From Minisyncoccota bacterium (GTDB lineage Bacteria; Patescibacteriota; Minisyncoccia; Phycocordibacterales; UBA12079), in contig JAQTWD010000001.1 of assembly GCA_028689435.1 (NCBI GenBank), positions 96 through 64,095 on the forward strand: 64,000 nt of DNA, written 5' to 3'. The notes beneath the pieces are model-generated. The model was not told where the DNA came from. It was given only the letters and a program-made list of their open reading frames with translations, and did no database searches. The translations under genes and the position numbers were made by a program. Of this stretch, positions 1-64,000 are shown one piece after another; position 1 is the stretch's first letter; each line of letters opens with the position of its first letter.

Positions 1-525
1 TCTTTTTACTACATTTTCCATAACAGATTCCATTTCTTCATATTCTTGATTTTGTTCTTGTGCCATTACTCTTATTTGTTCTCCTACTGTCTCAGCATTA
101 TCAGAAACACGAATCATCTCCTGAACAGCATTAGCAATTCTACTTTTTCTTTCTTCTGCTCTCTTTGTAAATTCAAATTTATCATCACTGTCTGTTGATG
201 TTGCTGTATCATCATCCGTTGAAGTTGCTGTATTGTCGTCTGTTGATGTAGCTGAATCATCGTCAGATTCTGATTCACCGAGTCTTTCAGTTTCTCTTTC
301 TTGATTCTGATTTTTTACACCCTCTGATGAATCATCGTCTGAATCAGATGATTCCGGACATTCTGCAAACTCACAATTAGGTCCTTGTCTTCCAACAGAA
401 GATCCGTCTGGACAAATTTTTGCTTCTAATGTACACGATCTTTGTTGTTCTGCTTCAACAAATGAAATTGCTGAAACTAGTGCAAACACCAAAAACAGAA
501 CAAAATAAATACTATTCTTATTCAT
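1..525 (-). CDS. secreted acidic D/S/T-rich protein, N-terminal part (C-terminus lies beyond left window edge)
   Basis: Own translation from ATG at 525: MNKNSIYFVLFLVFALVSAISFVEAEQQRSCTLEAKICPDGSS... It has a signal-peptide-like start and the frame stays open to nt 1. Absent from the ORF track because it is truncated. Confidence 0.5.
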   Translation of the reverse strand, partial: MNKNSIYFVLFLVFALVSAISFVEAEQQRSCTLEAKICPDGSSVGRQGPNCEFAECPESSDSDDDSSEGVKNQNQERETERLGESESDDDSATSTDDNTATSTDDDTATSTDSDDKFEFTKRAEERKSRIANAVQEMIRVSDNAETVGEQIRVMAQEQNQEYEEMESVMENVVKR

Positions 526-670
526 AATTTTTATATATTTTATGTTAAATTTGACTAATAATCCTTAATCAATTGATCTCAGAAACCAATTAAAAAGGAT
601 ATCTAAATTATAGCAAAAATATCAAAAAAAACTAGTAAATTCAACACCTGTCAAAAAACCTTACATTTTA

Positions 671-1183
671 CTAGTAAACTAGAATTTTTCCTAAATGAAT
701 ATTATTAGTTGCATTCGTATATTCCCAAAGACCAACCTGAGTAAAAGTGTATTCGTAGATTCCGTCATAACCTACAGTCTGCGACTGATTTAATTGTTTG
801 TGAAATAAATCACTTTGACCCGTTGCAAAGATTCTCATTGATGTACTTGATTTGTTAATAAATCTGACAGAAGTTCCCCTCTTAATCGTCAAATCATTTG
901 GTGAAAAACCTGTTTTATAATAATAAATCAAGTAAACACCATCTGGAGTAATGGTTGGAGTTTTAGTAGTAGTCGTCTTTGTGCCAACCGTTGTTGTTTT
1001 TGAAGAAGTTGTTGTAGTTTTATTTGTAGAAGTTGTTGTTGAATTTCCTTCTATAATCTCAATATTTGGATCATTTTGATTATTAACTCCTACTCCGAAA
1101 TAATTTTGATAAAAATAATAAGCCGCGACCGCTACTGCGCCAACCAACAAAATTAAGAATATATCTTTTATTTTTTCTTCCAT
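671..1183 (-). CDS. membrane-anchored protein with Thr-rich linker and cupredoxin-like C-terminal domain
   Basis: ORF track, 170 aa. N-terminal TM helix, linker TTTSTNKTTTTSSKTTTVGTKTTTTKT, then FSPNDLTIKRGTSVRFINKS... resembling a cupredoxin beta-sandwich. No clear Cu ligands. Confidence 0.45.
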   Translation of the reverse strand: MEEKIKDIFLILLVGAVAVAAYYFYQNYFGVGVNNQNDPNIEIIEGNSTTTSTNKTTTTSSKTTTVGTKTTTTKTPTITPDGVYLIYYYKTGFSPNDLTIKRGTSVRFINKSSTSMRIFATGQSDLFHKQLNQSQTVGYDGIYEYTFTQVGLWEYTNATNNIHLGKILVY

Positions 1184-1316
1184 AAAAATTTAGTTTTAAA
1201 TTTATAATATAATTATTAAATAAAATAATTTCTTTACTATCGATTAAATTATAACATCAAAAAACAAAAGAAAAACTATGCCAAGAATTTTCTATACAAA
1301 CAAACAACACACAAAT

Positions 1317-1362
1317 AATTTTCCATATAAAAAATACGGTCGTATTTTTTATATGGAAAATT
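1317..1362 (-). terminator. perfect hairpin (stem ~17 bp, GGTC/GACC apex) directly downstream of mltG
   Basis: TTCCATATAAAAAATAC-GGTC-GTATTTTTTATATGGAA, 6 nt after the mltG stop. Member of the GACC-apex hairpin family. Confidence 0.5.
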
Positions 1363-1367
1363 ATTTT

Positions 1368-2363
1368 TTAATTTTTTAAATATTTTTCTATATTTTCTTT
1401 ATGTTCCTCGTAATTTTTTGCACAGTGAATATTTCTATTTGAATCGTGTAAATAATACAAACAGTCTGTTTTTTCAGGATATAAAACGGCGCTTATTGCA
1501 TCAATTCCTGGGTTTGCAATTGGTTGTATCGGCAAACCATTATACATATATGTGTTGTACGGAGAATTTATTTTTTTATCAGCAACACTAATCGGCGCCC
1601 ACCAACCGTTTCCCTTATCTCCTCTCGCATACTGAATGGTTGCATCAATATCCAATTTCATCTCTTGCAAAAGACGGTTCCATAAAATCCCCGCAACCAA
1701 CGGCATATCAGCTTTTCCCCCAGCTTCTCTTTCAACCAGAGAAGCAATCTTTATCAAAGTTGTCCATTTTATATTTTGACTCATTGCTTCTTTTGAAAAT
1801 GGTTCGAATTTTTCATTAAAACGAGTATATAATCTTTTTACAATATCACATGGCAATTCATCTACTGGAATCAAATAAGTATCTGGAAAAAATATACCCT
1901 CATCCAAAACAGAGATACTATTTGTCTCCTTTATAAATTCATCATATTTTTCTTTACTCCAACCAAGCTCCTTAACAAAGATTTCCCCTATTTGTTCTTT
2001 TCTATAACCTTCTTTTATAACCACCCATTTCATATAAGGATCCTCCTTTATTATTTTTGCAATTTCCCAAGCAGACATACTTTTTGAAATTTTATAAGCT
2101 CCATCTTGTACACAGTTAAAACAGCCGAGAGCAATCCCAAATCCAAATTTACTTTTTATAAAACCTTCTTCATACAAATCATTTTTTATTTTATCTGAAT
2201 TGTTTATTCCCATTTGTACAATAAATCTTTCTGGTTCACTTTCTTTTTGAGGAGCCGAAAAAAAAGTATTGTTTAAAAACAATACTACAAATCCTATCAA
2301 TAATAAAATCCCAAAAATAATAAAAAATATTGGTTTATTTTTTTGTTCCGGATGTATCAACAT
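1368..2363 (-). CDS. mltG: endolytic murein transglycosylase MltG (YceG-like)
   Basis: 331 aa. N-terminal TM helix plus YceG-type motifs (FFPDTYLIP, AGILWNRL, DATIQYA, YNTY..GLP..PIANPG). Confidence 0.85.
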   Translation of the reverse strand: MLIHPEQKNKPIFFIIFGILLLIGFVVLFLNNTFFSAPQKESEPERFIVQMGINNSDKIKNDLYEEGFIKSKFGFGIALGCFNCVQDGAYKISKSMSAWEIAKIIKEDPYMKWVVIKEGYRKEQIGEIFVKELGWSKEKYDEFIKETNSISVLDEGIFFPDTYLIPVDELPCDIVKRLYTRFNEKFEPFSKEAMSQNIKWTTLIKIASLVEREAGGKADMPLVAGILWNRLLQEMKLDIDATIQYARGDKGNGWWAPISVADKKINSPYNTYMYNGLPIQPIANPGIDAISAVLYPEKTDCLYYLHDSNRNIHCAKNYEEHKENIEKYLKN

Positions 2364-2376
2364 AAATACTAGTTAA

Positions 2377-3096
2377 TTAGTATAGTGAAAAGTGGTCAAG
2401 CATTTCAAGAAAATCTTTTCTTATTTGGGAATCTTCTTCCAAATAAGCACCATTTATATAATAAATTAACCCGTTGTTTAAAACCACCAATATCTCATTC
2501 TCATACAAACCAGAGATTTTATATCTAACAGCAGGAGATCCTGAAAAATCTAATTCTTCTATCTCGGAAACAGCAAATTCTATATTTGAAATCATTTTTT
2601 CTTTTTCTATCCATTCTTTTACTGAATAATTTTTTGAATTTTTAAAAATCAAAACAGAAATAGACGGAGGATATTCTCTGGGAATATCGCTTTCCAAAAG
2701 TTCCTCATATTCTTTTTTATTAAACAGGTTCAAAGATTCCACAACGTTTTCATCTGTCCATTGATTTTTGGAGTCAATCAAAATATATCCGTCTGGGTTT
2801 AATCTATACTCAAAACGAATTCCTAAATCATCGTTGCGATAACGAGTCCACAACTGATTATTTCTTTCAAATTGTTCGCGATCAGTTTCCAAAACATCCC
2901 AGCCATCAGGAATATCACAAAGATTTGGAAACTCTTTTATCTCACCAGTTTCAGGATTACGAGCATCCGTGAGTACCTCTACACAATTTTCTCCTCTGTC
3001 TTTATCCATAAAAAAATAAAAACTTACTATAACAAAAACAACAACAAAAAAAATTGTAGGTATTATATTATTCTTTTTAAAAAAATTGTTTAACAT
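2377..3096 (-). CDS. hypothetical membrane-anchored protein
   Basis: 239-aa ORF with an N-terminal TM helix (IIPTIFFVVVFVIVSFYFF). No recognisable family. Confidence 0.55.
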   Translation of the reverse strand: MLNNFFKKNNIIPTIFFVVVFVIVSFYFFMDKDRGENCVEVLTDARNPETGEIKEFPNLCDIPDGWDVLETDREQFERNNQLWTRYRNDDLGIRFEYRLNPDGYILIDSKNQWTDENVVESLNLFNKKEYEELLESDIPREYPPSISVLIFKNSKNYSVKEWIEKEKMISNIEFAVSEIEELDFSGSPAVRYKISGLYENEILVVLNNGLIYYINGAYLEEDSQIRKDFLEMLDHFSLY

Positions 3097-3245
3097 TGTT
3101 TATTTAAGGGTCACAATACCTCAATCGGTATTTTGATTTATCGTTGCTGGCCAATTCGAGTTAGAACGGTAGTCGGCCAAGCCCTGCAATGCGGTTTTGT
3201 TAAGTTTTATATTAGCACAACGACAGGTCTTGAGCATAATGTTTT

Positions 3246-3641
3246 TTAATCAATTAACATTGGTATTAAATCTCGCGATATTTTACGAACTTTAACTTCT
3301 TTTCTACCTTCAATAACAAGTCGACACAGTCTATGTAAGCCATCTAATATTTCTAACTTCCCCTCGAGGTTTCTCATTAAGTCAATTGGAAAATCTGTAT
3401 CTGCAGTAAATATTCTGTCTTTGTGTTTGGGATATTTTTCAATATCGATTAAAACATTTCTCGGTGAAACACAGTATTTTTTATCACCGTCGTGCCAAAA
3501 AAGAAGATCTAACTGCCATTCTATTTCGGAAACACTAATATCCTCTATTGGGATGTTTTTTAATTCCCAGATTTTGCTTTTATTCCAATTAAAGTCTAAT
3601 CCGGAATTTTTGATAAATTCTGGTCGGTAGGTATTATTCAT
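3246..3641 (-). CDS. ParB/sulfiredoxin-like nuclease-domain protein (tentative)
   Basis: 131 aa. ILDGLHRLCRL resembles the DGxHR core of ParB N-terminal-like domains. Confidence 0.45.
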   Translation of the reverse strand: MNNTYRPEFIKNSGLDFNWNKSKIWELKNIPIEDISVSEIEWQLDLLFWHDGDKKYCVSPRNVLIDIEKYPKHKDRIFTADTDFPIDLMRNLEGKLEILDGLHRLCRLVIEGRKEVKVRKISRDLIPMLID

Positions 3642-3702
3642 AAAAAATTAATAGAACTTGATTGCGAAATTACTTCTTCAATACGTTTGTTTTGTGCATT
3701 GC

Positions 3703-3771
3703 TGCGGGACTAGGACTCGAACCTAGATAGGCGGTACCAGAAACCGCAGTCCTACCATTAGACGATCCCGC
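3703..3771 (-). tRNA. tRNA-Gln (anticodon CUG)
   Basis: Reverse complement reads GCGGGATCGTCTAATGGTAGGACTGCGGTTTCTGGTACCGCCTATCTAGGTTCGAGTCCTAGTCCCGCA. Acceptor, T-arm (CTAGG-TTCGAGT-CCTAG) and anticodon arm (GCGGT-TTCTGGT-ACCGC) all pair. No CCA encoded. Confidence 0.85.
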
Positions 3772-3902
3772 AATTAACACCTTATAAGATACCACAAAAA
3801 CATATATCTTGTTAATCACCTGTAAAATTTGCTATTTAAAAAAATATTGTTATTATTGCAAACAGATACTGTAATAAAAACAAAAAAAATAATAAGAGAA
3901 AA

Positions 3903-4157
3903 ATGATGAAGGAAATAATTAAGAAAATAATCTTCCTCGCCACAACACTAATGGTTGCATTTGTTGGATATTTTGTAAAAATAACAAAAGGTTTGGAAAT
4001 GCCTTTGGAAGAAAACAAAGCTCTCATAATTATGACAATAGGAGGTGCTCTTTTGTCGGCTATCTGGCTGGTAGAAATTTTACTTTTAATTAAGGAGAGG
4101 ATTTTCCCTCCAAAGATGGAAGAAGTAAAAGAAAAAAATTCAACATTTGCCTCTTAA
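3903..4157 (+). CDS. small membrane protein
   Basis: 84-aa ORF with two hydrophobic helices, followed by a bidirectional terminator. Confidence 0.5.
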   Translation: MMKEIIKKIIFLATTLMVAFVGYFVKITKGLEMPLEENKALIIMTIGGALLSAIWLVEILLLIKERIFPPKMEEVKEKNSTFAS

Positions 4158-4165
4158 ATAAATTT

Positions 4166-4196
4166 AAAAAGGTGCCCCCATAAGCACCTTTTTTTA
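4166..4196. terminator. bidirectional intrinsic terminator
   Basis: AAAAAGGTGC-CCCCATAA-GCACCTTTTTT between convergent genes 3903..4157 (+) and ftsX (-). Confidence 0.7.
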
Positions 4197-4197
4197 T

Positions 4198-5121
4198 TTA
4201 AACTTTCAAATATTTTCTAACCGCTAGGAAACTCGAAACAACACCTAAGAAAATTCCAGAACCCAAGATTATCAATGAAATACTCCAGAAATTGCCAAGG
4301 TAGTGACTAAACATATTTAACCCAAACAACTTTTCAGAAAATGATCCCAAATAATAAGTCACTGGCAAAAAGACAATCAAAGTAAGTATCGCTGAAATCG
4401 CTCCATATATCATACCTTCAACAACAAAAGGTCCTCTAACATATTTATTACTTGCTCCTACCAATCGCATAACAGCAATTTCTTCTTTTGAAATATAAAT
4501 TGTTAGACGAATGGTATTAAAAGTTATTATTATAGACATAACAACCAACAACAGCGTAACAATAAGCCCGATTTTTTCTGTGGCATTGATGATTTTTGAA
4601 AGACGGTCAATAACTATTTTATTTTGATTATAATTAACCTTGTCTATAATATCTGTTCCCTCTGACGATAAAGCACTATCGCTCTCCAAAAACTTTGCAA
4701 TAAATTCATATTGTTGAGTTTCTTTCGCTTGAATATTCAAAGCCGGTCCCAAAGGATTGTTCCCCAATTCTTCTAGTGCTTGCAAGGTTAGCTGATCATC
4801 ACCGTGTCGCAATTTAAAATTTTCTAGTGCTTGTTCGCTAGAAATATATTCTACAGAACCGACTTCGGAAAGACCCTCTAGAGATTGTTTGATAGCTAAA
4901 ACATCTTCTTCGTTTGCTGTTGTGGAAAAATAAACATTGATATCTACTTTGCTCTTTATCTGAGTTAGCACAGATTCCAAAAGAGCATTACTAAAAATAA
5001 GGGTACCGAAAACAAACAGTGTAATAGACATCACCAAAATAGAAGAAAGAGAAACAACTCTGCTTCTCCACAAATTAACGATCGCTGATTTTGTTATTCT
5101 TTTTATGTTTACTATTATCAT
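4198..5121 (-). CDS. ftsX: cell-division permease-like protein FtsX
   Basis: 307 aa. TM1, large periplasmic loop and three C-terminal TM helices. Immediately downstream of ftsE. Confidence 0.85.
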   Translation of the reverse strand: MIIVNIKRITKSAIVNLWRSRVVSLSSILVMSITLFVFGTLIFSNALLESVLTQIKSKVDINVYFSTTANEEDVLAIKQSLEGLSEVGSVEYISSEQALENFKLRHGDDQLTLQALEELGNNPLGPALNIQAKETQQYEFIAKFLESDSALSSEGTDIIDKVNYNQNKIVIDRLSKIINATEKIGLIVTLLLVVMSIIITFNTIRLTIYISKEEIAVMRLVGASNKYVRGPFVVEGMIYGAISAILTLIVFLPVTYYLGSFSEKLFGLNMFSHYLGNFWSISLIILGSGIFLGVVSSFLAVRKYLKV

Positions 5122-5224
5122 CCGAATACTACAAATTATATCCTAATACTCCGAATCTACAAATTTATCCGAATTTTACTCGTAATAATTCGATTCGTAA
5201 TTATTCGTAGTATTCGGATTATAT
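5122..5224. repeat. CCGAAT-rich palindromic spacer between ftsE and ftsX
   Basis: CCGAATACTAC...GTAGTATTCGG inverted arms. Contains TACTCCGAATCTACAAATTTATCCGAA, a variant of the 27-mer found upstream of rplB and rplC. Confidence 0.6.
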
Positions 5225-5905
5225 TTATAAAGAAAATTTACCCGTCTTGTCATCTCTCACAACCTTTCCTTTATCCATTGTAATAACTCTTTTTCCAATG
5301 GAATCTATTATACCTTTATTGTGAGTAGTCAAAATAACGGTTGTCCCCAACTCGTTTATTTTTTTCAATATTTGAACAATCTCAAATGTATTGATTGGAT
5401 CAAGATTTCCTGTTGGCTCGTCGGCAATAATAACATCGGGCTGATTTACAATTGCGCGAGCAATCGCCAATCTTTGTTTTTCTCCGCCAGATAATTCATG
5501 AGGAAAATTCCAAGCCTTATCACCCAAATCAACCAGCTCTAAAACGTGCGGAACATCTGACGCAATATCTTCATCGCTTCTTCCCGCAGCCTCCATTGCA
5601 AAAGCAACATTCTCATAAGCTGTCTTATGAGGTAACAATCTGAAATCTTGAAAAATAGTTCCGATCTTTCTTCTAAAAGAATTTTTGTCATCTTTTCTCA
5701 ATTCGTGAATATTCTCTGAACCAAAATATATACATCCCTCAGTTGGATGTTCTTCTGCTAAAAGCATTTTCAAAAGAGTTGTTTTGCCTGCTCCTGAATG
5801 ACCGACAATAGAGACAAATTCTCTTGGTTCAATAGTTATGGTTACGGTATCAACTACCTTGTCGCCGTTTTTATATGTTTTTGAAACTTTATCGAAATAA
5901 ATCAT
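5225..5905 (-). CDS. ftsE: cell-division ATP-binding protein FtsE
   Basis: 226 aa. Walker A GHSGAGKTT, ABC signature LSGGEKQR, Walker B IIADEPTGNLD. Confidence 0.9.
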   Translation of the reverse strand: MIYFDKVSKTYKNGDKVVDTVTITIEPREFVSIVGHSGAGKTTLLKMLLAEEHPTEGCIYFGSENIHELRKDDKNSFRRKIGTIFQDFRLLPHKTAYENVAFAMEAAGRSDEDIASDVPHVLELVDLGDKAWNFPHELSGGEKQRLAIARAIVNQPDVIIADEPTGNLDPINTFEIVQILKKINELGTTVILTTHNKGIIDSIGKRVITMDKGKVVRDDKTGKFSL

Positions 5906-5931
5906 AAGAAAATTTTTTATAAAAAAATTTT

Positions 5932-6040
5932 AGTAACAAGTATTAAGTATCTAGTATTAAGTAAAAAATTTCCAAAGGAAATTTTTTCGTTTCTTACTAC
6001 TTACACCTTACTACTCATTACTCTCTTATTATACTCTACT
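5932..6040. repeat. AGTAAGTA-type long hairpin element (intergenic copy)
   Basis: ...GTATTAAGTAAAAAATTTCCAAAGGAAATTTTTTCGTTTCTTACTACTTACACCTTACTAC... The same family is inserted in the 16S and 23S genes. Confidence 0.6.
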
Positions 6041-6101
6041 CCCTATAATTTTCAATTCCCGCCTGCCAAAGCCTGGCACTAGCGGGCAGGTCCAATTTAT
6101 G

Positions 6102-6130
6102 TTGACAATGAATGGTAATTCCCATAGTAT
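6102..6130 (+). promoter_or_regulatory. sigma70-like promoter TTGACA-N17-TAGTAT
   Basis: TTGACA at 6102-6107, 17-nt spacer, TAGTAT at 6125-6130, upstream of the EamA-like ORF. Confidence 0.55.
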
Positions 6131-6184
6131 GATTTGAGAAATTTTGTCACATCTTACAAACAAAATACGAGACAGAGGAACAAA

Positions 6185-6622
6185 ATGAACCCTTTGAAAT
6201 TGGCAGTAATTGCATCTCTTGGCTACGGACTATGTATGCCGTTTGCCAAAATGGCATATAAAAACGGTATGCACGCAAATGGTTTTTGCTTGTTATATGG
6301 AATAATCTTGGTGACAATTTCGTTGCCAACAATTTATTCCGGCGGAATGACCACCCTTTTTCCGAGCAACCCAGCACTGTGGTACGGAATAATTTCTACG
6401 CTAATTTGTGCTATTGGATTTAAAGCCCAAACAGACGCTTCGGCGGCCCCAGCTTCAATTCTCGCGGTTGTTTCAATTATCGCCGCAACTTATCCGTTGG
6501 TATCATCAAGTGTGCTTTTGCCGTTTATGGGCGAGGCGGGAAAAATTGTCGTTCCCAAATTTCTGTTCGGATCAGTCCTTATCATTGCTGGGGGTTTCTT
6601 GGTAAGCACCAGCCTCAAATGA
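6185..6622 (+). CDS. EamA/SMR-like small membrane transporter (single EamA-type domain)
   Basis: The ORF track frame opens at 6134. The ATG at 6185 follows AGAGGA, and the product MNPLKLAVIASLGYG... has 4-5 TM helices. GC visibly above surroundings. Confidence 0.55.
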   Translation: MNPLKLAVIASLGYGLCMPFAKMAYKNGMHANGFCLLYGIILVTISLPTIYSGGMTTLFPSNPALWYGIISTLICAIGFKAQTDASAAPASILAVVSIIAATYPLVSSSVLLPFMGEAGKIVVPKFLFGSVLIIAGGFLVSTSLK

Positions 6623-6627
6623 TTTCA

Positions 6628-6668
6628 TCGCTCAATGCAAAAAGTCGCATTGAGCGACTTTTTGTTTT
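6628..6668 (+). terminator. intrinsic terminator
   Basis: TCGCTCAATGC-loop-GCATTGAGCGA followed by CTTTTTGTTTT. Confidence 0.75.
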
Positions 6669-6671
6669 AGG

Positions 6672-6700
6672 TTGACAAATGCCTACAAAGACTTTATTAT
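6672..6700 (+). promoter_or_regulatory. sigma70-like promoter TTGACA-N17-TATTAT
   Basis: TTGACA at 6672-6677, TATTAT at 6695-6700. Confidence 0.55.
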
Positions 6701-6745
6701 TCAAAAAGAATTTTCGTAATATTTATCTCAACTGAGGGAGGAAAA

Positions 6746-6931
6746 ATGCGAGAAATTAAAAATGGTCCAAATCAAAAATTGAAAAAGAAATCATTTCTTG
6801 TAGCCGTAGCCAGTGTATTTGGAATATACATATTTGGAGGATGTCTAATTGTAGAAATATTTTTTACCCTATTATTTATGGTAGCCTGCGTCGTCTGTTT
6901 TTGTACACCATCAATAGATTATAAAAGCTGA
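6746..6931 (+). CDS. small membrane protein
   Basis: 61 aa. GGGAGG lies 5 nt upstream of the ATG. Two hydrophobic segments. Confidence 0.45.
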   Translation: MREIKNGPNQKLKKKSFLVAVASVFGIYIFGGCLIVEIFFTLLFMVACVVCFCTPSIDYKS

Positions 6932-6943
6932 CAAGGAGAAAAA

Positions 6944-7207
6944 ATGGACAAAAAAAGTTTCATTACTTGGATGCGTGCTATAGGTGAAATACGTGACAAA
7001 AATGTCCAACGACTGGTTATCTATCACATTACGGACTTAGCAACGGTATCAGAAAACTGGGAAACGTGGTCCAGTTCTGATAAAAAGGATTATTTGGAAG
7101 AAAGAATCGAATCTCTGAAAAAATTACCTGCTGACAATCACGACAGCGGGAGAATAGATACAATCATTAGTCGCCTGAGAAGACTAGAGAAAGATTTAAT
7201 GTGCTAA
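6944..7207 (+). CDS. hypothetical protein
   Basis: 87 aa. AAGGAG lies 6 nt upstream; a terminator follows. Confidence 0.5.
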   Translation: MDKKSFITWMRAIGEIRDKNVQRLVIYHITDLATVSENWETWSSSDKKDYLEERIESLKKLPADNHDSGRIDTIISRLRRLEKDLMC

Positions 7208-7252
7208 ACGCCCGACGCAAAACAAAAATCGCGTTTGGGCGATTTTTGTTTT
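7207..7252 (+). terminator. intrinsic terminator
   Basis: CGCCCGACGC...GCGTTTGGGCG followed by ATTTTTGTTTTT. Confidence 0.65.
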
Positions 7253-7283
7253 TAAAGTATCTAGATATTGCTGAATTAATATC

Positions 7284-7475
7284 TTATTTCTTATTTAATT
7301 GTTTAAAAACTTTTTCCTGTAATTCTTTATTTATCACCTGAATCGGCTCGAGAATTATTTTTTCATTTTTAAAACTTATTTCCAAAAAATCACCCTCTTC
7401 TAAACCCAAAACTTCTCTTATTTCTTTTGGAATAGTTATGACTCCTTTGGATTGTACTTTTAATAGTTTATTCAT
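7284..7475 (-). CDS. AbrB/MazE/SpoVT-family DNA-binding protein (antitoxin-like, no partner seen)
   Basis: 63 aa. KVQSKGVITIPKEIREVLGLEEGDFLEI matches the SpoVT-AbrB looped-hinge pattern. Confidence 0.7.
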   Translation of the reverse strand: MNKLLKVQSKGVITIPKEIREVLGLEEGDFLEISFKNEKIILEPIQVINKELQEKVFKQLNKK

Positions 7476-7538
7476 AACAAAAATAATAACAAAAAATTTT
7501 TCTTTGAAACACCCTCAGGCTTGCGCAAACTTGTGCAC

Positions 7539-7636
7539 AAAAAATACGACCGTATTTTTTATATCATTTTTCTGAATTTCCGAATTTCCGAATTATCATA
7601 AAATTTATGCGACCGCATAAATTTTATGATAATTCG
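7539..7636. repeat. two GACC-apex hairpins plus CCGAAT repeats
   Basis: AAAAAATAC-GACC-GTATTTTTT (7539-7562) and CCGAATTATCATAAAATTTATGC-GACC-GCATAAATTTTATGATAATTCGG (7588-7636). Confidence 0.6.
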
Positions 7637-7676
7637 GATAATAGCGACCTCACAAGAATTAATCCAGCACGGGTAA

Positions 7677-7705
7677 TTGACACTTTAAAATAGTTGATGT
7701 ATTAT
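7677..7705 (+). promoter_or_regulatory. sigma70-like promoter TTGACA-N17-TATTAT
   Basis: TTGACA at 7677-7682, TATTAT at 7700-7705. Confidence 0.55.
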
Positions 7706-7755
7706 CATAAATAGAAAAAGTGGTAAATTTTTTAACTCAATACAAGAAGTAAATA

Positions 7756-8526
7756 ATGGAACAATGGACGCTTGAAAAAATTTGTAGAGAAATGGAACAA
7801 AATCATAACACAGGTTCCCCTCTTTACAAACTCATCGTGCAAAGTAATCACGGAAAAATAAAAACTGATGTTCTTTTGGAGAAACAGACGCGAGTGGGCA
7901 GTATTGGTGATGTTACCAGATCAATACTTCCGGACTTCTTGAACGGCAACTTTGGCCTTAGTACCATAAATCATATATTTAGGCGACACGGAGCGGTATC
8001 TCTTGGTTTAGGCTTGGGTAGTTCTTGGCTTTGTTATAATCCATCAAGGTTCCCGTCCGATCTCGTATGTAGAACCCCGCTTGGGGGCGGGTTGATTACA
8101 CCAGAGTTGTCAGAAACAACCCCGTACTGGTTCAAGATAGAAAAGACGGAACTTTTTAAAAACTCAGGGTTTGAAACATTTTATCAGGTATATGAAGACC
8201 TAAAACAATCTGATTTGTTACATAAATGTCCTTCATACGCAGACGGAGGAGATCTGCGTGAACAGATAGAGTTGGTCAGATCACGTTTTGGAAACCAGAA
8301 CAAAATATTACTTTGGCGCTCGGTGTTTCTTGAAAAATTTCAGATCAAATATACCGAAGCACATATCAGTTTGACCGTCCCATATCTTGATTGCACTGAA
8401 AATGAAATCGGGAAAAAAAGGATAAAAATTTCCAAAGGCGGAAGATGGAATGATCTGACGAAACTCGGCGATGATGCCGAGGAAAAAAACCTTGAAGAGA
8501 ATTTTATTACCGTTATTTGCAAATAA
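7756..8526 (+). CDS. hypothetical protein (GC-richer single-gene cassette)
   Basis: 256-aa ORF with its own promoter and terminator. No family recognised. Confidence 0.6.
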   Translation: MEQWTLEKICREMEQNHNTGSPLYKLIVQSNHGKIKTDVLLEKQTRVGSIGDVTRSILPDFLNGNFGLSTINHIFRRHGAVSLGLGLGSSWLCYNPSRFPSDLVCRTPLGGGLITPELSETTPYWFKIEKTELFKNSGFETFYQVYEDLKQSDLLHKCPSYADGGDLREQIELVRSRFGNQNKILLWRSVFLEKFQIKYTEAHISLTVPYLDCTENEIGKKRIKISKGGRWNDLTKLGDDAEEKNLEENFITVICK

Positions 8527-8531
8527 CAAAA

Positions 8532-8566
8532 AGGGCGAAATTTTGCTTTAGCAAAATTTCGTCCTC
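8532..8566. terminator. bidirectional hairpin terminator
   Basis: GGGCGAAATTTTGC-TTTA-GCAAAATTTCGTCC between convergent 7756..8526 (+) and prfB (-). Confidence 0.6.
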
Positions 8567-8596
8567 TTTAATTTAAAATCTAAAATTTAAAATTTT

Positions 8597-9484
8597 CTAT
8601 AGGTTTTTCTCGGCCTCTATAAATTCATCTATCTCCCCATCATCCAATACTTTATCAACATCTCTCACCTCTACCCCAGTTCTATGATCCTTTACCTGTT
8701 TATAAGGATGCAATACATATGAACGGATTTGGCTTCCCCACTCATTTTCTACCGTCGCACTTATCTGCATTCCCTTTTCTTGCTTTAACCTGTCTTCTTC
8801 TTGTTTTTTGATCAATTTTGCTTCTATCATAGCAATCGCTTTCTCTCTATTTTGCATCTGAGACCTTTCTGATTCTACATGAACAGCAATGTTTGTTGGG
8901 ATGTGCACCACTCTAACAGCCGTTTCTCTTTTATTTACATTTTGTCCCCCAGGGCCCGATGATTTTGCAAATTCTATTTTCAAATCTTCCTCTGGAATAT
9001 TTATCTCACCCGCTTTTTCCAATTTTGGTATTACCTCTACCATAGAAAAAGAAGTATGTCTTTTTTGTTGAGCGTTGAAAGGAGAAATTCTCACGAGACG
9101 ATGCACTCCTGATTCATTTTTTAATTTTCCATATGCTCCGTTACCAATAACTTCAAAAGTAATATTTCTGTAACCGCCATGATCATTTTCATTTGAATGA
9201 ATTAGAAAAGTTTCCCAGTTTTTATTTTGAGAAAATTTTAAATACATATTATATAAAATTCTAGAAAAATCTTCCGAATCATCTCCGCCTGCTCCTGACA
9301 AAATAGTTACGACTGCATTTCCTTTATCATATTTTCCCACTCCTTCTAACTCATCTTTCAATTGATTAAATTCTTTTATAACCACCTGTGCAGTTTCTTT
9401 GTCGTTCCAAAAATCAGCACGGCTCATTTGTTTTTCCAGTGCTTCTATTTTTTTTAATATTTCATTTTTTTTATCCGTACTCAT
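8597..9484 (-). CDS. prfB: peptide chain release factor 2 (short form, no programmed frameshift seen)
   Basis: 295 aa. SPF tripeptide (RISPFNAQ), GGQ motif (SGPGGQNVNK), WGSQIRSYVLHPY. Confidence 0.85.
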   Translation of the reverse strand: MSTDKKNEILKKIEALEKQMSRADFWNDKETAQVVIKEFNQLKDELEGVGKYDKGNAVVTILSGAGGDDSEDFSRILYNMYLKFSQNKNWETFLIHSNENDHGGYRNITFEVIGNGAYGKLKNESGVHRLVRISPFNAQQKRHTSFSMVEVIPKLEKAGEINIPEEDLKIEFAKSSGPGGQNVNKRETAVRVVHIPTNIAVHVESERSQMQNREKAIAMIEAKLIKKQEEDRLKQEKGMQISATVENEWGSQIRSYVLHPYKQVKDHRTGVEVRDVDKVLDDGEIDEFIEAEKNL

Positions 9485-9485
9485 T

Positions 9486-9716
9486 TTAAATCAATGTAAA
9501 AGAATAGATTGCCAACAAAAGTGCTGTAGTAAAAAATATTGCTCCAACAAAACATTTTGATCTGAAAGGACTCGCTTTCAAACCAACAGAACATGTATCA
9601 CATCTTTTTATCAAAACTTGATAGAACTGATACCACGCATAAAGAGTACCCAAACTTAAAACTAATATTAAAATTTTTAATGTGATTATTAATTCCATAC
9701 GAATATTATAAATCAA
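9486..9716 (-). CDS. small membrane protein with Cys pairs
   Basis: 76 aa, two or three TM helices, CDTCS motif. Its stop abuts the prfB start. Confidence 0.5.
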   Translation of the reverse strand: MIYNIRMELIITLKILILVLSLGTLYAWYQFYQVLIKRCDTCSVGLKASPFRSKCFVGAIFFTTALLLAIYSFTLI

Positions 9717-9863
9717 AAAATTAATTTTAAAAAATACTAAATTCTAATACCTAAATCCTAAACAAATTCAAGTTTTTTAATTTCCAAAATTTAAAACCTT
9801 TGTATTTTAAATTTTTGATAATTTGTCATGTTGCTTGCTAAAGCAAGTTGTTTAGAATTTAGA

Positions 9864-9883
9864 CCTGCCTGCCGGCAGGCAGG
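9864..9883. repeat. 20-nt perfect palindrome CCTGCCTGCCGGCAGGCAGG
   Basis: Exact palindrome, one of at least 6 copies in the window. Confidence 0.8.
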
Positions 9884-9974
9884 CAGGGTTTAGTGCTTAG
9901 AGTTTTAATTAAAAAGGACATTTTCGTATAAGACATCTCAAAGACATCAAAAAGACAAAACTGGGGATAACCTA

Positions 9975-10001
9975 TTGACTTTTATATAAAAGTGCTATAA
10001 T
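9975..10001 (+). promoter_or_regulatory. sigma70-like promoter TTGACT-N15-TATAAT
   Basis: TTGACT at 9975-9980, TATAAT at 9996-10001. The spacer is short (15 nt). Confidence 0.45.
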
Positions 10002-10055
10002 TAGAATAGGAAAAGGGTGATTTGTCAATAATCTCTGTTTTTTGTGGAGGATATT

Positions 10056-10280
10056 ATGACGACCTGGGCACGTGAAGAAGCACTTGAGGCGTTGTACGAA
10101 GTCACTTCCTTCGCTTTCATGAGCAAGGAAGACCAGGAGAGGGCGATTGTTCATCAGATTGTTGTGATGAACGGGAGTCCTGCCCAAATGGAACGACTCC
10201 GTCAACAGGAAGCTCTGCGAGCAGACCATCTCGCCAATCAGTGTGGTGAACGATTGCTTCGTAGGTATTCAATCCATTAA
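10056..10280 (+). CDS. hypothetical protein (GC-rich cassette)
   Basis: ATG at 10056 preceded by GGAGG (5-nt spacer). 74 aa: MTTWAREEALEALYEV... Region clearly GC-richer than its flanks. Confidence 0.5.
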   Translation: MTTWAREEALEALYEVTSFAFMSKEDQERAIVHQIVVMNGSPAQMERLRQQEALRADHLANQCGERLLRRYSIH

Positions 10281-10316
10281 CCCAAAGGAGGTACGATGAC
10301 GTCCGTAGATATTTAA

Positions 10317-10352
10317 GACCCCGTTCGCACAAGCGACACGGGGTCTGTTTTT
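10317..10352. terminator. intrinsic terminator shared by convergent genes
   Basis: GACCCCG-loop-CGGGGTC followed by TGTTTTTATTTTTTT. Overlaps the murC stop. Confidence 0.75.
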
Positions 10353-11646
10353 ATTTTTTTGAAAGAATTTTTTCGCCTACTTTGTAAACATCTCCCGCCC
10401 CCATTGTAATGATGACATCTTCTGGTCCAAAAATATCCGAATTAAATTCATTCATGATTTGATCGTATTCTATATAATAAGTTTCTCTATTATTTTTCTT
10501 TATCTTACTTGCAAGCATTTTGGAATTTATTTCTTTGTCTTCTTCTTCTCTGGCTGCATAAATTGGCAAAACAATTACACGGTCAACATCATTAAAACTT
10601 TTCGCAAAATCTTCTAAAAATATTTTTGTTCTACTATATAGATGTGGTTGAAAGATAACTGTGATTTTTTTACCTCTAAAAAATTCTCGCGCACCCTTCA
10701 ATGTCACTTGTACCTCTGTCGGATTGTGAGCATAGTCATCGTAAATCAAAGCACCTTTTTTTGTTTTGCCCTTTAACTCAAACCTTCTCCACGTACCTTC
10801 AAAATTGTTTAAAGATTTTATTGCATCGCTGTGATTGATACCCAAAATATTCGCAACGGCTAGACAAGCAAAAGCATTTTTTATATTGTGTTCTCCTGGT
10901 ATTTTCAACTTTAAACCAATCGCTCCTTGTGTAGTATAATCGACAACTTTTGAAACAGCCTTAACCAAAGCAGGGGCAACCCTCTTGTCATTTGGATCAC
11001 AAACTATATAGTCCTTTTCCCCCATTTTTGCCATCAGTTCTTTAAATGCTTTTTGGATATCAAAAATATTTTTAAAATAATCTAGATGATCCAAATCTAT
11101 ATTTGTAATCACAAGAATATTTGGTTTTAACTCTAAAAAAGATCTTTTATATTCGCACGCTTCTGTTACAAAATATTTGCTGTTTCCATGTATAAAGTTT
11201 GTTTTTTCTTTTTTTAAAAGACTTCCAACAATAACGGTTGGATCAAAATATGAATCTCGCAATACATCTGCCAACATTGCGGTAGTGGTTGTTTTTCCAT
11301 GTGTTCCAGATACAGCAATCGTATATTTATTTTCTGAAACACTCCCAAGAGAACGCGGATAAGATATTGCAGGGATTCCAATTTTTTTTGCCTTTAACAA
11401 TTCGGGATTATCTTTTGGAACAGCCGGAGAAAAAATAACCAAATCTGTACCAGATTCTATATTTTCTTCGTCGTGTTGAAATTTTATTACAGCTCCAAAT
11501 TTTTTTAATTCAGATGTAATCTCTGATTCTGCCAAATTTGAACCAGTAACCTTTTTTCCTTCTTTCAAAGCCATCCTTGCCATAGCAGAAACACCGATAC
11601 CCCCGATACCGATAAAGTGTATTTTTCTGGCATTTTTGAATTTCAT
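10351..11646 (-). CDS. murC: UDP-N-acetylmuramate--L-alanine ligase
   Basis: 431 aa. IHFIGIGGIGVSAMA, GTHGKTTTT P-loop, Mur ligase middle and C-terminal domains. Confidence 0.9.
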   Translation of the reverse strand: MKFKNARKIHFIGIGGIGVSAMARMALKEGKKVTGSNLAESEITSELKKFGAVIKFQHDEENIESGTDLVIFSPAVPKDNPELLKAKKIGIPAISYPRSLGSVSENKYTIAVSGTHGKTTTTAMLADVLRDSYFDPTVIVGSLLKKEKTNFIHGNSKYFVTEACEYKRSFLELKPNILVITNIDLDHLDYFKNIFDIQKAFKELMAKMGEKDYIVCDPNDKRVAPALVKAVSKVVDYTTQGAIGLKLKIPGEHNIKNAFACLAVANILGINHSDAIKSLNNFEGTWRRFELKGKTKKGALIYDDYAHNPTEVQVTLKGAREFFRGKKITVIFQPHLYSRTKIFLEDFAKSFNDVDRVIVLPIYAAREEEDKEINSKMLASKIKKNNRETYYIEYDQIMNEFNSDIFGPEDVIITMGAGDVYKVGEKILSKK

Positions 11647-11940
11647 CCAGTTAGAAGTAGCGAAGCTACTTCTAACGGGACAAGTCCCTAAAAAGTAACT
11701 GCTAATTTAATTTAATAATCTATTTTCCCGCTATCTCTAACGGGATTCATAACAAAAGTATTATAGCACAAGCTTGTGAGTAATAAGTAGTAAGGTGTAA
11801 GGTGTAAGGAGTAAGAATTAATGTGTAAATAAAAAAGCGAACTGAGTAATGAGAGTATCCAATCATCTTGTGGATACATGCCGTCATAGAGAAAACGTCT
11901 CTCTGTTAGCACTTTTATCACATCATCAATTCGCTTTTTG

Positions 11941-12188
11941 TGCGAATGCCAGGACTCGAACTCTGAAACACTCCATCGTGTTTCAGCCCGTCATTATCAG
12001 ATTAAATAGTTCCCAAGAACTGTTTAATCGCTCTAACTTTTTAAAGATAAAATAATGTATTAAGTGCGAATGCCAGGACTCGAACCTGGGACCTCGTCAT
12101 TATCAGTGACGCGCTCTAACCACCTGAGCTACACTCGCACTTAATACACTATTTTATTTTTAAAAAGAGCCACCTGAGCTACACTCGC
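11941..12188 (-). pseudogene. outer tRNA-Ile-like gene split in its D-loop by a 133-nt cassette carrying the intact tRNA-Ile
   Basis: cgctctaa (12029-12036) plus ccacctgagctacactcgc (12170-12188) together reproduce the D-arm of the intact gene. The 3' part keeps CTGATAATGACG and GAGTTCGAGTCCTGGCATTCGCA. Unrelated hairpins replace the anticodon-stem and T-stem 5' strands. Confidence 0.7.
12065..12138 (-). tRNA. tRNA-Ile (anticodon GAU)
   Basis: Reverse complement reads GCGAGTGTAGCTCAGGTGGTTAGAGCGCGTCACTGATAATGACGAGGTCCCAGGTTCGAGTCCTGGCATTCGCA, a canonical cloverleaf. Confidence 0.9.
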
Positions 12189-12460
12189 ATTTATATTTGA
12201 TTTTACCACAAACTCTATATGACGAGGTCCCCGAGTCATTATTAGGTGAGACAGTCTGGGAGACTGTCGAACCGCTCTAACCACCTGAGCTACACTCGCA
12301 CTTAATACACTATTTTATTTTTAAAAAGAGCCACCTGAGCTACACTCGCATTTATATTTGATTTTACCACGAACTCTATATGACGAGGTCCCCGAGTCAT
12401 TATTAGGTGAGACAGTCTGGGAGACTGTCGAACCGCTCTAACCACCTGAGCTACACTCGC
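12139..12460 (-). repeat. 2 x 161-nt tandem repeat built from tRNA-Ile fragments
   Basis: Unit 12139-12299 repeats at 12300-12460 with one mismatch. Each unit holds two copies of the tRNA-Ile 5' segment (ccacctgagctacactcgc) and a degenerate tRNA-like body with hairpin GACAGTCTCCCAGACTGTC. Confidence 0.8.
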
Positions 12461-12475
12461 ATATTTTATTTTTAA

Positions 12476-12550
12476 CGATACCTGCGGATTGTCATTATTA
12501 GATGAATGCGCTGGAGCATTCATCGCTCTAATCATTTAATATACACTCGC
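12476..12550 (-). pseudogene. degenerate tRNA-Ile-like copy
   Basis: Reverse complement reads GCGAGTGTATATTAAATGATTAGAGCG + hairpin ATGAATGCTCCAGCGCATTCAT + CTAATAATGAC... Confidence 0.55.
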
Positions 12551-12600
12551 ATTTATGAATATATGAATAGAAGAATACCAAAATATTCGTTCTGTTGCAA

Positions 12601-12629
12601 TAAAAAACTCCCGCCATTGCTGACGGGAG
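12601..12629 (-). terminator. intrinsic terminator of 12635..13186
   Basis: Minus strand: CTCCCG-TCAGCAATGG-CGGGAG followed by TTTTTTA. Confidence 0.75.
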
Positions 12630-12634
12630 AATAT

Positions 12635-13186
12635 TCAATTTTTGAGGAAATCCTCCAAAGGCTTTGCCTCTTCGGGGGTACTTAGATCAAGACGAATCCG
12701 GTCTAAACAAAAGAATAAAAATTCCAGAGCTTGCCCGTGTTTTTTAAGCAAGCGGTTTTTCTTTAAAAGAATCCGAAGGACATCTTCTGAAACCATTTCT
12801 GCAAACTTTAAAGTCTTGCAAGGACGAGGGTCTCCCTCTTCCAGTTTTGCAAGATAAAAATTTGCCAAATGCTTTCCATCCTCAGATTCCGACTCCGCCG
12901 TAAAAAACGGAATATCACTCAATCTCTCAAAAGAAATTCCGCATACCTCCGAGAGTATTTTAATACCCGATAAACGGGAATTTTTTTGAATATCATCCGA
13001 AGAATCAATTGACCCTCCGGGAAATTTAACAAAAAAGTTTTCCCAACGAGAACCTCCCTCTTTTTTACTCGGGTCCTCCATAACAATTAAAATATCTATT
13101 CCCTTCTTGTTATTTTTTTGTAAGATTATGCCGAAGCCGGCATAACTTGTCCTGCCGGTCTCTCTTACTTTTACTTCGGCTTGCAT
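12635..13186 (-). CDS. Nudix-like hydrolase (degenerate Nudix box; tentative)
   Basis: 183 aa. FPGGSID...ILSEVCGI loosely fits GX5EX7REUXEEXGU. Own promoter, GGGGG upstream of the ATG, and terminator. Confidence 0.45.
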   Translation of the reverse strand: MQAEVKVRETGRTSYAGFGIILQKNNKKGIDILIVMEDPSKKEGGSRWENFFVKFPGGSIDSSDDIQKNSRLSGIKILSEVCGISFERLSDIPFFTAESESEDGKHLANFYLAKLEEGDPRPCKTLKFAEMVSEDVLRILLKKNRLLKKHGQALEFLFFCLDRIRLDLSTPEEAKPLEDFLKN

Positions 13187-13233
13187 ATTTACCCCCTATT
13201 TATGTATACAAAATGAACATTATTTCAAGCCAA

Positions 13234-13262
13234 ATAATATCTTAATTAACAAAATGTGTCAA
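13234..13262 (-). promoter_or_regulatory. sigma70-like promoter TTGACA-N17-TATTAT (minus strand)
   Basis: Reverse complement of tgtcaa at 13257-13262 and of ataata at 13234-13239. Confidence 0.55.
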
Positions 13263-13469
13263 TAATAAAAAGCCACCTCTTGGCGACTTCTTTTTTTGCA
13301 TTTAAACGACAATATAATCTTTCTTTTGTTTCGTTTCATTCCCTAGTAACGGACATCTAGGGATACCGAGTATAGATTTAGGGATACAATACTATTGTCC
13401 CTATCACTTAAGAAGTGATAATCAACCGATTAAGTCTGTTTCCTCGTAAGAAAACAAACAGTTCATTTT

Positions 13470-15062
<1,593 letters not shown>

Positions 15063-15336
15063 GTTTCCTAGTATACAGAATAAATCTGTTTAGAAAAAAT
15101 TGAAATGAAACGAAACAAGAGAAAAACTACATGTACTCCTCGCTTTGCTCGTCATAAATTATAAATTTAAAATTATAAATTATAAATTAATTTCGAACGA
15201 AATGAAAAATAAGTTTCTTTGTTCCGTTATTTTGGACTTGTCATTCTAAATGCATGATTTTGAATTTTTCTATAAATTCAAATTCTTATTCAATTATCAA
15301 AGTACATGCCTCGAAATCCGAAGCAGAATATCAATC

Positions 15337-15364
15337 ATTATATACATATAAATAAAAAAGGCAA
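15337..15364 (-). promoter_or_regulatory. candidate 16S promoter TTGCCT-N16-TATAAT
   Basis: Reverse complement of aggcaa at 15359-15364 and of attata at 15337-15342, in an AT-rich context. Confidence 0.35.
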
Positions 15365-15452
15365 GCCTTTTTTATCAATTTCTAATTCTCAATTTCCAAT
15401 TTCTAAAAACGACCTAAAAACAACGGCTTTTAGTCAAAAATTTGCCAATTTT

Positions 15453-15484
15453 AAAAGCAAAAAGGGGCGTCGCGCAAACGCCCC
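15453..15484 (-). terminator. intrinsic terminator
   Basis: Minus strand: GGGGCG-TTTGCGCGA-CGCCCC followed by TTTTTGCTTTT. Confidence 0.65.
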
Positions 15485-15660
15485 AAAGACACAAGTGCCG
15501 AAGGTGTAGCTCCACAGTGGGCGACCGTTCAAAAGGGACGGCTTAATCCTTCTCAAGTTCCTGCAGTTGATCTAAATTGTGAACCCCTTGAGATCCAATT
15601 TAGACAGGTCGTTGGCTGTCAGGAATTTTATCTTTCGACCTCCTATACAAAAACAGGGAA
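15485..15660 (-). ncRNA. candidate structured small RNA (unclassified)
   Basis: GC-rich island ending in the terminator at 15453-15484. It has interleaved complementary segments (15552-15561/15581-15592 and 15571-15579/15596-15604). No long ORF. Confidence 0.3.
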
Positions 15661-15724
15661 TTAAAAACACCTGTATCTATTTCAAATAATATTACAAAAA
15701 CTTATAAAATGAAACCCTAATGAA

Positions 15725-15760
15725 ATCTTAAAGTTTTCACGGTCGTGAAAACTTTAAGAT
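15725..15760. repeat. GACC-apex hairpin
   Basis: ATCTTAAAGTTTTCAC-GGTC-GTGAAAACTTTAAGAT. Confidence 0.7.
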
Positions 15761-15800
15761 GTTTATTTTTTATTTAGCTTTGAATTACAAAATGTGGATT

Positions 15801-15916
15801 CCTGCCTGCCGGCAGGCAGGGCTTCACTTCGTTCGTAAAGACGGTAGTGGGACGAACATCCGAAGATTGTTCGTCTTCGCGAGTGAAACGAAGCGACCTG
15901 CCTGCCGGCAGGCAGG
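15801..15916. repeat. two CCTGCCTGCCGGCAGGCAGG palindromes bracketing a CTCGCGAAGACG-type inverted repeat
   Basis: Exact 20-mers at 15801-15820 and 15897-15916. Between them, TTCGTTCGTAAAGACG...CGTCTTCGCGAGTGAAACGAAGCG. Confidence 0.75.
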
Positions 15917-15975
15917 TCCACGTCGTTCGTTCGCTTCGTTCCCGCCTTCGCTGAAACTATGGCAAGGCACGACGC

Positions 15976-16018
15976 AAAAACGAACAAGGAGGGAAATTTG
16001 CGAAGCAAATTTCCCTCC
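15976..16018 (-). terminator. intrinsic terminator downstream of secF
   Basis: Minus strand: GGAGGGAAATTTGC-TTCG-CAAATTTCCCTCC followed by TTGTTCGTTTTTG. Confidence 0.65.
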
Positions 16019-16070
16019 TAAATTCTAGTTTCTAAATTCTTCTTAATACTTACACCTTACTCCTTACACC

Positions 16071-16982
16071 TTATGCCTTACTACTAAACTTCTGCCAAGT
16101 AACCAACAAAGGAGATGCCAAAAAGATTGATGAATAAGTTCCAGCAATCACTCCGATTGAAAGTACTAAAGTAAAATGTTTTGTCGTCTCTCCCCCAAAG
16201 AAAAACAAAAATAGCAAGGCAATCAAAACAGTTAATGAAGTGTTGATTGATCTACCAAATGTTTGGCTCAAACTTTTTCCAACAATTTCCTCAAACGATT
16301 CTCCTTTGCTACTATTTTTCAAGTTCTCTCTTACTCTATCAAAAACAACAATCGTATCATTAACAGAAAATCCAAGAATTGCCAAAAGCGCGGTTACAAA
16401 CAAAATATCTATTTGATAATCAATAAACATACTGCCAAGCAACACGAAAACTCCGGTAGGAATAAGGATATCGTGAATCAATGCGAAAATAGCCACGGCT
16501 CCGTATTTCCAAGAAGAAACTCTTTCTTTTCCTAATTCTGAAACTTTTCTAAATGAAAAAGCGATAAAAAGAATAATTGCGATAACAACAAAAATCAAAG
16601 CCAAAACCGCTTTACTCTTTAATTCTTGACCAATAACAGGACCAATTGAATTAAATCTTTTTTCTTCAATTTGAATTGTGTTATCAAGAGATAGTGCATT
16701 CATAACAGAAACTCTTTCAGTTTCTGTAAGATTTTTTGTTCTCAAAATAACTCCATTTTCTCCAATATCTTGAATTGTATAATTCCCCAAATTCAAAGCA
16801 TTCAATTTTTCTTTTACAACATTTAAATCAGCTTTTTCTACTGGATAACCTATTTCGGTAATTGCTCCTCCTGTAAAATCTATCCCTAGATTAAAGCCGT
16901 AAAAAACAGAAGCAAAAATAGATGCTCCGACCAAGATTCCTGATATTGTGTAAAATATTTTTCTGTATTTAATTACAAACAT
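16071..16982 (-). CDS. secF: protein translocase subunit SecF
   Basis: 303 aa, SecD/SecF family, six TM helices, GIDFTGG and DTIVVFDRVRE motifs. Confidence 0.9.
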   Translation of the reverse strand: MFVIKYRKIFYTISGILVGASIFASVFYGFNLGIDFTGGAITEIGYPVEKADLNVVKEKLNALNLGNYTIQDIGENGVILRTKNLTETERVSVMNALSLDNTIQIEEKRFNSIGPVIGQELKSKAVLALIFVVIAIILFIAFSFRKVSELGKERVSSWKYGAVAIFALIHDILIPTGVFVLLGSMFIDYQIDILFVTALLAILGFSVNDTIVVFDRVRENLKNSSKGESFEEIVGKSLSQTFGRSINTSLTVLIALLFLFFFGGETTKHFTLVLSIGVIAGTYSSIFLASPLLVTWQKFSSKA

Positions 16983-17187
16983 GTTTCAAATTAAAAGTTT
17001 AAATCTCAAAGTGCAAAATGACAAATCAAAATTTAAAATTTATATAGATTAAAATAATAAAATAATGCTCACATCTTATATTAAATAAATTCTTAGGACA
17101 AGGTCTGTGAACGTTTTTTCTCTGTATTAATTCCGCGTTTATCCGCGTCAGTTCCGAGTAATTCTGCGATAAAATAAATCTCAAGAT

Positions 17188-18534
17188 TTATTTTATACCA
17201 CATCCAAACAAAAATTGAGCGACCTTTCCTCCTTCTCTCGGAGCAACTGCTAACAAGAATGTCCTGCTAACTGTTAAAGCGGTAAACATACTTATCATAA
17301 CTCCGATTCCAAATGTCAAAGCAAAACCTTGTACCGAAGATGTTCCTAACCAAAACAAAATTATTGCAGTAATGATACTTGAAATGTTTGAGTCACGAAT
17401 TGAAAGCCATGCTCTCGCAAAACCTTCTTTAATTGCAGACTCAATATCTCTACCATTTCTCAACTCTTCTTTAATTCTTTCAAAAACCAAAACGTTGGCA
17501 TCTACCGCCATACCAATAGACATAATAAATCCAGCGATACCAGCAGATGTTAGTGTCACAGGAATCACTTTAAACAAAGCGAGCATTATGACAACATAAA
17601 ATGTAAGTGACAAAACTGAAAGAAGACCCGGAAGTCTATACCAGAAAAACATAAATACAACAATCGCAATCAATCCATAAATACCAGCATTGATACCCTT
17701 GTTCATAACATTTTCTCCCAAAGATGCACCAATATTTTGTGTTGAAACAAGTTCAATCGGAACAGGTAATGCGCCATAGTTTAGATTTTTAACCAATTCT
17801 TTTGCTTCTTCCAATGTAAAGCCACCAGAAATCTCGGCCTTTCCGTCTCTAATTTCAGAACGAACAACAGGAGTAGTAATTGGTTGTCCATCCAAATAAA
17901 TAGCGACTACTTTATTCAAATTTTCTTTTGTGATTTGAGCAAACAAATCTTTTCCTTCTGCATTAAATGACAAAAGAACAATCGGCTCTCCTGTATTTGG
18001 ATCAAAAATCAACTGAGATTTTTCCAAATAACGACCAGTCAAATTTGTACTTTGATAAGGGTCTTCTAAAGCCAAAGGATCTATACCAGATGTGTCTTCT
18101 CCATTTTGTGTTTTTTCATACAACTCTCTCTGAGCAGAAATAATTTCGGCAGTGTTTGGTTTTTCTATTTTGAATTCCAACAATGGAGTTTGCCCAATCA
18201 AAGTAACCGCTTGATTAATATCGGTAACGCCTGGCAATTCAACAATCAAACGATGAACATCGCCTGCTTTTTCCACCTGAACCAACGGTTCGGAAACACC
18301 AAACAAGTTTGTTCTTCTTTCAATAACATCTCGCAAGGTAGCCATTGAATCGTTAATACTGCCTGAATCAATATTTGAAATATCAGCCTGGTAAGTAAGT
18401 TGTGTTCCTCCAGCCAAATCAAGTCCTAATTTAAAAGGAAACTTTGAGGTAGGGTCAACCTGCGAATCATAATTAAAATAGCCAATTGAGGCTCCGAGTA
18501 ATATTAAAACAATTGCGATTATTCTCATTTTCAT
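17188..18534 (-). CDS. secD: protein translocase subunit SecD
   Basis: The ORF track frame opens at 18606. The likely start is MKMRIIAIV at 18534. Motifs LGLDLAGG and VDANVLVFERIKEE. Confidence 0.9.
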   Translation of the reverse strand: MKMRIIAIVLILLGASIGYFNYDSQVDPTSKFPFKLGLDLAGGTQLTYQADISNIDSGSINDSMATLRDVIERRTNLFGVSEPLVQVEKAGDVHRLIVELPGVTDINQAVTLIGQTPLLEFKIEKPNTAEIISAQRELYEKTQNGEDTSGIDPLALEDPYQSTNLTGRYLEKSQLIFDPNTGEPIVLLSFNAEGKDLFAQITKENLNKVVAIYLDGQPITTPVVRSEIRDGKAEISGGFTLEEAKELVKNLNYGALPVPIELVSTQNIGASLGENVMNKGINAGIYGLIAIVVFMFFWYRLPGLLSVLSLTFYVVIMLALFKVIPVTLTSAGIAGFIMSIGMAVDANVLVFERIKEELRNGRDIESAIKEGFARAWLSIRDSNISSIITAIILFWLGTSSVQGFALTFGIGVMISMFTALTVSRTFLLAVAPREGGKVAQFLFGCGIK

Positions 18535-18607
18535 AGTCTTGTGCGAAACTAACGCGGAATTTAAATTTAATGCGTTAATATTATACCAAAACGAGATTTG
18601 ATGCAAT

Positions 18608-19168
18608 TTATCTGGGTTTTTTGAGGAAAAATCGTCTGATTATGTAAAAACCGACAAAAGAAAGAGCAAAACCACCTAAAATATCCAAAGGCCAGTGAAC
18701 GCCAACAATCACCCTTGCAACACCGATTAAAACAGCACCAATCAACAAAACAGTCGCAAACCATTTTTTTGTATATAGGTAACTCATCAACGCTAGAGTA
18801 GTGAAAAATGTCGTATGTCCGGAAGGAAACGAATCTCCGTTTCCGTGTTCAAACAAAACATTAATATTATCTAATGCTATAAAAGGTCTAGGACTGTAAT
18901 AAAAAAAGTTTATTATTTGAGAAACAAACCAAATCAATACAGCTGAAAAAGAAATAATAAAAAATTCTTTTATTATTTTTTTATCAAAATTTGATTTATA
19001 AAATCTGTAAAAATAAAATACTACAAAAATCCCCACCAAAATGTATGGAAGATATTGAGCAAAAAACAACACCAAGAAATCGATGGTTTCATTTTTACCC
19101 GCAAGATTATTTAAAAAATAAAAAATTTCATAGTTTAAATTCATACAGAAATTTATTATGGCGAACAA
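18608..19168 (-). CDS. PAP2-family phosphatase (undecaprenyl-diphosphatase-like)
   Basis: 186 aa. SFPSGHT ... GVARVIVGVHWPLDILGG PAP2 signature; multiple TM helices. Confidence 0.75.
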   Translation of the reverse strand: MFAIINFCMNLNYEIFYFLNNLAGKNETIDFLVLFFAQYLPYILVGIFVVFYFYRFYKSNFDKKIIKEFFIISFSAVLIWFVSQIINFFYYSPRPFIALDNINVLFEHGNGDSFPSGHTTFFTTLALMSYLYTKKWFATVLLIGAVLIGVARVIVGVHWPLDILGGFALSFVGFYIIRRFFLKKPR

Positions 19169-19184
19169 AGACGAGTGAGGCGGT

Positions 19185-19565
19185 TTAATTAATAGGTTCT
19201 ATCTTGATTTTATTTATTAAAATACTTAACAAATCTTTTACTTTTTCCTGTGCTTCATTTTCGTCTTGACTCGCTACAAATTCTTGCCATTGTTTTAAAA
19301 TATCTTTATCATTCAAATTTCTTACCGCATTTTCAAGCATCAATCTTGTCTCAAAATCAACCTCCGTCTCAGTTTTTAAAACTTTTTCAATAAAAAGTTT
19401 TGTAAAATTTAAAATATCTTCGTTTAACTTTTGATTTTCTAAAACAACTTTTTCTTGATTAAATTCTTTTTGAGACAAAATATATTTTCCTCCAAAAAAT
19501 ACGTTCCCTGCTAACAAAACGATAACGAAAATTATTTGAATATAATTTTTTGATGAAGATATCAT
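19185..19565 (-). CDS. hypothetical membrane-anchored coiled-coil protein
   Basis: 126 aa with an N-terminal TM helix. Confidence 0.5.
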   Translation of the reverse strand: MISSSKNYIQIIFVIVLLAGNVFFGGKYILSQKEFNQEKVVLENQKLNEDILNFTKLFIEKVLKTETEVDFETRLMLENAVRNLNDKDILKQWQEFVASQDENEAQEKVKDLLSILINKIKIEPIN

Positions 19566-19570
19566 AAATT

Positions 19571-21586
19571 TTATTTTATTTTTTGATTAAGTAAATTTTC
19601 CCTAATTTTATCACGATAAAAATTATAGGACAACAAAACGACAACAAACAATAATAAGGCAATTTTCCAATCAAAAATCTTTAACCAGTAATATTTTGAT
19701 TTAAGCTCAATATTCATATGAACACCTCTACCGCTCTCAACCTGAAAATATTCACTTTCATAAACAGAATATCCTTTTGCTTCAGCTTTCAAGTAATACA
19801 TTCCCTCTGGAACCAAAAATGAATATTTGCCTGTAACATCCGTGGTCTGAGGATTTTCTTGTTGATATTCTTTTGCTGGCCATAACACATATTCGTTTGT
19901 GTTTGAATCAAGACGATATATAGAAACAACAACATCAGGAATACGGATTTCCTTTTTGCCAAATTTCTCATAAACATAACCTTCCGGATCAACGACAGCA
20001 ATCAATCTTATTTCTTTTCTGCCCAATTCTTCATCATAAAAATCAAGTACAGTGATAATTTCATATTCACCCTCAACTACGGGCATTTGAATCTCTGCGG
20101 TGTAAATTCCATCCGAATCTGGATCAGTATATTCAAATTCAAGTAATACAAGTTTATTTTCAATTTCTACAATTTCTTTTTGTTCACGAGCAAACACTGG
20201 GTCAGAAAAAACAACAGAGGCCATCAATTCTTGAATTGGAAATGATAATTTTGAAATAATCCCATTCTCGTTGTCAGATTTTGAAATATGATTTTGTGGT
20301 TTTAAAACGACATAACCACGAACACTTTTCACAGGATTTTCTGGTTTAACTGTTAACTGCAAAGGTTTTCCAGAAATCGTCGTTATTTTTTGTTCAATTC
20401 TATTTTTATCATTAAGTGATAAAACTATATCAAAATCAATCATATGTCCAGATGTTTTTGCAAAAACTATTTCCGTAGGAATCTTTTTTTTCTCTTCTAA
20501 GGTCAATTCGCCAATGGGTAAACCTTTCGTCTTGGCAAGAGAAGGTAAAATTAATTTTGCCTCTCTCAATTTTTCAATGTCAGTAAGTTTACGAACACCT
20601 ACTTCTTCAAGAGTTTTTTCAAACTCGGGGAATTTTTGTGCCAAAACTCTAATCTCTTTTGGTAAAGGCGCTAAAACAAATTTTTCAAGAGCAAATGAAG
20701 ACATTAAATCCCATTGTCCTCTCATAGACAAAGGAGTATCTTTTGAAACTAATTTATCAACTGTTTCTTCTGTTTTATCAGTATTAAAAATATTCCAAAT
20801 CGTACCTATAATAGGTGTTTTTTTGATACCTTCAGTAATTTTTTTTGCAACATCACGAGTCACATCTTGAATATCCTTAAAAACATCTTCTAAAATTTCA
20901 GGAACATTCGGAACAATTTCTTCAACAAAATTATTTGGATTTGGAATCAATCCAGAAATAATGCCTCCTCCAAAAACAGGATCTGTCTCGTCATTATCTT
21001 CCAAAGAACCACAACCCTGATCGTTTGGATAATCCACAAGTCCGTCATTGTCATCGTCAAGAGAATTGTTACACTGAGATCTTGCACTTATTGGTCTCCA
21101 ATCTGTTTTTATTTTGTAATCAACAGAACTACAAGAGTCTGTGGTAATACAATTAAAAACAATCCATCCCGTGCTTTCACTATATGCATAACCTGAAAAA
21201 TTACCAGATGTATCAATAGTTACTCCTCCATAATCAGGATTAAAATTTATCCAACCGGTATTTTCACTCCACGCATAACCTGACAAATTTCCATATCCAT
21301 CATTTTCAACAGCATAATCAACAGATGAACAGGAATTATCATTTGAACAATTTAAAGAAACCCAACCAATATTTTCACCCCAAAAATAACCTGTTAAACC
21401 AGAATCACTTACAACTATGTTTCCTTCGCTCGTTCCAAAATTTAACCATCCAACATTTTCTGACCATGCATATTTATAAATAGGATCAACAACACCACTC
21501 GTTGAAGAAGCCAAAGCATCACCACCAAAAGAAATCAGAAAAAACGAAACGAACACTAATAAAGTAATTTTAATATTCTTTTTCAT
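19571..21586 (-). CDS. large secreted repeat protein with C-terminal carboxypeptidase-regulatory-like domain and TM anchor
   Basis: The track frame opens at 21649; the likely start is MKKNIKITLL at 21586. Four GY(A/F)WSEN(V/I/T)GW(L/V/I)NF-type repeats, VTGKYSFLVPEGMYYLKAEAKGY, and a C-terminal TM helix. Confidence 0.7.
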   Translation of the reverse strand: MKKNIKITLLVFVSFFLISFGGDALASSTSGVVDPIYKYAWSENVGWLNFGTSEGNIVVSDSGLTGYFWGENIGWVSLNCSNDNSCSSVDYAVENDGYGNLSGYAWSENTGWINFNPDYGGVTIDTSGNFSGYAYSESTGWIVFNCITTDSCSSVDYKIKTDWRPISARSQCNNSLDDDNDGLVDYPNDQGCGSLEDNDETDPVFGGGIISGLIPNPNNFVEEIVPNVPEILEDVFKDIQDVTRDVAKKITEGIKKTPIIGTIWNIFNTDKTEETVDKLVSKDTPLSMRGQWDLMSSFALEKFVLAPLPKEIRVLAQKFPEFEKTLEEVGVRKLTDIEKLREAKLILPSLAKTKGLPIGELTLEEKKKIPTEIVFAKTSGHMIDFDIVLSLNDKNRIEQKITTISGKPLQLTVKPENPVKSVRGYVVLKPQNHISKSDNENGIISKLSFPIQELMASVVFSDPVFAREQKEIVEIENKLVLLEFEYTDPDSDGIYTAEIQMPVVEGEYEIITVLDFYDEELGRKEIRLIAVVDPEGYVYEKFGKKEIRIPDVVVSIYRLDSNTNEYVLWPAKEYQQENPQTTDVTGKYSFLVPEGMYYLKAEAKGYSVYESEYFQVESGRGVHMNIELKSKYYWLKIFDWKIALLLFVVVLLSYNFYRDKIRENLLNQKIK

Positions 21587-21661
21587 AATCATAACAATTA
21601 TTGATATTGTAACATAAATAATAAATCTAAAACAAACAATTATCACCAAAAAAATATACCT

Positions 21662-22891
21662 GTGGATAATTCAAATATTACAAATAAACACAAAAAAGAG
21701 TGCCGAAAACAAGATTTATTCTCATTTAGAAATCTTTTAAAAGCATATTATCAATGCAGAAAAAGAAAAAGAAAGACGGTCAACGCATCAAAATTTGAAC
21801 TTGATTTTGAGAATGAATTATTAAGACTTGAAAAAGAACTAACGAACAAAACATACAAAATAGGTAATTCTATCTGTTTTGTTGTAACATATCCAACACC
21901 ACGAGAAATATTTGCGGCAGATTTTAAAGACAGAATTGTGCACCATCTTTTTATAAACCATATAGAAAAAATCTGGAATAAAAAATTTATTCATCATTCT
22001 TATGCTTGCAGAAAAAACAAAGGAGCACATGAAGCTATCAAAGATTTAAGAAAAACTCTCAGAAAAATAAGCTGTGATTTTTCCTGCCCTGTATATTATT
22101 TACAAGTTGATATTTCTGCATTTTTTATGTCTTTAAAAAAAGATATTCTTTTTGATTTAATTTGCAAACACTTAAAAAATCCTCAATTATTATGGCTAGC
22201 AAAACAAATTATTTTTCACGATCCAACCAAAGATTTTTATTGCAAAAGTGATAAAAAACTTTTTGAATTAATTCCAGACCATAAATCGCTTTTTAAAGTA
22301 CCTTGTAGACAAGGACTTCCTATTGGAAATCTTACATCTCAATTTTTTGCAAATATATATATGAATGAGCTAGACCAATTTGCCAAACACAATCTAAAAA
22401 TAAAATATTATTTTCGTTATGTTGATGATATTTTAATAATTGATGAAGATCCAAAACAACTAGAAAATTGGAAGAATCAAATAAATATTTTTCTCAAAAC
22501 AAAATTAGAAATTCACTTGCATCCAAAAAAATCAAAATTAAGATCTATTTATAAAGGAATAAATTTTGTCGGATTTATTATAAAACCAAATTATTTGATT
22601 ATTAGAAAAAGAACAATATCAAATTTAAAAAGAAAATTGTGGCAATTTAATCAATTTTTTGTAAAAAAAGATTATATTATTTCAAAAAATCAACTTGAAA
22701 AAATTTTGGCCGTTATCAATTCTTATTATGGACATTTTAAACATGCAAATACTTACAATCTTAAGAAATCTATTTATCAAAAACATTTTAAAAAATTAGA
22801 AAAATATATTGTACCCGCAAATGAAAATTTTGATTATTTTGAATTAAAATCTTCTCACACTACAAAAAATAGTTTTAGCAAAAATAAATAA
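21662..22891 (+). CDS. diversity-generating retroelement reverse transcriptase
   Basis: 409 aa. PREIFAADFKDRIVHHL, QGLPIGNLTSQFFANIY (DGR-type IGNxxSQ rather than group-II QGxxxSP), catalytic YVDD. TR and VR lie within 3.5 kb. Confidence 0.85.
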   Translation: MDNSNITNKHKKECRKQDLFSFRNLLKAYYQCRKRKRKTVNASKFELDFENELLRLEKELTNKTYKIGNSICFVVTYPTPREIFAADFKDRIVHHLFINHIEKIWNKKFIHHSYACRKNKGAHEAIKDLRKTLRKISCDFSCPVYYLQVDISAFFMSLKKDILFDLICKHLKNPQLLWLAKQIIFHDPTKDFYCKSDKKLFELIPDHKSLFKVPCRQGLPIGNLTSQFFANIYMNELDQFAKHNLKIKYYFRYVDDILIIDEDPKQLENWKNQINIFLKTKLEIHLHPKKSKLRSIYKGINFVGFIIKPNYLIIRKRTISNLKRKLWQFNQFFVKKDYIISKNQLEKILAVINSYYGHFKHANTYNLKKSIYQKHFKKLEKYIVPANENFDYFELKSSHTTKNSFSKNK

Positions 22892-22931
22892 AATATTTAT
22901 CAAGTTTATATTTATATAATTTTTAAAAAAA

Positions 22932-22967
22932 TGTTTAAAAATGTAGCGGTCGCGATTTTTTTAAACA
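22932..22967. repeat. hairpin TGTTTAAAAATGTAGC-GGTC-GCGATTTTTTTAAACA
   Basis: First of three near-identical hairpins partitioning the DGR locus (also 23614 and 24171). Confidence 0.7.
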
Positions 22968-23003
22968 AATCGGGAAATACCAGATTACAAAACATACTTA
23001 TTT

Positions 23004-23564
23004 TTAATCAATATCAAAAATCTCTTTTAACCACTTATCATTTTCTAGTTTATCAACAGTCATATAAAGCACATCTTTTCCAAGAAACAAATTAGATTTC
23101 ATTAATATTACTAGTTCTTCACAATCATAAGGAAATATCCAAACACTGTTTTGTAATTTAACAAAACCCAACCTGTCCAATGCAGATCTTAATATATGCC
23201 TTGTTCCTTTTCTACTTTCTTTTATATCAAACATCACCACTCGCCATTTTTTATCCCACCTTTTTGGTTTTTTTATTTCTAAATCTCCTATTTCATATTT
23301 AGCCAACTGTTCTTTCCCTTTTTCTGTTATGCGTAGAAATTTTTTTCCGTTTTTTTCCTCCCAAATCAAATTTCCTTTTTGAATAAGATTTTTTATTGAT
23401 TTATTTAGATAATTTTTTCTATTTCTGGTATCTTTTGAAAACTGTTTAAAAACTTGCAAAATATTTGGTGCCAAAACAGCAATACTGATTAGCCCAACTG
23501 TCGCAACTGTTGTCAAAACTATTTTTTGAATATTTAAATTATTTTTTACTTTTTGATTATTCAT
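23004..23564 (-). CDS. PaaX-like / Cas2-fold domain protein with N-terminal TM helix and winged-helix segment
   Basis: 186 aa. KRWDKKWRVVMFDIKESRKGTRHILRSALDRLGFVKLQNSVWIFP resembles the PaaX C-terminal (Cas2-like) domain. Paralog at 55360..55911. Confidence 0.55.
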   Translation of the reverse strand: MNNQKVKNNLNIQKIVLTTVATVGLISIAVLAPNILQVFKQFSKDTRNRKNYLNKSIKNLIQKGNLIWEEKNGKKFLRITEKGKEQLAKYEIGDLEIKKPKRWDKKWRVVMFDIKESRKGTRHILRSALDRLGFVKLQNSVWIFPYDCEELVILMKSNLFLGKDVLYMTVDKLENDKWLKEIFDID

Positions 23565-23613
23565 GATTATTATTGCGGTTACTATTATTACTATAATAAG
23601 TATACTAAAAAGG

Positions 23614-23649
23614 TGTTTAAAAATGTAGCGGTCGTTATTTTTTTAAACA
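23614..23649. repeat. hairpin TGTTTAAAAATGTAGC-GGTC-GTTATTTTTTTAAACA
   Basis: Second DGR-locus hairpin, upstream of the PaaX-like gene start. Confidence 0.7.
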
Positions 23650-23839
23650 ATATATTTTATATTTTATTATTATTTATTATATATACTTTATTTTAAACAC
23701 CTTATCTTTTATTTGTTTCCGAAAACATTCTATTTTAGATTTGATTTTAGACATTTTTTATAAATTTAAAATATTTTAATTTTCTTGAAAGAGCCGAGTT
23801 TTTATAAAATTTAGAGCATTTTTATTAAAATTATAATAA

Positions 23840-23976
23840 CCTAGCGAACACAACGAGAATCGTTCGCGTTAGTCTTAGCATTGTTGTTCGTGTTCCCGTT
23901 GTTCAAGTTCGTGTTCCAAGCATTCTGAGTAGCGTTAGATTGAGTAGTAGCAGACCAATAGTTGTTGGCGGCGTGG
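23840..23976 (-). repeat. DGR template repeat (TR)
   Basis: 137 nt aligning to 24875-25011. All 13 differences are plus-strand T in TR, which is A on the functional minus strand. The TR reading frame is rich in AAC/AAT codons. Confidence 0.9.
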
Positions 23977-24170
23977 ATTATTTCACTATTTGAAACATAA
24001 CCAAATTAATCTTTATCTAAACAAAGTATAATTTGAAAAAACTTTATACTTATTTAATTTATAAAATAAGTAAGTGAAATCGTGATTAAAATTTTAGCTC
24101 TCTTTTGATGTTCTCAAACAATCAAAACTCTGGCTCTTTCAAAAAAATTATTTTTTAGAATATATTATTA

Positions 24171-24206
24171 TGTTTAAAGATGCAGCAGTCGCAATTTTTT
24201 TAAACA
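24171..24206. repeat. hairpin TGTTTAAAGATGCAGCA-GTC-GCAATTTTTTAAACA
   Basis: Third DGR-locus hairpin, between TR and avd. Confidence 0.65.
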
Positions 24207-24461
24207 TCTTTAATTTAATTAAGCATTATTTAAAATTAAAAGTGTGACTATATTTATGTGGATTGCTTCGTGGTACTGCTTCAAATTTTTTCTCAAAAAA
24301 TTTGAAGTGCTCGCAAAGACGGGGGGATTCGTCGTCTTCGCGAGGAGTGGAACGAAGTGGAGCGACGAAGCGATCCACGTCGTTTGTGTTTTGGGTTCTG
24401 TGATTTGTTTGGTCATCTTTGGAATTTGTGTTTTGTGTTTTGTGTTTCTTCTTGAATTACT

Positions 24462-24824
24462 TCACTGCATTCGCAATGATGACGAAGTAGACCACTCTTT
24501 CCATTTGTTTAGTTGTCTACCTATTTCATCTATTTTTCTAGTCAAAAATTCAAAACCTTTTTGACCCAAAATTTTTAAATCAAAACAAATTCTAATATAG
24601 ATTTTTAATTTTTCTAAAATATTTTGTGCATTTTCAAGGTACATTGTTTTATTTTTAGCAGAATTAGCTGTAACAATCAAATCTAACAAATCAATACTCG
24701 TATTTTTTATTTTCTCTCCTATTGAGTGTCTATGCATTCTTGGAAAATTATTCGCTCTTTTGTGAATTTCCAAAGTCAAATCATACGTAGATTGAAAAAT
24801 CGGTAAATGCTGATAACGAGCCAT
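24462..24824 (-). CDS. avd: DGR accessory variability determinant (Avd; four-helix-bundle, 23S-IVS-protein family)
   Basis: 120 aa. NFPRMHRHSIGEKIKNTSIDLLDLIV parallels the Bordetella phage bAvd IPRKHGVAREMF... region. Located between VR and TR as in canonical DGRs. Confidence 0.75.
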   Translation of the reverse strand: MARYQHLPIFQSTYDLTLEIHKRANNFPRMHRHSIGEKIKNTSIDLLDLIVTANSAKNKTMYLENAQNILEKLKIYIRICFDLKILGQKGFEFLTRKIDEIGRQLNKWKEWSTSSSLRMQ

Positions 24825-24874
24825 ATTTAAAATAGATAAATAATTTAAATAATAAAATTACAAAATAATAATCA

Positions 24875-25011
24875 CCTAGCGAACACAACGAGAATCGTTC
24901 GCGTTAGTCTTAGCACTGGCGTTCGTGTACCCGTTGTACAAGGGCGTGTACCAAGCATTCTGAGTAGCGCTAGATAGAGTAGCAGCAGACCAATAGGTGT
25001 AGGCGGCGTGG
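24875..25011 (-). repeat. DGR variable repeat (VR)
   Basis: 3' end of the target gene. The first 41 nt (including the stop codon) are identical to TR; 13 substitutions follow, only at TR-adenine positions. Confidence 0.9.
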
Positions 25012-26204
25012 GGAAGATTCCCCCAAGAACCATCAATATAAGCCTGCATCAATTCTTTTTGATAAGGGGCACGCCAATTACCGTCCCCTAACAATTTACA
25101 ACCTGTAATGTTTGGGGTACTTGTTGCTGTAACACACTGACAGGCATCGTCACCTGTTGCAGAACAAGCCCCAGGGTTTGCCCAAGTCCCCGGCTCCCAA
25201 CAATTGTTTACCCAAAACCAAGTATGATTTGCTCCTCCATCCAACCAATCAGACCAAATCAAACCTGTGCTATTATCTTGATAACAAATATTTCCTGAAC
25301 AAGCGGTGGAATCGCCTGTTTTACAATAATTGTTCGCAGAGGTACATTGTGTCCAAGATGCAGAAAAAGTATCTGTTGGCATAGTGGTATTGTTGTTGTA
25401 ATCGTCCACACCACCCTTGACCTGAGTATAAAAAGCATAATCAAGAACACTCGTTCCAGCAGTTCCATTTTTTTGATTAACCACAGAAAACATACTCCTA
25501 TTCTCCAAATATTCTAGTCTTTCCAAAATATTTCCATCAGCATTCGCGGTTATTGTAGTTGAGCTATACCCTGTTTGAGAAATTGCGTCTAAATGACCGG
25601 CTCTTTCATCTGTCCATGTCGTCGTTGATAGTGCCGTATCTGATGAAGGAACTTTGTCCCACAGTCTTTTAAACCAACCAAAAATAGTATCTGTGCTTGT
25701 CGCAACAGAAGAACTACCAATATTATAGGCAATACTGCCTTCAACCGGAGTTGTTGATGATGTTGAGCTGGAAACAAGAAATCTTAAATCTGAATTAATA
25801 AAATCTAGATATCCAGCTCTCGTATCTGTCCATGTTGTTGTTGAAAGAGCAGTATCAGAAGATGCTCTTGATGAAATAGTAGTATTTAGATTATCTACAA
25901 TCAATTTACCAACACTATCAACGGTGGTTAATTCGGAAACACTTTTATTCCAAATACCAGAAACCAAACCTGCTATTGAATCACTAATTGCCTCCAAACT
26001 ATCTGTTGTTCTGTCAAAAGTATTATTAACATCTTTGGCTGTCATTTCCAAAATTGTCCACATGGTAGAAGCTGGGCTGGAAGAGGGGGTCAGAGACCCT
26101 GCTCTTACAACAGTCGAAACGGCAAAAGAAGATACCAAAACAATAGCCAAGACTTTTGAAAGATTTTGTATGCCCATTTTTATAAATCTATTCTTATTTT
26201 TCAT
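24876..26204 (-). CDS. DGR target protein: secreted/anchored, C-terminal DUF1566 / C-type-lectin (FGE-like) fold
   Basis: 442 aa. N-terminal signal/TM, internal duplication SSDTALSTTTWTD(T/E)RAG(Y/H)LD, C-terminus NWRAPYQKEL...NDSRCVR carrying the VR. Confidence 0.8.
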   Translation of the reverse strand: MKNKNRFIKMGIQNLSKVLAIVLVSSFAVSTVVRAGSLTPSSSPASTMWTILEMTAKDVNNTFDRTTDSLEAISDSIAGLVSGIWNKSVSELTTVDSVGKLIVDNLNTTISSRASSDTALSTTTWTDTRAGYLDFINSDLRFLVSSSTSSTTPVEGSIAYNIGSSSVATSTDTIFGWFKRLWDKVPSSDTALSTTTWTDERAGHLDAISQTGYSSTTITANADGNILERLEYLENRSMFSVVNQKNGTAGTSVLDYAFYTQVKGGVDDYNNNTTMPTDTFSASWTQCTSANNYCKTGDSTACSGNICYQDNSTGLIWSDWLDGGANHTWFWVNNCWEPGTWANPGACSATGDDACQCVTATSTPNITGCKLLGDGNWRAPYQKELMQAYIDGSWGNLPHAAYTYWSAATLSSATQNAWYTPLYNGYTNASAKTNANDSRCVR

Positions 26205-26289
26205 ATAACTTTATTTATTAAATAACTAGTAATTGGAAATTTTTTAATTATAGTTATTATTATATTACACATAAACAAAATTATCCAAG

Positions 26290-26574
26290 TCAATAAAGGA
26301 TTTGTGTGGATAATACAAAATGCTGTATTTTATAAAAAATACTTTGAATTTTTAATCCAAAGTCTCGCAAAGACGATAAGGATTCATCAAAAACAAGGGA
26401 AACCTTTTCCCCCATCTTATTAATTTCTAAATTATTACTAGATAGTTTTTCATTTAAAATACTAAAACCACTACCTAGTCCAAAAAAGAAAACTATAAAA
26501 AATATTATAAAAATCTTTGAATTCTTCATAAAATAAGACTTTGCACCACAAATACAATTATTTACAAAAGTCAC
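26290..26574 (-). CDS. small membrane-anchored hypothetical protein (start may be MKNSKIF at 26529)
   Basis: 94-aa ORF upstream of the DGR target on the same strand, with a TM helix. Confidence 0.4.
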   Translation of the reverse strand: MTFVNNCICGAKSYFMKNSKIFIIFFIVFFFGLGSGFSILNEKLSSNNLEINKMGEKVSLVFDESLSSLRDFGLKIQSIFYKIQHFVLSTQILY

Positions 26575-26721
26575 GCAGACAAAATTATTACCATTTTGTT
26601 TTATAACTATATATTATCACAATATTTTAACTTTTATTAAAGATTTAGGTGTGAGTAACTTTCGGCTGTTCTTTAAGAATTGTAAGACGTCGGACGTCTT
26701 ACAATACTTCACAGTAAGACA

Positions 26722-26750
26722 TTGACAAAATGTATATTTTAGTGTATCTT
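26722..26750 (+). promoter_or_regulatory. sigma70-like promoter TTGACA-N17-TATCTT
   Basis: TTGACA at 26722-26727, TATCTT at 26745-26750. Confidence 0.5.
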
Positions 26751-26805
26751 TTATATCAAGAATTTGTTCTTCTTTTTTTTAAAACATATTTTAAACGGAG
26801 GAATT

Positions 26806-26991
26806 ATGGCCGAGCAGAATTGTTTTCCGGAAGAAAGGGTTTGGATCAAGCCAACCCCTATCTGTGCAAACGAAACATGCTCGGAAGTAATCCTCCCGGG
26901 CATGAAAAAAGTCGTAGACGATGAGAGAGACGTCGTCTACTGTTCGGAGAGATGTCGTCGTCTCTCCGAAACACGCCCTGGGCGTGTATAA
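26806..26991 (+). CDS. small Cys-rich (zinc-ribbon-like) protein
   Basis: ATG at 26806 preceded by GGAGG (4 nt). 61 aa: MAEQNCF...ICANETC...YCSERC. GC-rich. Confidence 0.5.
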   Translation: MAEQNCFPEERVWIKPTPICANETCSEVILPGMKKVVDDERDVVYCSERCRRLSETRPGRV

Positions 26992-26998
26992 AATATCC

Positions 26999-27044
26999 AG
27001 CCCGACATCGCTTTTTGCAAAAAGCGATGTCGGGCTATTTTCTT
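26999..27044 (+). terminator. intrinsic terminator
   Basis: AGCCCGACATCGCTTTTT-GC-AAAAAGCGATGTCGGGCT followed by ATTTTCTTT. Confidence 0.8.
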
Positions 27045-27072
27045 TCTCTCTCACACTGCTATAATAAAGATC

Positions 27073-28227
27073 ATGACAAACGAAGACAAAAAGAAAATCC
27101 TATTTGTAGTCACAAAATCTAATTGGGGTGGAGCCCAAAAGTATGTCTATGATCTAGCTATTAACATTCCCTCAGAATATAAACCAATCGTCATTCATGG
27201 AGGAAATGGCTTGATGTGTGAAAAATTGGACGAAGCAAAAATCAAAAGAATTGAAATTAAGGCACTTAAAAGAGATGTCTTTTTTTGGGACGATATAAAA
27301 GTGCTAAAAAATTTAATTGATATTTTAAAACTAGAAAACCCTTCAATTATCCACCTAAATAGCTCAAAAATAGGAGGTTTGGGTGCATTGGCAGGCAGAA
27401 TCGCAGGAATTCAAAAAATAATTTTTACCGCTCACGGGTTTGCTTTTAATGAAGATCGCCCTCTTTGGCAAAGAATTATAATCAAAATACTAACCTATAT
27501 TACATTACTACTCTCCCACCAAATAATCGTCATTTCAAAAAAAGAATTTGATCAAGTAAAAGACTGGCCATTATTAAAAAATAAAATATCCTTGATTTAT
27601 AACGGTTCCCCAAAAATAGATTTTATTGAAAAAACAAAAGCTAGAAAATTTTTTACAGATAAATTAAAAATAGAAAACAAAAACTACAACGATCTGATTT
27701 GGATTGGAACAATTTCAGAACTAACTAAAAATAAAGGTCTTGGGTATGCCATAAAAGGCATCCGTGATTTAAAGAGAAGCCTTCATTCACAATGGAATGG
27801 AATATTTATTATTGTTGGAAGTGGAGAAGAAAGAGGTTACTTAGAAAATCTAATTGAAGAATACAATCTGGAAAAAGATGTTTATTTGGCTGGATTTATT
27901 GACGCAAAAGAATACTTAAAAGCATTTGATATATTTTTGCTTTCTTCTGTAAAAGAAGGTTTGCCTTATGTTTTATTGGAATCAGGCCTTGCTGGTAACA
28001 CAATAATCTCTACCGATGTAGGTGGAACAAGTGAAATAATAGACAACCTTGATAATGGATTTTTAATCAGACCTAAAAACCCAAAAGAGATTATGAACGC
28101 AATAAGAGTATATATGGAAAACGAAGAAAAAATGTCCACTTTCGGAAAGAAAATACAGAAAAAGATAGAGAATGATTTTTCAATAGAAAAAATGGTGTCT
28201 GAAACAACTAAACTTTATAAACTTTGA
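27073..28227 (+). CDS. glycosyltransferase family 4 (GT-B, group 1)
   Basis: 384 aa. GGAQKYVYDLA, and an E(x7)E-type C-terminal region SVKEGLPYVLLESGLAG. TATAAT at 27060-27065 ends 7 nt before the ATG, so the mRNA may be leaderless. Confidence 0.8.
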   Translation: MTNEDKKKILFVVTKSNWGGAQKYVYDLAINIPSEYKPIVIHGGNGLMCEKLDEAKIKRIEIKALKRDVFFWDDIKVLKNLIDILKLENPSIIHLNSSKIGGLGALAGRIAGIQKIIFTAHGFAFNEDRPLWQRIIIKILTYITLLLSHQIIVISKKEFDQVKDWPLLKNKISLIYNGSPKIDFIEKTKARKFFTDKLKIENKNYNDLIWIGTISELTKNKGLGYAIKGIRDLKRSLHSQWNGIFIIVGSGEERGYLENLIEEYNLEKDVYLAGFIDAKEYLKAFDIFLLSSVKEGLPYVLLESGLAGNTIISTDVGGTSEIIDNLDNGFLIRPKNPKEIMNAIRVYMENEEKMSTFGKKIQKKIENDFSIEKMVSETTKLYKL

Positions 28228-28321
28228 ATTAAATAAATAGAAGCTTATAGCCGATAGCTTATAGCTGATAGCACGAACGGTGTTGATTGCTTCGTCGCAA
28301 GCTCCTCACAAAGACAAACAA

Positions 28322-28352
28322 GGCGGGAAATTTGCTTCGCAAATTTTCCGCC
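28322..28352. terminator. hairpin GGCGGGAAATTTGC-TTCG-CAAATTTTCCGCC between convergent genes
   Basis: Same hairpin type as at 15988-16018 and 63958-64000. Confidence 0.5.
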
Positions 28353-28402
28353 TAAATTCTAAATTCTTCTTAACCCTTACACCTTGTGCCTTGCCCCTTA
28401 CA

Positions 28403-29524
28403 TCAAGAGCCGAGAAATTCATTACCCATATCTTCTTTATGAAATCTTTTTGATTTTTCTCGCATACCCATCAACATCCCAAGACCCATAAATTCTGTCA
28501 GCAAGTGAGACCCTCCATAACTCATAAAAGGAATAGTAACCCCTGTTACTGGCAAAAGACCAATATTCATTCCAATATGAATAATAAAATGACTTATAAA
28601 CAAGACGGCCAAACCAAGACCAAACAATGTTTCAAAATTTGTTGCTCCATACAGAGAGATTAAAAGTATCCTCCAAATAACAATTGAAAAAAGAGAAAAC
28701 AGCAAAATCACGCCCAAAAAACCCCACTCTTCCGCAAAAGAGGCAAAAATAAAGTCTGTTTCGTATTCTGGCAAAAACTGCAATCTTGATTGTGTTCCAA
28801 AACCAACTCCCTTTCCTAACATCTGTCCCGAACCCACCGCTATTGTAGATTGATAGGCGTTATAACCTGCCCCTTGTATATCAGCCAATGGATCCAAAAA
28901 TGTTTTTATTCTGTCTTTTTGATAATCTTGAAAAACAAAAAACCACAAACCACCAAAAGACAATGCCCCAACCAAAAAAACTAGCAACAAATGTTTTTTT
29001 GAAATTCCCGATACCATAACCATTCCAAACCAAACAAAAAAAATTATAATGGCAGAACCAAAATCGGGTTGCAATAAAACCAAAAGAAAAAATACAAAGG
29101 CATACGTTCCTGAAACAAAAATGTGTTTGAAATTGGCAATTTCTATATGTCTTTTGGAAAAATATTTTGCCAACAAAAGTATAGTAACAAGTTTGACAGG
29201 ATCAGCTGGTTGAAAAGCAAAAAACCCAAGATTAAACCAGCTCTGAGCTCCTTTGAAAACGCTTCCTGTAATAAACAAAGCCAAAAGAACAGCAACGGAA
29301 ATAAAAAACAAAACTATCAACATACGAGACCTTCTTAAAAAACTCCAATCGATCAAACTAAATGCAAAAAAAACTGCAAAAGAAATTATTACAGAGATTA
29401 ATTGTTTTTCAAAAAAATAATTTTCGCTAACAAAAGAATTCATCGTGAGAAGCCCTGCCCCCACAATAAGAGAAACTGCAAAAAACAGTATCCAATCAAC
29501 ACTTGAAACTATACGAGAAAACAT
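28403..29524 (-). CDS. FtsW/RodA/SpoVE-family peptidoglycan glycosyltransferase
   Basis: 373 aa, about 10 TM helices, QPDFGSA and PVTGVTIPFMSYGGS motifs. Confidence 0.85.
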   Translation of the reverse strand: MFSRIVSSVDWILFFAVSLIVGAGLLTMNSFVSENYFFEKQLISVIISFAVFFAFSLIDWSFLRRSRMLIVLFFISVAVLLALFITGSVFKGAQSWFNLGFFAFQPADPVKLVTILLLAKYFSKRHIEIANFKHIFVSGTYAFVFFLLVLLQPDFGSAIIIFFVWFGMVMVSGISKKHLLLVFLVGALSFGGLWFFVFQDYQKDRIKTFLDPLADIQGAGYNAYQSTIAVGSGQMLGKGVGFGTQSRLQFLPEYETDFIFASFAEEWGFLGVILLFSLFSIVIWRILLISLYGATNFETLFGLGLAVLFISHFIIHIGMNIGLLPVTGVTIPFMSYGGSHLLTEFMGLGMLMGMREKSKRFHKEDMGNEFLGS

Positions 29525-29527
29525 ATT

Positions 29528-30286
29528 TTATTTTTCAACTAAAATAATAACTTCTATCTGACTAGTTTGGTCTTTCAAAAGTCCTGGCCAAGTAAACACG
29601 ACATTTTCTATCGCATTTTTAGACATTTTTTCAATGATTGTTTGAGAAACAGCCACAGCGTTGCCTTCTTTATCGGTCAAAATTCCTGTGATTTTTATAT
29701 TCTCAATCGTCCTAACTGTTTCATTTTTTATATTTGCTTCCAGCCTTGTATTTCCATCTTTTTCAGTTAATTCTTTATTCTGAACAACAACAGCTGGCTG
29801 TTCATAATCTGTTTTTACCCACTCTGGATTTTTCAAAAATTCAAACAAAGGCGAACGGCCAGGCTCTCTTTCCTGAGTTATAATTGTTCTTTCAAAAATT
29901 GCTGTAACTGCTCTCGGAGGAATATAGGCCTTTCCCAATCTTTCTGCAATCAAAATATTATCTTTGTCATAAATTTTGAAAGAGTAGGGAACATCATGTG
30001 CTTCTGTTTTAAAATTTGGGTTTTCCACCAAAGCGACAACATTATAAATTCCGTCTTTAACCTTGAAAAATCTACTCCAAAGTATTATTGGATCAAGCGC
30101 TTGAAATTCACAAATTTTTGGACACACACCACCGCAGTCTATGTCTTGTTCGTCTTGATTTTGAATTCCATCTGTACAAGTTGGGGCTGTGTAAATAAAA
30201 ATGTAATAAAACAAAGACACTATCAACAAAAACAGTGATAAGAAAAATGAAAAATATATTGTTCTTCTTTTTGATGCCCAAGACAT
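29528..30286 (-). CDS. hypothetical membrane-anchored protein
   Basis: 252 aa. N-terminal TM helix and a Cys-rich segment CTDGIQNQDEQDIDCGGVCPKIC. Confidence 0.55.
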   Translation of the reverse strand: MSWASKRRTIYFSFFLSLFLLIVSLFYYIFIYTAPTCTDGIQNQDEQDIDCGGVCPKICEFQALDPIILWSRFFKVKDGIYNVVALVENPNFKTEAHDVPYSFKIYDKDNILIAERLGKAYIPPRAVTAIFERTIITQEREPGRSPLFEFLKNPEWVKTDYEQPAVVVQNKELTEKDGNTRLEANIKNETVRTIENIKITGILTDKEGNAVAVSQTIIEKMSKNAIENVVFTWPGLLKDQTSQIEVIILVEK

Positions 30287-30563
30287 AATGAAAATTCAAA
30301 AGTTAAAAATCAAAAGTCAAAATTAAGACTTAAAATTAAAATTATAAAGATGGTTAAATGATAACAAAAAAACATCACTTTTGTAAGTGACAGTAGAAAC
30401 TAAGCTTATAGCTGATAGCGACGACGACAGAATCGTCATCTTTGCGAACGAAGTGAAGCAATCCAGAAGAATTTTGCCTGCAATGTCGTTGTTTTTCTTT
30501 AAGAAAATAAGCAGAGATTAACCCAGCACTCAAGTTTTTACCAAAAACTTGAGTGCTGGGCGT

Positions 30564-30880
30564 ACTGCCGTGTGCGGAACTTGCAAATTTAAGTTTTTAT
30601 AGAAATAAAAAAATTGAATACCTAATGTTGGCGCTTACCTACTTTCCCCATAAAAGAGTATCATCGGTTCTAGAAGGCTTAACTGCCGTGTGCGGAATGA
30701 GAACGGGTGTACCCCTTCCGACGAAGCACCAACATTAGATATTCAATTTTCAATTTTTTTTATTTCTATAAAAACACAATTATTTGCAAGGGTGTCGTAT
30801 TGTTTTCATCTTACAAAATATTTAGTTTATACAAACTAACTATTTTGTAAGATGAAAGCCCTTCCGACGAAGCACCAACA
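30564..30880 (-). pseudogene. outer, truncated 5S-like copy interrupted by the palindromic cassette that carries the intact 5S gene
   Basis: actgccgtgtgcggaa (30564-30579), gggtgt (30790-30795) and cccttccgacgaagcaccaaca (30859-30880) duplicate consecutive segments of the intact 5S 5' half. They are separated by hairpins and by the cassette. Confidence 0.65.
30626..30734 (-). rRNA. rrf: 5S rRNA
   Basis: Reverse complement reads TGTTGGTGCTTCGTCGGAAGGGGTACACCCGTTCTCATTCCGCACACGGCAGTTAAGCC...GGGAAAGTAGGTAAGCGCCAACA. Helix I pairs. Confidence 0.85.
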
Positions 30881-31101
30881 CAAAGTGTTTTAATTTTTGT
30901 TCTGTATGTAATATTTTAAAGTATGAGGAATTTTCACTTCTATTAAAGAAGTGAAAATTCCTCAAATGGTCGGGGAATTCGATCTAACTCAGTTTGCTCT
31001 ATCTATGTTTCTCTTTTGGAAAAACATAGCCGGATTCATCCTTTGGGGATGTACCGGTAACAAAAAGAATTCTTTCGCAATCAAAAACCCCGTTTCAAAT
31101 T

Positions 31102-31182
31102 TGGAGCAAGGGGCTGGATTTGAACCAGCGACAACACAACCTACTCAGGCTATGAGCTCTGTCCTGACTGAGCTACCCTTGC
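31102..31182 (-). tRNA. tRNA-like element in the 23S-5S spacer with a non-canonical anticodon arm (identity undetermined)
   Basis: Reverse complement reads GCAAGGG-TA-GCTCAGTCAGGACAGAGC-T-CATAGCCTGAGTAGGTTGTG-TTGTC-GCTGGTTCAAATCCAGC-CCCTTGC-T-CCA. Acceptor, D-arm, T-arm and an encoded CCA are perfect, but the anticodon arm is a 7-8 bp stem with a 4-6 nt loop. Confidence 0.55.
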
Positions 31183-31474
31183 CCAATATATATGAATAAC
31201 AAGAAATTGTTTTTAAAATAAGAATCGTGTCCTTTGAAATTCCTAATAAGAAATATCTCGATGCATTAGTACTCCTCGGCTGAACACATTACTGTGCTTA
31301 CACCTAGAGCCTATCACCTGATCATCTCTCAGGGATCTTAAACGATTCCTAATCTTGAAGTTGGCTTCCCTCTTAGATGCTTTCAGAGGTTATCCATTCC
31401 CAACATAGCTACCCAGCGGTGCTCCTGGCGGAACAGCTGGTACACCAGAGGTTAGTTCACTCCGGTCCTCTCGT

Positions 31475-32333
31475 CGTGTTTAAAAAATTTCATTCTTTTC
31501 GAAATTCGAAACTATGAATTCAAAATTTTTTATCTTCCCCTATTTCTAGGAGCACAGACTATATCTTCACCCTTTCCTCATGAACAGGACTGGGGTGGTG
31601 GCGTGTTACATACAGAGACTGTCATTTTCACCGAAATGATTCAGCACATCCATACGTCTGTCATAAAAATGGTTTTATTTTTATAGACAAGTCGTTACGG
31701 GGTCAAACCCAAAATTCTATACAAATCTTTTTTATTTAAAGTACTTCGACTGGCATAATTTTCTTTTTTGATTATTAATACCAAATCAACTATTCTGCGT
31801 ATTTGTTGTTTAGATAAATTGTTTATATTAACAGAGCTTAAAATTTCACAAGCTTCTATAAGAGCTTTAGTCTGTTTAGACTTGAACTTTATAAAAGGTT
31901 GTAATAATAAAAGAATTTCTTTTATTGTTTTAAATCCATTAATACGCAATTCGGACATTCCATCGTTTCTACGAGAAATGTATCCCACTCCAAACACTTT
32001 ACGCATCCACAAAAGTGGTTTTTCATGACGAGTATCTTGATACAGACAAATTGTTGCCATAAATCTTACGCCCTTTTTTGTATCAGAACGTTTTTTGATT
32101 TGTAACATCAAACTGCCATCACCATCAAGAAAACCCGCGATGTACGCTAAATTATTTGTATTGATTTTGAATCGACTTCCCACGGTATTGCCTTAAAGAG
32201 GATTATGGTCCTCAAGCATATTATACCACACAAGAACCGAGAGTGTGTATAATACTCAAACCACAACCATATGAAGGTTTCACCGTTATAGCCACTTTGT
32301 CATCACACATCTCTGTGTGAAGTAGCAAAATTT
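31475..32333 (-). mobile_element. group-I intron in the sarcin-ricin loop (between E. coli positions ~2656 and 2657) with a LAGLIDADG ORF
   Basis: Exon junction CCTAGT|...|ACGAGAGGACCGG. The 5' exon ends in U and the intron ends in G. J8/7-like GAAGATATAGTCTG is present. Confidence 0.75.
31695..32183 (-). CDS. LAGLIDADG homing endonuclease (single-motif type)
   Basis: 162 aa. LAYIAGFLDGDGSLML. GTG start inside the conserved 17-mer CAATACCGTGGGAAGTC. Confidence 0.8.
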   Translation of the reverse strand: MGSRFKINTNNLAYIAGFLDGDGSLMLQIKKRSDTKKGVRFMATICLYQDTRHEKPLLWMRKVFGVGYISRRNDGMSELRINGFKTIKEILLLLQPFIKFKSKQTKALIEACEILSSVNINNLSKQQIRRIVDLVLIIKKENYASRSTLNKKDLYRILGLTP

Positions 32334-32384
32334 ACTAGGAGCAAATCTTCTCAAGAATCAACGCCTGCAGCAGATAGGAGACCA

Positions 32385-32419
<35 letters not shown>

Positions 32420-32489
32420 ACTTTTTAATTGGCGAACAGCCAAACCCTTGGGACCTTCTCCAGCCCCAGGATAAGTTGAGCCGACATCG

Positions 32490-33341
32490 CAATGTCGTCT
32501 TTGAACCGCGAGATTCAAAGTTTTAATCCATTGTTACCAATGGTTTGGACTATATATTCACCTTTTTTTTAAAAAAGTTAAGGTGTTGGCGTTTTAGCAC
32601 TTCGTATTTGAAGCACTCTGTCCGTCAACCGACGGACAAGTCTCTACGGGGTCATAACTCAATTTGTATTTCATTGAAGGAATAATGTGTGGTTCAATAA
32701 TAGAATTCAATTTTTCAATACTTTCTTTCAAAAATCTAATCCTATAATATTTTTTATCTTTATTTAAACGAGCCTTTAAGCCCATTTTTCTCAAAGAATG
32801 CAATAATATTTTTTGTTCCTTCATAGAAAATTGTTGTGTGTTTAAATACACATCATTTTTTCTAGATTTACTTCCATCATCCATAAACCAAACCGCTAAA
32901 ATAATTGAATCTAATTCCAAATTATTTGGTATGGTTTTACTTTTATTTTTGTAAAAGTTTTTCATTAAATCAGTTATTTCTGGATGTTGTTTTGTAAAAA
33001 ATCTATAAGCTTTTCTGTCATTTTCTCCACTACTTCCTTTTGGAGGAGAAACACAAATATTTTTTAATATAGAATATTTCCAATCAACATATTCTTTGGC
33101 TTTGATAGAATGATTTATTTCTAAAAATGCATCTTTCCTGTTAGGTGCAATCCTAACATATCCATCACCAAGAATAGATCCCATTATTACTGATTTTTGT
33201 TGTTGAGTTAGACTTCCCACGGTATTGTCCATAATCATTACATTATAGCTGATTATATTATGGAGTCCACCGTTATAAGCCAATATTTTTTGTAGGATAT
33301 TTCTATCCTAGGCACCCCGATGTAAGTTGTAACTTAAGTTA
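32490..33341 (-). mobile_element. group-I intron at 23S position ~2500 (peptidyl-transferase centre) with a LAGLIDADG ORF
   Basis: Exon junction GGCACCT|...|CGATGTCGGCTC. The 5' exon ends in U and the intron ends in G. J8/7-like GAATATATAGTCC is present. Confidence 0.8.
32594..33283 (-). CDS. LAGLIDADG homing endonuclease (double-motif type)
   Basis: 229 aa in the track. Motifs IMGSILGDGY and AVWFMDDGS. The true start may be the GTG at 33220, inside the same 17-mer seen in the other intron. Confidence 0.8.
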   Translation of the reverse strand: MAYNGGLHNIISYNVMIMDNTVGSLTQQQKSVIMGSILGDGYVRIAPNRKDAFLEINHSIKAKEYVDWKYSILKNICVSPPKGSSGENDRKAYRFFTKQHPEITDLMKNFYKNKSKTIPNNLELDSIILAVWFMDDGSKSRKNDVYLNTQQFSMKEQKILLHSLRKMGLKARLNKDKKYYRIRFLKESIEKLNSIIEPHIIPSMKYKLSYDPVETCPSVDGQSASNTKC

Positions 33342-33911
33342 AGGTGCCGAACATCGCCGTCGATATGAACTCTTAGGCGATACCAGCCTGTTATCCCCAG
33401 GGTAGCTTTTATCCGTTAATCTTCACCCGCGTCTAATGCGAGGTGTCGGTTCACTATGCTCTGCTTTCGCACTTGTTCGGCATGCACGCCTCACAATCAA
33501 GCCAGCTTGTGCCATTACACTATCAGCACGGTTTCCATTCGCGCTTAGCTGACCTTAATAGGCTCCTCCGTTACTTTTTAGGAGGATAGCGCCCCACTAA
33601 AACTACCTGCCAGATACTGTCTCCCGCCGTTTTTTCCGTCGAGATTAGAATGTACATTTTTAAAGAGTGGTATTTCACTGATGACTCCAGACAATCCAAA
33701 AACTGCCCTTCAAAGTCTCCCACCTATGCTACGCATCAAAAACATACACCCAATACCAAGCTATAGTAAAGCTCCTGGGGTCTTTTCGTCTAGCTGCAGG
33801 TAACCGGCATCTTCACCGGTATTGTATTTTCACCGAGCTGTTCCCCGAGACAGTATCCCACTCATTACGCCATTCGTGCACGTCTACAATTACTAGACAA
33901 GGAATTTCGCT

Positions 33912-34290
33912 TGATTTTGTTACTATCCAATTTAAAACTGGATGAATGAATCATTTCTGTTCATTTCTACATATCGCTATGCAGTCCGGACTATAATTTC
34001 TAAGTTTAAAACTTAGTCTAGCGTTTAGTCTCTGAGGATTCTTGCGTATTTTGCAAGTCTTTCCTGCTGATTTTCCGCACTGATCAGATTTTTACTTTTT
34101 AGAAAAGTACTGTCAGATTCTCGGATTTTCCAGCATATGGCTAGATGTTTTATGACGTTTTATAAAATAAATTTTATAAAACAGGCAACATTTATTCCTT
34201 AAATTACTTTGTACACCAATTTTTTATCTTGTTTATCTTAGTATCCACAACAGTCCTAGTCTTTGTACCTCCTTATAAAAAAGAGGCACA
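33912..34290 (-). mobile_element. ORF-less group-I-like intron at 23S position ~1931
   Basis: Exon junction CCTAAGGT|...|AGCGAAATTCC. J8/7-P7-like GAAATTATAGTCCGGAC is present. The last intron base reads A, not the expected G. Confidence 0.6.
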
Positions 34291-34325
<35 letters not shown>

Positions 34326-34344
34326 CAGGGCTTATATCAGACAG

Positions 34345-34485
34345 CACGCTCCTCGCTTCGCTCGGAGCAAGTAGTAAGTAAAAGGCAAAAGTAATAAGTA
34401 AAAAATTTGCTTCGCAAATTTTTTCGTTTCTTACTACTTACACCTTACTCCTTAGCACTTGCGTTCCAAACGCAGTGAGGAACGT
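34345..34485. repeat. AGTAAGTA-type palindromic insertion in 23S
   Basis: ACGCTCCTCGCTTCGCTCGGAGCAAGTAGTAAGTAA...AAAAAATTTGCTTCGCAAATTTTTT...CTTAGCACTTGCGTTCCAAACGCAGTGAGGAACGT, absent from the recalled E. coli sequence at this helix. Confidence 0.7.
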
Positions 34486-34600
34486 ACCACCAATATTTAA
34501 CCTTCTGGCATTGGTCAGGCGTCACCCCCTATACATCCTCTTGCGAGTTCGCAGGGAGCTGTGTTTTTGATAAACAGTTGGCAGGATTACTTTCGCTGCG

Positions 34601-34815
34601 GCCGTCGCATCTCGCTACGCTCGATACTCAAATTTTTAATTTTTAATTTTTAATTTTCAAACAATTTTTAATGAAATAATTTTTAAACACGACGACAAAA
34701 TTTGCTTTGCAAATTTTGTGTTTAAAAATTTAAGACATTTTAAAATTTGATATTGTTTAGAAATTAAAAATTAAAAATTAAAAATTCGGCATCAAATGTA
34801 ATGAGATGCGACGGC
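34601..34815. repeat. 215-nt AT-rich palindromic insertion in 23S
   Basis: Arms GCCGTCGCATCTC / GAGATGCGACGGC enclose (AAATTTTTAATTTTT)n arms and a central AAAATTTGCTTTGCAAATTTT hairpin. Confidence 0.7.
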
Positions 34816-35352
34816 AAGCCTTATTCCGAAGTTACGGCTGCTATTTTGCCGAGTTCCTTGGGGAATTATCACTCGTTCGCCTTGGTCTTCTCGACCTGAC
34901 TACCTGTGTCGGTTTACGGTACGGGTTCTTTATACTTAACCTTAGAAGCTTTTCTTGGAAGGCTCTTCGTAAGAATTTTCCAACCCGAGGGAAGAAATTT
35001 AATCTATTTACGAAATTCGACATTAAAGTCAGTTTCCCGGATTTTCCTAAGAAACAATTCTTAAAATAAAATACACAAATCCAATAATGTGCTCTTACTT
35101 GTGTCCTCCGTCACTCCATCGAAATACAAAGAAGTTACGGAATATTAACCGTATGTCCATCAGATCCGGTTTTCACCATCTCCTTAGGCCCGACTAACCC
35201 TTCGCTGATCACCATTGCGAAGGAAACCTTAGTCTTTCGGCGTGCAGGGATCTCACCTGCATTGCGGTTACTTGTGCCAACATTCTCGCTTCTGTACGCT
35301 CCACCATGGCTTACGCCTTTGGCTTCATTGCAGAACAGAATGCTCTCCTACC

Positions 35353-35483
35353 GCTTGTGCAAAGCACAAGCGAGTCATAAGTGATAAGTACTAAGTAATA
35401 AGTAAAAAATTTGCTTCGCAAATTTTTTCGTTTCTTACTACTTAAACCTTACTACTTTTAACTCGCTTGTGCTTTGCACAAGC
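35353..35483. repeat. AGTAAGTA-type palindromic insertion in 23S
   Basis: GCTTGTGCAAAGCACAAGC + ...AGTAATAAGTAAAAAATTTGCTTCGCAAATTTTTTCGTTTCTTACTACTT... + GCTTGTGCTTTGCACAAGC. Confidence 0.7.
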
Positions 35484-36100
35484 CCTAACCTTCGGTACCA
35501 TACTTAGCCCCGATTATTTGCGGCGCAATATCTCTTGATGAGTGAGCTGTTACGCTATCTTTAAAGGATGGCTGCTTCTAAGCCAACCTCCTCATTGTCT
35601 GAGAAATTTCACCTCCTTAAGTGCACTTAGTATGAATTTTGGGACCTTAGATGTAGGTCTGGGCTGTTTCCCTTTTGACCAATGGAGCTTAGCCCCCACA
35701 GTCTAACTGCCTAGAAATTGACTACTGGTATTCGGAGTTTGATAGGATTGACGAAGTTTCCCCCTATTCAATCCTTCCAGTGCTCTACCCCCAGTAGGTA
35801 ATCTAGACGCTAACCCTAAAGCTATTTCGGAGAGAACCAGCTATTACCAAGTTCGATTAGCTTTTCACTACTTGCCACAAGTCATCCGATAGAGTTGAAC
35901 GACTAACCGGTTCGGGCCTCCTTCCGTCTTTCGACGAAATTCACCCTGCTCATGGCAAGCTCACTTGGCTTCGGGTCCTAAACATACAACACAATTTTTT
36001 CGCGCTATTCACACTCGCTTTCGCTGTGCCTCCTTGCTAACGCAATTAGGCTGCTGCATATTTAGACTCGTTGGCTCATTCTTCAATAGGCACGCGGTCA

Positions 36101-36248
36101 CCGTCGCATCTTGCTATGCAAGATGCGACGAAATTAAAAATTTTAAATTATAAATTTGACCAAACAAAAAATAAATTTTTTGTTTTAATTTATAATTTAA
36201 AATTTATCATTTATAATTCCGTCGTTCTTACGCAGTAAGATACGACGG
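36101..36248. repeat. multi-hairpin palindromic insertion in 23S
   Basis: CCGTCGCATCTTGC-TATG-CAAGATGCGACG + an AT-rich palindrome + CGTCGTTCTTACGCAGTAAGATACGACGG. Confidence 0.65.
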
Positions 36249-36299
36249 CTCCCACTCCTTGTAGGCATATGGTTTCAGGTCTATTTCACTCCCCTCTCC

Positions 36300-36342
<43 letters not shown>

Positions 36343-36555
36343 ATCTCTAAAAGTATTTAGCCTTACCGGTTAGTTCCGGCAGATTCCCCCAAGCCATTCG
36401 TGTCTTGAGGTACTCAGGAACAACAATAAAAAAGATAAATTGTTTTCGTTTACGGGACTATTACCCTCTAGGGTCCTGCTTCCCAGCAGATTCAACTAAC
36501 AAAATATTTTTTGACTTTTTTCATTACAAGAATGACACTGTTGTCCTACAACCCC

Positions 36556-36702
36556 AGTCGCTCCTCGCTATGCTCGGAGCAAGTAGTAAGTAATAAGGTA
36601 TAAATAATAAGTAAAAAATTTGCTTCGCAAATTTTTTCGTTTCTTACTACTTATACCTTACTCCTTAGCACTTGCGTTCCGAACGCAGTGAGGAACGACT
36701 GG
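36556..36702. repeat. AGTAAGTA-type palindromic insertion in 23S (near-duplicate of 34345..34485)
   Basis: CAGTCGCTCCTCGCTATGCTCGGAGCAAGTAGTAAGTAATAAGG...CTTAGCACTTGCGTTCCGAACGCAGTGAGGAACGACTGG. Confidence 0.7.
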
Positions 36703-37335
36703 TTTGGGCTCTTTCGCTTTCGCTCGCCACTACTTACGAAATATTATCTAAATAAATAGACATTGTTTTCTTTTCCTCTGGGTACTGAGATGTTTCACTT
36801 CCCCAGGTGCACTCCGAGTATCCTTTATAGATACAAGGTAATCTGTGTTCAACAGATTGGGTTCCCCCATTCGGAAATCTCCGGATCACAGGTTGCTAGT
36901 CACCTACCCGAAGCTTATCGCAGACATGCCACGTCCTTCATCGCCTTTTAGAGTCAAGGCATCCACCATACGCCCTTATGAATTTCCTATTAGGAAATTC
37001 AAACAACGCAATTCTTATTTTAATACAATTTTTTTACCTACAGATCTAAAAATTTAATTTTTAATTAAACTTAAAGACCCATTGATTGACTTGTCTCTGG
37101 TATAAGACAAATCACTTGTTATTCATTTTTCAACGAACATTTCATTCAGCCATTTAATCTTACAGTCTCGGCGAAGTTTTGGATAAATCCAAAACTTCGC
37201 TGAAACAATAAATTTAAAAAAAATAAAACCGCTCTTTTTGTTTTAAGCGGTATCTACCCAAGATAGCATCTAAAAGACGCCTACATCACCCGCTTATTTA
37301 AATTAGTTTTAGCTACTCTATTTAGCACGGTTACT

Positions 37336-37363
37336 AGTATATACAAACTAAAATTTTTGTCAA
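37336..37363 (-). promoter_or_regulatory. candidate 23S operon promoter TTGACA-N16-TATACT
   Basis: Reverse complement of tgtcaa at 37358-37363 and of agtata at 37336-37341, about 340 nt upstream of the 23S 5' end. Confidence 0.5.
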
Positions 37364-37392
37364 CAAAAAAAGCCCTGCTCAAGAGCAGGGCT
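37364..37392 (-). terminator. intrinsic terminator of 37417..38436
   Basis: Minus strand: AGCCCTGC-TCTTG-AGCAGGGCT followed by TTTTTTTGTTG. Confidence 0.8.
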
Positions 37393-37416
37393 TTACTATA
37401 TTTCGGAAAACGGAAA

Positions 37417-38436
37417 TTATCCGTAAGAACTAACGCTTTTTGCCTCTTCGGACGCCAGCATGCAACACAACTGAGTGTAAAGAGTTCCTCCAACCATTCT
37501 CAAGTGATATTGTTTTTGAGATACATTGGCAGAAATATTAAAATCCCCCCAATTTTTAATTCCACTGTGAGCCATCAACAAAAGACGAAGGTCTCCTCCG
37601 TCAGAAAAATTACATTTCGTAGAACCAACAAAGGCGATATTACCTTTTCGCCACTGTTTTGTTTTTCTATAATCAGGTTTTTCAGGATCATTTTTTTCTT
37701 TGTGAATAATCAGGGCGTGAATTTCTACCCCATCCTTAAAACCAACGATGGTCCCGTCTTTTGTAACTCCATCATTCCAAGTGACAGAAATGTATTGTTC
37801 AGTCAAATCAGAGAAAAAAGATTGCAAAGGTTTCCATTGAATACATGGACAAGAAACAGAGAGTTTTCTAAAAATTTCACAAAAATCTACTTCAACAGAG
37901 TTTTCACTTCTGTGTTCCATGGGCACCGGAATAGAGCACTCTATCCTGTGAAAAAATTTATAGACACACGGGTCTTTTTCTTTACACATATTCAAGATTG
38001 TCTGCACTCCTGTGTTATGAATATTTCCACTATCTGATAAAACCCGAAAGCCCAAACAATTTCCAAATCTTTTTATATAAAAGAAAGAACCGTTCATTGG
38101 CACAGAAATCTCTGCTGTTTTTTCGCCAGAACAAATTTTATCCAAAAGATTGTCGATATTAAAACAACTAGCAAAATCAAAAATTCCGGACAGCACACGA
38201 TTCCTATTCTTTTTTTCAAAATCCGGATTTTCGTTTATCCAATTCAACATATATTCTTTGACAATGCTTTTAATCGCTCTTACTGTATCGGCTTTTTCAT
38301 CTTGATTTTTGAGATTTTCGAAAAAAATTGCTCCCGTCCTAAAAGGAAAATCCATTTCACAGGTTTTTAATCCAACATTGTTGAATAATGAAAACAAACC
38401 CGACATTTCCAACAAATCCAATGCTTCTTTTTCCAT
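37417..38436 (-). CDS. hypothetical protein (GC-richer cassette, Cys-rich)
   Basis: 339-aa ORF. GGAGG lies 7 nt upstream of the ATG. Own promoter, a ~150-nt structured leader and a terminator. The overlapping plus-strand ORF 37357..38037 is judged spurious. Confidence 0.6.
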   Translation of the reverse strand: MEKEALDLLEMSGLFSLFNNVGLKTCEMDFPFRTGAIFFENLKNQDEKADTVRAIKSIVKEYMLNWINENPDFEKKNRNRVLSGIFDFASCFNIDNLLDKICSGEKTAEISVPMNGSFFYIKRFGNCLGFRVLSDSGNIHNTGVQTILNMCKEKDPCVYKFFHRIECSIPVPMEHRSENSVEVDFCEIFRKLSVSCPCIQWKPLQSFFSDLTEQYISVTWNDGVTKDGTIVGFKDGVEIHALIIHKEKNDPEKPDYRKTKQWRKGNIAFVGSTKCNFSDGGDLRLLLMAHSGIKNWGDFNISANVSQKQYHLRMVGGTLYTQLCCMLASEEAKSVSSYG

Positions 38437-38594
38437 GATGTAACCTCCGATTCAAAGGACTTTAAATAACGGCCTGCGACAGCCGTCCTGCCAGTCGCCC
38501 GACAGGATAAAGCAAGACGACCTCGCTTTACCGTTTAAAATACATATTCCAATATATTCTAAATGGTAAAGCCAGATGCCTCACACCTTTGTTC

Positions 38595-38623
38595 ATTTAT
38601 CCAAAAAACGGACAAAAAGTCAA
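38595..38623 (-). promoter_or_regulatory. sigma70-like promoter TTGACT-N17-ATAAAT
   Basis: Reverse complement of agtcaa at 38618-38623 and of atttat at 38595-38600. Confidence 0.45.
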
Positions 38624-38643
38624 ACAAAAGATAAACATACCAA

Positions 38644-38663
38644 CCTGCCTGCCGGCAGGCAGG
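38644..38663. repeat. CCTGCCTGCCGGCAGGCAGG palindrome
   Basis: Exact 20-mer. Confidence 0.8.
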
Positions 38664-38734
38664 TATACGAATGATACGAATAATACAAATGCAATACAAA
38701 TATGCCCAACCAATTTACCTTAAATTAAGAAACA

Positions 38735-38777
38735 AAAAATACCAAAATTTATGCGACCGCATAAATTTTGGTATTTT
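38735..38777. repeat. GACC-apex hairpin (possible terminator of 38785..38988)
   Basis: AAAAATACCAAAATTTATGC-GACC-GCATAAATTTTGGTATTTTT. Shares the inner stem with the copy at 7601-7623. Confidence 0.65.
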
Positions 38778-38784
38778 TGTTTTT

Positions 38785-38988
38785 TTATAAAAGTCCCTGA
38801 AAGGAGCTTATATAATTTTTCATAAACATCGGCACAACAAACATCATAAGAATCAATGGCAAAACAAAGGTAACTAAAGTAATCCAAAAAATCAAAAGAA
38901 AGTACTTTCTCATTTTTTCTACCGATTGATAAACCGCGTCTATTTTTTTCTCCAACTCTTCTATTTTGTTTTTTAGTTCTTGATCCAT
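38785..38988 (-). CDS. small membrane protein
   Basis: 67 aa: an N-terminal amphipathic helix, then a long TM segment. Confidence 0.5.
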   Translation of the reverse strand: MDQELKNKIEELEKKIDAVYQSVEKMRKYFLLIFWITLVTFVLPLILMMFVVPMFMKNYISSFQGLL

Positions 38989-39190
38989 GTCTTTAGGGTT
39001 TAGCGGTTAGGGATTAGGGTATAAAAAAACAATTTCTAATTATTAATTTCGAATTTCGATTCAAAATCTAATTTCAAAATATTTAATGTCGAAACACTAA
39101 AAATTTCTTTTAGAAATTTTTATTCACTACACGCTAAACGCTATACGCTTTATTATTTTTTTTAAAAAACTATTCACCACTTTCCGCTCA

Positions 39191-39793
39191 CTACTCACTA
39201 CTCACTACTAAATTGTATCTCTTTTCCAAAACATCACCATTTATATTTTTTAAAAAAGCTTCAACGTATTTTGCTTTTTCGCTTGGTACATAATCCACCA
39301 TAAATGCATGTTCCCACATATCCATCACTGCAATTATCGGCAATCCACCTAACTGACCTAATTCATGGTCTCCTACCCAAACGATGTGTGGAATCTTTAC
39401 TTCTGTATCATAAGCCAACACAACCCATCCGATACCCCGACTCTTCCCAACCTCTGCAAAATGCTCAATTGATTTTTCTAAACTACCATACTTTTCTGCT
39501 AAAACTTTTGCCAAATTACTTTCTCTATCCAAATCTTTTGCACCACCCTCAAACTGTTCAAAATAATATTCATGCATTCTCATTCCATTAAATTCAAAAT
39601 TAAATCTCCTTCTCAATTCAGAAATCAAATAAGAGTTAACTTCTTTGTCCTGCGACAATTCCGCAATCTTTTCTCTAATTAAATTTGTGTGTTTAACATA
39701 ACCAGAATAAAGCTTTAAATGTTCTTCTATTTGTTTTTCAGAAAGCCCTTCCAGTTTTGGAATATTAAATTTTCTCTCCTCGTATTTTTGCAT
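39191..39793 (-). CDS. superoxide dismutase (Fe/Mn family)
   Basis: 200 aa. LKLYSGYVKHTN, and a C-terminal DMWEHAFMVDY matching the D-x-W-E-H-A-Y metal site. Confidence 0.85.
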   Translation of the reverse strand: MQKYEERKFNIPKLEGLSEKQIEEHLKLYSGYVKHTNLIREKIAELSQDKEVNSYLISELRRRFNFEFNGMRMHEYYFEQFEGGAKDLDRESNLAKVLAEKYGSLEKSIEHFAEVGKSRGIGWVVLAYDTEVKIPHIVWVGDHELGQLGGLPIIAVMDMWEHAFMVDYVPSEKAKYVEAFLKNINGDVLEKRYNLVVSSE

Positions 39794-39920
39794 AAAATAA
39801 ATATATTAATTTATAGTCTAATTTTAACACTTTTATTGCTTATATAAAAACGATTTCCAAGAAAAATCATATTATGTAATAATATAATCAGATAATATTA
39901 AAAACTAATTTTAAAAAAAT

Positions 39921-40343
39921 ATGACTAAAAAATTAATTATTTTTATAGTTGTGGTTCTAATAATCTGGCTTTCTGCTGTGTATTACAACAGCAAGAATAA
40001 ATCAGAAGAAATCATCATCAACGGAAATTCCGAACAATCAGAAAAGATTGGTACAACAACAAAAGAAAAATTACCGATAGGCGAAATTCCAGAATCTGTT
40101 GAAAACGCACTTTTTCAAAAAGCGGAAACATATTGCAACAAAGAAAATACAGCTAGTGTCTATGTATCAACAGGCACAATCAAAGTTGTTGGAAGTCTTC
40201 TTGGTGCAGGAGCAACTTACATAAACGCCAACAACGACACATCATTTTCTTGTCCTGTTGTAGCGCCAGAATATATAACACAAGAGTGTAAAGATATAAT
40301 GAATATTTCTGAACAGTCTTGGAAAAAAGTTTGCGAAAATTAA
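39921..40343 (+). CDS. hypothetical secreted/anchored protein
   Basis: 140 aa, N-terminal TM/signal, four Cys. Confidence 0.55.
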   Translation: MTKKLIIFIVVVLIIWLSAVYYNSKNKSEEIIINGNSEQSEKIGTTTKEKLPIGEIPESVENALFQKAETYCNKENTASVYVSTGTIKVVGSLLGAGATYINANNDTSFSCPVVAPEYITQECKDIMNISEQSWKKVCEN

Positions 40344-40356
40344 AATATTAAAAAAC

Positions 40357-40388
40357 AAAACCTCGGATTATCCGAGGTTTTGTTTTTT
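40357..40388 (+). terminator. intrinsic terminator
   Basis: AAAACCTCGGA-TTA-TCCGAGGTTTT followed by GTTTTTT. Confidence 0.8.
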
Positions 40389-40454
40389 GATAAATAAAAA
40401 ATTATTTATAAAAAATTATATCAATAAAAAATTTACGTTTAAAAAATATGTTTA

Positions 40455-40505
40455 AAAAATTTACGTAAAATTAGTCCGACCGTTCCAATTTTACGTAAAT
40501 TTTTT
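40455..40505. repeat. GACC-apex hairpin
   Basis: AAAATTTACGTAAAATTAGTCC-GACC-GTTCCAATTTTACGTAAATTTT. Confidence 0.6.
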
Positions 40506-40557
40506 TAAGACAAGTTTTTTATTTTTTATTCATTCTTTATGTTTTTTTGCATTTTAT

Positions 40558-41469
40558 TTATATCTTCTTTACAAATGTTTTAAATGGAATAAACATAAAA
40601 GACCAAGGAATAATGGACAAAACTATTGGCAAAATTATATTTGGATCAGAAAAAAATTTGTTTGCCAATTCAATCGCCAATGTAAAATTCATATAGGTAA
40701 CACAAACTGAAATAGTTATCCTGTCTCTCCTATCCCGCCAAGGGGTCAAGAAATATCCAATGATGTGCAGAAAGAAAAAGAAAACAAAGAGTGTCACAAC
40801 AACAAACAAATTAAAATTTTCAATTAAAATATTTGATTGTTTTGCAACAATGATCATTATCAAAATACCTAAAAGGATTGTGGAAAAAGATTTAAATATA
40901 GGAGAAACTTTATCAATTGTCCTTTGCCAAAATCTTTTAAAAAACTGTGCGACAAAAAATGGAATATAAATAACAATTGCTAATAACTTAAACATACCGA
41001 AAACATCAACCTTTACAGATGTTCCTACCAAAAATTCTACAATAAAAGGAACTGTTAAGGGTGCAAGAAGCGAAGTAATAACTGCCAAAACCAAAGCGAG
41101 ACTTTGTCTCCCCCCAGAAATCTCCGTCAATAATGGGGTAACCATCCCAGCAGGCATTGCTGACAAAAGCAAAAAAGCGACAGCAAATGATGGAAAAAAT
41201 AAATTAGCAATATAATAGACAACAACGGGAAGAATTAGAAGAATAAAAAAAGTTATAATAAACAAGGCCCACTTATCTTCTAATTGCCTCAAAACTTTTT
41301 TCAAATCAATCTTTAAAGCACTCAAGAAAAATATCCCTGCCAAAATTGATGTGGTATAAGAAGATGCCCATAATACATTTTGCGAATAAAAAATACCCAC
41401 AAAAAAAGCGAGCCCTATTACGATATAGTGGCTCTCGGTTATGTTTTTAATTAAATTAAATATTTTCAC
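40558..41469 (-). CDS. bile acid:sodium symporter (BASS/SBF-like) family transporter
   Basis: 303 aa, about 9 TM helices, LLSAMPAGMVTPLLTEISGG. Confidence 0.6.
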   Translation of the reverse strand: MKIFNLIKNITESHYIVIGLAFFVGIFYSQNVLWASSYTTSILAGIFFLSALKIDLKKVLRQLEDKWALFIITFFILLILPVVVYYIANLFFPSFAVAFLLLSAMPAGMVTPLLTEISGGRQSLALVLAVITSLLAPLTVPFIVEFLVGTSVKVDVFGMFKLLAIVIYIPFFVAQFFKRFWQRTIDKVSPIFKSFSTILLGILIMIIVAKQSNILIENFNLFVVVTLFVFFFFLHIIGYFLTPWRDRRDRITISVCVTYMNFTLAIELANKFFSDPNIILPIVLSIIPWSFMFIPFKTFVKKI

Positions 41470-41487
41470 GATAATAATTATATCATT

Positions 41488-42381
41488 TTATTTCTGACAA
41501 ACAGGACAATAAAAAATACTTCTCTGTCCCAATTTTTCTCTGATAATTGTCGTCCCGCAAAGTTTACATGGATCTCCTTCACGGTTATAAACCATCAAAA
41601 CCTTCTGAAAACCACCTTTCTTCCCTTCTATGTCGCGATAATCAGAATCAGATGTCCCGCGCATTTTAAGCGCCTTTTTTAATATTTTTTTGGTTGAATC
41701 AAAAATTTTTTTCTTTTCAATTTCGCTTAATGTATAAATTTTTCTTTGTGGTAAAACGCCTGCACCGAACAATATTTCACTGCGATAAATGTTTCCTATT
41801 CCAACAATCAATTCTTGATCCAAAAGAACAACTCCAATTATTCCATTTTTCCTTTTATCTAAAATTTCTTTAAAAACGTTAGCAGTGAATCTATTATCTA
41901 ACGCATCAATTCCCAACCTCTTTATTTCTTTTACATTTTCAACTTCATTTGTCTTTACCACACTCAGCCATCCAAATTTTCGTAAATCTGAAAAATCTAA
42001 AATATTTCCACTTTCAAAAACAAACTTATGTCTAATATATTGATTCACTCTTTCCTCAAAATAATCGTGTTGTTTTGAATTTTGAATTTTTAATTTGGAA
42101 TTTGTTTGTAATTTGTTATTTGTAATTTGATGCTTATACAAGAGATGACCTGTCATTTTCAAATGAATCACTACCGAATAATCACTGTTTAAATCTAAAA
42201 TAATATGCTTACCTATCCTCCTCACCCCAACTATTTTTGCACCTACAATTTCTTTTTTAAATTTTGCAAAACTAGGTCTAACATTCTTTTTCCAAACACT
42301 TTCAAAATCAGCGATTTTCTCGCCAACAATTTTTCTATTTAAATCATTTACGATTGTTTGTACTTCGGGTAGTTCGGGCAT
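41488..42381 (-). CDS. mutM: formamidopyrimidine-DNA glycosylase
   Basis: 297 aa. N-terminal MPELPEV, H2TH region, C-terminal zinc finger CKLCGTTI...CPVCQ. Confidence 0.85.
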   Translation of the reverse strand: MPELPEVQTIVNDLNRKIVGEKIADFESVWKKNVRPSFAKFKKEIVGAKIVGVRRIGKHIILDLNSDYSVVIHLKMTGHLLYKHQITNNKLQTNSKLKIQNSKQHDYFEERVNQYIRHKFVFESGNILDFSDLRKFGWLSVVKTNEVENVKEIKRLGIDALDNRFTANVFKEILDKRKNGIIGVVLLDQELIVGIGNIYRSEILFGAGVLPQRKIYTLSEIEKKKIFDSTKKILKKALKMRGTSDSDYRDIEGKKGGFQKVLMVYNREGDPCKLCGTTIIREKLGQRSIFYCPVCQK

Positions 42382-42434
42382 GACAAAAATTTAAAAGTTA
42401 AAAATCAAAATTTAAAAATACAATTCAAAATTTA

Positions 42435-42555
42435 AAAGTTTAAAAATTGAGTGAAGTTCGAGGAAGCGAGGAAAAAATGTTTGAGTCGTATTTTAAATAC
42501 GGTGAAAATATTTTTTCTGAAGCTGACGAAGAAATTCACCAATTTTTAAACTTTT
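42435..42555. repeat. ~120-nt palindrome centred on CGTATTTTAAATACG, abutting a gene 3' end
   Basis: AAATTGAGTGAAGTTCGAGGAAGCGAGG...CGTATTTTAAATACGG...CTGACGAAGAAATTCACCAATTT. Family also at 45884, 49389, 56113 and 63055. Confidence 0.7.
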
Positions 42556-42559
42556 AACT

Positions 42560-43540
42560 TTAATTTTTAGTTAGAACAGTCCATATATCTAATATACGAG
42601 CGAGGGATTCTACTTGTCCCAAAGATGCATAAGTAGGAACACCTAATAGACAATTTTTCTTAGACAAAATCGCTGCTCCTCCAGAATTGCCCTGTTCTAC
42701 TTTTGCGGAAGTCACAAAATAATCTCCATCAAAACCAGAAACGATTCCCTCTGTGGCTGTAATGGTTGTTTTTGACCCAATATCTGGATATCCCAAAACA
42801 ATTACACTGTCCCCGAGAGATGGTTTCTGTTCGCAAATGTTTGGAAAAACTTCTGTAATTTTTGTTAGATTTTCATCAGGATCTATGATTTCCAATATCC
42901 CCCAATCATAATTATTTGCGGATACTTCTGCCCTGTCAGGCGATACGAAAAATTCTTTCGTGCTTCCCGTCACTTTTACGACACAACCTGTCATATTATA
43001 CAAATAGGGTGCAGTCAAAACATGTTTGTTAGTAACAATCTTTATTGAAGAATCCGAAAAGGCCAAAGCCGTCCCCGAACCACTTGTGCTGTAACTTAGA
43101 TAAGAATTTGCTAAAGAAAAATCGCAATCAATAAGCACTATCAATTTTTCCCAATTTTTTATAACAGAAGAAAGATCGCTTGATAAACTGGTCAAAGACA
43201 ACCTATTTTCAAGACTGGATATTTTTTTCTGAGAGGCAAGAGATTGTTTGTCCATTTGGTCTTCTATTGATTTTCTTATCTCTTCTTCTTGACTTAATTT
43301 TTGATTCAATTCTTCAACCTTTCCTGTACTTTCAAAACGCAAAAGATTTATTTCTTTTCTTATGTTTTCTAATTCAGTTTGTTGGTCAGATAATTGTTTT
43401 TGCAAATCCTGATTTTCTAAAGCGATGTCTTTATACCCTGTATAATTGTAAAAATATGACGCACCAACGACAACGCAAACAACGGCTATTGCAATAATAG
43501 ATGTGTGCAAAGATATTTCAATATGTTCTTCCTGACTCAT
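42560..43540 (-). CDS. membrane-anchored trypsin-like serine protease (S1C-like, no PDZ)
   Basis: 326 aa. TM helix, coiled coil, C-terminal protease domain with GNSGGA. Confidence 0.65.
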   Translation of the reverse strand: MSQEEHIEISLHTSIIAIAVVCVVVGASYFYNYTGYKDIALENQDLQKQLSDQQTELENIRKEINLLRFESTGKVEELNQKLSQEEEIRKSIEDQMDKQSLASQKKISSLENRLSLTSLSSDLSSVIKNWEKLIVLIDCDFSLANSYLSYSTSGSGTALAFSDSSIKIVTNKHVLTAPYLYNMTGCVVKVTGSTKEFFVSPDRAEVSANNYDWGILEIIDPDENLTKITEVFPNICEQKPSLGDSVIVLGYPDIGSKTTITATEGIVSGFDGDYFVTSAKVEQGNSGGAAILSKKNCLLGVPTYASLGQVESLARILDIWTVLTKN

Positions 43541-43561
43541 TACAAATATAATAACATACCA

Positions 43562-43590
43562 AAATAAAAAAGAACGGCCGAAACCGCTCT
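43562..43590 (-). terminator. intrinsic terminator of 43611..44054
   Basis: Minus strand: GAGCGG-TTTCGG-CCGTTC followed by TTTTTTATTTT. Confidence 0.6.
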
Positions 43591-43610
43591 TTTAATTAAC
43601 CCCTTACGAG

Positions 43611-44054
43611 TTAAATTTTCCCAATGACTTTTATCGTGGTTTCCATATTGATCAAAATCCGTCGCACACAATCATCGTTATAAGACAACACGAGTATCGT
43701 GCCAGGATTTTTTTCGATTTCAAACCAATCGGGACAACCCGTCCAATAAACATACATTTCATTAGGGTTAATATCTCCCGTAACAATTCCACCCGAAACG
43801 GAAACTATTTTTCCTCTGAGAAATTTGTTCGCTAAACTTTGCTGAGCTTCAAAGTACCCCCTATTAAAACCCTCCATGAAAAATTTTCTGAGTGTTTCTC
43901 TAAGTTCTGTCTCTTCTAAAAAATCAATATAATTCAAAAACATCCCAAAATTATTATTATAAATGTCTCCAAGTAAAACATGTCCGTTATAAACACCATC
44001 TTGGCCGAAAATAAGACCTTCATTCTCAATTACAAACAAATCTTTTGCTTCCAT
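43611..44054 (-). CDS. hypothetical protein (GC-richer cassette)
   Basis: The track frame opens at 44126. The ATG at 44054 is preceded by GGAGGTG (3 nt). Product MEAKDLFVIENEG..., 147 aa. Confidence 0.55.
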   Translation of the reverse strand: MEAKDLFVIENEGLIFGQDGVYNGHVLLGDIYNNNFGMFLNYIDFLEETELRETLRKFFMEGFNRGYFEAQQSLANKFLRGKIVSVSGGIVTGDINPNEMYVYWTGCPDWFEIEKNPGTILVLSYNDDCVRRILINMETTIKVIGKI

Positions 44055-44128
44055 TACACCTCCGTATGATAAAGATTGATAAAAAATATCTAAACTCATT
44101 AAAACAATTGTCTTGTAAAAAAGCAAGT

Positions 44129-44159
44129 AAAAACAAAAAGAACGAGCGGGTGCTCGTTC
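44129..44159 (-). terminator. intrinsic terminator after the three-ORF mini-operon
   Basis: Minus strand: GAACGAGC-ACCC-GCTCGTTC followed by TTTTTGTTTTT. Confidence 0.8.
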
Positions 44160-44165
44160 TTCTTA

Positions 44166-44336
44166 TTAATAAATGACGATGTGAGACCTTGTGGAGGTTT
44201 CTCTCCATTCTCTCATTTTTTTAATAAATTCTGCTACCTCAACAGGCTTTCTTCGCCAGTTGGGAATTTTGTCCAAATCAATTTTAAAGTCACTATCACT
44301 GTGACATTTCTTTTTTATCGATTGTTTTTTTGACAT
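44166..44336 (-). CDS. small basic hypothetical protein (56 aa)
   Basis: Own translation: MSKKQSIKKKCHSDSDFKIDLDKIPNWRRKPVEVAEFIKKMREWRETSTRSHIVIY. Below the ORF-track size cut-off. Confidence 0.35.
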   Translation of the reverse strand: MSKKQSIKKKCHSDSDFKIDLDKIPNWRRKPVEVAEFIKKMREWRETSTRSHIVIY

Positions 44337-44343
44337 ACCGTAC

Positions 44344-44508
44344 CTACAACCGAAGATCAGAATTTAAAATAGATACCGCTGAAAATCTTTCCGCGAAAGA
44401 AATAAATTCAACGAAAGAAAATTCTTTATCTGAGAGACTCAAATCGACACGAGCCAAATGATTTTTCCATTCTTCAACAAAAGATTTACTTTCTTCGTCT
44501 TTCATTAT
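44344..44508 (-). CDS. small acidic hypothetical protein (54 aa)
   Basis: Own translation: MKDEESKSFVEEWKNHLARVDLSLSDKEFSFVEFISFAERFSAVSILNSDLRL. The start lies 4 nt after the upstream stop. Confidence 0.35.
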   Translation of the reverse strand: MMKDEESKSFVEEWKNHLARVDLSLSDKEFSFVEFISFAERFSAVSILNSDLRL

Positions 44509-44512
44509 TTTA

Positions 44513-44683
44513 CCCTTCTACTTTTGTAATTTTTGCGTCGGCAAATTCCCATGTTTGTCTGTCATAATACTGGCAAAAACCAGCGCAACGAGTCTGCCAC
44601 AATTCTATGGAGCGACCGCAACGACAATGATTGAATCTAATGTGAACAGGTTTAATTTTATTCCATCTTATTCCTCTTGGCAC
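44513..44683 (-). CDS. small Cys-rich (zinc-ribbon-like) protein (56 aa, GTG start)
   Basis: GGGAGGA lies 4-5 nt upstream of the GTG. Own translation: VPRGIRWNKIKPVHIRFNHCRCGRSIELWQTRCAGFCQYYDRQTWEFADAKITKVEG. Confidence 0.4.
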
Positions 44684-44765
44684 AGTATCCTCCCTGTATG
44701 TGGTTTAAAAAATTATACAAATCTAATTCAATATTAAAACTAATTTTTCAAAAAAACAATCATAC

Positions 44766-44794
44766 TTGATTTAAATAAAGAGATTGGTTAATAT
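44766..44794 (+). promoter_or_regulatory. sigma70-like promoter TTGATT-N17-TAATAT
   Basis: TTGATT at 44766-44771, TAATAT at 44789-44794. Confidence 0.5.
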
Positions 44795-44843
44795 CAGTCC
44801 AGAGTTTTAAACAAGCATAGTAAACACAAGGAGGATTATCAAT

Positions 44844-45089
44844 ATGTTTCAAATTTTTTGGTTTTTTGTTTTTGTGTTGGCAAATTCCATTGTTTATTTA
44901 AATTTTTTTTCAGGTGAAGAGACAAGGATTAGAGAGTTGAGTGTATACCATCGCAGAAGATATCCTGTAGAGCTAGCAATAGCATTTCAGTGTTTTATGA
45001 TTTCATTTTTTATTGTTTTTGCTATGTTGTTGTTTTTCATCGCATATATTTTGGTAAATTTAAAAGTACATCCGAATTTTTTTATGTAA
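44844..45089 (+). CDS. small membrane protein
   Basis: 81 aa, two TM helices, AGGAGG 9 nt upstream. Confidence 0.5.
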   Translation: MFQIFWFFVFVLANSIVYLNFFSGEETRIRELSVYHRRRYPVELAIAFQCFMISFFIVFAMLLFFIAYILVNLKVHPNFFM

Positions 45090-45091
45090 AC

Positions 45092-45120
45092 AAAACTCCC
45101 GCCTAGGCGGGAGTTTTTTA
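45092..45120 (+). terminator. intrinsic terminator
   Basis: CTCCCGCC-TAG-GCGGGAG followed by TTTTTTA. Confidence 0.85.
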
Positions 45121-45161
45121 TCATTCATACATTCAATTGAATGCATGAATGATAGAAAATA

Positions 45162-45707
45162 TCAAATCTTTATTTTTGCAAAAATTAGAGAAGGAAACAA
45201 AAATTTTCTTTTTTGACCACAACAAATCTGTTTATATTCGAAAAGATCTACTTTCATTCCAGTGTTTTCCATATCTTTGACAATAGAATATCCTTCTTTT
45301 AAACAATCTGAGAGACCATCAGCATCTTGTATTTTATTCAACAAATTACCAAATTTTTCATAGTCAAATACATCTATTTTTCTTCGCGTAACAAATCCAC
45401 GCTCTCTTAAAATATCAAGAATAATTATGAGTCTCATATTAAAGAAAAATAAAAAATATACCGAAGAATTTTTATTAAAACTAAGGTTCCACTGATGTCT
45501 AAGCTCTTTAAAACTTATTGGAATGCTGATAAACCACACATCCCTAGCAATTTTCTTAGATTTTAAAATATCATTTATTTCACCCAGACTGTTCCACTCA
45601 AAAGGAATATTTTTAGAAATTCTAGTTACAATTGTGGCAGCTATCATCTGGGACAAAAAAGATACTAATAAAAACAGCACAACAAAATATACTATATTTT
45701 GAAACAT
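45162..45707 (-). CDS. hypothetical membrane-anchored protein
   Basis: 181-aa ORF with an N-terminal TM helix. Confidence 0.5.
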   Translation of the reverse strand: MFQNIVYFVVLFLLVSFLSQMIAATIVTRISKNIPFEWNSLGEINDILKSKKIARDVWFISIPISFKELRHQWNLSFNKNSSVYFLFFFNMRLIIILDILRERGFVTRRKIDVFDYEKFGNLLNKIQDADGLSDCLKEGYSIVKDMENTGMKVDLFEYKQICCGQKRKFLFPSLIFAKIKI

Positions 45708-45883
45708 TTATTTTCTCCTTTTAATATTGAACAAAATCTGAATAATTTATAACACATATAATTCAAACAAACAATCACCGTTTTTCTGGATTGCTTCGCC
45801 AAGGCTCGCAAAGACGACGATATAAGGAAGTTTTTTTCGTATGCGACAAAGAATTTCGTCAAATTTAGATTTATTTAAAATAA

Positions 45884-45997
45884 TTTCAAATTTAGATGCA
45901 GAGCGAGGAGATAAAGAAAAAACGCTTAAGACGTATTTAAAATACGGCGAAAGCGTTTTTTCTGAAATCGACGAAGCTCTGCGCTAAATTTGAAATT
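45884..45997. repeat. ~115-nt palindrome centred on CGTATTTAAAATACG, abutting the rplB stop
   Basis: ATTTCAAATTTAGATGCAGAGCGAGGAG...CGTATTTAAAATACGG...CGACGAAGCTCTGCGCTAAATTTGAAAT. Confidence 0.7.
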
Positions 45998-46838
45998 ATT
46001 TTCTTTTTCCAACTTTTCGACGTCGAACCACAAACTGATTTGAATATTTTTTAGGAGTTCTTGTCTTTTGACCAATTCCTGATGGTTTACCCCATTTAGT
46101 TTTTGCTCTTCTCATACCACGGCCAGATCTTCCTTCACCTCCTCCGTATGGGTGGTCAACAGGGTTCATAGCACTACCTCTGACAGTTGGTCTGATTCCT
46201 TTCCATCTTGATCTTCCTGCTTTTCCGTAATTTACCAACTTGTGTTCATCATTTGAAACCGATCCGATTGAGCCCCAAGCTGTATCCAAAACTTTTCTTA
46301 CTTCTGTTGAAGGCATCTTTAGATGAACGTATCCAGAATCGTGAGCAATAATTTCTACAAAGTTTCCTGCTGATCTTGCAATCTTTGCCCCACTTTGTGG
46401 TTTTATTTCTACGTTGTAAATAAAAGTACCAACTGGAATATTTTTTAGAATAGTTCTGTTTCCTACCTTTAATTCTGCGTTTTCTGAAACAATCATCTCG
46501 TCCCCTACTTTCATAGATTTTGGAGCAAGAACATATCTTCTTTCTCCGTCCCTGTAACATACAAGAGCGATAAATCCTGATCTGTATGGGTCGTATTCAA
46601 TAGTTTCAATTTTTGCAGGAATGTTTAATTTTTCATATTTAAAATCAATATCTCTGTATTTTCTCTTGTGTCCTCCACCTTTGTGTCTAGTAGTAATTCT
46701 GCCGTCGGCATTTCTTCCTACTCCTCTTTTTCCTCCTTTCGTCAAAGACTTGTGAGGTTTTGATGAAGTCAAAAAATCTCGGTAATTGATACCGATTGTA
46801 TGTCTTTGTGATGCTGTTGTTGGTTTGTTTATCTTCAT
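45996..46838 (-). CDS. rplB: 50S ribosomal protein L2
   Basis: 280 aa. RHKGGGHKRKYR and GSAMNPVDHPYGGGEG. Confidence 0.95.
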   Translation of the reverse strand: MKINKPTTASQRHTIGINYRDFLTSSKPHKSLTKGGKRGVGRNADGRITTRHKGGGHKRKYRDIDFKYEKLNIPAKIETIEYDPYRSGFIALVCYRDGERRYVLAPKSMKVGDEMIVSENAELKVGNRTILKNIPVGTFIYNVEIKPQSGAKIARSAGNFVEIIAHDSGYVHLKMPSTEVRKVLDTAWGSIGSVSNDEHKLVNYGKAGRSRWKGIRPTVRGSAMNPVDHPYGGGEGRSGRGMRRAKTKWGKPSGIGQKTRTPKKYSNQFVVRRRKVGKRK

Positions 46839-46847
46839 ATCTTTATA

Positions 46848-46874
46848 TAATCCGAATCTACGAATTTATCCGAA
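46848..46874 (-). promoter_or_regulatory. conserved 27-mer TTCGGATAAATTCGTAGATTCGGATTA, 9 nt upstream of the rplB ATG
   Basis: Identical 27-mer at 48678-48704 upstream of rplC; variant at 5148-5174 upstream of ftsX. Confidence 0.45.
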
Positions 46875-47048
46875 TACCCCGAATTACGAATTATCCAAAT
46901 AAAAAACGAAACGGTTCAATATTTATCGGCTATTGAGAACCTTAATTTGTAATTTAAGCTTATAGCCCATAGCTGGTAGCTAATAGCAAAAACTCCAAAA
47001 AAAGTTAAGTGCTATCGGCTATAAGCTATCAGCTACAAGCTTCGTTCT

Positions 47049-47354
47049 CTATATAGTTTCAATCTTGTCTTCTTTTTTCAAATACACGATTGCTTTTTTC
47101 CCTCCTGATTTTATCCCTTTTCTTCCTCTTGAAAAAATCTTTTTTGATTGGATTTTACAAATATTGATTTTCAAAGCATCAACTTTGTAAATACTTTTAA
47201 CAGCTTCTTTTATTTGAGTTTTTGAAGCTTTTGGAGCAACCTCAAAAATGTAAACATTTTCTCCTGTCTTGTCTGAGGCTTTTTCTGTGATTCTTGGTCT
47301 CAAAATAACTGCTTCTAGACCTCCAATATTATTTTTTATTTCTCCTGTCTTCAT
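47049..47354 (-). CDS. rplW: 50S ribosomal protein L23
   Basis: 101 aa. ILRPRITEKA..YIFEV and its position in the S10 cluster. Confidence 0.9.
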   Translation of the reverse strand: MKTGEIKNNIGGLEAVILRPRITEKASDKTGENVYIFEVAPKASKTQIKEAVKSIYKVDALKINICKIQSKKIFSRGRKGIKSGGKKAIVYLKKEDKIETI

Positions 47355-47356
47355 AA

Positions 47357-48025
47357 TTATTTACTTGAAATTTTACTTGTCAAAAATTCCACTGATTTTT
47401 CAGGACTTGAAATCACTAAATACTTGTATTTTAACAAATTCATAATATTTAAGTTTCTCACTTCTCCTACTTCTATATTTCCAAAGTTAGCAAAACTCTT
47501 TTGTGCGTTTTCTTGTTTTTCTCCCAAAGCGATGTATGCTGAGTTTTTTCTCTTTGAAACCATTTTATCAAAACCATCTACCTTTCCAAGATTTGCAAAA
47601 ATGTCTTTTGCATCTTTTGTCTTTGGTTCTTTCATTTCAAAATTATCCACGAAAAGAATTTCTCCATCTTTCATCTTCTGAGACAACACTGTAAACAATG
47701 CTTTGACACTCATCTTTTTGTTTATTTTTCTGTTGTAATTTATATCGTTTGTTGGTCCAAAAGAAACACCTCCACCGATCCAGATTGGAGAACGAGTTGA
47801 CCCGTGTCTTGCTCTACCTGTTCCTTTTTGTCTCCATGGTTTTTTACCACCTCCACTAACTTCTCCTCTACCTTTTGTATTAGCAATAGGATTTCTAGCA
47901 TTAGACATCATAGAAACCATAACTTGGTGAACAAGATCGTTATTCCAAGACAAACCAAAAACAGTTTCTGGTAAATTTACCTTTCCTGATTCTTTTCCTT
48001 GTTTGTTATAAATTTTAGCTTCCAT
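47357..48025 (-). CDS. rplD: 50S ribosomal protein L4
   Basis: 222 aa. GGGKKPWRQKGTGRARHGS. Confidence 0.92.
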   Translation of the reverse strand: MEAKIYNKQGKESGKVNLPETVFGLSWNNDLVHQVMVSMMSNARNPIANTKGRGEVSGGGKKPWRQKGTGRARHGSTRSPIWIGGGVSFGPTNDINYNRKINKKMSVKALFTVLSQKMKDGEILFVDNFEMKEPKTKDAKDIFANLGKVDGFDKMVSKRKNSAYIALGEKQENAQKSFANFGNIEVGEVRNLNIMNLLKYKYLVISSPEKSVEFLTSKISSK

Positions 48026-48065
48026 ATTTTTATAGTTTTTAGTTCTTAGTTCTTAGTTTTTAGAA

Positions 48066-48671
48066 TTATTTTGCGACTATCTCTACCAATGTTCCCTTTC
48101 TTCCCGGAACGGCACCTCTTACCAACAATATGTTATTTTTCTTATCAACTTGTACTACTTTCAAATTCTTTACTGTTATTCTGTCAGATCCCATTCTTCC
48201 CGCCATTCTCAAACCTTTAAATACTCTTTGGATTCCTCCGGCTCCGATTGAACCAGGTTTTCTTTCGCTGTGCTTTTGTCCGTGTGTTCTTGGACCGCCC
48301 GCAAAACCATGTCTTTTCACAACACCTTGAAAACCTTTACCTTTGCTTACCGAAGAAATAGTTATTGAATCACCTTCTGCAAAAGAAGAAACATCAATTT
48401 TGTCTCCCAGTTTTAAATCTCCAAATTTTTCAAACTCTTTTATATATTTAAAATTACCCAAATCTTTTAGATGGCCTTTTAATGGCTTGTTTATATTTTT
48501 TGAATGCTTTTCACCGTATCCTATTTGTACAGCTTCATATCCATCTTTATCCAAATCTTTTATCTGAGTTACAACAATTGGACCTGCGTTGATAACTGTT
48601 ACAGGATAAACAACACCGTCTTTATCAAAGGTCTGTGTCATTTTTTCTTTTGTTCCAAGTATAAATTTCAT
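48066..48671 (-). CDS. rplC: 50S ribosomal protein L3
   Basis: 201 aa. GKGFQGVVKRHGF and HGQKHSERKPGSIG. Confidence 0.95.
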   Translation of the reverse strand: MKFILGTKEKMTQTFDKDGVVYPVTVINAGPIVVTQIKDLDKDGYEAVQIGYGEKHSKNINKPLKGHLKDLGNFKYIKEFEKFGDLKLGDKIDVSSFAEGDSITISSVSKGKGFQGVVKRHGFAGGPRTHGQKHSERKPGSIGAGGIQRVFKGLRMAGRMGSDRITVKNLKVVQVDKKNNILLVRGAVPGRKGTLVEIVAK

Positions 48672-48677
48672 AAAATA

Positions 48678-48704
48678 TAATCCGAATCTACGAATTTATC
48701 CGAA
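48678..48704 (-). promoter_or_regulatory. conserved 27-mer TTCGGATAAATTCGTAGATTCGGATTA, 6 nt upstream of the rplC ATG
   Basis: Exact duplicate of 46848-46874. Confidence 0.45.
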
Positions 48705-48724
48705 CCTGCCTGCCGGTAGGCAGG
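48705..48724. repeat. CCTGCCTGCCGGTAGGCAGG palindrome (1 mismatch)
   Basis: Member of the 20-nt palindrome family, inside the rpsJ-rplC spacer. Confidence 0.75.
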
Positions 48725-48889
48725 TACCCAGAATATTACGAGACATCCGAATATTAGTTAAAACACCTTTTTATGCTTGTAATATTCTACACAAAAACTC
48801 GCTAAAAGCAAGTTTTTACAGTCTAAATTGCAAATTTAAAGCTCACTAAGAAACTCTTTGCAATAAAAGTATCCTAGCGAGCTTTAAAT

Positions 48890-49240
48890 TTAGACAATCT
48901 TTACATCAATACTTACTCCTGATGGCAAACTCAAGTTTGTAAGAGATTCAATAATCTTTGCAGAAGGATTGATAATATCAATCAATCTTCTGTGAACTCT
49001 CATCTCAAATTGTTCTCTTGCGTCCTTGTGAACGAAAGTAGATCTATTCACTGTGTACTTCTTAATTTCTGTAGGAAGTGGAATAGGTCCATTGATTTTT
49101 GCGTCATGTCTCAAAGCAGTATCTATTATCTGTTTGATTGATGTATCAAGAATTTTGTACTCGTATGCAAAGACTCTAATCCTAAGCTTTTGGGTTTCTT
49201 CTGTCTTTTTTATTTTTTTTGTACTTTCTTTTGTTGACAT
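48890..49240 (-). CDS. rpsJ: 30S ribosomal protein S10
   Basis: 116 aa. KLRIRVFAYEYKILD...GPIPLPT. Confidence 0.95.
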   Translation of the reverse strand: MSTKESTKKIKKTEETQKLRIRVFAYEYKILDTSIKQIIDTALRHDAKINGPIPLPTEIKKYTVNRSTFVHKDAREQFEMRVHRRLIDIINPSAKIIESLTNLSLPSGVSIDVKIV

Positions 49241-49388
49241 AATAATATTAGTTTGTAGTGAGTAGTGAGTAGTGTGTAGTTAGTAGTAAAACTAAAAACT
49301 TTAACTTCTATATATCAATCTCACTATTGTGTCGCTTTTTGCAAAGCGACACTAAGTGAGATTGATATTGTCCAAAACATGGTAAAGA

Positions 49389-49505
49389 GTTTTCAAAATT
49401 GAATGCAGAGCGAGGAGCAAGAGTAAAATTTTGTGAGGCGTATTTTAAATACGACGAACAAAATTTTACGAATTGCGACAAAGCTATGCTTCAATTTTGG
49501 AAATT
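49389..49505. repeat. ~115-nt palindrome centred on CGTATTTTAAATACG, abutting the tuf stop
   Basis: AAATTGAATGCAGAGCGAGGAGCAAG...CGTATTTTAAATACGACG...GCGACAAAGCTATGCTTCAATTTT. Confidence 0.7.
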
Positions 49506-49506
49506 C

Positions 49507-50700
49507 TTAAGCTACGATTTTTGTAACAACTCCCGCTCCAACCGTTCTACCTCCCTCACGGATAGCAAACTTTTGCTGATCTTCAAGAGCAATTGGAGAA
49601 TGTAGTTTAACTTTGAATGTTGCTGTATCTCCTGGCATAACCATTTCTACACCGTCAGCCAAAGTAACTTCTCCTGTAACGTCAGTTGTTCTGATGTAGA
49701 ACTGAGGTTTGTAACCTGAGAAGAATGGTGTGTGTCTTCCTCCTTCTTCTTTCTTTAGAATCAAAACTTCTGCTTCAAATTCTGTATGAGGAGTAACAGA
49801 TCCTGTCTTAGCAAGAACTTGTCCTCTGTGGATATCTTCTTTCTTAACACCTCTCAACAAGATACCTGCGTTATCTCCTGCTTGTCCTTCTGACAAAGAT
49901 TTGTTGAACATTTCGATACCTGTAACTGTTGTTTTAACAGTGTCTTTGATACCAACAATTTCAACTTCTTCTCCAACCTTTACGATACCTCTTTCAATTT
50001 TACCAGTAACTACTGTTCCTCTACCTTCAATTGAGAAGATGTCTTCGATAGGCATCAAAAATGGTTTTGCTGTATCTCTTTCAGGAACTGGAATATAAGT
50101 GTCTAGTTGATTTGCAAGTTCAATGATTGGTTTTGCCCATTCATCTTCTGCCGATGTTGCTTCAAGAGCTTTTACGGCTGAACCTTTGATGAAAGGAGTA
50201 TTTTCTCCGTCAAATCCGTATTGATTCAACATTTCTTTTACCTCTTCTTGTACAAGTTCTACCATTTCTTGATCATCAACAAGATCAATCTTGTTTAGGA
50301 AAACGATAATTTTTGGAACACCTACTTGGTAAGCCAAAAGGATGTGTTCTCTTGTTTGAGGCATTGCCCCGTCGTTAGCTGCAACCACAAGAATAGCACC
50401 GTCCATCTGAGCAGCACCTGTAATCATGTTTTTGATGTAGTCGGCGTGTCCAGGAGCGTCAATGTGAGCGTAGTGACGAGCTGCTGTTTCGTACTCGTTG
50501 TGAGAAAGAGAAATGGTAATACCTCTTTCTTTTTCTTCAGGAGCCTTGTCAATTTCGTCAATTCCTCTCATTTTAACTTTGTTACCAGCCAAATTAAGAA
50601 CATGCAAAATAGCTGCTGTAAGAGTTGTCTTTCCGTGGTCAACGTGACCAATTGTTCCCACATTTACGTGTGGTTTGTCTCTATTAAATGCTTCTGCCAT
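49507..50700 (-). CDS. tuf: elongation factor Tu
   Basis: 397 aa. [26 protein letters not shown]. Confidence 0.97.
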
Positions 50701-50712
50701 ATTTATTTAATT

Positions 50713-50742
50713 AGCTTATAGCTTATAGCTTATAGCTTATAG
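50713..50742. repeat. tandem octamer (AGCTTATA)x3.75
   Basis: agcttatagcttatagcttatagcttatag, directly upstream of tuf. Related AGCTTATAGCTGATAGC blocks occur at 28245, 30404, 46962-47040 and 51370. Confidence 0.8.
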
Positions 50743-50989
50743 AAATATTTATTCTATCGGCTATTGGCTTTCAGCTGTCAGCTTTATAAATTAATTAATA
50801 ATAACTTTAACACCTAGGTTTATGCTACTTCCAGAAAAAATGATCTTATTTCTCTGGAAGTAGCACCAATAAACCACTTGGTGATTAAATACGAAAAGAA
50901 CGCCATTAGCGTTACCGTACTATAATAGCAAAATAGTAATAATAGTCAAATCGTGTTTTGTGAAAATTGGGCAGGCAAAATAGTCTTTT

Positions 50990-51436
50990 TTACTTTTTAA
51001 TAAATTTTCTAAAACCAAAGGCAATTATCAAAAAACCGATGGTTGATAATAGATGATGAAAGAAAACAATCAAATATGCTTCATGATGATCGGGCAAACT
51101 TAGAGACCAAATTTCTACAAAATATGAAATACCCATCAAAACCACTCCCCAACCAATCATTTTCAAAGATTTTCCCACCTCCCCTCCATATCCAGAAACA
51201 ATAGAAAAGATCCAAACAACTGAAAAAAATACAGTTATAAGAAAAATTATATCAAAAGATGTAACCAAATTTATATCCATAATGAACAATAATACCATTA
51301 AAAAAATAAAAACAATCCACAGCAAGACGAAGCTGATAGCCAATACCTGCCTGCCGTGTCGTTGCTTTTCTTTCAGAAAAGAGGCAGGGCTGATAGCTGA
51401 TAGCACGGACGACGTTGATTGCTTCGTTCCTCGCAA
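50990..51436 (-). CDS. hypothetical multi-pass membrane protein (start uncertain)
   Basis: 148-aa ORF. Repeat sequence encodes the N-terminal ~45 aa, so a downstream Met is more likely. Inserted between fusA and tuf. Confidence 0.45.
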   Translation of the reverse strand: MRGTKQSTSSVLSAISPASFLKEKQRHGRQVLAISFVLLWIVFIFLMVLLFIMDINLVTSFDIIFLITVFFSVVWIFSIVSGYGGEVGKSLKMIGWGVVLMGISYFVEIWSLSLPDHHEAYLIVFFHHLLSTIGFLIIAFGFRKFIKK

Positions 51437-51655
51437 AGACGAAGTTTCGCAAAGCGAAACTTCGTCCTATCTGTCTTTGCGAGAGAAGCGAAGCAATCCA
51501 CAGGGATATTTGTTAAAAATAAATTACAAATTACAAAAATGTCCAAACAAAACCCAAAAACAAAGATTTTGTGTCGTGCGTAAAATTTATCATTTATAAT
51601 TTAAAATTTAAAACAAAAAACCACGGAAGCTTAACTTCCGTGATTTTTTGTTTTT

Positions 51656-53803
51656 TTATTTTCTCGCGTCAATAATTTCTTTTGCAACATTTTGAGGAAC
51701 GATAGCATAGTTACTAAATTCCATTGTTGATGATGCTCTACCTTCTGTCATAGATCTCAAAGCTGTCGTGTATCCAAACATTTCTGACAAAGGAACTTTT
51801 GCATTGACTACTTTCATTCCTTCTCCTCTGTCATCCATACTTTCAATTTGACCTCTCTTTGAACTTAGGTTTCCGGTGATGTCTCCCATGAATTGTTCTG
51901 GAGTAACCACTTCCACTTTCATTATTGGTTCCAACAAAACAGGAGTTGCTTTTCTGGCTGCCTCTTGAAAAGCCTGTGAAGCAGCGATTTTGAAAGCAAT
52001 TTCTGACGAATCCACATCGTGATAAGTACCGTCATACAAATCTGTAGAAACATCTACCATCTTGAATCCAGCGACTACTCCTCTGCTCATACCCTCTTTG
52101 ATACCTTTTTCAACAGCGGGGATAAATTCTTGAGGAATAACACCTCCTTTAATACTGTTTACAAATTCAAAACCTTCATCTCTTTTAACATTTTTTGGAA
52201 GACCTTTTACTTCTTCTTCTGTCAAAATGTCCATTGGTTTGATTTTGATCTTTACGTGTCCGTATTGACCTTTACCTCCTGATTGTTTTACATATTTTAC
52301 TTCTGCTTCGGATGGTTTTGTGACAGTTTCTCTGTATGCTACTTGTGGTTTTCCGATGTTTGCTTCTACTCCGAATTCTCTCTTCATTCTGTCCACCAAA
52401 ATTTCTAGGTGAAGTTCTCCCATTCCAGAAATAATTGTTTCCATTGTTTCTTCATCCGAGCTAACAACGAAAGTAGGATCTTCGTCTGACAATTTTTTCA
52501 AAGCGATACCCATCTTTTCTTGATCTGCTTTTGTTTTTGGTTCAATTCTTACAGAAACCACAGGTTTCATAAATTCAATTTTTTCCAAAATAATTGGTTT
52601 GTTTTCATCACACAAAGTATCTGATGTTTTTGTTTCTTTCAATCCAACAGCGGCTGCAATTTCACCAGCGTAAACTTTCTTTACTTCTTCTCTTTCATTA
52701 GCATGCATTCTCAAAATTCTTCCCAATCTTTCTTTCTTTTCTGTTGTAGAGTTGTAGATATAAGAACCAGATTCTACTGTTCCAGAATAAACACGAAAAA
52801 ATGTAAGTTGTCCCACGAATGGATCTGTTTGCAATTTAAAAGCCAGCGCTGAAAAAGGTTCTTCGTCTGACGCTTTTCTTTCAATTTCTTCATCTGTTTT
52901 TGGATCAATTCCCTTAACTGGTGGAATATCCAAAGGAGACGGAAGATAGTCTACGACAGCGTCCAAAACTTCTTGTACACCTTTGTTCTTCAAAGCAGAA
53001 CCTGTGAAAACAGGAATTACATTCAAAGCGATAACTCCTTTTCTAAGAGTGGTTTTCAAAGTGTCTAGTGGAATTTCTTTTCCTTCCAAATATTCATTCA
53101 TTAATACTTCGTCATTTTCAACGATTCTTTCAATCAATTCTCCTCTGTATTTTTCTGCGTCGGCTTTCATATTTTCAGGGATCTCGTCTTCTCTCACATC
53201 GGTACCCATTTCTCCTTCAAAGTAATAGGCTTTCATTGTCAAAAGATCTACCACTCCTTGGTGGTTAGATTCTTCACCGATTGGCAACTGCATTCTGATA
53301 GCTTTTTTTGTAAGTCTCTTCAAAATACTTTGGTATGATCTTTCAAAAGATGCTCCTGTTCTGTCCAATTTGTTGATAAAACAAACTCTTGGAACTTTGT
53401 ATTTGTCAGCTTGTCTCCAAACTGTTTCTGATTGAGATTCTACTCCAGCCACACCATCAAAAACAACCACTCCTCCGTCAAGAACTTTCAAAGATCTTTC
53501 TACTTCGGCAGTAAAGTCTACGTGACCTGGTGTATCAATAATATTAAATCTATGTTTTAAAGTAGGATCATTTTTTGCATAAGTAGGAGTCCAAAAACAT
53601 GTAGTAGCAGCAGAAGTAATTGTAATACCTCTTTCTCTTTCTTGTTCCATCCAGTCCATCACAGCGGCACCTTCGTGTACTTCACCAATTTTGTGTGATA
53701 CTCCTGTATAAAAAAGGACTCTTTCTGACACAGTTGTTTTACCCGCATCAATGTGGGCAATAATTCCAATATTTCTAACTTTTTCCAATGGATAATCACG
53801 CAT
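51656..53803 (-). CDS. fusA: elongation factor G
   Basis: 715 aa. [22 protein letters not shown], domain IV and V motifs. Confidence 0.97.
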
Positions 53804-54122
53804 AAATTATAAATTTTAAATGATAAATTTTAAATTAAACATCTCCGTCTTTGCGAGTGGTTTTTTTAGTGGAATTTTTAAAAACAAAGTTTTTAAAAAT
53901 TCCACTAAAAAAATCACGAAGCAATCCAGAAAGATAAAATAAAGTCACTAATGACTTTTTAACAAAAATAATAATATACCAAAAACCCGACAAAAGCAAC
54001 GAAATTTTGCTAGGCAAAATTTCTAGGTGTAAGGGTTAAGGAGTAAGGTGTAAGTAAATTGATACAATTAACCTAAACAAAAATTACTAACAAAAAATTA
54101 AAAGTTACAAAATATAAAAAAC

Positions 54123-54164
54123 ATAATCTTAAACTTCTGACGACCGTCAGAAGTTTAAGATTAT
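54123..54164. repeat. GACC-apex hairpin ATAATCTTAAACTTCTGAC-GACC-GTCAGAAGTTTAAGATTAT
   Basis: Perfect 19-bp stem. Related copies at 55254, 55927 and 15725. Confidence 0.75.
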
Positions 54165-54404
54165 TTATTTTTTAAAGTTAATATCAAATTCTAACTACTA
54201 AAATAATGTTTAAAATATTGCACCCGCAAAAATTTGAACATTTTTTATATTCTCAATTCAAATACTCTTTACTCAATCCATACGACCGTATAAATTGAGT
54301 AAAAGAATATTTTTGTTATATACATGTGTAATATATACGTAATGTGTATAAAGTTGACGACCGTCAAAGTCATACACATTTTAAAAAATGAATTATTAAA
54401 TTTT

Positions 54405-54453
54405 GAAAACAAAAAACCCTTGGTTATTCCAACTTTCGTCGGAACGACCAAGG
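54405..54453 (-). terminator. intrinsic terminator of 54488..55111
   Basis: Minus strand: CCCTTGGT...ACCAAGGG followed by TTTTTTGTTTTC. Confidence 0.8.
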
Positions 54454-54487
54454 GTCAAAGGGACAAAGAGTCCAAGGGTCATGAGGG

Positions 54488-55111
54488 CTATTTATCCAAG
54501 TTACTGTTACGAGAAAAAGCGCGGCAGTCAGCGCTCCACCGAGAGCCATCCAACAGATACGCAATCACACGCCACTCCCGATCGTCGGCGTTCCAGTACA
54601 CAATCACGGCAAAGACCTCATCGTTTTTTCCGCGAACATAGAAAATGTTTGCTTTGCCGTTATTAACGAGAACGCCGACTTCACCGTTCGGTTGCCGATC
54701 GATCATACCGGCAAGGACGGAGCAAAATTCACTCGCATCCTCGTAGATGTACCCCTCACCAAGCCTCTTTTGGGTCTCGGCGTCGTTCATCGGCGTTGGC
54801 AGATCAAAGTGATTTGCCCCGTCCATCGACACTTTCGCAATCTTTTTTGCAACGGACAAAATCCTGTCGCGAAAGTTGTCGGAGACCCAGAGACCTTGGC
54901 GGGTCACGAAGAATTTGCGAGGATCAAAAAAACCTATTTTTTCTGCGATGCTTTGAAGTTCTTCCGCGACGAACTCCACATCCGACTCCGTGCCGGTTTC
55001 CCGAATTCTTTTCTTGATTTCGTCCACTCGGCGGGTGAAAAGCCCGAGATCCTCGTTGGACATTCTATAACCTTTTTTCACACCGTCGCCAACAACTTTC
55101 GTCGTTTCCAT
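54488..55111 (-). CDS. hypothetical protein (GC-rich cassette inside the str operon)
   Basis: The track frame opens at 55195. The ATG at 55111 follows AGAGGA and lies downstream of a consensus promoter. Product METTKVVGDGVKKGY..., 207 aa. Confidence 0.6.
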   Translation of the reverse strand: METTKVVGDGVKKGYRMSNEDLGLFTRRVDEIKKRIRETGTESDVEFVAEELQSIAEKIGFFDPRKFFVTRQGLWVSDNFRDRILSVAKKIAKVSMDGANHFDLPTPMNDAETQKRLGEGYIYEDASEFCSVLAGMIDRQPNGEVGVLVNNGKANIFYVRGKNDEVFAVIVYWNADDREWRVIAYLLDGSRWSADCRAFSRNSNLDK

Positions 55112-55186
55112 GACAGTTTCCTCTTTTTTTGTTTTCGGTTTTAGACAGTTTTTAAGCCGTCGTGTTAAGGTACAAATTACACAATC

Positions 55187-55215
55187 AATATACACATCGC
55201 GTCAAACAAAGTCAA
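55187..55215 (-). promoter_or_regulatory. sigma70-like promoter TTGACT-N17-TATATT
   Basis: Reverse complement of agtcaa at 55210-55215 and of aatata at 55187-55192. Confidence 0.55.
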
Positions 55216-55253
55216 TATATTAAAAAACTCTAGTAAAAAATTAAAGAATGTAT

Positions 55254-55290
55254 CATCTTAAACTTTTGACGACCGTCAGAATTCTAAGAT
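55254..55290. repeat. GACC-apex hairpin ATCTTAAACTTTTGAC-GACC-GTCAGAATTCTAAGAT
   Basis: Lies between the two island genes, downstream of the PaaX-like paralog. Confidence 0.7.
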
Positions 55291-55359
55291 TATTTTAAAA
55301 AACGTTATTTATTATCTATAATCTCTACCCTCTTATTTCTTGTCTATCATCTATTTAAA

Positions 55360-55911
55360 TTATTTTAAACCAAAAAACTCCTTCAACCGACTTTCGTTTT
55401 CTATCCTATTTACTTCCATATATAAAACATCACTATCAACAAAAAAATTTGTTTTAAGCAAAAATATCAATTCTTCACATTCATAAGGAAACACCCAAAC
55501 ACTGTTTTGTAATTTAACAAAACCAATTCTTTCTAAATTTGACCTTAATAAATTTCTTAAATTTCTTTTCTTTTCTTCTACATCAAAAATAACCACTCTC
55601 CATTTTTTATCCCATCGTTTTGGCTTTTTTATCTCCAAATCACCCAACTCATATTTTGCGAACATCTCCTTTCCTTTTTTTGTAATTTTTATAAATTCAG
55701 AATTGCCTTTTCTAACTTTTTCTAACAAACCTTTTTCTAATAATTTTTTTATGGTTTCACTTAAATAGTATCTTTCATTTACCCATTTCTTTTTATTTGG
55801 TGAAAATTGTTTTACTACCTGCAATGCGTTTGGAGCAACAACGGCAATACCAATCAAACCAACCGCAACAACAGTCTTTAAAATAATTTTTTGATAATTT
55901 ATATTACTCAT
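55360..55911 (-). CDS. PaaX-like / Cas2-fold domain protein with N-terminal TM helix (paralog of 23004..23564)
   Basis: The track frame opens at 55932, but that extension overlaps the upstream hairpin. The likely start is MSNINYQKI at 55911. KRWDKKWRVVIFDVEEKKRNLRNLLRSNLERIGFVKLQNSVWVFP. Confidence 0.55.
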   Translation of the reverse strand: MSNINYQKIILKTVVAVGLIGIAVVAPNALQVVKQFSPNKKKWVNERYYLSETIKKLLEKGLLEKVRKGNSEFIKITKKGKEMFAKYELGDLEIKKPKRWDKKWRVVIFDVEEKKRNLRNLLRSNLERIGFVKLQNSVWVFPYECEELIFLLKTNFFVDSDVLYMEVNRIENESRLKEFFGLK

Positions 55912-55926
55912 ACTATATATATTAAC

Positions 55927-55972
55927 ATACAATCTTAGAATTATGACGACCGTCAGAATTCTAAGATTGTAT
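55927..55972. repeat. GACC-apex hairpin ATACAATCTTAGAATTATGAC-GACC-GTCAGAATTCTAAGATTGTAT
   Basis: 16 nt upstream of the PaaX-like start. Confidence 0.7.
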
Positions 55973-56112
55973 TTTTATCTGTAAATATTTTCAAAATTGA
56001 ATAAAGTTCGATGAGACAAAAAGGTGTGTCAATTTTGAAATTATTTTAAATTTTTCTAAAATTGAGTGCAGAACGAGGAGATAAAGAAAACTCAAGACGA
56101 AACAAAAAATTA

Positions 56113-56227
56113 ATCCAAATTTGAATGATATTCGAGGAGACAAAAGAAAAAGCCCCGAGGCGTATTTTAAATACGACGAGGGGCTTTTTCTTGTAGGCGA
56201 CGAAGAAGATCGTCAAATTTGGATTAA
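56113..56227. repeat. ~115-nt palindrome centred on CGTATTTTAAATACG, abutting the rpsG stop
   Basis: TAATCCAAATTTGAATGATATTCGAGGAG...GCCCCGAGGCGTATTTTAAATACGACGAGGGGC...GACGAAGAAGATCGTCAAATTTGGATTA. Confidence 0.7.
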
Positions 56228-56229
56228 TT

Positions 56230-56697
56230 TTACCATGCAAAGTGGGCAAAAGCTTTGTTAGCGTCGGCCATCTTATGAACATTTTCTTTCTTCTTGATGA
56301 CTTCACCCTCATTTTTACTTGCGTCCAACAATTCTTTTGCAAGTCTTTCGCTCATTGGAGATCCTTTCTTTGATCTTGATGCCTCAATCAACCATCTCAT
56401 TGCAAGAGCCATTCTTCTGTTAGCTGGAACTTCTATTGGAACCTGATAGTTAGCACCTCCGATTCTTCTTGATTTAACCTCCATCAAAGGTCCTGAATTT
56501 TTGATTGCTCCGTTGAAAACTTCCATTGGATCACCTTTTGTTTTTTCTTTTATATTTTCCAAGGCATCATAAACAACCTTTCTGGCAGTACTCTTTTTAC
56601 CGTCGTGCATAATATAATTTATAAATCTCTCTAAAACGAGTGAGTTATAAACTCTATCTGGTTGAATATTTCTTTTGTCTTTAATTGGTCGGCGCAT
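56230..56697 (-). CDS. rpsG: 30S ribosomal protein S7
   Basis: 155 aa. DGKKSTARKVVYDAL and YQVPIEV. Confidence 0.95.
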   Translation of the reverse strand: MRRPIKDKRNIQPDRVYNSLVLERFINYIMHDGKKSTARKVVYDALENIKEKTKGDPMEVFNGAIKNSGPLMEVKSRRIGGANYQVPIEVPANRRMALAMRWLIEASRSKKGSPMSERLAKELLDASKNEGEVIKKKENVHKMADANKAFAHFAW

Positions 56698-56753
56698 AAA
56701 ATTTTTTCAAAATTTTCTGAATTATAAATTATAAATGTTAAATTATAAATGAA

Positions 56754-57164
56754 TTAAGCTTTTGGTTTTTTTGTTCCATAACGACTTCTTCCCTTTCTTC
56801 TCTTGTCTACTCCAGATGTGTCAATCTTTCCTCTAACAATTGTATATCTAATACCAACGTCTTTTACTCTACCTCCTCTAAGCAAAACAACTGAGTGTTC
56901 TTGCAAATTGTGTCCCATACCTGGAATGTAAGCAGTTACTTCCAATCCATTTGTTAGACGTACTCTGGCAATCTTTCTAATAGCAGAGTTTGGCTTTTTA
57001 GGAGTCTTTGTTGTAACTTTTGTACAAACACCTCTTTTAAAAGGAGCTGGGTAATAGTTTGGCTTGTTCTTTTCATTATTAAAACCACGACGAAGAGCGA
57101 TAGCTTTTGGCTTCTTTACAACTTTTTTTCTGTTTTTCTTAACAAGCTGATTAACTGTTGACAT
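56754..57164 (-). CDS. rpsL: 30S ribosomal protein S12
   Basis: 136 aa. [20 protein letters not shown] and GHNLQEHS. Confidence 0.95.
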
Positions 57165-57277
57165 ATTTCAAATTAAAAATTTAAATCTCAAAATTGAAAA
57201 TTACAATTCAAAATGTAAAATTCATTTCAAGTGCCTATAAATCTACTATATTATTAAATAAAATGCAAATTTATACT

Positions 57278-57883
57278 TTAAAAGTTTAAACCGGTTAGTA
57301 AATGAAAAATTGTTCCGACTATTGGAGTAACAAATTTCCATAAAAAGAATATAAATACAAGCAAAATCCAAAACCAATGAGTTTCTAGAAAATATTTAAT
57401 TCCCCTCAACTGATATGGCAAAATTCCAAAGAGAACTTTTGAACCGTCTAGTGGAGGAATGGGTATCATATTGAAAACACCCAAAATTATATTTATAAAG
57501 ACAATCAGCCCTGCCGCTGGAATGAGACTGCCTGTAAAAACATCAAATCTGATCAAAAGACCAAATACTGTTGCAACAAAAAAATTGGACAATGGGCCAG
57601 CAAAAGCCACCAACGGTTCGGCGTAACGAGCATTTCTCAGGTTGTATGGATTATAAGGAACCGGTTTTGCCCAACCAAAAATAAATCCTGTTGTCATAAA
57701 AGCAATAACAGGAACAACAATAGACCCCATCATATCCAAATGTTTCAAAGGGTTTAGTGTGAGCCTTCTGGCAAGCTTTGCTGTAGAATCACCAAAAGCA
57801 TAGGCCATATAACCATGAGAAACCTCGTGTATCACAACAGACATTATTAATATTATTATTGAAAAGATAAAGTCTAATTCCAT
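57278..57883 (-). CDS. site-2 protease family (M50) zinc metalloprotease
   Basis: 201 aa. HEVSHG (HExxH) in TM1; multi-pass; PIPPLDGSK. Confidence 0.75.
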   Translation of the reverse strand: MELDFIFSIIILIMSVVIHEVSHGYMAYAFGDSTAKLARRLTLNPLKHLDMMGSIVVPVIAFMTTGFIFGWAKPVPYNPYNLRNARYAEPLVAFAGPLSNFFVATVFGLLIRFDVFTGSLIPAAGLIVFINIILGVFNMIPIPPLDGSKVLFGILPYQLRGIKYFLETHWFWILLVFIFFLWKFVTPIVGTIFHLLTGLNF

Positions 57884-58093
57884 AAAAAATTTTAATTTAT
57901 TAAAATTTAAAATTCCAAATCACAAGCACCAAATTACAAACAATCACTGAACTTTAATAACAAAAACTCAAAACAATATCTTATATTTGTTATTTGTTAT
58001 TTAGAATTTGTTTGTAATTTGGAATTTGTTTTTTGTTATTTTTTAATCTTTGCTTGCTAAATATTAGAACTAATGATAACATAACCAACAATT

Positions 58094-58339
58094 ATGGCAA
58101 AAGAATGTCCAATCACAAAAAAAAGTTCCAAGGTTGCTGGCGGATACAGCAACCGTGTTCGTGCTACAAAATTTAACCCAACAGGAAACAAGAGGAAAAA
58201 AGCAAACTTGCAAAAGAAAAAAGTTTTCATTCCAGAACTAGGAAAAAGCATGAAGCTAACACTTTCCACAAAAGGTATCAAAACAATCAACAAAAACGGA
58301 GCATACGACACGCTAAAGAAAGCAGGGCTAATTAAATAA
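58094..58339 (+). CDS. rpmB: 50S ribosomal protein L28
   Basis: 81 aa. MAKECPITKKSSKVAGGYSNRVRATKF... Confidence 0.9.
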   Translation: MAKECPITKKSSKVAGGYSNRVRATKFNPTGNKRKKANLQKKKVFIPELGKSMKLTLSTKGIKTINKNGAYDTLKKAGLIK

Positions 58340-58351
58340 AACAAAACAAAA

Positions 58352-58386
58352 AAAACTTAGACATACAATGTCTAAGTTTTTTTGTT
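58352..58386 (+). terminator. intrinsic terminator
   Basis: AAAACTTAGACA-TACAA-TGTCTAAGTTTT followed by TTTG. Confidence 0.85.
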
Positions 58387-58400
58387 TTTTATTTTATTCC

Positions 58401-58430
58401 TTGCTATTTTTTTAAATATATTTATATAAT
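58401..58430 (+). promoter_or_regulatory. sigma70-like promoter TTGCTA-N18-TATAAT
   Basis: TTGCTA at 58401-58406, TATAAT at 58425-58430. Confidence 0.5.
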
Positions 58431-58469
58431 TAAAAAGGAAGTTCATATAAACTCAACGGAGGAAGCGGA

Positions 58470-58646
58470 ATGAAAGAAGGACAGTGTGTTACAACATCAA
58501 GAGTCGCAGTAGGAAAAAAGCGGGACAAAAATTATTTCAATTCATGCGCAGAAAACGAACCTCGACTCGATTTATGTAAAGGCTGTATTTTATTGGACGA
58601 ATGTCCGATAAGAAAGGCAGCCCTTGAAATTAAATCCCACAATTAA
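58470..58646 (+). CDS. small 4-Cys protein (C-x10-C-x2-C-x5-C)
   Basis: GGAGG lies 7 nt upstream. Own translation, 58 aa: MKEGQCVTTSRVAVGKKRDKNYFNSCAENEPRLDLCKGCILLDECPIRKAALEIKSHN. Confidence 0.45.
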   Translation: MKEGQCVTTSRVAVGKKRDKNYFNSCAENEPRLDLCKGCILLDECPIRKAALEIKSHN

Positions 58647-58651
58647 ACAAA

Positions 58652-58689
58652 GGTGTGCTTGGAAATCGAGTTTTCCAAGCACGCCTTTT
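58652..58689. terminator. hairpin terminator between convergent genes
   Basis: GGTGTGCTTGGAAA-TCGAG-TTTTCCAAGCACGCC followed by TTTT. Confidence 0.8.
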
Positions 58690-58694
58690 ACTTA

Positions 58695-59561
58695 TTACTT
58701 ACTACTTATTACTTGATACTCCGTTCCCCCGTCACTCTCAAAAACAATCATTCCGCTTTCATCTGTCCTAAACAAATTTATATCCATTTTATCTAACAAA
58801 TCCAAAACTTCTTTGTGCGGATGACCATAGCGATTATCCTTCCCTACCGATGCAATTGCATATTCCGGACTAACAAAACCTAAAAACAATTCAGAGCTAG
58901 ATGTCTTTGATCCATGATGCCCCAATTTCAAAACATCTGTGTCCAACTCGTTTCCAAAAGCTCCTACCAAATATTTTTCTATTACTTGAGGAGAGTCTCC
59001 TGTGAAAAGAAAAGAGTTTTCTCTGTAAACCAATTTCAAAATAACAGAGGCAGTATTTGTTTCAAAATCGCTTGTATCCCCCACAGGGAACAAAACAGAA
59101 AGATAAGCACCGTTGCCTAAATCTATCACTTGCCCTTGTCGGGCCAAAATACTTTTAATTCCTTTTGTCTTTACTTGTTCTTTATATTCTAAATAAATTT
59201 CACTATCAGTTTCTACCCCAGGCTCCATTACAAGATCAACATTGTAATCTTTTAAAACAGGTAGCAGTCCTCCAAGATGGTCAGTGTCAGGATGAGTCAT
59301 AACAACCAAATCAATTGAACGATCATAAAACGGCATTACCTGTCCCAAATTTCTCATCACGGCTCTATTGCTTCCGCCATCAATCAAAACTTGTTTTCCA
59401 TTTGGAGATTCAATAAAAATGGCGTCTCCTTGTCCCACATCAAAAAAAACAACTTTCAAAATATTTCCCTGTTCGCCAAAGACAGCTGACCAAATAAATA
59501 AATTGGAAAACAACAAAACGCCCAAAACATATAATTTAAAGCTTCCTCTAAAATTTTGCAT
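58695..59561 (-). CDS. ComEC/Rec2-related metallo-beta-lactamase-domain protein
   Basis: 288 aa. TM helix plus FFDVGQGDAIFI, HPDTDHLGG, LKLGHHGSKTSS. Confidence 0.75.
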   Translation of the reverse strand: MQNFRGSFKLYVLGVLLFSNLFIWSAVFGEQGNILKVVFFDVGQGDAIFIESPNGKQVLIDGGSNRAVMRNLGQVMPFYDRSIDLVVMTHPDTDHLGGLLPVLKDYNVDLVMEPGVETDSEIYLEYKEQVKTKGIKSILARQGQVIDLGNGAYLSVLFPVGDTSDFETNTASVILKLVYRENSFLFTGDSPQVIEKYLVGAFGNELDTDVLKLGHHGSKTSSSELFLGFVSPEYAIASVGKDNRYGHPHKEVLDLLDKMDINLFRTDESGMIVFESDGGTEYQVISSK

Positions 59562-59580
59562 TAGAAATATTTTAACAAAT

Positions 59581-59620
59581 AAAAAACAGTCCCGTATTCA
59601 CATACGGGACTGTTTTTTAT
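59581..59620 (-). terminator. intrinsic terminator downstream of creD
   Basis: ACAGTCCCGTA-loop-TACGGGACTGT with A/T runs on both sides. Confidence 0.8.
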
Positions 59621-61026
59621 TAAAATATTTTTGTTTGAAGGTCGTTATCTCTATCATCAATAGAATACCAATCAACTTTTCGTGAAAGATACATTATTGT
59701 TGAAAGAATAAAGAACAAACCAACACTACCTATAAACAACGCGTAATCTTCTAGTTGAAGCAAGATATAAATAAACAAATACAAAAATATCAAAACACCC
59801 CCTTCTATAAACACGAGTTTCTTTTCGTTTAAAATCGTATATGAATACAACAAGATAAGTCCTACAGTAGAAACCCCTGCTATTCCATAAGCAATATTAA
59901 ATCCCAATATTTCTGAAATTGATACCAACAAAGAATAGAAAAGTACGAGAGCTAGACCCACAAGAATATACTGAATTGGGTGGACTCTTCTTCTATTAAA
60001 TATTTCAAAAGAAAGAAATACTAAAAATGTAAGAGCTATTATCAATAGTGCGTATTTAGCAGAACGATTTGATTTTTGATAATCGTCAACCGGTTTTATC
60101 AAACTCACGCCAAAAACAGAATCATAAATACCATATGTACTACCTGTCCATGATTGTGGATAATTTCTATTTAAATCCAATATGTGCCAATCGCTTTTGA
60201 AACCATTTTCATCGATTTCTCTATTGTCTGGCAAAAAAGAACCGTCAAAACTTGGAGCCGTCCAAGCCGAAGATACTTTTACATCGGTAGTTTTTCCAAC
60301 AGGAACAAAAGCGATCCTTTCACTTCCCTTCAACTTTAAATCAAAAGAAAATGTATTTTTTGAAGAAAGAGCGCTGGAAGGAACATTAACACTCAACCCA
60401 GAAGAACTTTTACCAAAACCCTCCATTGTAACCATTTTTGCCTCAATTTCTCTGTTAGGATATACACCTCCTCCAATGTCTCTAATAACATCATCTGTTT
60501 TTATTCCAGAAATAAATTGAAGTTTTTGATTATTTAAATTAAAATCGGTTCTCTCTTCTAATCCTCTGATATCTGGAATACCCACAGAGATAAAAGCATT
60601 ATTCCAATGTATATATTGCAAACCTATTCCCAAAGAAGCAAAATCTGGTTTCTCAAAATCTCCAGAAAAAGAAATATTTGAAGAATAAACAACCGCGTCA
60701 TAAATTCCGCGAGATCTTAATTCAGGAGAAATAGTTGTTTCAATATTTAAATGTTCTGGAAGAAAATGAGCATAAGCAGTTTCTTTAATTTGTTTTCCGT
60801 CAACTGTTTTGTATAAATCATAAGGAACTGTCAAAATAGGTCCTGCTATAATTTGTTCATTTCCCCATTTTGATGTTATGTCTTGAATGGCAAATTCACG
60901 ATTATTTTCTCTGTCATGTATTACAGACTTAATCATTTCAACAGGAATAAGTAATAAAAGAGCAAGAATTGCAACAAAAACAGCTCTAAGAGTTGTACTT
61001 TGTAATATTTTTTGTATTTTGTTCAT
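59620..61026 (-). CDS. creD: cell-envelope integrity inner-membrane protein CreD
   Basis: 468 aa. N-terminal LLLLIPVEMIKSVIHDRENNR pattern as in E. coli CreD; five C-terminal TM helices. Confidence 0.8.
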   Translation of the reverse strand: MNKIQKILQSTTLRAVFVAILALLLLIPVEMIKSVIHDRENNREFAIQDITSKWGNEQIIAGPILTVPYDLYKTVDGKQIKETAYAHFLPEHLNIETTISPELRSRGIYDAVVYSSNISFSGDFEKPDFASLGIGLQYIHWNNAFISVGIPDIRGLEERTDFNLNNQKLQFISGIKTDDVIRDIGGGVYPNREIEAKMVTMEGFGKSSSGLSVNVPSSALSSKNTFSFDLKLKGSERIAFVPVGKTTDVKVSSAWTAPSFDGSFLPDNREIDENGFKSDWHILDLNRNYPQSWTGSTYGIYDSVFGVSLIKPVDDYQKSNRSAKYALLIIALTFLVFLSFEIFNRRRVHPIQYILVGLALVLFYSLLVSISEILGFNIAYGIAGVSTVGLILLYSYTILNEKKLVFIEGGVLIFLYLFIYILLQLEDYALFIGSVGLFFILSTIMYLSRKVDWYSIDDRDNDLQTKIF

Positions 61027-61035
61027 AACGCTATT

Positions 61036-61623
61036 TTACCACTTATTCAAAATTTTGAAATCTTTTAACAAAATTTCTCTCATTCCCCCGTTATATAAAG
61101 CCACCGCTGGATGATATAAAGGAATTATTTTTACCTTGCCGTATGCATAAGATTTCCCGTGCGCCTTGCTAATCGGCTCAATCTGATTTTCCAAACCAAA
61201 ATGTCGCATTACATATTCAAAAGAAAATCTCCCAAGAGTTGCAATTATTTTGGGCTGGATTATTTCAATCTGTCTATCCAAAAACGGTCCATACAATTTT
61301 ATTTCTTCAGCAGACGGGTCGCGATTGTCCTCTGGCCTATCTTTCACAATATTAGTTATATAAACGTCTTCTCTTTTTAGATTTACAGAAACCAACATAA
61401 TATCCAGAAATTTTCCTGACGCACCGCAAAAAGGCTTGCCAGTTTGGGCTTCTTTTTTACCAGGAGCTTCGCCGACAAACATAATCTTTGAATTCAAACT
61501 TCCTTCTCCAACGACAGGAAAAAATTTGTTCTCAATACGATATTTATACAAAGGAGATTGTTTGAAATCAATTAATTCCCTCTCAATTTTTTTCATCAAT
61601 TCAATCTTTTTTTTCATAATCAA
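61036..61623 (-). CDS. uracil-DNA glycosylase, family 4
   Basis: 195 aa. GEAPGKKEAQTGKPFCGASGKFLD and HPAVALY. Confidence 0.85.
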   Translation of the reverse strand: MIMKKKIELMKKIERELIDFKQSPLYKYRIENKFFPVVGEGSLNSKIMFVGEAPGKKEAQTGKPFCGASGKFLDIMLVSVNLKREDVYITNIVKDRPEDNRDPSAEEIKLYGPFLDRQIEIIQPKIIATLGRFSFEYVMRHFGLENQIEPISKAHGKSYAYGKVKIIPLYHPAVALYNGGMREILLKDFKILNKW

Positions 61624-61713
61624 ATAATATCACAACTTGTGGCTTGTCATTCTAATTTATGATATAAATTTATCAGAAACGAATTTTTTAAAAAACCCTA
61701 ACAAGGAGATTCT

Positions 61714-62421
61714 ATGTCAGTATTAACCTGTATGATTCTATCCGGCGAACTTAGTAGTTCTGATATCACAAAAGCAATTGAACTGAGTGATTACAACAAA
61801 GAGACAATCATTGCCGGACTGGAAACAAACCAACTTTCAACTAGGCAAATGTTAAAAATTTTGAAAGGAGTTGAAGAACGAGTTTTTCAGGGAAAAGACG
61901 AGATTTCTCAAAAAATTGTCGCGAAAATAAGTTTCAAAGGACTTTCGTGGGAGAAAAAAATCGGAATGATACCAGAACACAAACACAACATTCCGCTTAC
62001 TCGCAGAATAGTCAGGTCAATTCTCTGGAAAAATCTTAGCCAAAAAAATTTGGAAAAAGCGGTTAAATTGTCCCACTATAATCACTTTGTTCTGATTGCC
62101 GCAATAGAAACTGGTAAACTCACGAACCAAACAAAATTTGAAGCGATCAAAAAAGTGTCAGGAAACGGAAAAGATCGCCCACGCATTACCGATGCAGTTA
62201 TTCGGATGAACCACTGGGGAGAGATGAGTGTCATCGATTGCTGTGTTGCGATAACACTGAGCGGAGGAAACAGAAAAATTGCCGAATCAGTAAAAGATCA
62301 CATAGATTTCAAAAAGATGTCTTTGGAAACGATTCTCAAGGTTATTGAACTCTCTGGCAGACATATAGTGATTATGGATGCTGTTGGGAAAGAAATGGAT
62401 AGACGAGGTTTGAGAAAATAA
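61714..62421 (+). CDS. hypothetical protein with about 3 internal helical repeats
   Basis: 235 aa. AAGGAG lies 6 nt upstream. Repeats resemble KAIELSDYNKETIIAGLETNQLS / KAVKLSHYNHFVLIAAIETGKLT. Confidence 0.55.
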   Translation: MSVLTCMILSGELSSSDITKAIELSDYNKETIIAGLETNQLSTRQMLKILKGVEERVFQGKDEISQKIVAKISFKGLSWEKKIGMIPEHKHNIPLTRRIVRSILWKNLSQKNLEKAVKLSHYNHFVLIAAIETGKLTNQTKFEAIKKVSGNGKDRPRITDAVIRMNHWGEMSVIDCCVAITLSGGNRKIAESVKDHIDFKKMSLETILKVIELSGRHIVIMDAVGKEMDRRGLRK

Positions 62422-62429
62422 TTTTGTTT

Positions 62430-62475
62430 AAGCCGGAAAAACTTTGTGCACAAAGTTTTTCCGGCTTATTTTATT
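62430..62475 (+). terminator. intrinsic terminator
   Basis: AAGCCGGAAAAACTTTGTG-CA-CAAAGTTTTTCCGGCTT followed by ATTTTATTT. Confidence 0.85.
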
Positions 62476-62522
62476 TGAATTTTTATTATTTCTATGTTAT
62501 AAATAGTACCTAAGTTTAATAG

Positions 62523-63038
62523 ATGTCACAAAAAACTCACACAAGAATAAATGAAGCTATCAGTGCCCGCGAGGTTAGGGTTATTGCCGAGAACGGTGAT
62601 AATTTGGGTGTCATTACAACGAAAGAAGCTATTCAAAGAGCTCAAGAGGTTGGGTTAGATCTGATTGAAATTTCACCAAACAGCAATCCTCCCATTGCAA
62701 AGATAATGGATTATGGTAAATTTCAATACGAACAAAACAAGAAAGCCAAGATTGCAAAAGCAAAAGCTCATGTAACAGAAACAAAAGTAATTCAGATAAA
62801 GGTGGGAACGAGCGAACACGATTTAAGCTTAAAAGCAAAAAACATATCTAAATGGCTAAAAGAAGGAAATAGAATAAAATTGGATTTATTCTTGGCAGGA
62901 AGAACAAAATATATGGATATGCAGTTTCTAAAAGGAAGACTGGAAAGAATTTTAAATCTGATAACCGAGGAATACAAGATAGCGGATGAACCCAAAAAAG
63001 GACCGAAAGGATTAACGATGACCTTGGAAAGAAAATAA
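62523..63038 (+). CDS. infC: translation initiation factor IF-3
   Basis: 171 aa. RINEAISAREVRVI..., and DYGKFQYEQNKK. Confidence 0.9.
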   Translation: MSQKTHTRINEAISAREVRVIAENGDNLGVITTKEAIQRAQEVGLDLIEISPNSNPPIAKIMDYGKFQYEQNKKAKIAKAKAHVTETKVIQIKVGTSEHDLSLKAKNISKWLKEGNRIKLDLFLAGRTKYMDMQFLKGRLERILNLITEEYKIADEPKKGPKGLTMTLERK

Positions 63039-63054
63039 ATAATCTTAAATTTAA

Positions 63055-63180
63055 CACATTTCTTTGTCGCAATTCGTAAAATTTTATTCGTCGTAATTAA
63101 AATACGCCCTGCCTACCGGCAGGCAGACTCATAAAATTTTACTCTTGGCTCCTCGAGCTGCACTAAATTTAAGATTATTT
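63055..63180. repeat. long palindrome of the gene-3'-end family with a CCTGCCTACCGGCAGGCAG core
   Basis: TTGTCGCAATTCGTAAAATTTT...CCTGCCTACCGGCAGGCAG...AAAATTTTACTCTTGGCTCCTCGAGCTGCACTAAATTT. Confidence 0.65.
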
Positions 63181-63291
63181 AATTGGACTTGAAAAAATAT
63201 AGATATTAATGTAATATAATGAGGTTTAAAATATCTGCGTTGATCTGCGTAATATTCGCATCGATTTACGCTTTATTTTTTAAATAAAGCT

Positions 63292-63471
63292 ATGAAAACA
63301 AACAAATCATACAAAAAAAGAATAAAAGTAAGTAAAAACGGAAAGCTTGTTACAAGAAAGATCGGACAAGGTCACTTCAACGCAAAAGCATCTGGAACAA
63401 CAAATCTTAAAAAAAGACGTGCGTCATCAATCACAATGACAAACAAGTCAAAAGCAAGATTTTTAAGCTAA
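63292..63471 (+). CDS. rpmI: 50S ribosomal protein L35
   Basis: Own translation, 59 aa: MKTNKSYKKRIKVSKNGKLVTRKIGQGHFNAKASGTTNLKKRRASSITMTNKSKARFLS. Lies between infC and rplT. Confidence 0.85.
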   Translation: MKTNKSYKKRIKVSKNGKLVTRKIGQGHFNAKASGTTNLKKRRASSITMTNKSKARFLS

Positions 63472-63514
63472 AAACTAATCTAAAAACTATTAACTAAAAA
63501 CTAACAACTGATAT

Positions 63515-63895
63515 ATGACAAGAGTAAAAAGAGGAACAACCTCGCTAAAAAGAAGAAAGAAGGTTTTGAAACTAGCAAAAGGATTCAGAAATGCTAGATC
63601 AACAAAAGAAAGACAAGCTCACGAAGCTTTGATGCATGCTGGAGTTCACGCGTTTGCCCACAGAAGAGACAAGAAAAACGACTTCAGAAGATTGTGGCAA
63701 ACAAAGATGAACGCAGGGCTAAGAGCAATCGGATTTACATACAGCAAATTCACAGGTGAATTAAAGAAAAAAGGAATTGCTTTGAACAGAAAAATGTTGG
63801 CAGAAATTGCAGAAAAACATCCAGAAACATTAGAAAGAATTGCAAAACAAGTTGCATCCGCAACACCTACAACAAAAACTGTTGTTACAGAATAA
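63515..63895 (+). CDS. rplT: 50S ribosomal protein L20
   Basis: 126 aa. MTRVKRGTTSLKRRKKVLKLAKGFRN. Confidence 0.95.
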   Translation: MTRVKRGTTSLKRRKKVLKLAKGFRNARSTKERQAHEALMHAGVHAFAHRRDKKNDFRRLWQTKMNAGLRAIGFTYSKFTGELKKKGIALNRKMLAEIAEKHPETLERIAKQVASATPTTKTVVTE

Positions 63896-63905
63896 TAACC
63901 AAAAA

Positions 63906-63936
63906 CAAAAAATCTCCGCAAGGAGATTTTTTTGTT
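63906..63936 (+). terminator. intrinsic terminator
   Basis: AAAAAATCTCC-GCA-AGGAGATTTTTTTG. Confidence 0.85.
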
Positions 63937-64000
63937 TGTATAATCGTCTTTTTAAATAAGTACGGCGGAAAATTTGCGAAGCAAATTTTCCGCCTACTCA

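Follow-up and report, generated by a model that had tools for sequence, protein, structure and literature searches.

A group I intron carrying a LAGLIDADG endonuclease gene at U2656/A2657, in the sarcin-ricin loop of a 23S rRNA gene from a Minisyncoccota bacterium

An interrupted sarcin-ricin loop

The window, a stretch of 64,000 nucleotides from a Minisyncoccota bacterium, carries on its minus strand a 23S rRNA gene of the bacterial type (Rfam LSU_rRNA_bacteria, 1803.7 bits, full model 1-2925), followed downstream on the same strand by a tRNA-like element and then by the 5S gene. An insert of 859 nt (minus strand, 32333..31475) interrupts the 23S gene, and its excision rejoins ...GCUCCUAGU to ACGAGAGGACC.... 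Read along the minus strand, the junctions are ...GATTTGCTCCTAGT(32334) / AAATTTTGCTAC...AAACACG(31475) / (31474)ACGAGAGGACCGGAGTG or, with longer flanks, ...GAUUUGCUCCUAGU(32334) / AAAUUUUGCUAC...AAACACG(31475) / (31474)ACGAGAGGACCGGAGUG. Once joined, the flanks align with the 23S rRNA of E. coli without a gap across the junction, where 27 nt are identical (TGCTCCTAGTACGAGAGGACCGGAGTG). As for numbering, the start of AGUACGAGAGGACC is 2653 in the 2903-nt RefSeq annotation and A2654 in the standard 2904-nt numbering. The junction is U2656/A2657 of the sarcin-ricin loop, three nucleotides 5' of the GAGA tetraloop. An A present at both sides creates a one-nucleotide sliding ambiguity; we chose the register in which the 5' exon ends in U and the insert in G, because of the rule that asks for a 5' exon U and a terminal G, and because of the covariation of P9.0 described below.

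An earlier, sequence-only reading of this DNA had placed an insert at 31475-32333, with its junction between U2656 and A2657 of the sarcin-ricin loop, and had left the coordinate to be fixed by an alignment. The gapless alignment with E. coli agrees exactly with these limits, and the insertion stays within the loop, at the same two nucleotides. The main features of the locus are as follows:

32334..32339, minus strand: end of the 5' exon (CCUAGU), with U2656 at 32334, from the E. coli 23S alignment
31475..32333, minus strand: group I intron, 859 nt, from the junction alignment, Rfam and covariation
31695..32183, minus strand: open reading frame of 162 aa with a GUG start, lying in loop L6 (Pfam PF00961, LAGLIDADG_1, 45.1 bits, E=2e-11)
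31258..31474, minus strand: 3' exon, first base A2657 (ACGAGAGGACC...), from Rfam and the E. coli 23S alignment

A covarying group I fold

The insert is a group I intron with a homing-endonuclease gene. Rfam does recognize it (Intron_gpI, RF00028, match at 31536-31789), at 27.8 bits (E=1.6e-4), a score that does not reach the gathering threshold of 50, with good alignment in J8/7-P7-P9 only. Elsewhere the alignment is broken up by the 489-nt open reading frame in L6 and by the peripheral inserts. Similarly sub-threshold group I matches (E<=1e-4) were accepted in a survey of 23S genes from the Candidate Phyla Radiation (CPR), according to its main text (PMC11270868). As the Rfam score stays under the threshold, the case for a group I intron is made here by comparing relatives.

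A protein search of species-representative genomes gave 53 loci, one of them interrupted by a contig end and one with a deleted reading frame, and 50 complete introns were aligned (alignment A1). All 53 of the 53 related species-level genomes have the intron at the identical site, in the form ...YAGU / A...G / ACGAGAGGACC; their host groups are Campbell-, Kaiser-, Nomura-, Wolfe-, Colwell-, Vogel- and Uhrbacteria, together with Paceibacterota. The nearest homologues of the intron protein, at 81-82% identity, come from contigs of Candidatus Campbellbacteria and Patescibacteria. A fold was drawn by hand and scored on this alignment, using as controls partners slid by 1-3 columns and 500 shuffles. 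Across the 50 introns paired cells amount to 88.3%, and to 38-44% once the partners are slid; compensatory changes, affecting both sides, occur in 59 of the 92 pairs, and none of the 500 shuffles attains the observed values. Compensatory support extends to P2, P3, P4, P7.1, the inner stem of P7.2, P8 and P9. The parts of the ribozyme, where intron position i is 32334 minus the window coordinate, are:

32323..32337, minus strand: P1, exon UAGU and intron A1 with U7-G8-C9-U10-A11; U.G in 50/50, flanking pairs in 48-50/50
32303..32320, minus strand: P2 hairpin, intron 14-31, 7 bp with a GAGA loop; 7/7 pairs compensated, 98% of cells paired
32291..32295, minus strand: P3 5' strand GUGGC, intron 39-43, partner GCCAC at 31598-31602; 99% paired, 3/5 covary (GC/AU, UA/CG)
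32281..32285, minus strand: P4 5' strand CGGUG, intron 49-53, partner UACCG at 32183-32187; 100% paired, one C-G to U-A change, in relative L050
32191..32277, minus strand: P5 and the P5a extension, intron 57-143; 12 covarying P5a pairs, in a loosely aligned region
32179..32181, minus strand: P6 5' strand GGG, intron 153-155, partner CCC at 31700-31702; invariant, 50/50
31690..31694, minus strand: P7 5' strand CGACU, intron 640-644, within the R-like GUAACGACUU; invariant, 50/50, pairs with AGUC(U)G at 31555-31560
31659..31689, minus strand: P7.1 hairpin, intron 645-675; 10/12 pairs covary
31610..31649, minus strand: P7.2 extended hairpin, intron ~685-724; inner stem UCAUUU/AAAUGA 99% paired and covarying, outer part poorly aligned
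31568..31602, minus strand: P3 3' strand GCCAC and, directly after it, P8, intron 732-766; P8 98% paired, 4/5 and 4/4 pairs covary
31555..31567, minus strand: J8/7 and P7 3' strand, AAGAUAU-AGUCUG (S element); family-invariant, in the Rfam Intron_gpI match
31537..31552, minus strand: P9 hairpin CUCCUA-GAAA-UAGGGG with its GNRA loop; 100% paired, 5/6 covary
31481..31536, minus strand: AT-rich P9.1-type insertion of ~55 nt (A1 columns 1264-1350)
31475..31477, minus strand: 3' end A-C-G, with the terminal G at 31475; the nucleotide at -2 (31477) pairs with 31554, the first after P7, as P9.0

The order of these elements is P1, P2, P3, P4, P5 with a long P5a, P4', P6, the reading frame in L6, P6', J6/7 (GUAA) and P7, and then P7.1, P7.2, P3', P8, J8/7, P7', P9 and a short tail to the terminal G. 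The conserved core P3-P4-P6-P7-P8 is present, with its P3/P7 pseudoknot and with R- and S-type sequences, and P3, P4 and P8 are 98-100% paired, with compensatory changes, in the 50 introns. P6 (GGG/CCC) and P7 (CGACU/AGUC-U-G) are invariant, so that they fit the fold and lie beyond the reach of covariation; the assignment of P6 is an analogy with the canonical Q element and is to be taken as probable, while the G of the P7 5' strand is the presumed guanosine-binding pair. Within P5a, the loop GGUYC (intron 96-100) is complementary to GGACC (123-127), 97% paired and nearly invariant, which makes a candidate pseudoknot. Inserts like the P9.1-type one of the window are rare: a similar one is found in L003 only among the 50 introns, and a shorter version in L002. 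Several members have unrelated inserts at the same point after P9, and most introns end ~8 nt past that hairpin.

The splice sites bear the marks of the class. At the 5' site the wobble U(-1).G8 is found in 50 of 50 introns, flanked by three exon pairs and one intron pair; P1 is short (5 bp), and the fold shows no convincing P10 pairing. At the other end the terminal G is present in all 50 family members, and P9.0 is paired in every one of them, as UA (22), CG (20), AU (6) or UG (2), when neighbouring positions pair in 0, 12 and 23 of 50. The J8/7-like GAAGATATAGTC lies at 31568..31557 on the minus strand. The sequence-only reading had recognized all this in outline: its group I intron is borne out by the covarying fold, P9.0 and the splice-site marks, its 5' exon U and terminal G recur throughout the family, its J8/7-like sequence has been located, and the LAGLIDADG gene which it saw inside the intron is the PF00961 reading frame (E=2e-11) at 31695-32183 on the minus strand.

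Another fold had been tried, in which AAGUCG and CGACUU closed the loop of the reading frame and NAGAC, after the first hairpin beyond it, formed the P7 5' strand. It was dropped because its GAC varies (GGC, GAG, GAU, GAA) without compensation in the invariant GUC. The invariant GUAACGACU matches the canonical R element instead.

The core is subgroup-IA-like; the IA mark is the pair of hairpins between P7 and P3'. A phage similarity search with the 3' core returned 35-nt J8/7-P7 matches only (best E=4e-3), too weak to settle a subgroup. The phage T4 td intron (subgroup IA) is a likely parallel. It, too, presumably has two extra hairpins separating P7 from P3', an R-like ...UAACGACU... and an S-like GAGAUAUAGUCUG, which the R-like GUAACGACU and S-like GAAGAUAUAGUCUG of the window intron seem to resemble, a GNRA-loop P9 directly after P7, and a reading frame in a loop at the periphery of the P6 region. 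We take it to differ in its host, a phage protein gene, and in its enzyme, the GIY-YIG endonuclease I-TevI, where the window intron has an rRNA gene and a LAGLIDADG protein. The large P5a extension, with its candidate pseudoknot, also sets the window intron apart from td.

The P9 5' strand with its preceding base (GCUCCUAG, within 31537-31552, minus strand) repeats the end of the exon before its U (GCUCCUAG/U, 32335-32342). Most family members keep CUCCUR in P9; in L047 the hairpin is wholly replaced (CACGUG-GUGA-CACGUG), so that the likeness may be due to chance, or else P9 may be a weak mimic of the 5' exon.

An endonuclease gene embedded in the ribozyme

The protein consists of a single LAGLIDADG_1 domain, above the Pfam cut-off, and has 2343 homologues. 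Its best solved relatives in the PDB are I-MsoI (2.5e-19) and I-CreI (about 1e-12), with I-CvuI also among the nearest structures. At least 90% of 46 homologues share the LAYIAGFLDGDGS motif, which aligns with the I-CreI motif. The acidic residue of GFLDGDGS is conserved too, as are the glutamine and lysine aligned to Q47 and K98 of I-CreI. One motif, a catalytic acidic residue and a length of ~160 aa are what characterizes the I-CreI type, and all three are found here. Intact reading frames of 158-168 aa occur in 46 of the 50 family copies, and dN/dS against the window copy is 0.13-0.30, a sign of purifying selection. Together these two facts indicate that the protein is maintained as an endonuclease, as a maturase or as both. 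In L008, L050 and L054 the endonuclease gene is frameshifted or deleted while the ribozyme core is intact, as is expected of the decay stage of a homing cycle.

The resemblance to the intron of the chloroplast LSU gene of Chlamydomonas reinhardtii, which encodes I-CreI, is worth spelling out. There, too, a group I intron occupies a universally conserved loop of the 23S rRNA, and it encodes a single-motif, homodimeric LAGLIDADG enzyme of ~160 aa. It differs from the window intron in its site, 2593 instead of 2656, and the similarity between the proteins is at family level only (E about 1e-12); as the insertion sites differ, the DNA targets of the two enzymes must differ as well. A closer parallel is I-ShaI, likewise a single-domain LAGLIDADG_1 protein from a group I intron in a CPR 23S gene. 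Described in the main text of PMC11270868 as a demonstrated homodimer that cuts its own insertion site, and as the sole biochemically characterized endonuclease of a CPR rRNA intron, it belongs to site 23IS7, the window intron to 23IS14.

The gene and the ribozyme share nucleotides. An AAGG that belongs to the P5 3' strand stands ~8 nt upstream of the GUG start and is likely the Shine-Dalgarno sequence of the reading frame; the GUG itself overlaps the last base of P4', and the GGG of the P6 5' strand (intron 153-155) comes after its first base. That the start of the reading frame doubles as ribozyme sequence accounts for the invariance of VGSR and of the 17-mer CAAUACCGUGGGAAGUC. We further observed that AAGUCG (codons 2-4 of the reading frame, 32173-32178) is fully complementary, on the minus strand, to CGACUU, which is the P7 5' strand with one more base (31689-31694). 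Across the 50 introns these two sequences hardly vary (AAGUCA occurs once), which places the pairing outside what covariation can probe. Judging from complementarity, the two could pair with each other at the expense of the catalytic core. With a Shine-Dalgarno sequence and a start codon inside P5'/P4'/P6, and with AAGUCG facing the CGACUU of P7, folding of the ribozyme and translation of the endonuclease may be mutually exclusive.

A published family, its probable splicing and mobility

Tsurumaki, Sato, Saito and Kanai (2024, J Bacteriol, PMC11270868) surveyed 348 CPR 23S genes and describe 14 frequent insertion sites. According to the main text, group I introns are found at 23IS6-14, LAGLIDADG_1 predominates at positions 1917, 1931, 1952, 2593, 2604 and 2657 (23IS6-8, 12-14), 'position 2657' is 23IS14, and group I introns at this site, among others, were unreported in non-CPR bacteria. 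With a junction at U2656/A2657, a host in the CPR/Patescibacteria and a one-domain LAGLIDADG_1 protein, the window intron is an ordinary, well-formed member of this published 23IS14 family, and occupation of the site by an intron is already known for CPR bacteria. Host group, site (its numbering in the paper is approximate), intron class and reading frame family are shared, and nothing essential differs from the description in that text; the window copy bears, in addition, its extra ~55-nt P9.1-type insert. The sequence-only reading had suggested that the site was an unlisted one, adding that catalogue data showing a well-populated site would tell against this. It was right about the classical organellar and bacterial lists consulted here – the chloroplast rrl list, running from 958 to 2596, is without the 2656/2657 site (PMC2997540) – and wrong about CPR bacteria, where 23IS14 is frequent (PMC11270868, main text) and where the intron is present in 53 of 53 relatives. 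Because the 2024 catalogue lists the site as frequent, the claim of novelty fails.

In our literature search the 2024 survey alone proved relevant to group I introns at 2656/2657. The name 'L2656' was not found, there was no mention of the site in an archaeal survey (PMC6125680) or in the 2025 intron database paper (PMC11835236), and no report of it outside CPR was retrieved. Nor did this search retrieve a paper joining sarcin-ricin, homing endonuclease and intron, an identification of site '2657' as the sarcin-ricin loop, a published fold of its intron or an assay of its endonuclease; the main text of PMC11270868 gives the site number and the reading frame family only, with no sarcin-ricin loop, fold or exact junction. 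What the present analysis adds is the fold supported by covariation, the exact junction and an explanation of the 17-mer common to neighbouring introns.

We hold, with a probability of about 0.9, that the insert belongs to the mobile group I introns of the family at 23IS14 ('2657', or L2656 by the preceding-nucleotide convention). The sarcin-ricin loop is the factor-binding site of the ribosome and is among the most conserved RNA sequences known; with an intron in it, all the ribosomes of a single-operon host depend on accurate splicing. Transcription of the pre-rRNA would read through the intron, and the ribozyme would then fold into P1-P2, P3-P8, P4-P6, P7 with P7.1 and P7.2, and P9 with its GNRA loop. 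An external guanosine would attack 3' of U2656, held in P1 by the U.G wobble, and the terminal G, placed by P9.0, would set the 3' splice site. Ligation of the exons would restore the sarcin-ricin loop, the joined sequence reading ...CUCCUAGU-ACGAGAGG.... Alpha-sarcin inactivates ribosomes by one cut in this loop. As a single cut there kills ribosomes, and as the intron is nevertheless kept in every relative, we strongly infer that splicing ends with exon ligation; the functional need for splicing was rightly seen in the sequence-only reading. Insertions in CPR rRNA are removed from transcripts (PMC11270868, main text, citing Brown et al., 2015). Among the RNA sequencing runs that we searched, none contains the window intron. 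Four groundwater metatranscriptomes gave contigs that bridge the junction, short and at 90-95% identity; as they derive from other organisms, their joints that skip the 859 nt are not assignable to the window genome.

Splicing might depend on protein: the intron, a real group I intron, would no longer splice by itself and would need the LAGLIDADG protein as a maturase, or a host factor. LAGLIDADG maturases are established for fungal mitochondrial introns, P1 is short and P10 not detectable, and a reading frame under purifying selection and intact in 46 of 50 copies suits a maturase as well as homing. Against this stand a catalytic core (P3, P4, P7, P8, J8/7, P9.0) that is complete and strongly conserved, and the introns of L008, L050 and L054, whose reading frames are broken or deleted and whose ribozymes are intact, so that splicing without the cognate protein seems to be tolerated. 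On balance we think that such a dependence is unlikely. It is far less credible that the insert is an intervening sequence cut out by a nuclease, RNase III or some other, with no ligation to follow and with a fragmented 23S rRNA as the result. The group I fold covaries, the 5' splice site has its U.G and the 3' end its G, the insert lacks the long flanking stem of the RNase III type, and a nick at this place, equivalent to inactivation by alpha-sarcin, should be lethal, yet the insert is kept in 53 of 53 relatives; this outweighs the precedent of bacterial intervening sequences that fragment 23S rRNA, which probably exist in CPR, at 23IS2 and 23IS4 (PMC11270868, main text). Least probable of all is that we are dealing with a defunct rRNA copy or with a chimera of the assembly, the intron being without functional consequence: our rRNA gene search covered the window, which holds one 23S copy, but this copy spans the full Rfam model (1-2925, 1803.7 bits) and keeps its functional centres, with for instance 85% identity to E. 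coli over 2500-2629, the arrangement is repeated in 53 independent assemblies, and CPR genomes usually have a single rRNA copy (PMC11270868, main text).

To return to the mobile, ligating group I intron, its mobility would follow from the protein. By analogy with I-CreI the 162-aa product would be a LAGLIDADG enzyme acting as a homodimer, which presumably cuts the intron-less DNA of the sarcin-ricin loop (TTGCTCCTAGTACGAGAGGACCGGAG) and so lets the intron home into empty alleles; it may also aid splicing. The target of this predicted homodimeric meganuclease would be the DNA encoding the sarcin-ricin loop, of which 27 bp are identical in the window bacterium and in E. coli, with a palindromic GTAC astride the insertion point. 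If the enzyme is active on that DNA, nearly every rDNA would in principle be open to homing by this intron lineage, which nevertheless appears confined to CPR. The two proposals, that the enzyme of site 2656 is an active sarcin-ricin-loop meganuclease and that ribozyme folding and endonuclease translation make up an RNA switch, are tentative, and we give them a rather low probability.

The order of the rRNA genes is unusual, and they are not linked (13466-15061 and 30626-36989, minus strand): 23S, tRNA-like element and 5S come first, and 16S lies ~15.5 kb downstream of 5S on the minus strand, with protein genes between. The 23S gene of the window has further insertions, in keeping with reports that CPR genes contain many of them. 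Another group I intron, the second (32490-33341, minus strand), sits at E. coli position ~2500, with a weak Rfam group I match at 32527-32644 and a reading frame for a 229-aa LAGLIDADG_2 protein (32594-33283, PF03161, E=5.8e-42). It has in common with the sarcin-ricin-loop intron a 17-mer, CAATACCGTGGGAAGTC, which is found again in the upstream intron of the relatives L051 and L053; as this 17-mer makes up P4', P6 and the start of L6 in the fold, it is a piece of ribozyme core, not a recombination scar. A third intron, devoid of a reading frame, lies at 33912-34290 (site ~1931). Stretches of the 23S gene at 36365-36762, 35978-36247, 35308-35540 and 34962-35105 do not align with E. coli, and some of them may be diverged rRNA segments rather than insertions. 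Finally, an AT-rich insert of ~240 nt (34581-34817), between E. coli positions ~1703 and 1770, scores as a long hairpin on both strands (with spurious MIR7533 matches); its appearance is that of a palindromic intervening sequence and not of a group I intron.
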